A stretch of 39,136 nucleotides of DNA from Octopus sinensis (Eukaryota): positions 1-39,136 of the forward strand of contig NW_021835681.1 in NCBI RefSeq assembly GCF_006345805.1, given 5' to 3'. Each line of letters opens with the position of its first letter. Within the stretch, counting starts at the first letter, position 1. The notes below the pieces were generated by a model. It saw only the letters and a list, made by a program, of their open reading frames with translations, did no database searches and had not been told where the DNA came from. Below, one piece after another: positions 1 to 39,136 of the stretch. Made by a program: the position numbers and the translations under genes.

Positions 1-239
1 CTGTCTATTCCACGCATTCTTTTCAATATTTCTTTACTGTGGCACCAATTTCTAGTCTTTGATGTCTGTATGTGCATGTATTCTTGAATGCGTTCGAGCC
101 AATATTTAGGAAATTGTAAAACCGCAGCCATATAAATAAACAAAGGATAGCGTCTGACCATGTATTCGCCTGTCGCTATTTAATGCTCTGTATGATTATC
201 CATGTAAAACAAACACATATGCAAATAAACAAGGTCGTA

Positions 240-274
240 AACACACATATACATAGATATATATATATCTATAT

Positions 275-306
<32 letters not shown>

Positions 307-705
307 ATTATATATATGCATGTATGTATGTGGTAGGGTAAATAAATTTATATATACATATGTGTGTATTTGTGAGTATATGTTTGTATAATACGTATGT
401 GTCTATGTTCATATATATATATGCATACATCATGCATGTATGTATGCTAGGTAAATATAATTATTTATATAATATATGAGTATGTGTGAGTATATGTTTG
501 TATAATACGTATGTATCTATGTATATATGTATATATATATATATATATATATGTGTGTGGTGTCTGTATGAGCATATGTTTGTATAATACGTATGCATCT
601 ATGTATATATATATATATAATATATAATATATATATATCATATATTGTATGTATGTATGTATGTATGTATGTATGTATGTAGTATGTATGTATGTATGTA
701 TGTAT
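240..705. repeat. (TA)n/(ATGT)n mosaic containing three copies of a short minisatellite unit
   Basis: GAG(T/C)ATATGTTTGTATAATACGTATG recurs at 374, 488 and 570 within TA/ATGT runs. Confidence 0.85.
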
Positions 706-963
706 GGGGGGTATATTCTACACGCGCACCATTGATACAGATACAGTTTTTCTGTCCTCATTTTTCTATCTCTCCACCTGTTTTTTCTCCTCATCCTTCG
801 GTAGAAGAGCGTAGGCTCGAAATATCAAGACGTGTCCTCTATTTGTCTGCATAATTTGAACTATATATGTATGTGTGTGTTTATTCATACACACACACTT
901 ATATACATGCACATGCGCGCCGCATATACATACATACATATAAATTATTTATATTTATATATA

Positions 964-1009
<46 letters not shown>

Positions 1010-1344
1010 TCTACAGAGTAATATATTGATGCCTTTTTTGTACTCACAATAGTAGGGCTTTCCATTCTGTTCTATTTTATTCCGATAAGCATTGTTGTCA
1101 TAGCTCCAGTTAATTCATTTACAAATTTCTATGGAGCATTTATTATCTGTACACGCACACACACACGCATACATTCACACACACCCATACACAAAGAGAA
1201 AGTGGGGAGAGAGAGAGAGAGTGAGAGAGAGAGAGAGTGAGAGAGAGAGAGAGAGAGAGTGAGAGAGAGAGAGAGAAAGAAGCAGGGAGAGAGAAAGAGA
1301 TAGATATTGCATACAACTTGCGCTGTAATACTTTCCTTCATTAG

Positions 1345-1429
1345 CTGTCACCTAGGGAATACAATGATTTTGACTCCTGCCGACGGGATCTCTCCCTCCA
1401 TCAATACCGTGCATCATCGATGTTACCAG
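1345..1429 (+). CDS. Candidate internal exon, product unknown
   Basis: 85 nt between a pyrimidine-rich acceptor (ctttccttcattag) and a CAG|GTATGA donor. Two frames are open (LSPREYNDFDSCRRDLSLHQYRASSMLP; CHLGNTMILTPADGISPSINTVHHRCYQ). No homology recognised. Confidence 0.3.
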
Positions 1430-1519
1430 GTATGAATTATTTTACAGGTCATCTACTTCCACACTGTAACAAGCTTTGTTTTTCATTTTTCTCTGTTATC
1501 CATTCTGCCGTTGCATCAA

Positions 1520-1549
1520 TGTATGTGTATTCGTATGAATGTATATATG

Positions 1550-1592
<43 letters not shown>

Positions 1593-1870
1593 GAATGTAT
1601 GTATGTATGTATGTATGTATGTGTGTGTGTATGTATGTATGTATGTATGTATCTAAGTATTCATGTATGTACGTGTGTATGTATGTATGTATGTATGCAT
1701 GCATGTATGTATCTAAGTATGCATGTATGTACGTGTGTATGTACGTATGTATGTATGTATGTATGTATGTATGTATGTATGTATGTATGTATGTATGTAT
1801 GTATGTATGTGTATATGTGTGTATGTATGTATGTATGTATGTATGTATATATGCATGCATGCTTGCATGA
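1520..1870. repeat. (TA)n/(ATGT)n compound microsatellite
   Basis: Direct inspection. Confidence 0.95.
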
Positions 1871-1955
1871 GTGTTAGAAAGAAATCGATGATTCACTCAG
1901 TGACTTTCGTTAGCTTTTTCGTGTTGTTTTTGCTTTTCATATATATCTTCCTTAA

Positions 1956-2146
1956 GGTGACGAGCTGGCAAAATGCTTAGTGGCATTTCGTTTGTCTTTA
2001 TGTTCTGAGCTCAAATTCTGCCGCAGTCGACTTTGCCATTCATCCTTTTGTGGTCGATAAAATAAGTACCACTCGAACACTGGACTCGATGTAATCTACT
2101 CACCCGCTCCCCTGGAATTTCTGGCCTTATGTCAAAACTTATAATC
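1956..2146 (+). mobile_element. tRNA-derived SINE, family A (short-tail variant), diverged
   Basis: GAGCTGGCA head, B-box-like GCTCAAATTC, and the central GTCGACTTTGCC.TTCATCCTTT.GGTCGATAAAATAAGTACC block shared with other copies in the window. Confidence 0.75.
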
Positions 2147-3859
2147 AATACATATCTTTCTTGGAGGTCTCGTGCTTACTCTAGAAATGAATATATCTTC
2201 CTTGGACAATCTTCAAGTTTTGCCTACGAAATTCCTAAATAAGACAACTACATCAATAAAAGTTTTATTAATTATTTGTGTTTGTTATGCGCTATAACAT
2301 GTTGCTATAACTCTTTTCTATAGATGCTTAATAAGACAGTGTGAAATTGTAATATTTGCATGACCAGTGAAGCAGTTAAAGTCATGAAGTTTACAATTTT
2401 AATGGTTTTTATATAACTTAGTAAAGTATATAATCGTCTGGTATGATTTTGATGGAGATTCGCCCTGAATGAATTTATCTGATCAAAGTCATGCCGTCTG
2501 TAGTTATTACCATCATTTTCTTAGATATAGTATATCTAGAGTTATATCACCCAATGTGTCATCGTTCATTTTTAAGAAACGAGAAGTTTGTGATTTTAAT
2601 AAGATTCGACAATAATTCTTGCGTATCAAGAAACGACATAGAATCTCCCCTGCCACCTCTTAGAAGTTCTGTCATTGTCTTCACTTTTCTTTTTTCTTCC
2701 ATTCAACGACTTCTATGCCTTTGGTTTGTTATGATGAGATTTTTAATTTCGATCATATTAGTAATACATGATTAACCCTACTTTATAATTAGATTTAATG
2801 CATGCTGTATACTATTAGCGAGGCCTTTTCCGGTGGGTGAGGTAGTATGTTCATCCTTTCTATACAGATAGTCCTTGCTTCATGTTATCATGTTGTTCAC
2901 TTTTTATGTATGGTTTGCTTATGATTATTGATTGTTAAGTATGTTACTCTAATTGTAACATTTTTCTATTACTTTGTCACTTAAATTATTTGTACTTGAC
3001 TAGTGTTTCTTTTTTTCTGTAATATCATTTTGTAGCTTAATGCTAACAGGTATGGACTCAAGGGATTTTTGTATTTGTATAATATACATTAAGTGATGTA
3101 AGCAACGAATTGATCGAGTCATGATAATGTCAGATTAAATGCTTTGCTGTTTTCCATCCGGATTCCTGTACTCTGAGTTCAAATCCCAACCAGATCAAAT
3201 TCACCACCGTTTTTTTTTTTTGTTTATTTAGTTTTTGTTTTGGTGTCGATAAATGAAGTGCCAGCCCTGTATTACGGTAGATTCCTTTCTTCTTGTCTGG
3301 CTATCGTGGTCTTTCTTTTTCTGGAACAAATTAAGTTTTATGTGGAGGGAGATGTCCTCCAGATAAAAAACTACTCAAGAACCTTCTTATGGTACCATGG
3401 TTTCCCTGGTAATGCGTCTAAATTTGAGATCCCAAAATAAAGCAAAGCAATCTTACTGTATTTATTCATGAATATGTCGCATTATTTTTAATTTGATTTT
3501 AACTGGAAAAATTAGATACGACTTATATACAATGCAAAACTATGACTATAAAGGACAAAACCTTTTTAACCATTAAATTAAGGGTGCGATTTATACACGA
3601 GTAAACACGGTAACTAGTGCAAGTAGGAAGTATTTCTGTATATTTTTCAGTATTATCTTAATCGCTTCACTCATAAGAATATTGTCTCAGAGATATTTTT
3701 CATTCTTGATCGGCTCCTTTCAAATTTGCAAAGACTCCTGCCAATAATTGTGTAAAAACAAAACACTTACACACACACATACATACATGCAAATACATGG
3801 AGAAAGCAACGTAAGCTTTCCCCTAACTCCATGAAATAATTCAACAACGTGGCCAGCTT

Positions 3860-4470
3860 ATTAGTCTCTTATCTACTAGGTTAGTAGGTCAGGTGGAACA
3901 GATATATTAAGTATCCGATCCCTTATTCAGCTTGGTTTAAACAACAACAACCGTAATCTGTAAAAGTAATGACTGTCTTTGGCAAAGACTTATTTCAGCA
4001 TCAGTGGTAAGGTACGAAACGTCGATCTCCAGTTCGATTTACCAACCTCTTAATCTAATCGGCCAGTTGCCGCAGATATATTAAGTTTTCTATCAACGCT
4101 TCTCCTGGGGCTAAACAACATCTACAGCCTGTAAAAATAAAATCGGTCTTTGTCACCAAAGACGCATCACAGTGCTGGCCGTAGAGAACGAAACCTCAAC
4201 CTCAAGGTCCCGGCCGACTTACCAGTCTTTTATCAAACAAGTCATTTGTAACCAAAGCATTAAGTATCCCATCCATTATTCCTTTGGGCCAAACAACAAC
4301 AACAACCCCAACCCGTAAAAGTAAAGAGATTGCCCATGCCAAAGCCTACCGCAGTATCAGTGGTAAAATACGAAACCTCGATCTCCAGGTCCGCTTATCA
4401 GTGTTTTAATCTAATAAGCCGGTTGCAACCGACACATTAAATATCCTATTCGCTATTCACACCGTTGGGT
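3860..4470. repeat. Diverged tandem repeat, about 178-bp period, about 3.5 copies
   Basis: ATTAA(G/A)T anchor at 3906, 4080, 4259, 4436. CGAAAC anchor at 4015, 4189, 4371. Shared AAACAACA, GTAAAA and CAAAG blocks. Confidence 0.85.
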
Positions 4471-4667
4471 GACCAATGTATTTTGTCTATAGTCTGATAA
4501 ATGATATATACTTTATTTAATCTAATTTTCTGATCACCTACACGGATACGGTTACTTTCTAGTCCGTCTAAAGTGCTGCCATCCTGCCGTGTATTTTCTT
4601 CGTTTCGTTTGTTAGGTTGTTGGCTTGATCATTATTATTATTATTATTATCATTATTATTATTATTG

Positions 4668-4703
<36 letters not shown>

Positions 4704-5509
4704 CTCGTTTTGATACTGAAGTTTTGAAGCATAATAGCTAATCTGAGAACAGTGGTAATGATTGCTACGGCTTAATGTTGGTACCTCGCCAAAAACAGAC
4801 GCGGTAAACAACCATCGTAAAGTGTTGGCTCGGGGCCAGAAATTCGTGTAATTGATCTTTTATGTTAGAGATTTAATAAAACGGTGAAAGCCTGACATGA
4901 CGTCAGCTCTAGCGATAGTGATTTCTGTTATTTGACTCAAGGGCACCCGGCGAGTGGTCATTACAGGGACAAAATGCAAAAAAATAAAAGGGTTTGGGTT
5001 TACATAGAATCGATGACGAAAAAACAAAAAAGAAACGGATTGAAAATAATGGTATGCAAAAAAAAAGAAATTATCGGGGTGTCTTAAAGGAAGGTAAAAT
5101 GAAACGGGGACAGTAAAGGGGACGTCTTAATAGAGGGGAATTTACTTGAGGCAAATAAAGGACCTTACCTCGGGTCCTGCGTTACTTACACATTTAAGTG
5201 CAAACATCCTTTCCCATCTGTGCAGCTAGTTTCTTCAGTCATAGGTGTATGCAGAGAGTATAAATATCATCAATGTCTACAGGACAGTATTAAATATCTG
5301 TATAATGTTATTCATCCTTGCATACATAAATATGGAGGGTAAATATCATATATATATATATATGTAATCATTGCAGATATAGGGTAAAGAATTATTAATT
5401 TAATAATTAATAAATTTTACAAAGTAGTTTCGGTATGGAAAAAGAACCATTATTGGTAGAAACTTTTACAAAAAGTTTTTTATATATATATATATATAAT
5501 TAAATATAA

Positions 5510-5633
5510 TTAAGGGTTTAGCAGCAATTTGCCTAACCACATAACGAAAATTTAGAAATAGCAGCTATTTCTAATTTTTTTCTATTTCTAAATTTTCGGT
5601 ATGTGGTGAAGCAACTTGTTGCTAAATCTTTAA
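5510..5633. mobile_element. 124-bp palindromic MITE-like element with TTAA at both ends, between TA-rich tracts
   Basis: Arms 5510-5561 and 5582-5633 are reverse complements at 45/52 positions. Confidence 0.55.
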
Positions 5634-5640
5634 CTATATG

Positions 5641-5674
<34 letters not shown>

Positions 5675-5844
5675 TATAACTAAGAGGATACATTGTTTTA
5701 TTCTTTATTTTATTATAACTCCAATAAATATACTACCATCCTCCCCCTTTGTAAGGTTTATTCCATGTTCTTTATATATAAATTCTATCAGATAACGTAT
5801 TGTCAACATACAAAAATATGAACACCTAATTGTATATCTTTTAC

Positions 5845-5930
5845 CAACTCTGATGAGATTCGAGTTTTAAATGGTTTTAATTACGGTAATTAATTTCTAA
5901 AGGTCTGGAATCAAAACAGCTACCAGAGAT
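5845..5930 (+). ncRNA. Decayed type I hammerhead-ribozyme-like motif (Penelope-like LTR remnant)
   Basis: CTGATGA (5850-5856), stem II GATTCGAG/CTGGAATC (7 of 8 pairs), AAAA in place of GAAA, CAGCT, ACC in place of GTC, then AGAG. Core is mutated, so probably inactive. Confidence 0.45.
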
Positions 5931-6102
5931 GATGTCTAATTTATAAATTAATAAATAATTATTAATTTTCTCTCTATTTTCATATCTTCTTAAAATTTAT
6001 ATAAACCACGGATTATCTGCAGCTGAATATTAATTGTAATATTCGACACTTTTTGAATAGGTAAATAGGCAGTATTTTCATTAGACATTATTATCCCTTA
6101 TT

Positions 6103-6385
6103 TGGCTGCCTCCTCTAATGGAAATCCTCATAGATAGAAATCTACGTAGGTTGGGTCACATACACAGGATGGACTACATCAAACTCCCCAAACAAAACCT
6201 TTACTCCCAATTATGCAAGGGGAAAAGAAACCAGAGAAGATCTAGACTGAGATCCAAACATACTGCAAAAAAAGAGGATCATAAAGTGGAAAAGAAATGA
6301 TCATAATAAATGGCAAACCAGTATGGAGAAAGTTTATCAAATCATGCCAAACCCATGAACAGTGACAGTCGTGACGACTGACTGA
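6103..6385 (+). mobile_element. RTE-like LINE 3' fragment (pseudogenised ORF C-terminus)
   Basis: LIDRNLRRLGHIHRMDYIKLPKQNLYSQLCKGKRNQRRSRLR fits the RTE C-terminal pattern LRWLGH..RM...RLPKQ.LY..L..GKR..GRP.LR. Ends in GACGACTGACTGA. Confidence 0.75.
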
Positions 6386-6520
6386 AGATAATATATAATA
6401 TATATATATATATATATAATATAATATATATTATATTATATAATTATATATATAATATAATATATAACTCATACTTACGCACACATATATGTAGAAGATG
6501 TAACAAAACATAAGAGTTTC

Positions 6521-6630
6521 ATTGCAATCTATTTGGTTAAATAATCGTATTAACGTTTCATTAACAACGAAACAGTTACATAGTGTAAACTGTATAATCG
6601 AACTGCATTGTCAAATCATCAGAGCTGTGT
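6521..6630 (-). repeat. Left arm of 110-bp inverted repeat (partner 8574-8683)
   Basis: Ungapped reverse-complement alignment, 99/110 identical by manual count. Confidence 0.9.
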
Positions 6631-6667
6631 AACTCTCATTTGCAGCTGTGACAGTATTTCCTTCATT

Positions 6668-6922
6668 GAGACAGCTTAGTTGTTTGAGTGTTGCACTCAC
6701 GATCTTGTGATCATGGGTTCGATCCCGGAGCGAGCGGCACGTTGTATTCATAAGCAAAATACTTCACTTCGCGTTGTTTTGGTATCATTTCGACATTTGA
6801 CGAGTGACACACTTGAGCATTTGTATTGGTAATATTGATTTGATGGAGGGTGTGAGCGTACGGCACAAACATTTGATCACCATAAATAAATCATATTTTC
6901 AGATCATTCTGCAAAAGCTGAA
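6668..6922 (+). mobile_element. Diverged tRNA-derived SINE, family E
   Basis: A-box-like GCTTAGTTG and B-box GGGTTCGATCCC. 3' block GATTTGATGGAGGG..GAGC..AAACATTTGATCAC.ATAAA also seen near 10055-10110. Confidence 0.55.
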
Positions 6923-6927
6923 CATTC

Positions 6928-7337
6928 GAGTGACTGTGTGGTAAGTAGCTTGCTTACGAACCACATGGTTCCGGGTTCAATCCCACTGCGTGGCACCTTG
7001 GGCAAGTATCTTTTACTATAGCCTCTGGCTGACCAAAGCCTTGTGAGGGGATTGGGTAGACAGAAACTGAAAGAAGCTCGTCATGTATATGTTTATGTAT
7101 GTGTGTGTGTGTGTGTATGTTTGTGTATCTGTATTTGCCCCCCACACACACACGCACACACATCGCTTGATAACCGATGATGGTGTGTTTACATCCCCGT
7201 AGCTTAGCGGTTCGGCAAAAGAGATCCGATAGAATAAGTACTAGGCTTACAAAGAATAAGTCCTGAGGTCGATTTACTCGACTAAAGGCGGTACTCCAGC
7301 ACGGCCGCGGTCAAATGACTGAAACAAGTAAAAGAAA
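6928..7337 (+). mobile_element. Full-length tRNA-derived SINE, family B (CORE-like central block)
   Basis: Head GAGTGACTGTGTGGTAAG, B-box GGGTTCAATCCC, central CCTTGGGCAAGT.TCTT.TACTATAGCC, tail GAAACAAGTAAAAGA. Near-identical copies at 15911 and 33461. Confidence 0.9.
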
Positions 7338-7418
7338 ATATATATATATATATACATATGCATACATACTTACATACATATACATATATATACATATACA
7401 TATATACATATACATATA

Positions 7419-7483
<65 letters not shown>

Positions 7484-7552
7484 TACATATACATATATAT
7501 ATGCATATATATATACATATACATATACATACATATATATATATATACATAT

Positions 7553-7644
<92 letters not shown>

Positions 7645-7778
7645 CCGTGTTATGTTGCGCAAACGTGGAACGTTATTAAATGTACTTAAAATGCTACTAT
7701 TCGGTAATACGACTCGATGCCAGTACAAACTATCGTTTTGAATCCACTTATGTAGATACTCTAACAACGATTTAGAGT

Positions 7779-7836
<58 letters not shown>

Positions 7837-8253
7837 CCTAAATTACAAATGATTGTCATTAACATAGATATGCAGAATCGTTAAAACGTCGGACCAGAAT
7901 TTGACCCCGGTTTTTTACAATCTAAGCTCACCCCTATCCCGTCCACCGTCCACTCTCCGATTAAATAAAATACCAGTCAAGAACTGGATTCTTTGTAATC
8001 GACTAAATCCCTTAGTAACGTTGTCTCCTAGTAATTATGTAAAAGCAAGCAAGAGAAATAAATCAGTGATTGGCTGAGCAATAGCGATCGTGATATTTCT
8101 TTCGATTCTGTACGTTCTAGGTTCCATTCCAATCGAAATCAATATTTCCTTTCCTATCTCCAGGGTCGACAAAATGAAATAGCATAGCAGCCAAATACTG
8201 AGGGTCAGATTATTCGACTTCACCCCTCCTTTATTTTGTTGCATTGTACTTGT

Positions 8254-8573
8254 GAAGGCGCATAGCTCAGTGGTTAGAGCGTCGAGCTTACGATCGTGAG
8301 GTTGTGAGTTCGAATACCGGACCGGTTTGCGTGTTGCGTTCTTGAGCAAGACACTTTATTTTACGTTGCTCTAGTTCACTCAGCTGTAGAAATGAGTTGC
8401 GACGCCACAGGTGCCAAGCTGTATCGGCCCCTTTGCCTTTCCCTTGGATAACACTGGTGGCGTGGAGACGGGAGGCCGGTATGCATGGGCGACTGCTAGT
8501 CTTCCATAAACAATCTTTCCCGGACTTTACCTGGGAGGGTAAATTTCTAGGTGCAATCCCACGGTCAGTCTTG
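8254..8573 (+). mobile_element. tRNA-derived SINE, family D
   Basis: A-box TAGCTCAGTGG and B-box GAGTTCGAATACC, then CTTGAGCAAGACACTT CORE-like block. No intact cloverleaf. Confidence 0.8.
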
Positions 8574-8683
8574 ACGCAGCTCTGATGATTTGACAATGCA
8601 GTTCGTTTAGACAGTTTACGCTATGTAACTGTTCTGTTGTTAATGAAACGCTCATAAGATTATTTAACCAAATAGGTTGTAAT
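8574..8683 (+). repeat. Right arm of 110-bp inverted repeat (partner 6521-6630)
   Basis: See left arm. Confidence 0.9.
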
Positions 8684-8705
8684 ATACTTTACTTGTATAT
8701 ACTAG

Positions 8706-8814
8706 TCGAGGTCGACTTTGCTTTTCATCCTTTCGGGGTCAATGAGACAAGTAGCAGTTAAGCACTGGGGTCGATATAATTTCAGGCTTTGTGTGTTTCT
8801 ATAGTAGAAAGAAT
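8706..8814 (+). mobile_element. 5'-truncated SINE family A, short tail
   Basis: GAGGTCGACTTTGCTTTTCATCCTTTCGGGGTCAAT...CTATAGTAGAAAG. Confidence 0.75.
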
Positions 8815-8923
8815 TTTTCCTTACACTAGGAAAATATCAGACGAGGAAACGAGAAAATCATTTTGCGGTCGAGCGATCTTAGTCTGCCATCTCAAGAAAA
8901 GAATGACAGATTAATATACTTCA

Positions 8924-9520
8924 GTGAGCTGGCAGAAACGTTAGTACAACGGGCGAAATGCTTAGTGGTATTTCGTCTGCCGCAACGTTCTGAGTTCAAA
9001 TTCCGCCAAGGTCGACTTTTCTTTTTATCCTTTCGGGGTCGATTAAATAAGTACCAGTTACGTACGGGGTCGATATAATCGATTTAATCTGTTTGTCTGT
9101 CCTTGTTTGTCCCCTCTGTGTTTGGCCCCTTGTGGGCAGTAAAGAAATAGGTATTTTGTCTGCCGCTACGTTCTGAGTTCAAATTCCGCCGAGGTCGACT
9201 TTGCCTTTCATTCTTTCGGGGGTCGATTAAATAAGTACCAGTTATGCAATGGGGTCGATGTAATCGACTTAATCCGTTTGTCTGTCCTTGTTTGTCCTCT
9301 CTGTGTTTAGCCCCTTGTGGGTAGTAAAGAAATAGGTATTTTGCCTGCTGCTACATTCTGAGTTCAAATTCCGCCGAAGTCAACTTTGTCTTTCATCCTT
9401 TCGGGGTCGATAAATTAAGTACCAGTTACGCACTGGGGTCGATATAATCGATTTAAACTCTTTGTCTATCTTTGTTTTTCCTCTCTATGTTTAGCCGCTT
9501 GTGGGCAATAAAGAAATAAG
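8924..9520 (+). mobile_element. SINE family A head-to-tail trimer (one headed monomer plus two 185-bp headless monomers)
   Basis: Junctions AAAGAAATAG|GTATTTTG at 9150/9151 and 9335/9336. Last monomer ends CAATAAAGAAATAAG. Confidence 0.9.
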
Positions 9521-9524
9521 AATA

Positions 9525-9920
9525 GTTAGTACACCGGTCAACATGCTCAGCAACATTTTATCCGGCTTTACGTTCTAAGTTCAAATCCCACCGAGATCAA
9601 CTTTGCCACTCATCCTTTCGCGGTCAATAAATTAATTACCCGTAGAGCACAGAGGTCAATATAATCGAATGACCTCCCCCTACGAACTTACTGACTTTCT
9701 TCCCCGCGTTGGCAGAATCGTTAGCACGCTGCGCACAATGCCCAGCAGCATTTCATCCCTCTTAAAGTTCTGAGTTCAAATTCTGTCGAGGTTGACTTCG
9801 CTTTTTTATTCTTTATGCGGGGCTGGGGGCGATAAAATAAGTACCGATTGAGGACTGGAGATAATACGATCGCCTTACCCTCTCCTCCGAATATGTTGGC
9901 CTTATGTCAGATTTTCTAAC
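9525..9920 (+). mobile_element. Two further diverged family A SINE copies
   Basis: GTTCTAAGTTCAAATCCC and GTTCTGAGTTCAAATTC B-boxes, each followed by a degenerate central block. Confidence 0.7.
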
Positions 9921-10219
9921 CAATCTGTTTTGAATGTGTATATGGGCGTGTCAGTGAATGAATGTGTTTGGAAACTACATACATATATACATACATACGT
10001 ACATTCGTTATCTGATATGTGGCACACATCGTGCACCTGTACAGGTAATGCCGATTTTATGGAAGGAGTGAGCTTATGTGTATAAAAAACATTTGATCGC
10101 TATAAACAAATCGTCTTTGTGGTTATTCGGTAAGAAATTGCCGAACCCACCCTCATGCGTCATCTAACGACATATATATATATATATTATGTATATATGT
10201 TACATATATATACATATAC

Positions 10220-10267
<48 letters not shown>

Positions 10268-10449
10268 CTATCAAACTATCTATCTATCTATCTTTTTATA
10301 TATTTATCTATCTATCTATCTATCTATCACTACACACACATACACACACACACACACACACAAGATTAGGCTTATGAGAATTTATATACGCGTGTATATG
10401 TTAATAGATTTATTTTAGTGTGTTTGTGAGAATGGACGCAAAGCTTGAC

Positions 10450-10493
<44 letters not shown>

Positions 10494-10516
10494 TGCCAAA
10501 CAGACAGATAGATATG

Positions 10517-10780
10517 TATCTTTATTAGCCACAGAGGGCTGAACACAGAGGGGACAAATCACAAAGTAGAGCTTTTCTTTTGGGGGAAAAAAACAGAAGT
10601 GGGGTAGGTTTTCGATCAAAAGGGATCGTAAAAAGAAAGAAAAAAAAACATCAATAGGGGTCGTGTATCACAGAAATGTCATGATGTAAAGTGTAAAGGT
10701 GAAAGCAGATAAGGTTTATCTGTGGAAAGAAAAGCGTAATGAAAAGACCACGGTAACCTCGGTCAATAATGTCACATGTT
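10517..10780 (-). mobile_element. Headless interspersed repeat (element X), copy 1, sharing its 3' tail with SINE A
   Basis: Homologous to 10944-11277. Minus-strand 3' end TTTGTCCCCTCTGTGTTCAGCCCTCTGTGGCTAATAAAGA. Confidence 0.7.
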
Positions 10781-10849
10781 AACACATTTATTTGCAAGTA
10801 AGTAACTGTCCGTTTTAAATTTTTCCGAGTTCATAGGATTAGATAGAGT

Positions 10850-10868
10850 GACAGACAGATAGACACAC

Positions 10869-10934
<66 letters not shown>

Positions 10935-10943
10935 ATAGATATG
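10850..10943. repeat. (GATA)n microsatellite
   Basis: Direct inspection. Confidence 0.95.
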
Positions 10944-11277
10944 TTTCTTTATTAGCCACACAGGGCTGCACACAGACAGAACAAATTACAAGGTAGAACT
11001 TTTCTTTTGGGGGTAAAAAAAAGGGGGGGATGGTTTTCGATCAAAAGGGATCGTAAAAGGAAAGAAAGAGGACAAAAAAAGGGGAGGATTTTTTTAAAAA
11101 AGGTGGGGAGGGGAAAAAAAAAAGAAAACGGGAGAGGAAAAAAAAGTTGATCAATAGGGATCGTAATCACAGAAATGTCAATATGAAGTGTAAAGGGGAG
11201 GACAGGTGAAGTTTACCCGTGGAAGGAAAAGCCTACGGAAAAGACCACGGTAACCTCGGTCAATGAAGTCACATGTT
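10944..11277 (-). mobile_element. Element X, copy 2
   Basis: Same two ends as copy 1 (TCTTTATTAGCCAC ... GACCACGGTAACCTCGGTCAAT..GTCACATGTT). Flanked by (GATA)n on both sides. Confidence 0.7.
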
Positions 11278-11454
11278 ATTAGATAGATAGATAGATAGAT
11301 AGATTTAATGTATACATATTATCTGAGAAACTGACCGATAAATGGTTTTGCAAAATAATATACGAAAGTAAATCTGTAAGTGCATGATTACTTGTGTACA
11401 CGATACGTACACTTTCGTGTCATTCTATGTGGGAGTAAGCATGTAAATATGTAC

Positions 11455-12330
<876 letters not shown>

Positions 12331-12505
12331 ATATAAATATATATTCATGTATATGCATATGTAAATGTATAAACACGTGTGCATGCATGTATATCTATAT
12401 CTATTTATTCAACTCACTCTCTCTCTTTTTTTCTCTCTCTTTCTATAAGTGTATGTGAAAGAGCAGTTTTTCTATGTGGTTTTGTAAATTATTTTTTTCT
12501 CTGTT

Positions 12506-12668
12506 GGCGAGAAAAGAACAAATTCCACAGTGGAGGTTGGAGGAAAGGAGAGGGGTCGAAGAAGAGATACTTACCAGTAAGTTAGTAGATTGCTGGCACG
12601 TTTGGAGGAGCGGTGGAATGGATTTGGGAAGAGGTGGTGTTGAAGGAACTGAAATTGTTGTAGGAAGG
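12506..12668 (-). mobile_element. Penelope-like element fragment (linker upstream of GIY-YIG), inverted
   Basis: Minus strand with one frameshift reads FLQQFQFLQHHLFPNPFHRSSKRASNL / LLVSISSSTPLLSSNLHCGICSF. This resembles the PLE linker RNF..LQ...IFP.P...F(R/K)R..NL..LLV.S followed by CxxC. Confidence 0.55.
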
Positions 12669-12670
12669 AT

Positions 12671-12892
12671 CTCTATAAATTAGACAAACTGAGCCGGAGA
12701 TTAGCCAGCCGATTAACGGAATATCTCGAAGACATTCGACTCAACAACAGATCACGTCTTATTTTCCATTTAATGGATTCCGCTACTCGACACCGCTCTG
12801 TTTTCGGTCTTGCTATGCACTTCGTGTCCCCGCCCACTCGATTTCGCCGAGAACAAGAACTTATTTTCCTCACGCAGATTAAATTCTCGGCC
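12671..12892 (+). mobile_element. Penelope-like GIY-YIG endonuclease remnant (C-terminal half)
   Basis: LY..(frameshift)QT.RRLASRLTEYLEDIRLNN...SVFGL...RFRREQELIFL fits the YIGQT.RRL..R..EH...IR ... R...EQ.LIF pattern. Confidence 0.7.
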
Positions 12893-13014
12893 GTATTTTG
12901 TTGTATGTGTCTGTGTATTTGTAACATACATATCACTCGTATCTACTGGTACACACCGCCTCAGTCCACCATAGCAATCCTATAGTCATACGGCAATATC
13001 TTTCTTCTATCGGC

Positions 13015-13414
13015 ATAAGATTTGAAATTTTGGATGAAGAAGTTAATCAAATACATCGACTTCAGGGCTGAAATGGTACTTATTTTATCGACTCCGAAAT
13101 AATGAAAATAATGAAAAGCAAAGTCGATCTCGGCAGAATTCGGACTAAGAAAGTAAAACCGGTCAGAATATCACTAATCATTTTTCCGGATTGCTATCGA
13201 TCCTGCAAGCTCACGCCATTGGAAACCTATAAAAACCTTTCTATTATAGACACAAAACCTGAAATGTGGACCATGAGAAAGTCGATTATATCGATCTCCT
13301 TAATCAAACGGTATTTATTTTATTGATTCCGAAGGGATAAAAGGCAATGTAAAGAAATGTAAAGACGGACGAAATACCGTTAAGCATTTTGTCCGGTATG
13401 CTAACAACCCTGCT
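13015..13414 (-). mobile_element. Two diverged family A SINE fragments
   Basis: Reverse-strand AAAGTCGATCTCGGCAGAATT, GGTACTTATTTTATCGAC and GACGGACGAAATACCGTTAAGCATTTTGTCCGG blocks. Confidence 0.65.
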
Positions 13415-13546
13415 TGATTAGAAACATCTTATGTCAACCCATAAATCAAACAGTTACACACCGAATACGTCTACGGAAACACACTACGCGCGCATGCGCC
13501 ATATTGCTTACGCATACGCCATATTGTTTAATGTGTACATAAGCAA

Positions 13547-13562
13547 TTGTAGCAGCAGCAGC

Positions 13563-13605
<43 letters not shown>

Positions 13606-13657
13606 ATGGTGGTGGTGGTAGTACTTAGTAATAGTAGTAGTAGTAGTGGTGGTAAAG

Positions 13658-13695
<38 letters not shown>

Positions 13696-13809
13696 AATGG
13701 TGGTGGTAAAGGTAGAGTAGTAGTAGTGGTGGTGGTGGTGGTAGTAGTAGTAGTGGTGGTGGCTGCAGCGGTGGTGGTGGTGGTGGTGGTGGCAGCGGTG
13801 GTGGTGGCG

Positions 13810-13855
<46 letters not shown>

Positions 13856-13998
13856 TAGTAGTATAGTGGTGGTGGTGGTGGTGGTGATGGTTGCGGCGGC
13901 AGTGGTGGTGGCGGGAGTGATTGCGGAGATGGGGACGGTGGCAAAAATGATCGCAGTGAAGGCGATGGTGGCGGCGGCGGTGGCGGTGGCGGTGGTGA
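13547..13998. repeat. Trinucleotide mosaic (AGC, TAG, TGG, GCG)
   Basis: Direct inspection. Confidence 0.95.
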
Positions 13999-14419
13999 TC
14001 ATATCTCGTGGAGAAGAGGGAAGCACATGTAACATTCGTGGAACATCCGAGGAAATACGTTTGGTAAAAGTGCCAAGAAAATGGAATCAGGTGTTAAGCT
14101 CCTAATTTCCTTAGTTCCTTTCCTTCTTTTATTTAATTCGTTACTATATTCCCAGGAATATATATTGATTTTTTTTTTTTTTACATTGGCACGTGACCAT
14201 AAATTTCTGTAAGATAGGACATCCCCCATCTATTATATCGATATCAGCATTACATCTCTGCTAATCGTCATAGCAACAGCAGATGCGCGATACGAAAGTC
14301 AAAGCCAAGAAAGATTTCAATGCAGAAATGTAGAAAGAACGAAAATAAAATAATTTAAAACGGACGATATGTCGCCAAGCATTTTTACCGGCGTGCCAAC
14401 GTGCCAAACTATTCTTTTT

Positions 14420-14590
14420 TACTCTAGGCACAAGGCCCGAAATTTTGGAGGAGGGTGCCAGTCGATTAGATCGACCCCAGTACGCACAACTCGTACTTAA
14501 GGATGAAAGGCAAAGTCGACCTCGGCGGAATTTGAACTCAGAACGTAAAGACAAACGAAATACAGCTAAACATTTCATCCGGCGTTCTAA
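14420..14590 (-). mobile_element. SINE family A, short-tail variant, head truncated
   Basis: GGATGAAAGGCAAAGTCGACCTCGGCGGAATTTGAACTCAGAACG on the plus strand. Confidence 0.8.
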
Positions 14591-14595
14591 TATTT

Positions 14596-14828
14596 CTTAT
14601 TTCTTTATTGCCCACAAGGGGCTAAACACAGAGGGGACAAACAAGGACAGACAAAGGGATTAAGTCGATTACATCGACCCCAGAGCGTAACTGGTACTTT
14701 ATTTAATCGACACCGAAAGGATGAAAGGCAAAGTCGACCTCGGCGGAATTTGAACTCAGAACGTAGCGGCAGACAAAATACCGCTAAGCATTTCTCCCGG
14801 CGTGCTAACGTTTCTGCCAGCTCGCCGT
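14596..14828 (-). mobile_element. Full-length SINE family A, long tail
   Basis: Minus-strand head GGCGAGCTGGCAGAAACGTTAGC. Tail CAATAAAGAAATAAGAAATA. Confidence 0.9.
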
Positions 14829-14888
14829 ATTTCCTCATACGAAATACAGACAAAAAAATTATAATAATAATAATAAACGAAAGACACA

Positions 14889-14959
14889 GGACTCGTCCCG
14901 GATTCGAACTCGGGAATTCCTACATACCAACTGAGAATCGTACCCTAGACGAACGAACT
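14889..14959 (-). pseudogene. Highly degenerate tRNA-Pro-derived pseudogene
   Basis: Collinear with the intact genes (GGACTCGTCCCGGATTCGAACTCGGG...GAGAATCGTACCCTAGACGAACG). Anticodon arm destroyed. Confidence 0.75.
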
Positions 14960-15133
14960 AACTGAAAAACATAAATCGATGATGTTAATTTCTCTGGGGT
15001 CAAGTATCGCTGTTTCACACTGAGCGATCCCAGTGTCATACTATATGGCATGTTGGTCAAGTGTCGTGTAGTATAGCCACGAACTGACCAATGGCTTGTG
15101 ATAGAAACTAGTAGATGAAAACCCTAAGCCACT

Positions 15134-15201
<68 letters not shown>

Positions 15202-15329
15202 CACACACACACACATGCATGTTTCTGACTAGGACATTCTTATTTGTTAATTTAACGTCGGGTATAAGAGTATTTTTCTTTTTAATCTGCAAACTGCGTC
15301 ATCAGGAGATGTATCATGAAAACACTTAA

Positions 15330-15373
15330 CTCTCGCACCCAAAGCGAGAATCATAATCCTAGACGAACGAGTC
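15330..15373 (-). pseudogene. Truncated tRNA-Pro(TGG), 5' half only
   Basis: CTCTCGCACCCAAAGCGAGAATCATAATCCTAGACGAACGAGTC on the plus strand. T arm and 3' acceptor strand absent. Confidence 0.8.
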
Positions 15374-15499
15374 AACTGTAGCAACCAGCTCAAGAATTAA
15401 CTGAAAAACATCAATCACTGAAGTTAATTATTGTGGCTCTGTAATAAGAAGTCGCGTGTATGCATGCATGTATGTATGCATGTATGTATGTATGTATGT

Positions 15500-15850
15500 A
15501 AGGAATGTGTCAAGTCCTCATTAAAGGACTGTGATATGCAGGGCGCTGACTGGGAGAACAATGCCTGTCATCGCCACAGATGGAGGAAGCAGGTTAAGGA
15601 GGGGATCGACACTTTTGAGAGAGCACGTATCCAGCATGAAGAACTTAAGCGAGCTGCGCGAAAGCGCACATCTCGTATAGTGAATGAGGAAAGCTTGGTC
15701 AGCAATGTGTGCAGTCGTGTATGCTTGTCAAGAGCAGGTCTCATTAGCCACCAACGGAGCCGCAAATGCAAAATATAAGTTAGTCCTAGAGCGCACAATG
15801 TTCCTGAAGGTCGGCAATGGTCTTCCTCGGTCACGAGTGGACGGCCATCA
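15500..15850 (+). mobile_element. RTE/BovB-like LINE 3' end embedded in (ATGT)n
   Basis: K..LK.C....WE..A..R..WR..V..G...FE..R......KR..RK ... CSRVCLSRAGLISHQR is the typical RTE C-terminus with zinc-finger remnant. Short 3' UTR, then (TGTA)n. Confidence 0.85.
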
Positions 15851-15910
15851 TGTATGTATGTATGTATGTATGTATGTATGAATTTAGCAGCAACGTTCGT
15901 CTCTACAGAT

Positions 15911-16279
15911 TTACTCTTTTACTCTTTTACTTGTTTCAGTCATTTGACTGCAACCATGCTGGAGCACCGCCTTTAGTCGAGCAAATCGACCCCGGGACTT
16001 ATTCTTTGTAAGCCCAGTACTTATTCTATCGGTCTCTTTTGCACCAGCATCGGTTGTCAGGCAATGCTAGGGGGACAAACACAGACACACAAACATATAC
16101 ACATATATATACATATATACGACAGGCTTCTTTCAGTTTCCGTCTACCAAATCCACTCACAAGGCATTGGTCGGCCCGGGGCTATAGCAGAAGACACTCG
16201 CCCAAGATGCCACGCAGTGGGATTGAACCCGGAACCATGTGGTTGGTTAGCAAGCTACTTACCACACAGCCACTCCTGC
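15911..16279 (-). mobile_element. SINE family B with an internal deletion of about 30 bp
   Basis: Minus-strand head GCAGGAGTGGCTGTGTGGTAAG and (AAGAGTA)-type tail. Lacks the CGAACCGCTAAG...AAACAC block present in the 33461 copy. Confidence 0.9.
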
Positions 16280-16817
16280 TGTAAATGTAAATTTATTTAC
16301 ATTGTTCTCCAAATCATCAGATATAAAGTCTAGGGTCATATTTTAAAAAGATAAATGGAAAATGCAAAAACATTCTTCTCAAGGAAATATGTTAAAAGAA
16401 AAAAGACCATTAGCGGTGCTCCAGCATGGCCACACACATTTGGCTGGAGCACACAAAGGAATAAAATGTTCGCCTGAGAAGGGAAACCGAGACCTTTTCC
16501 AACCTTGGAAAGGGACCTCTCGCCACCGGGGAAAGACTTTTCACACGAAGTGGGAGGTGAGGTGAACCAGTTGAAGTTGGGTTGAAACCACGTGCAGCTG
16601 GGGGTTAAATGTAATTTTAGTTGCTAGAATCTTTAGTAAAGTCTAACGTTATATATTGTGGCCTTTTTATAAATTTTATTTCCTCTTCTGGTAACTTTGT
16701 ATAATATCGGATATAATGCTGCTGGAAGAAAATTTAAAAACCACATCAGCATGTGTTTTTAATATGAATCCATGCTCCTCATACAAAATACATTATATAA
16801 AAAAAAAGGAGGGAATA

Positions 16818-16889
16818 GGGCACGTCCGGGATTCGAACCCGGGACCTCTCGCACCCAAAGCGAAAATCATTCCTCTAGACCAACGTGCC
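16818..16889 (-). tRNA. tRNA-Pro-TGG: tRNA-Pro(TGG), variant with compensatory A4:T69 pair
   Basis: GGCACGTTGGTCTAGAGGAATGATTTTCGCTTTGGGTGCGAGAGGTCCCGGGTTCGAATCCCGGACGTGCCC. Fully paired acceptor stem, T27:G43 wobble, T-run terminator 10 nt downstream. Confidence 0.8.
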
Positions 16890-16913
16890 GAGTTCTCTTA
16901 CGGGCTTAATGAG

Positions 16914-16924
16914 TCAACTGAAAA
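16914..16924 (-). promoter_or_regulatory. Conserved -35..-25 upstream motif TTTTCARKYGA (one example; present before all 9 full-length tRNA genes)
   Basis: Plus-strand TC(A/G)(A/C)(C/T)TGAAAA begins 23-25 nt beyond the tRNA 5' end at 16914, 17255, 18150, 19033, 19947, 20928, 21834, 22825, 23742. Function is inferred. Confidence 0.5.
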
Positions 16925-17158
16925 TTATAATTCGCTGGGGTTAAATGTGATTTTAGTTGAGAGAATCTATAGTAAAACCTATCATCGTATTCTTGTGGAA
17001 TCTTTATAAAATTTAATTTTCTCTTCTAGTTCAAGGTCTGAAATTAGACGTAATGTTGTAGGGAAAAAAATCTGAAAACTAAAACAGGATGGCTAATATG
17101 AATCAATGATCCTCATACAAAATATTTTATTAGTAGAGATATAAAAGAAAGCGAACGA

Positions 17159-17230
17159 GGGCTCGTCCGGGAGTCGAACCCGGGACCTCTCGCACCCGAA
17201 GCGAGAATCATACCTCTAGACCAACGAGCC
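17159..17230 (-). tRNA. tRNA-Pro-CGG: tRNA-Pro(CGG)
   Basis: 72-nt cloverleaf, anticodon loop TTCGGGT, T-loop TTCGACT. Confidence 0.93.
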
Positions 17231-17271
17231 GATTTAGTTACAGAGTCTAATAAATCAACTGAAAAACATGT

Positions 17272-17420
17272 GTGATACAGCAGTTCGCTACGCAATCCCG
17301 TGACTTTGGCTTTAGATCTGGTCTTGCTACACGTCATTTTGATAACGTGTCTTGTAGTGTAGACAAGGACTGACCAATGGTTGTCATAGAAAATGCTAGA
17401 CTAAAAATTCTAAGTAAATT
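17272..17420 (+). mobile_element. Fossil family B SINE fixed in the array spacer (homologues near 15020, 19045, 20940, 22838, 23790)
   Basis: The 19045 copy reads GTGTGATACAGAAGTTCGC...TTGGTCAAGTGTCTTGTAGTGTAGCCACGGACTGACCAATGG. This aligns with family B GTGTGGTAAG...TTGGGCAAGTGTCTTCTACTATAGCC..GG.CGACCAAAG. Confidence 0.7.
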
Positions 17421-17581
17421 CTCTAAACACACACACACACCTTTAACTGCAGTGTATGTTAAATTCAAGTCAGGCAAAAAGTTTTTTCTTTAAAATATGT
17501 GCAAACTTCTGTGGCATGTATTCTTCTTAATCTATATTTCTCACGAAGATATATCATTAAAACACTTTTAAAAATGAAAAA

Positions 17582-17653
17582 CGGATCGCACAGTTTTCGA
17601 TCCCCGGATCACTCGCATCCAAAGAGAGAATAACGCCCCTCGACCAACTAGCT
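17582..17653 (-). pseudogene. tRNA-Pro(TGG)-derived pseudogene
   Basis: 72 nt, collinear with intact genes. Broken acceptor stem and B-box. Confidence 0.85.
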
Positions 17654-18037
17654 AATTGTAACGTGATTATTTGTGGAATATGAATTGAGGATTTTCATTC
17701 TCTCCCCCAAGACGCTAAATTCAGCTATACTTTGCTCCAGACGGGCCGTTATGTATCTTGTTGCTCAAGTCATAATAAGTATGAAGCTAGAAGTGTATCT
17801 TGGGTACTGGTTTTGCAATTTCCTTATCAATGGTCCATAGATGTCCTCTTTCTCTTGTATATTTCTAACCACAATCGGACCCATGAGGTAGCTTATTTCC
17901 CCAACTGAGCATATCTATTCTTCGTGGTCCCACACAACGATATCTGACCGGTTGTGTTTAAAGTGGTGGCGGTTTTAAATTTCAAGTTTCAGCACGTTGT
18001 CTAATATGAATCCATGTTCCTCATACTACGTATATCT

Positions 18038-18048
18038 AAAAAAAAAAA
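18038..18048 (-). terminator. Pol III oligo(dT) terminator of the 18055 tRNA gene (equivalent runs precede 16818, 19853, 21739, 23646)
   Basis: Plus-strand A-run, read as a T-run a few nt 3' of the gene on the minus strand. Confidence 0.8.
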
Positions 18049-18054
18049 GTTAAT

Positions 18055-18126
18055 GGGCTCGCCCGGGATTCGAACCCGGGACCTCTCGCACCCAAAGCGA
18101 GAATCATACCCCTAGACCAACGAGCC
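18055..18126 (-). tRNA. tRNA-Pro-TGG: tRNA-Pro(TGG)
   Basis: GGCTCGTTGGTCTAGGGGTATGATTCTCGCTTTGGGTGCGAGAGGTCCCGGGTTCGAATCCCGGGCGAGCCC. T7:G66 wobble. Confidence 0.92.
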
Positions 18127-18936
18127 AACTGCGTTCGACGGTAAAGAAATCACTTGAAAATATGTATCAGTGAATTTAATTATTGTTGATGTGAAATCAA
18201 GTATTTGCATGTTTGTATGTATGTATATATTTATGTACGTGTGTGTGTATGTATGTGTGTATGCATGTATGTATGTATGTATGTATGTATGTATGTATGT
18301 ATGTATGTATGTATGTATGTATGTATGTATGTATGTATGTATGTATGTATGTATGTATGCATGTGTGTATGTATGTATGTATGTATGTATGTAGCAGCGA
18401 TATTCGTCTTAATAGATTTAATTATATCTTTCTCCTAATCATAAGACGTCAAGTCTGAGGGAATATTCTAAAAAGATAAACGGAAAAGGCAAAAGCATTC
18501 TTCTCAAGGAAATATGTTAAAATCGAAACATCAGTGACTGTGCTCCAGCATGGCCACACATATCAGGCTGGTGCACACAAGGCAATAAAAAGTTTGTCTA
18601 GGAGGAGAGACCATGATCTTTTTCACCCATTGAAAGGGACCGCTTGCACCCGAGGAAAGGTTTCTCAGACGTGGTGGGATGTAGGGGTGGACCAGTGGAA
18701 GCCGGGGTGGAAGCATTTACACTTGGGGTCTAAATGTAATTTTACTTGCTAGTATCTTTAGTAAAGTTTAACGTTGTATACTTGTGGCTTCCTTACAAAT
18801 TTAATTTCCTATTGTAGTTACTTGGATAATACTTGTGGGCAATTGGGAAAAATAATCTAAGACCACAACACTATGCTGTTTAATATGAATCCATGCTCTT
18901 TGTACAAAATACATTATAAGTAAAAGAAACAAATGA

Positions 18937-19008
18937 GGGCTCGTCCGGGATTCGAACCCGGGACCTCTCGCACCCGAAGCGAGAATCATACCTCTAGACC
19001 AACGAGCC
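18937..19008 (-). tRNA. tRNA-Pro-CGG: tRNA-Pro(CGG)
   Basis: Canonical 72-nt cloverleaf, anticodon CGG. Confidence 0.95.
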
Positions 19009-19376
19009 GATTTAGTTACAGAGTCTAATGAATCGACTGAAAAACGTGTGATACAGAAGTTCGCTACGCAATCCCGTGACTTTGGCTTTAGATCCGGTCT
19101 TGCTACACGTCATATTGGTCAAGTGTCTTGTAGTGTAGCCACGGACTGACCAATGGTTGTCATAGAAAATGCTCGACAAAAACTCTAAGTAAATTCTCTA
19201 AACCCACAGACAGACACACACACACACACCTCTAACTGCGGTGTATTTGTTAATTTAAAGCCAGACAAAAAGTGTTTTCTTTTAAATATGTACAAACTTC
19301 TGCGACATGTATTCTTCTTATTAATCTATATTTCTCTCGAAGATGTATCATTAAAACTTTTTATTAAAATAAAGAA

Positions 19377-19446
19377 CGGATCGTACAGGTTTCGATCCCG
19401 GGATCACTCGCACCCAAAGAGATAATAATGTCCCTCTCCACGAGCT
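19377..19446 (-). pseudogene. tRNA-Pro(TGG)-derived pseudogene
   Basis: Same slot as 17582. 70 nt, multiple stem-breaking changes. Confidence 0.85.
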
Positions 19447-19852
19447 ACCTGAAACGTGATTATTGTGTGAATATAAATTAAGGATTTTCATTCTCTTCCC
19501 CAAGACGCTAAATTCAGCTATACTTTGCTCCAGACGGGCCGTTATGTATCTTGTTGCTCAAGTCATAATAGGTATGAAGCTAGAAGTGTATCTTGGGTAC
19601 TGGTTTTGCAATTTCCTTATCAATGGTCCATAGATGTCCTCTTTCTCTTGTATTCTTCCAAACCGCAACCGGACCCATGAGGTAGCTGATTTCCACAACA
19701 GAGCATATCTATTCTTTGTGGTCCCACACAACGATATCTGACCGGTTGTATTTAAAGTGGTGGCGGTTTTAAATTTCAAGTTTCAGCACGTTGTCTAATA
19801 TGAATCCATGTTCCTCATACTACATATATCTATAAAAAAAAAAAAAGTTGAT

Positions 19853-19924
19853 GGGCTCGTCCGGGACTCGAACCCGGGACCACTCGCACCCTAAGCGAGA
19901 ATCATACCTCTAGACCAACGAGCC
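19853..19924 (-). tRNA. tRNA-Pro-AGG: tRNA-Pro(AGG)
   Basis: Anticodon loop TTAGGGT, variable loop TGGTC, T-loop TTCGAGT. All stems intact. Confidence 0.93.
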
Positions 19925-20072
19925 AACTGCGTTCGACGCAAAGAAATCAATTGAAAATGTATCAGTGAATTTAATTATTGTTGATGTGAAATCAAGTATT
20001 TGCATGTTTGTATGTATGTATATATTTATGTACGTGTGTGTGTTTTATGTGTGTATGTATTATGTATGTATG

Positions 20073-20103
<31 letters not shown>

Positions 20104-20831
20104 TGTATGTATGAATGTATGTATGAATGTTGTATTATGTTGTGTATGTATGTATGTATGTATGTATGTATGTATGCATGTATGTATGCATGTATGAATG
20201 TATGTATGATGTATGTATGTATGTATGTATGTATGTATGTATGCATGTATGTATGCATGTGTGTATGTTTGTATGTATGTAGCAGCGATATTCGTCTTAA
20301 TAGATTTAATTATACTTTTCTCCTAATCATAAGACGTAAAGTCTGGAGGAATATTTTAAAAAGATAAACGGAAAAGGCAAAAGCATTCTTCTCAAGGAAA
20401 TATGTTAAAATCGAAACACCAGTGACTGTGCTCCAGCATGGCCACACATATCAGGCTGGTTCACACAAAGCAATAAAAAGTTTGTCTAGGAGGAGAGGCC
20501 GTGATCTTTTGCACTCATTGAAAGGGACCGCTTGCACCCGAGGAAAGGTTTCTCAGACTTGGTGGGATGTAAGGGTGGACAGTGGAAGCCGGGGTGGAAG
20601 CCGGGGTGGAAGCCCTTGCACTTGGGGTTTAAATGTAATTTTACTTGCTAGAATCTTAGTAAAGGGTAACGTTGTGTACTTGTGGCCTCTTTACAATTTA
20701 ATTTCCTATTGTAGTTACTTGGATAATACTTGTGGGCAATTGGGAAAAATAATCTAAGACCACAACACTATGTTGTTTAATATGAATCCATGCTCTTTGT
20801 ACAAAACATTATAAGTAAAAGAAACAAAAGA

Positions 20832-20903
20832 GGGCTCGTCCGGGATTCGAACCCGGACCTCCTCGCACCCGAAGCGAGAATCATACCTCTAGACCAACGA
20901 GCC
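20832..20903 (-). tRNA. tRNA-Pro-CGG: tRNA-Pro(CGG) with altered variable loop (GAGGT), possibly an assembly error
   Basis: One G lost and one C gained on the plus strand relative to 18937 and 22729. Length and stems preserved. Confidence 0.75.
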
Positions 20904-21266
20904 GATTTAGTTACAGAGTCTAATGAATCGACTGAAAAACGTGTGATACAGAAGTTCGCTACGCAATCCCGTGACTTTGGCTTTAGATCTGGTCTTGCTA
21001 CACGTCATATTGGTCAAGTGTCTTGTAGTGTAGCCACGGACTGACCAATGGTTGTCATAGAAAATGCTCGACAAAAACTCTAAGTAAATTCTCTAAACCC
21101 ACAGACAGACACACACACACCTCTAACTGCGGTGTATTTGTCAATTTAAAGGCAGACAAAAAGTGTTTTCTTTTAAATATGTGCAAACTTCTGTGGCATG
21201 TATTCTTCTTATTAATCTATATTTCTCTCGAAGATGTATCATTAAAACTTTTTATTAAAATAAGAA

Positions 21267-21338
21267 CGGATCGTACAGGTTTCGATCCCGGGATCACACG
21301 CACCCAAAGAGATAATAATGTCCCTCGACCAACGAGCT
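21267..21338 (-). pseudogene. tRNA-Pro(TGG)-derived pseudogene
   Basis: AGCTCGTTGGTCGAGGGACATTATTATCTCTTTGGGTGCGTGTGATCCCGGGATCGAAACCTGTACGATCCG. Mismatched 1:72 and 3:70, T54A. Confidence 0.85.
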
Positions 21339-21738
21339 ACCTGAAACGTGATTATTTGTGGATATAAATTAAGGATTTTCATTCTCTTCCCCAAGACGCT
21401 AAATTCAGCTATACTTTGCTCCAGACGGGCCGTTATGTATCTTGTTGCTCAAGTCATAATAGGTATGAAGCTAGAAGTGTATCTTGGGTACTGGTTTTGC
21501 AATTTCCTATCAATGGTCCATAGATCCTCTTTCTCTGTTATTCTTCCAAACCACAACCGGACCCATGAGGTAGCTGATTTCCACAACAGAGCATATCTAT
21601 TCTTTGTGGTCCCACACAACGATATCTGACCGGTTGTATTTAAAGTGGTGGCGGTTTTAAATTTCAAGTTTCAGCACGTTGTCTATATGAATCCATGTTC
21701 CTCATATACTACATATCTATAAAAAAAAAAAAGTTGAT

Positions 21739-21810
21739 GGGCTCGTCCGGGACTCGAACCCGGGACCACTCGCACCCTAAGCGAGAATCATACCTCTAGA
21801 CCAACGAGCC
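21739..21810 (-). tRNA. tRNA-Pro-AGG: tRNA-Pro(AGG)
   Basis: Identical to the 19853 gene. Confidence 0.93.
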
Positions 21811-22728
21811 AACTGCGTTCGACGGCAAAGAAATCAATTGAAAATATGTATCAGTGAATTTAATTATTGTTGATGTGAAATCAAGTATTTGCATGTTTGT
21901 ATGTATGTATATATTTATGTACGTGTGTGTGTATTTATGTGTGTATGTATGTATGTATGTATGTATGTATGTATGTATGTATGTATGTATGTATGTATGT
22001 ATGAATGTATGTATGAATGTATGTATGTATGTATGTATGTATGTATGTATGTATGTATGTATGTATGCATGTATGTATGCATGTATGAATGTATGTATGA
22101 ATGTATGTATGTATGTATGTATGTATGTATGTATGCATGTATGTATGCATGTGTGTATGTTTGTATGTATGTAGCAGCGATATTCGTCTTAATAGATTTA
22201 ATTATACTTTTCTCCTAATCATAAGACGTAAAGTCTGGAGGAATATTTTAAAAAGATAAACGGAAAAGGCAAAAGCATTCTTCTCAAGGAAATATGTTAA
22301 AATCGAAACACCAGTGACTGTGCTCCAGCATGGCCACACATATCAGGCTGGTTCACACAAAGCAATAAAAAGTTTGTCTAGGAGGAGAGGCCGTGATCTT
22401 TTGCACTCATTGAAAGGGACCGCTTGCACCCGAGGAAAGGTTTCTCAGACGTGGTGGGATGTAAGGGTGGACCAGTGGAAGCCGGGGTGGAAGCCGGGGT
22501 GGAAGCCCTTGCACTTGGGGTTTAAATGTAATTTTACTTGCTAGAATCTTTAGTAAAGGGTAACGTTGTGTACTTGTGGCCTCTTTACAAATTTAATTTC
22601 CTATTGTAGTTACTTGGATAATACTTGTGGGCAATTGGGAAAAATAATCTAAGACCACAACACTATGTTGTTTAATATGAATCCATGCTCTTTGTACAAA
22701 ATACATTATAAGTAAAAGAAACAAAAGA

Positions 22729-22800
22729 GGGCTCGTCCGGGATTCGAACCCGGGACCTCTCGCACCCGAAGCGAGAATCATACCTCTAGACCAACGAGCC
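22729..22800 (-). tRNA. tRNA-Pro-CGG: tRNA-Pro(CGG)
   Basis: Identical to the 18937 gene. Confidence 0.95.
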
Positions 22801-23164
22801 GATTTAGTTACAGAGTCTAATGAATCGACTGAAAAACGTGTGATACAGAAGTTCGCTACGCAATCCCGTGACTTTGGCTTTAGATCTGGTCTTGCTACAC
22901 GTCATATTGGTCAAGTGTCTTGTAGTGTAGCCACGGACTGACCAATGGTTGTCATAGAAAATGCTCGACAAAAACTCTAAGTAAATTCTCTAAACCCACA
23001 GACAGACACACACACACCTCTAACTGCGGTGTATTTGTCAATTTAAAGGCAGACAAAAAGTGTTTTCTTTTAAATATGTGCAAACTTCTGTGGCATGTAT
23101 TCTTCTTATTAATCTATATTTCTCTCGAAGATGTATCATTAAAACTTTTTATTAAAATAAAGAA

Positions 23165-23236
23165 CGGATCGTACAGGTTTCGATCCCGGGATCACACGCA
23201 CCCAAAGAGATAATAATGTCCCTCGACCAACGAGCT
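23165..23236 (-). pseudogene. tRNA-Pro(TGG)-derived pseudogene
   Basis: Identical to the 21267 pseudogene. Confidence 0.85.
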
Positions 23237-23645
23237 ACCTGAAACGTGATTATTTGTGGAATATAAATTAAGGATTTTCATTCTCTTCCCCAAGACGCTA
23301 AATTCAGCTATACTTTGCTCCAGACGGGCCGTTATGTATCTTGTTGCTCAAGTCATAATAGGTATGAAGCTAGAAGTGTATCTTGGGTACTGGTTTTGCA
23401 ATTTCCTTATCAATGGTCCATAGATGTCCTCTTTCTCTTGTATTCTTCCAAACCACAACCGGACCCATGAGGTAGCTGATTTCCACAACAGAGCATATCT
23501 ATTCTTTGTGGTCCCACACAACGATATCTGACCGGTTGTATTTAAAGTGGTGGCGGTTTTAAATTTCAAGTTTCAGCACGTTGTCTAATATGAATCCATG
23601 TTCCTCATACTACATATATCTATAAAAAAAAAAAAAAAAGTTGAT

Positions 23646-23717
23646 GGGCTCGTCCGGGATTCGAACCCAGGACCTCTCGCACCCTAAGCGAGAATCATAC
23701 CCCTAGACCAACGAGCC
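23646..23717 (-). tRNA. tRNA-Pro-AGG: tRNA-Pro(AGG)
   Basis: Anticodon AGG, D-loop AGGGGTA, T50:G64 wobble in the T stem. Confidence 0.9.
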
Positions 23718-24111
23718 GACTTCGGAAGAGTTGCTAATGAATCGACTGAAAAACATAATTCACTAACGTTAACTTCTCTAGGTAAAGCCATGGCTGTGTG
23801 ATTAGAAGTTGTCTACGCAATCTTACGATTTCGGTCTTACTATACAGCATCTTGCTCAAGTGTCTTGTACTTTGTCATGAACTGACCAATGGCTTGTGGC
23901 GAAAACTGGTAGACAGAAACACTAAATAAATTGTCTATACTCACCTACACAAGCTCACACGTACCTTTGACCACGACATCCGTATTTGTTAAGTAAAGTA
24001 ATGGTTTTTTTTTTAAATAACATCTGCAAAATACAACTACCTGTAGGCTATTTATTAACACATATTTCTCATATATATTTCATTAAATCATATTTAAAAA
24101 GAAAAAGATAA

Positions 24112-24139
24112 CGGTTCGTCTAGGATTCGTACCCATGAC
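24112..24139 (-). pseudogene. 3' remnant of a tRNA-Pro pseudogene at the array edge
   Basis: CGGTTCGTCTAGGATTCGTACCCATGAC, preceded by a spacer homologous to the one before the pseudogene slot. Confidence 0.55.
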
Positions 24140-24383
24140 TACTACATGATAATTTTTTAGAAGCTGAAATTACCCTGCCAAAACCCCGCTGCGGTCGCAA
24201 TCGGCGCTGACAAGGCCCATGGTTATTTCGCGGAAATTATAAAACCCATTAATCATTCTATTTCAGTTGTCAATGCTAAAGAGATTTTTTTCTTAGTGTT
24301 TAAATCATAAAACTACTTTTGAGTACAAGATAAAACAGACATCCATACATACTTTACTTTTTCTTTCTTTCACAATTAATAAT

Positions 24384-24907
24384 AACAAGAGCACTCAGAA
24401 AGTGCAAACCTCTGCCAAGGCAACATCAACGTCATCTCAACGATTAGCCAGAGATGATTTTTAAAATGAGAATATCTCAAATAAACTCGACTGCTCTCAC
24501 AAACGAGAATACTAAAAATGAACCCGACAGCTCTCAAAAATTAAGTGAAAGTAAAAACAGGAAAAATAATCCAGAATCCTCGTCATACGAGGTGTGAGAG
24601 GGGAACCGCTCGCACCAGGGATATTAACTGTTATTTTGCTAGAATCTATATTAAACACTAACGTATTATAATAAGTTTAATTTCCTCTTATAGTTACAAG
24701 GTATGATATCAGGTGCAATGTTATAGGGAAAAATAATCTGAAACAGGATCCTTGTACCGGATCGATCTCAAAATCTGGTCGGTTTGTGCCAAACATCATT
24801 GAAAGTTTCATCCAAATCCATCCAGCGGTTCTTGAAATATCTTGTCCACGGACAAACAAACAAATACGACTGAAAACAATACCTCCGCTTTTGGTAAGGG
24901 GGAGGTA
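24384..24907 (+). mobile_element. Probable non-autonomous Helentron/HINE-like element containing tRNA-array spacer sequence
   Basis: 5' AACAAGAGCACTCAG with subterminal ACCTCTGCC. (CAAA)n near the 3' end. Terminal hairpin TACCTCC...GGAGGTA. No TSD seen; inserted in an A-rich site. Class assignment is inferred. Confidence 0.5.
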
Positions 24908-25312
24908 ATAAATACAGTGTACTGTCTGTGACCATATCGTAAATTTCATAAATTTATACTGGTTCTTTATTTATCATTTCGAGAAGATGATCACGGCGGG
25001 AACGGCAAGAATAGATACAGCGCGTTTGTTTGTCGCTCGAACGCCTGAACTCTAGCACCGCTTTTGTCTCAGTGGAACCTGAGAAATACTAACATGGGTC
25101 CTTCAGAGGATTATAAGACATTTAAAAAAAACCATCATTCAAATCAAAGCTATACGTTTTTTTTTTTTCTAAATGTTTAAGCCATAAAATTATTTTTGAA
25201 TACAAGATAAAAAGCATCCGTATTTTCCTCTTTCACGGTTAATAATAATACAATGTCCAGTATGTGTCCAGTTTCTGAAAATCATAAATCTGCGGTGGTA
25301 CTATGACCTCAA

Positions 25313-25727
25313 AGCGGTGAACTGGCAGAATTGTAAGCACGCCGAGCAAAATGCTTAGCAGTATTTCGTCTGCCGCTACGTTCTGAGTTCAAATTCCGCC
25401 GAGGTTGACTTTGCCTTTCATCCTTTCGGGGTCGATAAATTAAGTACCAGTTACGCACTGGGGTCGATATAATCGACTTAATCCCTTTGTCTGTCCTTGT
25501 TTGTCCTCTCTGTGTTTAGCTCCTTGAGGGTAGTAAAGAAATAGGTATTTCGTCTGCCGTTACGTTCTGAGTTCAAATTCCGCCGAGGTCGACTTTGCCT
25601 TTCATCCTTTCAGGGTCGATAAATTAAGTACCAGTTACGCACTGGGGTCAATATAATCGACTTTATACATTTGTCTGTCCTTCTTTGTCCTCTCTGTGTT
25701 TATCCCCTTGTGGGTAGTAAAGATATA
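25313..25727 (+). mobile_element. SINE family A dimer flanked by a perfect 16-bp TSD
   Basis: GGTACTATGACCTCAA at 25297-25312 and 25728-25743. Internal junction AAAGAAATAG|GTATTTCG at 25544/25545. Confidence 0.95.
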
Positions 25728-26271
25728 GGTACTATGACCTCAAGAATGTGAGACGCAAATTTTACCACGGCAGGAATTAAACACGGAACACTAAGCAAAC
25801 TGCACGGCAGTTTATTCAATGCCCTAGCGAGTGTGCCAAACGTCGCTTTCGTCTCTGTTGAAGGCGGCAAAATCTAACATAGTTACTTCAGAGGATTATA
25901 AGACACTTAAAAGCCATGATATTAAGTCGAAGCTATTCAAAGCTATGCGGTCCTTTTCTAACCGTTTAAGCAATAAAACTGTTTTTCAGTGCAAGATAAA
26001 ACAGACATTCCTAAACACTTTTTCCCACGTTCCACGGCTAATAATAATGAATATAAGCGTCTCGACTGTAAATTGGTCGTAAATCTCGAAACTCTGCAAA
26101 GAACGAAAGGTGTTCTCCGATGTTATTGATTTCCTAAATTGGTAAACAAAACAATAAACTCGCAAAGTATGATGGCGTAGACTAGTGACTCTCTCTCTCC
26201 CCTCCTTCTCCCTTTCTCATTCTCTTTCTCTCGACAGCGGGCATCAACTGTGTTCATAACGTGTGAATGTA

Positions 26272-26321
<50 letters not shown>

Positions 26322-26368
26322 TAGTGATAATAATAATAATGATAATAATAATAATGATAATAATAATG

Positions 26369-26408
<40 letters not shown>

Positions 26409-26512
26409 CAACAACAACAACAATAATAATAATAATAATAATAATGATAATAATAATAATAATGATAGTGATAATAATAATAATGATAATAATAATAATG
26501 ATAATAATAATG

Positions 26513-26546
<34 letters not shown>

Positions 26547-26593
26547 TAGTGATAATAATAATAATGATAATAATAATAATGATAATAATAATG

Positions 26594-26630
<37 letters not shown>

Positions 26631-26677
26631 TAGTGATAATAATAATAATGATAATAATAATAATGATAATAATAATG

Positions 26678-26714
<37 letters not shown>

Positions 26715-26721
26715 CAACAAC

Positions 26722-26762
<41 letters not shown>

Positions 26763-26968
26763 TAGTGATAATAATAATAATGATAATAAATAATGATAAT
26801 ATAATGATAATAATAATAATAATAATAATACAATAATAATAATAACAACAACAACAACAATAATAATAATAATAATAATAATAATATAATAATAATAATA
26901 ATAATATAATAATAATAATGATAGTGATAATAATAATAATGATAATAATAATAATGATAATAATAATG

Positions 26969-27008
<40 letters not shown>

Positions 27009-27142
27009 TGTGATAATAATAATAATGATAATAATAATAATGATAATAATAATGATATAATAATAATATAATAATAATAATATAATAATAATAATAAATA
27101 ATAATGATAATAATAATGATAATAATAATGATAATAATAATG

Positions 27143-27182
<40 letters not shown>

Positions 27183-27389
27183 TAGTGATAAAATAATAAT
27201 GATATAATAATAATGATAATAATAATGATAATAATAATAATATAATAATAATAATAATAATAATATAATAATAAAATAATAATAATAATGATAATAATAA
27301 TAATAATAATAATAATGAATAATAATAATAATGATAATAATGATAGTGAAATAATAATAATGATAATAATAATAATGATAATAATAATG

Positions 27390-27420
<31 letters not shown>

Positions 27421-27535
27421 CAACAACAACAATAATAATAATAATAATAATAATAAATAATAATAATAATAATATAATAATAATGATAGTGATAATAATA
27501 ATAATGATAATAATAATAATGATAATAATATAATG

Positions 27536-27575
<40 letters not shown>

Positions 27576-27682
27576 TAGTGATAATAATAATAATGATAAT
27601 AATAATAATGATAATAATAATGATATAATAATAATAATAATAATAAATAATAATAATAATAATAATAATGATAATAATAATG

Positions 27683-27716
<34 letters not shown>

Positions 27717-27839
27717 TAGTGATAATAATAATAATTATAATAATAATAATGATAATAATAATGATAATAAATAATAATATAATAATAATAATGATAGTGA
27801 TAATAATAATAATGATAATAAATAATGATAATAATAATG

Positions 27840-27882
<43 letters not shown>

Positions 27883-27929
27883 TAGTGATAATAATAATAA
27901 TGATAATAATAATAATGATAATAATAATG

Positions 27930-27972
<43 letters not shown>

Positions 27973-28017
27973 TAGTGATAATAATAATAATGATAATAAT
28001 AACAACACAACAACAAC

Positions 28018-28051
<34 letters not shown>

Positions 28052-28113
28052 TAATAATAATATATAATAATGATAATAATAATAATGATCATAATAATAA
28101 TGATAATAATATG

Positions 28114-28163
<50 letters not shown>

Positions 28164-28498
28164 GATAGTGATAATAATAATAATGATAATAATAATAATG
28201 ATAATAATATGATAAATAATAATAATAATAATAATAATAATGATAGTGATAATAATAATAATGATAATAATAATAATGATAATAATAATGATATAATAAT
28301 AATAATAATAATAATATAATAATAACAAAAAACAACAACAACAATAATAATAATATAATAATAATAATATAATAATAATAATATAATGATAGTGATAATA
28401 ATAATAATGATAATAATAATAATGATAATAATAATTGATAATAATAATAAATAATAATAATAATAATAATAATAACAACAACAACAACAATAATAATA

Positions 28499-28546
<48 letters not shown>

Positions 28547-28588
28547 TAGTGATAATATAATAATGATAATAATAATAATGATAATAAT

Positions 28589-28633
<45 letters not shown>

Positions 28634-28643
28634 CAACAACAAC

Positions 28644-28684
<41 letters not shown>

Positions 28685-28692
28685 TAATAATA
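26272..28692. repeat. 2.4-kb (AAT)n-based satellite with higher-order structure
   Basis: Recurrent GATAGTGAT(AAT)4GAT(AAT)4GAT(AAT)3GAT cassette and periodic (CAA)n blocks. Confidence 0.97.
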
Positions 28693-28758
28693 AGGGTTTA
28701 TCATAGCAGCTCAAGATCAATGTCAATGCCTACGCATTGTAAACCACACTATAATTTG

Positions 28759-29047
28759 TGGAGGCACATGGCCTAGTGGTTAAAGCAGCGGACTCGCGGG
28801 TTCGAATCTCAGACCGGGGGATGTGTGGTGTTTATGAGCGAAATACCTAAGCTCCACGCAGCTCCGGCAGAAAGTAATGGCGAAACTTCTGCTGATTCTT
28901 TCGCCCCAACTTTCTCTCACTCTTTCCTCCTGCATCTTGCAGCTCACCTGCGACGGACCGACGTCCCGTCCAGGTGGGGAATCTATATGCCAAGAAACCG
29001 GGAAACCGGCCTTTATGAGCCAGGCATAGCTCGAGAAGGAACAAACA
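28759..29047 (+). mobile_element. tRNA-derived SINE, family C, with 13-bp TSD
   Basis: A-box TGGCCTAGTGG and B-box GGGTTCGAATCT. ACACTATAATTTG at 28746-28758 and 29048-29060. Confidence 0.9.
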
Positions 29048-29563
29048 ACACTATAATTTGCGAAAGAATTTATCAGCGCACAGGGTATGCATCGCCCCGC
29101 CGATGCATTTTTTTTTATCATTTCGAATATGTTCTAGCAATGATATTCCTAGCATGAATCTTACTGTGGCCCTTTGCGTCGTATCCAATTGTTGTTCTTC
29201 CCCCTTCGTAGTAGCCCAAGTCTCACTTGCGTATAGGAAATAGGTGAGAAGAAATCGGAACCGTTAATCTGAAGTACGTAAAAATAGTATACAAGCTATT
29301 TGCTGATTTGAAATTGCATCGCACAATTTGAATAAAATCAAATTATGTAATAGAAGCAGGTCTATAATAGAAGCATGAAATATTGTATAAATAGGTTTAT
29401 AATAGAAGCAGGACATTAGTAATACCACATACTTAACATACATGTGTTCTAGAAATCAATGTGCGGCATTGATGAGCTGTAATTACAACGAAGTACTGTA
29501 TCTGTCACTCTCGTCTTTATTTTTGGGGAGATTTCGATTCGCTTGCTTCTGAAGTGGATTTAG

Positions 29564-29787
29564 GGCGATTTCCCGGACTATGTGGTCTATGTTCTATAGA
29601 CCACAGCAAATTCTGGAACAAATTGGAAACGAAATACAAAGAATTAGTCAAAACAGATCCGTGCAATGTGGCGTTTGTCGTTACTACAGCTACATCTAGA
29701 GGCAATCTCGTTAATGGATTCCCGAAAGCTTTACAAAGAACAAAGCTTAGAATTAAGTGGATTTTAAAAAAGAAACCATGCTTATAA
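29564..29787 (+). CDS. Candidate terminal coding exon, product uncertain
   Basis: Non-repetitive open frame (open from 29476) ending in TAA. Possible acceptors at 29530, 29554 and 29563 are all phase 1. Reads GRFPGLCGLCSIDHSKFWNKLETKYKELVKTDPCNVAFVV...LRIKWILKKKPCL. Confidence 0.3.
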
Positions 29788-30079
29788 TATGATATTACCT
29801 GCTTACATCTTCTATAAGTACACGAACAGACAGACACGCACACACACATACACACACACACATGTACACATACTCACACGCACACACACTCGCACAGACA
29901 TACACACACACATACTCACATACACATTCACTCACATACACATTCACTCACGCATTTACAAATGCACACACACACACATTCACACACTCTCTCACACACA
30001 CATGCATATACACTTACTTAGCTATTGTGGCAAAATGAAAGTACAATATTTGATTACAGGCCAAGCCAAAACTTTAAAT

Positions 30080-30480
30080 GAGAAACTAGAAACGTTGTAT
30101 ATCGTGTGAGACATACGTGTATTGAAGGCCAATACAGAAAAACAATCACAATTTATATAACAAAATAACTTTTACCATAGACGAAAGACTAGGCCAATTA
30201 AACAATTATAACAATAAAGGCTAGCGTTATTTGTCAGCTTCTTTACCACAGATAAATATTGTGGATTAACAGACGATAGCAAAGTTTAAAAATATATATC
30301 TTTTCAGCACAGTAAAATGATCCGACAGTAAGACAAATCACAGAGGCAATGCACATACATAATCGGACGCTTAACAGAAAATGAGAAAGGGGTGACTACA
30401 ATAATTATCACACCTCATCCGAAATATAAACATTACCAACAACCATATAACACATACACGCTTATCCCTCGTCAGTGAGA
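30080..30480. mobile_element. Possible very old Penelope-like remnant
   Basis: Plus strand gives RNVVYRVRHTCIEG...YI (GIY-YIG-like start) with stops and frameshifts. Minus strand has CTGACGAGGG at about 30465-30474 with no GAAA core. Confidence 0.25.
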
Positions 30481-30492
30481 TTTACCGCAAAT

Positions 30493-30550
<58 letters not shown>

Positions 30551-30775
30551 ATTACACAAACACACGCACACACATTCACACACGCACACACACACACATA
30601 TATATGCATAAATATACATACATTCACACTTATACATGAGGCCAATCATTTACCCATCTCACCATGTACGTTTTCGATCAAATATTTTCGCATGAAATAC
30701 AATTATCGGTGTGACTAAAATAAATGCAAGCATACATACATAATACATACAATATATATTATATTATATTATATA

Positions 30776-30809
<34 letters not shown>

Positions 30810-31106
30810 ATATATTAAATGTATGTATGTATGTATTATGTATGTTATATATATATATATATATTATATAATATAAAAGATAAAATTATTATTATAAAAT
30901 AATAATAATAATATCTGTGGCTAGCATCGATTAAAACCGTAGCGGTAAAAATTAATCTAAATCTATAATTATATACACAGGAAATGAGCAAAAATAGATT
31001 AGTGCACCTTTTTCCAAGTAACTTTCAGTATAATTATATATTTTTTATATATAATTATAAATCTATATTAAATTTTACCTCAACTGTTTTTAATTGCATA
31101 CTGGCC

Positions 31107-31130
31107 ACTATATTATTATTATTATTATTG

Positions 31131-31189
<59 letters not shown>

Positions 31190-31250
31190 GTTGTTGTTGT
31201 TGTTATCATTATTGTTGTTATTATTATTATTATTTTTATTATTATTATTA

Positions 31251-31299
<49 letters not shown>

Positions 31300-31322
31300 C
31301 ATTATTATTATTATTATTAATT

Positions 31323-31372
<50 letters not shown>

Positions 31373-31375
31373 TAA
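31107..31375. repeat. (ATT)n microsatellite with GTT interruptions
   Basis: Direct inspection. Confidence 0.95.
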
Positions 31376-31436
31376 ATAATAATTTTATCTTTTACATTTA
31401 TATATATATTTGTACGTATATTATATATATTTTTCT

Positions 31437-31503
<67 letters not shown>

Positions 31504-32011
31504 TTATATGGGTATATGTACGTGGACGTTCCTATGTCTGTATACAAACATATATATAAACGTAAATGCATATATAAATATATACACACACACACACACA
31601 CACACATACAATTACACTTATAGATAACATATATATGTGTGTGTGTGTCTGACTCTGTGTGTGTGTGTGTAATGGTGTATGAGCAACGTAAGGTTTTTTT
31701 TATTGAAAAATCACGGTGGTTGGTCAGGCACTGTGAGAAAATGTACTTTTAATTCTATCAATAAATCTGTGTACACCTTTGTGTGGGCTAGCACGTATAT
31801 GTGTGTGTATGTGAGTGTTCATGTGTATCTGTGTGGGAGTGTGTTTGCGTGCATTTCTGTGTGTCTGTGTGTCGGGGGGTTGTTTGTAGGGAAGATAAAC
31901 TGGCAATATCAACAAAATTTGCAGGAAATCAGATGACAATAAAACCTATTCGAGCCACACGTCATGGACAGAAAATACAATCAATAAAGGGGGAAAAAAA
32001 CACGTATCAGA

Positions 32012-32057
<46 letters not shown>

Positions 32058-32119
32058 AAGAAAGAAGAGTGAGAGAACGTGTGTGTGCATGTGACTATCT
32101 ATCTATCTATCTATCTATC

Positions 32120-32157
<38 letters not shown>

Positions 32158-32170
32158 ATATATATATATA

Positions 32171-32222
<52 letters not shown>

Positions 32223-32254
32223 ATTAGATATAGATAGATATAAATAGATAGATA

Positions 32255-32327
<73 letters not shown>

Positions 32328-32328
32328 G

Positions 32329-32544
32329 TTTCTTTATTACCCACAAGGGGCTAAACATAGAGGGGACAAACAAGGACAGACAAACGAATTCAGTCGAACC
32401 CAGTGCGTAACTGGTACTTAATTTATCAACCTTGAAAGGATGAAAGGCAAAGTCGACCTCGGGGGAATTTGAACCCAGAATGTAACGGCAGACGAAATAC
32501 GGCTACGCATTTCGTCCGGCGTGCTAACGTTTCTGCCAGCTCGC
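32329..32544 (-). mobile_element. Full-length SINE family A
   Basis: Same head, central block and tail as 14596-14828. Confidence 0.9.
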
Positions 32545-32575
32545 TATATATATATGTGTGCGTGTGTGTGTGTGT

Positions 32576-32875
32576 GGAGGTGCAATGGTTAGGACAGCGG
32601 ATTCGCAGTCGGAGGATCGTGGTTTCGATTCCCAGACCGGGCGTTGTGAGTGTTTATTGAGCGAAAACACCTAAAACCTCCACGAGGCTCCAGCAGGGGG
32701 TGGTGGCGACCCCTGGTGTACTCTTTCGCCCCAACTTTCTCTCACTCTTTCTTCCTGTTTCGTGGGAAACGCTGTGATGACCTGGCGTCCCGTCTAGCTA
32801 GGGGGAACACATATACCATAGAAACCGGGAAACCGGGCCCATGAGCCTGGCTAGGCTTGAAAAGGGCGCATAAAA
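32576..32875 (+). mobile_element. SINE family C, head-to-head with the preceding SINE
   Basis: Shares GAGCGAAA.ACCTAA, CTTTCGCCCCAACTTTCTCTCACTCTTTC and GAAACCGGGAAACCGG with the 28759 copy. A-box partly deleted. Confidence 0.85.
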
Positions 32876-32988
32876 GATATATATATGTATGTATGTATGT
32901 ATTTATGTACATGCATGTATACGCATATAAACTTAGATTGATTACTCTCTTTCTCATATATACGTGTGTGTGTGTATATGTGTATATA

Positions 32989-33032
<44 letters not shown>

Positions 33033-33080
33033 GAGAGACAGACAGACAGACAGACAGGCAGACAGACAGACAGAGAGGGG

Positions 33081-33114
<34 letters not shown>

Positions 33115-33137
33115 GATAGAGAGAGAGAGAGAGAGAG

Positions 33138-33216
<79 letters not shown>

Positions 33217-33460
33217 CACACAGACAGATACATAGATAGATAGATTTACATCTACATAGATATAATGAGATAAACAAATTAATCACTCTGTTGTCGTCAC
33301 CAACGAAATTAACAATATTATTGTTGAAGGCGCAAAATTGTTATGAATTTAGTTGATAACGAAAGAGAATAAACACGTCTTTTATTTGTTCCTTCGTCGT
33401 CCATTTGTACAAGTTTTGAGGCACACACACACACATACACACACATACACACACACACAT

Positions 33461-33863
33461 ACTCTTTTACTTGTTTCAGTCATGTGACTGTGGCCATGCT
33501 GGAGCACCGCTTTTAGTCGAGCAAATCGACCCAGGACTTATTCTTTGTAAGCCTAGTACTTATTCTATCGGTCACTTTTGCCGAACCGCTAAGTTACGGA
33601 GACGTAAACACACCAGTATCGGTTGCCAAGCGATGTTGGGGGGACAAACACAGACACACAAACATACACACAGCCATACATATATACATATGCATATATA
33701 CGACGGGCTTCTATCAGTTTCCATCTACCAAATCTACTCACAAGGCTTTGGTCGGCCCGGGGCTATAGTAGAAGACACTTGCCCAAGGTGCCATGCAGTG
33801 GGACTGAACCTGGAACCAAGTGGTTGGTAAGCAGACTTCTTACCACACAGCCACTCTTACGCC
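33461..33863 (-). mobile_element. Full-length SINE family B
   Basis: Reverse complement of 6928-7337 along its length. Confidence 0.9.
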
Positions 33864-34084
33864 TATATATATACATATATATACATATATATATATATAT
33901 AATATTATGTGTGTGTGTGTGTGTGTGGTGTGTGTGTATATATATATTTTATATTTATTTATTTATTTGTTTATTTATACACATACATACATAATCACAT
34001 GCATATATTATATATATATATTATATATATTATATATATATATAATATATAATATATATTATATATTATATATATACACACTTA

Positions 34085-34307
34085 GGCGGTGAGCTGGCAG
34101 AAACGTTAGCACGCCGGGCGAAATGCTTAGCGGTATTTCGTATGTCGTTACGTTCTGAGTTCAAATTCTACCGAGGACAACTTTGTCTTTCATCTCTTCG
34201 CAGTTGATGTAAATAAGTACCAGTTACTCACTGGGAACGATGTAATCGACTTAATCTGTCCTTGTTTGTCTCCTCTATGTTTAGACCCCTGTTGGCAATA
34301 AAGAAAT
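34085..34307 (+). mobile_element. Full-length SINE family A
   Basis: GGCGGTGAGCTGGCAGAAACGTTAGC head to CAATAAAGAAAT tail. Confidence 0.9.
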
Positions 34308-34793
34308 GATATATGCATTCGTTGGTTTATGTTTGACAAACGACAGAGGAGTGCTCGATAAATGTTGTAGAGAAAGTGATTTTTAATGAAATTCAAACAA
34401 ATAATTTGTCTCTTGGCTTGAGTTCTACGAGTCATGTGGAAAACCTTTAGTTTCAATAAAAAGGAAACATTAAATATGATGTATTTTAACATCTAACGGC
34501 ATATCCACGGAAATTACCGTGGAGGTCAAAAATTCTCTCTTACGGTAAAAGGTGTAAAAATACCATTTATTCCCCAGTGTTCCTTCTATCTGATTCCCAG
34601 ATGAGCGTTTCTTGCCCTTTGACCTTCTTCAATAGGAAATACCGAAGAGAGATAATCCTAGGTCGGCAGAAAGATAGATAGATAAAAAGATAGATAAATA
34701 GACACAGGCAGACAGACAAAGAAACAGACTGACTGACTGACAGACAGATAAGAGAGTGAGAGAGAGAGAAACACACAGACACACACAACACAC

Positions 34794-34884
<91 letters not shown>

Positions 34885-35843
34885 TTAGCAAAACGCCAGA
34901 ACGTAAGCGAGCAAGACAAATGAAAAGAAACAAAATATAGATTAATCATGAACTAATTTCGCTATTAACACTTACGCAAAATTACTTGCGTAATTGTCCG
35001 TAGCTCTTCAGTATGATCGTAAATGCAAATATAATTTGCAGAACTATACGTGAGACGTCTGCATGCGATTGAACATGTATACAGTTCTACCAATGACACT
35101 TGGGGTTATCTTTCAAATGTCTTCGTTTTGGCGCGCTAAAATACCGGAAATAATACTGCAGAAAATAATTCTCTGCAGTGAATTTAAAATTTTATATACA
35201 TATATATATATAATTGTCCGCCTATGTATACAGTGCAAACGAAGCCATAACCAAAGCTACTACCCCCCCACACACACACACACCCACACACATCCATCAC
35301 CATACACTGCTCTACTTAGCCCTTCCCCATAAATTTCTGGCCTTGTGTCTAAATTCGAAACTATTCACCAATTGAAATTACACACAGACACAATAAAGAT
35401 ATTGTAAAGCATTTAAATGTCAGATACCGGAAGAAAGCTTTGTAGTCTACGAAGTGTATTCCGGGTTAGTTCGAGCGAGAAAAGTAAGCGAAGAAGACAT
35501 ACTTGAGTGGCTAAAGACTATGACGAATCAATTGATTAATTAATTAAATTAATTACTTAACTGACGATAAAAACGTAAGTATTTTACAATTAATGCGTGT
35601 ATATTTTATGGGTCGAGTGACTATCTAAATAAAATATATGGTCGAATACACACGTTTTCGTATTGGGAGTCTTGTACGAATAACATAAAAGCGAAATATA
35701 TGCATATGTGTATTTCAGTCTGTGTGTGTGTCTGTCTATGTCTGTGTGTACATACATAGTTATTCGCTAAAATGCCAGCACTACCATGAGAAGCTCCATT
35801 TTGAAACTGCGTTAAACTCCTTTGCTTCTATTAATTGTGTGTG

Positions 35844-35896
<53 letters not shown>

Positions 35897-36196
35897 ATCA
35901 CACGCACATGCACGCACACACACACACTACATATACATATTCATATACATTGGTACGTATGTATTATGCATGCATACATTCATGCATGCATATATATGTA
36001 TGTAGACAAAGGTATCTATGTACGCCTATATAACATGTGTGTGCCTATGTATGTATATATGCATACATATACATATATAACCGAACACACATATATGTGT
36101 GTGTGTGTGTTCGGTTATATGTATATGTATGCATATATATTCATACATAGATACACACATATGTTTATATAGGCGTACATAGATACCTTTGTCTAC

Positions 36197-36234
<38 letters not shown>

Positions 36235-36243
36235 ATACATATG

Positions 36244-36274
<31 letters not shown>

Positions 36275-36726
36275 TATATATATTATATATATATAATATA
36301 TATATATTATATATTATATAAGCACACATGCATACGCAATGTGTGTGTATGTGTGTGTGTTTGTGTGTGTGTACATATATATATATATATATACGCATAT
36401 ATGTTGACATCACTTTCATTAAATACAACACTTCAGAACTTGGCTGATGATCAGAAGAAAGAAAAGAATAAATTCCTTCTTTCTGCTATTGATGTTTGCC
36501 AACACAATTTCCAAATGCAAAATCTATATAGCATGGTTCGATGAATCGAACATTCAAGAAAGAGAATAGACCTACTAAACTAAACAGAAATAAGCTCTGT
36601 AAATGGAATGGAAATTATGTCAGAGTTTGGTTCGTATTCTTTTTTGGGGGGGTGGGGGGGTGTTTTTATCGGCATATTTATTTTTTAATTTTTTACGATG
36701 GCATAATAATAATAATAATAGTTATA

Positions 36727-36840
36727 ACCCTTTCTATTGTAGGCACAAGATCTGAAATTTCGGGAAGAGATTAAGTCGATTATATCGGCCCCAGTGTGTG
36801 ATTGGTACTTATCTTATTGACCTAGAAAGGATGAAAGGCA
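36727..36840 (-). mobile_element. 3' fragment of SINE family A, short tail
   Basis: GTCGATTATATCGGCCCCAGTG...GAAAGGATGAAAGGCA on the plus strand. Confidence 0.7.
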
Positions 36841-36869
36841 ATAATAATAACAATAATAATAATAATAAA

Positions 36870-37415
36870 TGTTCTGATGCAATACCAGCTAGTGGCTCTC
36901 ATGGTTTCTGATCTTAACTGATTGGAATTGTTAACATGTACATTGTATTGTCTTGGTGTAAAAGGCAAGCTACGGCAAATATTGTGCTCAACACCATAGA
37001 TTTGCTTGTCACTTGCTTGACCTTAACCAGTTGAGCATGTCCCTTAGTGACTGACGATATTACGAGCATGAGTATTGGGGTTGGGGCATCATAGCCATGT
37101 GTTGAGAGGAATTCTTTGGGGTTTGGATAATTCACCTCTGGAAATACAGGTATTTCGTTCAGCATCTTTAAAGAAACCTTAATCAGTGGCTTTTTGAGCG
37201 GGATTGGCTACTCGACCTGAAGAGAATTCTAACTAGGCCCCACCTACAAGGTCATGCGCGGTTTATCTTGATATGAGATCACCATGTAGTGCATATATGG
37301 TTGTGATGCATGTGCCTGGTGTACCCTTATCAGACGGGTAGTCATGATGGGTATATTGGGCTTCGTATTATTGTACCCCAGTGTCACTTTGATATCATGC
37401 ACTGCTCTCTCACTC

Positions 37416-37446
<31 letters not shown>
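36870..37446 (+). mobile_element. Probable retroelement 3' fragment or non-autonomous repeat with (AAT)n on both sides
   Basis: Higher-GC non-coding block between two (AAT)n runs, ending CTCTCTCACTC(AAT)n like a LINE-type tandem tail. Family recognition is from recollection only. Confidence 0.45.
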
Positions 37447-37449
<3 letters not shown>

Positions 37450-37507
37450 TTTATAATGAGTTCTTTTATTTGCCACCATGTGGAGGATGAGTGGAACAAT
37501 ACAAATA

Positions 37508-37515
37508 ATAATAAC

Positions 37516-37561
<46 letters not shown>

Positions 37562-37687
37562 TAGTAGCAGCCGCAGCAGCAGCAACAACAGCTGTGGTGT
37601 AGGTGGTGGTGGTGGCGGAGCGGTAGTAGCAGCAGTAGCAGCAGCAGCAATTGTAGTAGTAGCAGCCGCAGCAGCAGCAGCAGTAGC

Positions 37688-37757
<70 letters not shown>
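37508..37757. repeat. (AGT)n/(AGC)n trinucleotide mosaic
   Basis: Direct inspection. Confidence 0.95.
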
Positions 37758-37758
<1 letters not shown>

Positions 37759-37884
37759 AAAGAATGAGTAAAAAAACATAAAAATCGCAATAACCCCACC
37801 GAAACACAAAACCAAAATGTCAGCTTCGATATTGATTTCGAAGGTAAACCAAGCGGAAAACAAGAGAAAAGCAAAGTGAGAGAC

Positions 37885-38102
37885 ATTTATTTACTTATTT
37901 ATTTATTTATTTATTTACTTACTTATTTATTTATTTATTTATTTATTTATTCATTTGTTTATCTATCTAATTTATTCATAATTAACATGCACCAGTATAT
38001 ACGTATACATATTCCATATATGTAATATGTAAACGTATACACTGGTGCACATTACCCATGCGTATCACATATACGGAATGCATATTAAATATGCTCTTCT
38101 CC

Positions 38103-38140
<38 letters not shown>

Positions 38141-38228
38141 ATCTCTATCTCTCTCTCTCACTCTTTCTCTGTCTATCTCCACATGCGTATCAAATATATG
38201 CATATATACTTAAATGAATATATACATT

Positions 38229-38260
<32 letters not shown>

Positions 38261-38308
38261 TACTTATACGCACATACATATATGTATATATATATATATA
38301 TGTGTGTT

Positions 38309-38353
<45 letters not shown>

Positions 38354-38508
38354 GCACACACATATATATATAGATGTATATATATACATACATATATACA
38401 TATATACATATATACATATATACAAATATATATACATATGTACATACATATATATATATATATACATACATATATATATATATATGCATATATATATACA
38501 TGAATATG

Positions 38509-38540
<32 letters not shown>

Positions 38541-38590
38541 CATAAATACATACATAATACATACATAAATACATACATACATACATACAG
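37885..38590. repeat. (TTTA)n/(CT)n/(TA)n/(GATA)n/(TACA)n microsatellite complex
   Basis: Direct inspection. Confidence 0.9.
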
Positions 38591-39136
38591 AAATGTGTGT
38601 CCGCGCGCGCATATGTGCGTACTTCTGTCGCGCGAGTGTATGTGTGTATGGCTAGCTAAGTCTGATCGAATTAGTTAATCAGATCGAAGAACCGAACGTA
38701 ATTGAAAATAATAGAATAACCATTGATATTTGCTACTCACCTATTTACCATTTAGGAAACTGCAATTGCGAAATACACCGAAATTTATAGAAATACAGAT
38801 ATAAAACCGATATTTTATTGAGCGGTAACTGCGCTGATCTGTCTTATATATATATTTTTTTGCTAATTTTGTTTGTACCTATTTTTTTTTTTTTTTTGCG
38901 TTGGTGTATTTCTTTTGAGGAATTATTGAAAGCAATATGGAAATGAAGCTGTTTCCATTGGCGAATGAATTATTGCTGGTCTAATAGCTTCAGCTATGGT
39001 CAAGCCAGAATTGAGAATTGCCGGATGTGGATAAAGATCGGCTGATTTTGTGGAGGCGTATATTCGCTTTAAGAAAGAAACAGGAGGGAATAACTCTTAT
39101 GTCTAGCCTCATTAATGTCGGTGGTAGCGGTGGGGC

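What the first reader, a model, noticed from the sequence alone, without database searches (positions are those of the whole stretch)
16290..23717. Higher-order tandem array that co-amplifies proline isoacceptor tRNA genes, a dead tRNA and a microsatellite
Seen: about 4 units of 1.8-1.9 kb. Each carries Pro-CGG, a TGG-derived pseudogene and a Pro-AGG (or TGG) gene on one strand, and units are separated by (ATGT)n tracts. The cluster as a whole covers AGG, TGG and CGG, the full standard eukaryotic Pro set. Most of the unit-length difference (about 1790 vs 1890 bp) is (ATGT)n length (about 185 vs 280 bp). Monomer spacings of 341, 423 and 473 bp and shared 3' flanks (AATATGAATCCATG.TC) indicate the unit was built from older single-tRNA monomers. 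Established: STR-spaced tRNA arrays occur in Entamoeba, and tandem tRNA units occur in some vertebrates. Inference: this is a single-amino-acid tRNA satellite under concerted evolution, possibly copy-number variable. I do not know of a description in cephalopods.
Basis: partly seen in the sequence, partly recalled or inferred. Interest (0 to 1): 0.8.

Follow-up and report, generated by a model that had tools for sequence, protein, structure and literature searches.

The report
Tandem cluster of proline tRNA genes
A 9-kb stretch carries nine intact and seven decayed proline-tRNA genes laid out as repeated 1.9-kb units; this is an ordinary kind of locally duplicated tRNA gene cluster, but a tidy example of how such clusters grow, change anticodon and decay.

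Summary
All nine intact tRNA-Pro genes lie on the minus strand (3 AGG, 4 CGG, 2 TGG), with four in-unit dead copies and (ATGT)n tracts at a 1.8-1.9 kb period.

New findings:
- The cluster is larger than reported, about 14889-24139. Decayed older units sit on both sides, and two foreign insertions interrupt the low side.
- The well-homogenised block (92-100% identity) runs from inside gene A1 (23717) to the 3' end of gene D3 (17159), so both edges fall at tRNA genes.
- All monomers share about 55 nt of 5' flank and 75 nt of 3' flank. The three anticodons therefore arose by changes at the first anticodon base in copies of one ancestral gene.
- The genes are 70/72 identical to mammalian tRNA-Pro. 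They have a canonical B box, T-run terminators and no stem-breaking change.
- The microsatellite is unremarkable: simple repeats cover 27% of the surrounding window.

This is a small cluster whose two ends are both visible, not a satellite. Comparable arrays are published for human 1q23.3, Entamoeba and Arabidopsis. Expression, true copy number and the source organism could not be tested, and no comparative DNA was reachable. Verdict: a new member of a known kind, of low to moderate interest.

The parts
14889..24139 (-). Whole tRNA-Pro cluster including decayed outer units
   Evidence: Self-BLAST, segment alignments and relic alignments.
17159..23717 (-). Homogenised block of about 3.5 units, 92-100% identical. 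It runs from inside gene A1 to the 3' end of gene D3.
   Evidence: Sliding identity, segment identities and unit identities A-B 98.1%, A-C 96.4%, B-C 96.7%.
23646..23717 (-). A1, tRNA-Pro(AGG). A hybrid monomer with an old slot-3-type 5' flank and a young slot-1-type 3' flank. T at gene index 49 gives a G-U pair.
23166..23235 (-). A2, dead tRNA-Pro(TGG)-derived pseudogene (slot 2)
   Evidence: 56/70 identical to Pro-TGG. No RF00005 hit at E<=10.
22729..22800 (-). A3, tRNA-Pro(CGG), identical to C3
21893..22173 (.). (ATGT)n, 281 nt, with the same compound interruption pattern as the tract at 20004-20281
21739..21810 (-). B1, tRNA-Pro(AGG), identical to C1. Private variants T43 and G58 (gene index).
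21268..21337 (-). B2, dead slot-2 pseudogene
20832..20903 (-). B3, tRNA-Pro(CGG) with a +G/-C shift in the variable loop. The cloverleaf is still intact.
20004..20281 (.). (ATGT)n, 278 nt
19853..19924 (-). C1, tRNA-Pro(AGG)
19378..19445 (-). C2, dead slot-2 pseudogene
18937..19008 (-). C3, tRNA-Pro(CGG)
18209..18393 (.). (ATGT)n, 185 nt, a simpler tract lacking the internal ATGA/ATGC block
18055..18126 (-). D1, tRNA-Pro(TGG), in the slot that holds AGG in units A-C (anticodon shift). G65 gives a G-U pair.
17583..17652 (-). D2, dead slot-2 pseudogene
17159..17230 (-). D3, tRNA-Pro(CGG). Identity to the younger units drops from 92-98% to about 78% right after its 3' end.
16818..16889 (-). D4, tRNA-Pro(TGG) variant, an extra 341-nt monomer. 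It has a compensatory 4:68 T-A to A-T change plus C26T (G-U).
16288..16817 (-). Old-layer spacer downstream of D4, 79-85% identical to the spacers of the young units
15930..16275 (+). SINE-like interspersed element inserted into the old spacer
   Evidence: Two further copies in the window, at 33470-33856 and 7328-6928, 76-81% identical.
15850..15913 (.). Remainder of the old spacer plus (ATGT)7.8
   Evidence: 84% identical to 18357-18420 (family D2).
15501..15849 (+). Foreign 349-nt insert lying between two (ATGT)n tracts (15457-15500 and 15850-15880). Its identity is unknown.
   Evidence: No Pfam hit and no homologue.
15330..15371 (-). E1, truncated Pro-TGG 5' part (39/42) with a slot-1-type 5' flank, fused to a slot-2-type 3' flank
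15035..15136 (-). Old copy of the interval upstream of slot 3 (80% identical)
14889..14956 (-). E3, degenerate tRNA-Pro relic (53/69). Its 3' flank is cut by a 185-nt-family repeat.
23796..24114 (-). Old copy (77.8% identical) of the slot-2-to-slot-3 interval, lying upstream of A1
24113..24139 (-). Z, relic of a tRNA 3' third (21/27)
22817..22835 (-). Upstream motif TTTTCAGTYGAYTYATTAR at -35 to -17. Also at 23734-23752, 20920-20938, 19025-19043, 17247-17265 and 16906-16924.
   Evidence: Six matches against 0.01 expected. Alignment.
22475..22507 (.). 12-mer GTGGAAGCCGGG x2.8 in the spacer (also at 20582-20614). Units C and D have one copy fewer.

Best explanation
This is a locally amplified cluster of nuclear (cytosolic) tRNA-Pro genes.

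Read on the minus strand, the compound unit is: 5' flank X, tRNA(AGG or TGG), interval W, dead tRNA(TGG), interval Y, tRNA(CGG), spacer S, (ACAT)n.

Shown by the sequence:
- About 3.5 units are 92-100% identical. They sit inside older copies at 70-85% identity that carry insertions, deletions and decayed tRNAs.
- All monomers share a core of about 200 nt (55 nt upstream, the gene, 75 nt downstream), so they descend from one tRNA-Pro monomer.
- The live copies differ at the first anticodon base (T, C or A).

Inferred:
- The cluster grows and is homogenised by unequal crossing-over or gene conversion between misaligned units.
- The tRNA genes, the only sequence kept above 90% identity in every monomer, serve as exchange points. 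This would explain why both edges of the young block fall at genes A1 and D3.
- Each intact gene is transcribed on its own by RNA polymerase III from its internal A and B boxes and stops at the T-run just downstream. Together they would supply all three proline isoacceptors.
- The slot-2 copy is a dead passenger and the microsatellite a copied bystander.
For: - Nine genes pass Rfam's gathering score by 20-28 bits and ARAGORN.
- The CGG gene is 70/72 identical to the mammalian tRNA-Pro sequence printed in PMC5159642.
- The B box GGTTCGAATCC is present and no CCA is encoded. T4 to T16 runs lie within 3-13 nt downstream of every intact gene.
- All 140 stem cells pair in the seven distinct sequences, with one compensatory change and three changes to G-U. 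The slot-2 copies have broken stems and get no Rfam hit.
- In the old layers, intact genes are far better kept than their flanks. A1 has 3/72 differences against 68/306 in its flank (Fisher p=1.6e-4). D4 has 5/72 against 93/501 (p=0.012). The relics Z, E1 and E3 in similarly old flanks have decayed.
- Block edges at genes: A1 has a slot-3-type 5' flank at 77.8% and a slot-1-type 3' flank at 98-100%. After D3, identity drops from 92-98% to 77.8%.
- Monomer flank homology is shown.
- The A and B microsatellites share one interruption pattern.
Against: - There are no expression or occupancy data.
- Within the young layer, the genes are not significantly better conserved than their flanks (6/144 against 47/824, p=0.55). 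Constraint is therefore only visible in the old layers. Gene conversion from other Pro genes could mimic it.
- Clustered tRNA genes can be silent, as the Arabidopsis P and SYY clusters are in seedlings (PMC12308677).
- Slot-1 genes B1 and C1 carry three changes found in neither A1 nor D1, so a single simple A1 x D1 crossover does not explain them.
- Two block edges coinciding with genes has a chance probability of roughly 0.01-0.02 (my estimate). That is suggestive, not proof.
- Unit B has about 11 private 1-2-nt deletions, so assembly quality is uncertain.
Confidence: 0.72

Rival explanations
1. The block is a neutral, transcriptionally silent segmental duplication. The tRNA genes look intact only because the duplications are recent or because they are overwritten by conversion. 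They contribute little or nothing to the tRNA pool, like epigenetically silenced tDNA clusters.
For: The young-layer constraint test is not significant (p=0.55). One of three slots is already dead and is still copied. Arabidopsis proline and Ser/Tyr tDNA clusters are silent in most tissues (PMC12308677). Cephalopod genomes can hold tens to thousands of tRNA-like loci per isotype (PMC6962438), so nine genes may be dispensable.
Against: A1 and D4 sit in flanks that are 19-22% diverged, yet they keep perfect cloverleaves with only 3-5 changes, all structure-preserving. Neighbouring relics of similar age are destroyed. Terminator T-runs and the B box are kept in every intact copy.
Confidence: 0.2
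2. The copy number, or some of the units, is an assembly artefact: over-expansion, collapse or mis-joining of a repeat by the assembler.
For: Unit B carries about 11 private 1-2-nt deletions and a +G/-C shift in gene B3, which looks like consensus noise. Repeats of 1.9 kb at 96-98% identity are hard to assemble.
Against: The units are not identical copies. They differ by unit-specific substitutions that form a gradient from D through C to A and B. They also differ in 12-mer copy number and in microsatellite architecture. The outer relics with independent insertions show a long history of real duplication.
Confidence: 0.1
3. The repeats are retroposed tRNA-derived elements (SINE copies) that happened to land side by side.
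For: The window is full of SINE-like elements, one of them inside the cluster.
Against: Homology between copies extends through 1.6 kb of non-tRNA sequence at a constant period and in a single orientation. The monomers share a 5' flank as well as a 3' flank, with no A-rich tail and no target-site duplications. No copies of the unit occur elsewhere in the window.
Confidence: 0.02
4. The main role of the cluster is architectural, as a chromatin boundary or Pol III factory anchor, rather than tRNA supply. This has been proposed for the human 1q23.3 tRNA tandem repeat.
For: By analogy only (PMC4041453).
Against: Nothing in the sequence speaks to it.
Confidence: 0.05

Closest known systems
Human chromosome 1q23.3 tRNA variable-number tandem repeat (PMC4041453)
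   Same: A head-to-tail compound unit with several tRNA genes. Adjacent units are about 98% identical. Differences between units are SNPs plus length changes in simple repeats inside the unit. TE fragments lie inside or beside it.
   Different: The human unit is 7.3 kb and GC-rich, has five tRNA genes of several amino acids and occurs in 9-43 copies, with demonstrated instability and CTCF binding. Here the unit is 1.9 kb, proline only, with about 3.5 young copies. Copy-number variation and chromatin state are untested.
Entamoeba tRNA gene arrays (PMC2652664)
   Same: Tandem units with up to 5 tRNA genes, with short tandem repeats between genes that vary in number.
   Different: In Entamoeba almost all tRNA genes are organised this way, in long arrays making up over 10% of the genome, with complex STRs between adjacent genes. 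Here there is one short cluster, with one plain microsatellite per unit in a genome region that is itself 27% microsatellite.
Arabidopsis proline tDNA 'P clusters' and the Ser/Tyr 'SYY' array (PMC12308677)
   Same: Clusters of tRNA genes for a single amino acid (proline), and a compound tandem unit (Ser-Tyr-Tyr).
   Different: This is a plant lineage. Those clusters are silenced in most tissues, with cell-type-specific reactivation shown for SYY. No expression information exists here.
Drosophila tRNA clusters with anticodon shifts (PMC2997554)
   Same: Clusters mixing anticodons of one amino acid are explained by single-base changes at the first anticodon position in duplicated genes.
   Different: The Drosophila inference comes from orthologue sets across species. 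Here it comes from paralogues within one array that share flanks (TGG in D1 against AGG in A1, B1 and C1 in the same slot).
Xenopus laevis 3.18-kb tDNA repeat (from my own knowledge, not checked here)
   Same: A tandemly repeated compound unit carrying several tRNA genes in an animal.
   Different: That unit holds eight genes for different amino acids and is repeated on the order of a hundred times or more.

Membership tests
Eukaryotic nuclear tRNA-Pro genes (Pol III type 2) | Cloverleaf or covariance-model score above the curated threshold, with an NGG anticodon | tested here: met
   RF00005 scores of 50.6-56.9 bits against a gathering score of 29. ARAGORN calls Pro with AGG, CGG or TGG. 100% of stem cells pair.
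Eukaryotic nuclear tRNA-Pro genes (Pol III type 2) | Internal B box GGTTCGANNCC and an A-box region, with no encoded 3' CCA | tested here: met
   GGTTCGAATCC (or GGTTCGAGTCC, GGTTCGACTCC) at gene index 51-61. The genes end in ...GAGCCC followed by non-CCA flank. Read directly from the sequence.
Eukaryotic nuclear tRNA-Pro genes (Pol III type 2) | Oligo-T terminator shortly downstream | tested here: met
   T11-T16 at +7 (slot 1), TTTT at +3 (slot 3; in C3 the first TTTT is at +12), TTTT at +13 (D3) and T9 at +11 (D4).
Eukaryotic nuclear tRNA-Pro genes (Pol III type 2) | Sequence close to known metazoan tRNA-Pro | tested here: met
   70/72 identical to the mammalian tRNA-Pro(CGG) sequence printed in PMC5159642.
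Eukaryotic nuclear tRNA-Pro genes (Pol III type 2) | Transcribed and aminoacylated | not testable with these tools
   No expression data are available.
Tandem tRNA gene arrays (Entamoeba, human 1q23.3, Xenopus type) | Head-to-tail repetition of a unit holding two or more tRNA genes, with high identity between units | tested here: met
   Periods of 1907, 1886 and 1798 nt. Identities A-B 98.1%, A-C 96.4% and B-C 96.7%.
Tandem tRNA gene arrays (Entamoeba, human 1q23.3, Xenopus type) | Many copies (tens or more) forming a long array | tested here: not met
   There are about 3.5 young units plus relics. Both ends of the cluster lie inside the 39-kb window, with no further tRNA genes. This holds subject to the assembly being correct.
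Tandem tRNA gene arrays (Entamoeba, human 1q23.3, Xenopus type) | Copy-number polymorphism between individuals | not testable with these tools
   No reads and no other assemblies could be reached.
Satellite DNA with higher-order repeats | Long homogeneous arrays (tens of kb to Mb) of a compound unit built from diverged monomers | tested here: not met
   The compound unit built from three paralogous monomers is present. However, the homogeneous part is only 6.6 kb and is bounded by decayed copies.
tRNA-derived SINE | Dispersed copies with a tail and target-site duplications, with homology limited to the element | tested here: not met
   Homology spans the whole 1.6-kb unit at a fixed period. 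No copies occur elsewhere in the window.

The most novel reading that the evidence does not exclude
The cluster could be a copy-number-variable, separately regulated reserve of proline tRNAs. It might be switched on in particular tissues or stages that make proline-rich proteins, as the Arabidopsis Ser/Tyr array is in root-cap cells. Its tandem structure would let the animal retune the ratio of AGG, CGG and TGG isoacceptors quickly, through exchange between units and single-base anticodon switches. The conserved upstream motif TTTTCAGTYGAYTYATTAR would then be a lineage-specific Pol III control element.
Probability: 0.1. Interest if true: 0.55.

Novelty: new member of a known kind. Interest (0 to 1): 0.27.

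Why it matters
The locus is of modest importance. It captures several stages of tRNA gene family turnover in one 9-kb stretch:
- birth by duplication of a monomer;
- assembly of a compound unit;
- amplification and homogenisation;
- anticodon switching between isoacceptors in the same slot;
- death of one slot;
- decay and invasion by mobile elements at the edges.

The live copies also carry distinct single-base tags, so expression could be measured gene by gene with tRNA sequencing. The kind of structure is nonetheless well known in other eukaryotes.

Tried and rejected
- **Comparative DNA.** Two metagenome scans found nothing: one with the tRNA 3' end plus the 3' flank motif, one with the upstream motif plus the tRNA start. 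Exact look-ups of four ORFs of the window were not on record. Protein homology searches with the spacer ORF 20422-20754 and the insert ORF 15431-15775 gave no hits. As a result, the organism, synteny and copy number in other assemblies could not be addressed.
- **Protein domains.** A Pfam scan of ten ORFs, including unit ORFs and the foreign insert, found nothing. The ORFs in the unit are chance ORFs.
- **First constraint test, withdrawn.** I compared intact genes against the rest of unit D (p down to 3e-5). I rejected it because unit D is a patchwork of a 92-98% layer and a 77-85% layer. It was redone layer by layer.
- **Sub-threshold Rfam hits.** Hits of mir-297, mir-466 and similar families on (ATGT)n score 24-61 bits against gathering scores of 85-90. 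They are low-complexity artefacts.
- **Bacterial signal scan.** The bacterial-type promoter and terminator scan found fewer sites than in shuffles. It is irrelevant to Pol III genes.
- **Simple crossover model.** A single A1 x D1 crossover producing B1 and C1 does not fit, because B1 and C1 have three private changes.
- **Literature.** Searches for a cephalopod or mollusc nuclear tRNA array returned only mitochondrial work and genome papers that merely count tRNA loci.

Full report
**Observation**

ARAGORN finds nine tRNA-Pro genes in the window, all on the minus strand between 16818 and 23717. Rfam's tRNA model finds the same nine at 50.6-56.9 bits, against a gathering score of 29, and nothing else in the window reaches any family's threshold. 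Reading 5' to 3' on the minus strand, the anticodons are AGG, CGG, AGG, CGG, AGG, CGG, TGG, CGG, TGG.

Tandem Repeats Finder gives (ATGT)n tracts of 281, 278 and 185 nt at 21893-22173, 20004-20281 and 18209-18393. Self-BLAST gives a 3658-nt alignment at 96.2% with an offset of 1885 nt.

Four further tRNA-like copies keep the TTTGGGT loop (TTTGGAT in the unit D copy) and match Pro-TGG in 53-56 of 70 columns. They lie at 23235-23166, 21337-21268, 19445-19378 and 17652-17583. They are missed by ARAGORN and get no tRNA hit even at E<=10.

**Anatomy**

I name the units A to D from high to low coordinates, and the slots 1 (AGG or TGG), 2 (dead) and 3 (CGG). On the minus strand a unit reads: 5' flank X (about 80 nt), slot-1 gene, W (about 400 nt), slot-2 pseudogene, Y (about 370 nt), slot-3 gene, spacer S (about 540 nt, with a 12-mer repeated 2-3 times), then (ACAT)n.

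Without the microsatellite, units A, B and C are 96.4-98.1% identical. Unit C shares several variants with D, so similarity falls off with distance: D, then C, then A and B.

The A and B microsatellites have the same compound interruption pattern. C has a simpler tract that lacks an internal block of about 100 nt. This accounts for the 1798-nt period against the 1886- and 1907-nt periods.

**The cluster is larger and older than reported**

Unit D is a patchwork. From X through gene D3 it is 92-97.5% identical to unit C. Immediately after D3 the identity falls to 77.8%. The extra monomer D4 with its spacer is 79-85% identical.

Below that, in order, lie:
- a SINE-like insert at 15930-16275, with two more copies elsewhere in the window;
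- the end of the old spacer with a short (ATGT)n at 15850-15913;
- a 349-nt foreign insert flanked by (ATGT)n on both sides;
- a truncated Pro-TGG (15371-15330, 39/42);
- an old copy of Y (15136-15035, 80%);
- a degenerate tRNA (14956-14889, 53/69), whose 3' flank is cut by another interspersed repeat.

Above A1 lie an old copy of Y (24114-23796, 77.8%) and a relic of a tRNA 3' third (24139-24113, 21/27). No further tRNA genes or unit copies occur in the remaining 30 kb. Both ends of the cluster are therefore in view, and the whole spans about 9.3 kb.

**Where the young block ends**

Gene A1 has a 5' flank of the slot-3 type at old-layer divergence. Its 3' flank is the slot-1 type and is 98-100% identical to those of B1 and C1. 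At the other end, the drop in identity occurs at the 3' end of D3.

Both edges of the homogenised block (23717 to 17159) thus coincide with tRNA genes, which make up only about 11% of a unit. I estimate the chance of this at roughly 0.01-0.02. I take it as suggestive evidence that exchanges between misaligned copies start or end in the tRNA genes, which are the only segments kept above 90% identity in every monomer. This is an inference. A single simple crossover between A1 and D1 does not reproduce B1 and C1, which carry three private changes.

**Origin from one monomer, and anticodon switching**

Alignments of representatives of each lineage show homology from about -55 to +75 around the gene in slots 1 and 3, in D4 and in the relics. 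Slot 2 and relic E3 keep the start of the same upstream motif but have lost the bases between it and the gene.

Gene bodies differ at 0-9 of 72 positions. A3 equals C3, and B1 equals C1. The same slot holds TGG in unit D and AGG in units A-C. The dead copies, D4 and E1 are TGG. Slot 3 is CGG.

The three isoacceptors are therefore first-anticodon-base variants of one duplicated gene. This is the mechanism proposed for mixed-anticodon clusters in Drosophila (PMC2997554).

**Are the genes functional?**

Shown:
- The CGG gene is 70/72 identical to a mammalian tRNA-Pro sequence printed in PMC5159642.
- The B box is canonical, no CCA is encoded, and each intact gene is followed within 3-13 nt by at least four T.
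- All stem positions pair in all seven distinct sequences. D4 carries a compensatory T-A to A-T change at 4:68, and three other stem changes give G-U pairs. With so little variation, this is not significant against shuffles (64/500).

Constraint: my first test was confounded by the layered structure, and I withdraw it. Within the young layer the genes are no better conserved than their flanks (6/144 against 47/824, p=0.55). In the old layers they are: A1 has 3/72 differences against 68/306 in its flank (p=1.6e-4), and D4 has 5/72 against 93/501 (p=0.012). Relics of similar age are wrecked.

Selection, or conversion from other Pro genes, has therefore kept slots 1 and 3, and D4, in working form. 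Slot 2 drifts at least as fast as its flanks. Transcription itself is inferred, not shown, and silent tRNA clusters exist (PMC12308677).

**The microsatellite**

Simple repeats of period 6 or less cover 27% of the window outside the cluster, at 1.5 tracts per kb, and 9.5% inside it. (ATGT)n also occurs elsewhere in the window, for example at 1533-1861. Octopus genomes are reported to be about 15% simple repeats (PMC6279123). A tract inside a 1.9-kb unit is therefore expected, and its co-amplification needs no special explanation.

**Comparison with known systems**

Tandem tRNA units with variable internal simple repeats and about 98% identity between units are described for human 1q23.3 (7.3 kb, five genes, 9-43 copies; PMC4041453). 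Entamoeba has them on a far larger scale (PMC2652664). Proline-only clusters and a compound Ser-Tyr-Tyr array exist in Arabidopsis. A survey of eukaryotes found same-amino-acid, same-orientation tRNA pairs to be common in several lineages (PMC2888827).

This locus meets the defining features of nuclear tRNA-Pro genes and of a tandem compound tRNA unit. It does not meet the 'many copies, long array' feature of the classic arrays or of satellites.

**Novelty and limits**

Five literature searches found no description of a nuclear tRNA cluster in cephalopods or molluscs. Cephalopod genome papers only count tRNA loci, for example 46 to 2,541 per isotype in the giant squid.

I could not verify the organism. 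No eukaryotic DNA collection was available, and every route to comparative sequence failed. Unit B's private 1-2-nt deletions, including a +G/-C shift in gene B3, may be assembly noise.

Verdict: a real, well-structured but ordinary tRNA gene cluster. It is a new member of a known kind, of low to moderate interest.

Noticed in passing
window 26272-28693: A 2.4-kb (AAT)n tract of about 814 copies at 85% purity. GC is 0.11 in 26001-28000.
   Followed up: no
window 8967-9518, 25361-25731, 14460-14827: A 185-nt element with a tRNA-like T-arm motif forms short tandems (3 copies, 2 copies, and an inverted pair). One block abuts the lowest tRNA relic and cuts its 3' flank.
   Followed up: partly
window 15930-16275, 33470-33856, 6928-7328: A SINE-like element of 350-400 nt with a tRNA-like head occurs in three copies, 76-81% identical. 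One copy is inserted in the old spacer of the cluster.
   Followed up: partly
window 15501-15849: A 349-nt foreign insert lies exactly between two (ATGT)n tracts, as if it had landed in the unit's microsatellite. Its 115-aa ORF (15431-15778, + strand) has no Pfam hit and no homologue. Whether it is the 3' end of a retrotransposon that targets this repeat is untested.
   Followed up: partly
window 22817-22835, 23734-23752, 20920-20938, 19025-19043, 17247-17265, 16906-16924 (minus strand): The motif TTTTCAGTYGAYTYATTAR sits at -35 to -17 of every slot-3-type gene (6 matches against 0.01 expected). It is 21/21 identical between the A1 and A3 flanks, although the rest of that flank is only about 78% identical. 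It is a possible upstream Pol III element.
   Followed up: partly
window 22433-22416, 20541-20524, 18653-18636, 16527-16512 (minus strand): The spacer of each unit holds a 16-18-nt match to tRNA-Pro index 32-49 (35-49 in unit D); in units A-C it includes a CGG anticodon loop. It exceeds all 300 shuffles. It may be a fourth, very old tRNA relic in each unit.
   Followed up: partly
window 20282-21892 (unit B): There are about 11 private 1-2-nt deletions relative to units A, C and D, plus a +G/-C shift in the variable loop of gene B3. These may be consensus errors of the assembly rather than real variants.
   Followed up: partly
window 18217-22125, within the (ATGT)n tracts: Sub-threshold Rfam hits to mir-297, mir-466, mir-1277 and similar families (24-61 bits against gathering scores of 81-101) are low-complexity artefacts.
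   Followed up: yes
window 13563-13911: Adjacent (AGT)n and (GTG)n tracts of about 350 nt produce long spurious ORFs.
   Followed up: no
whole window: No ORF of 90 aa or more outside simple repeats has a Pfam match. The window appears to be gene-poor, repeat-rich intergenic or intronic DNA with 31-43% GC.
   Followed up: partly
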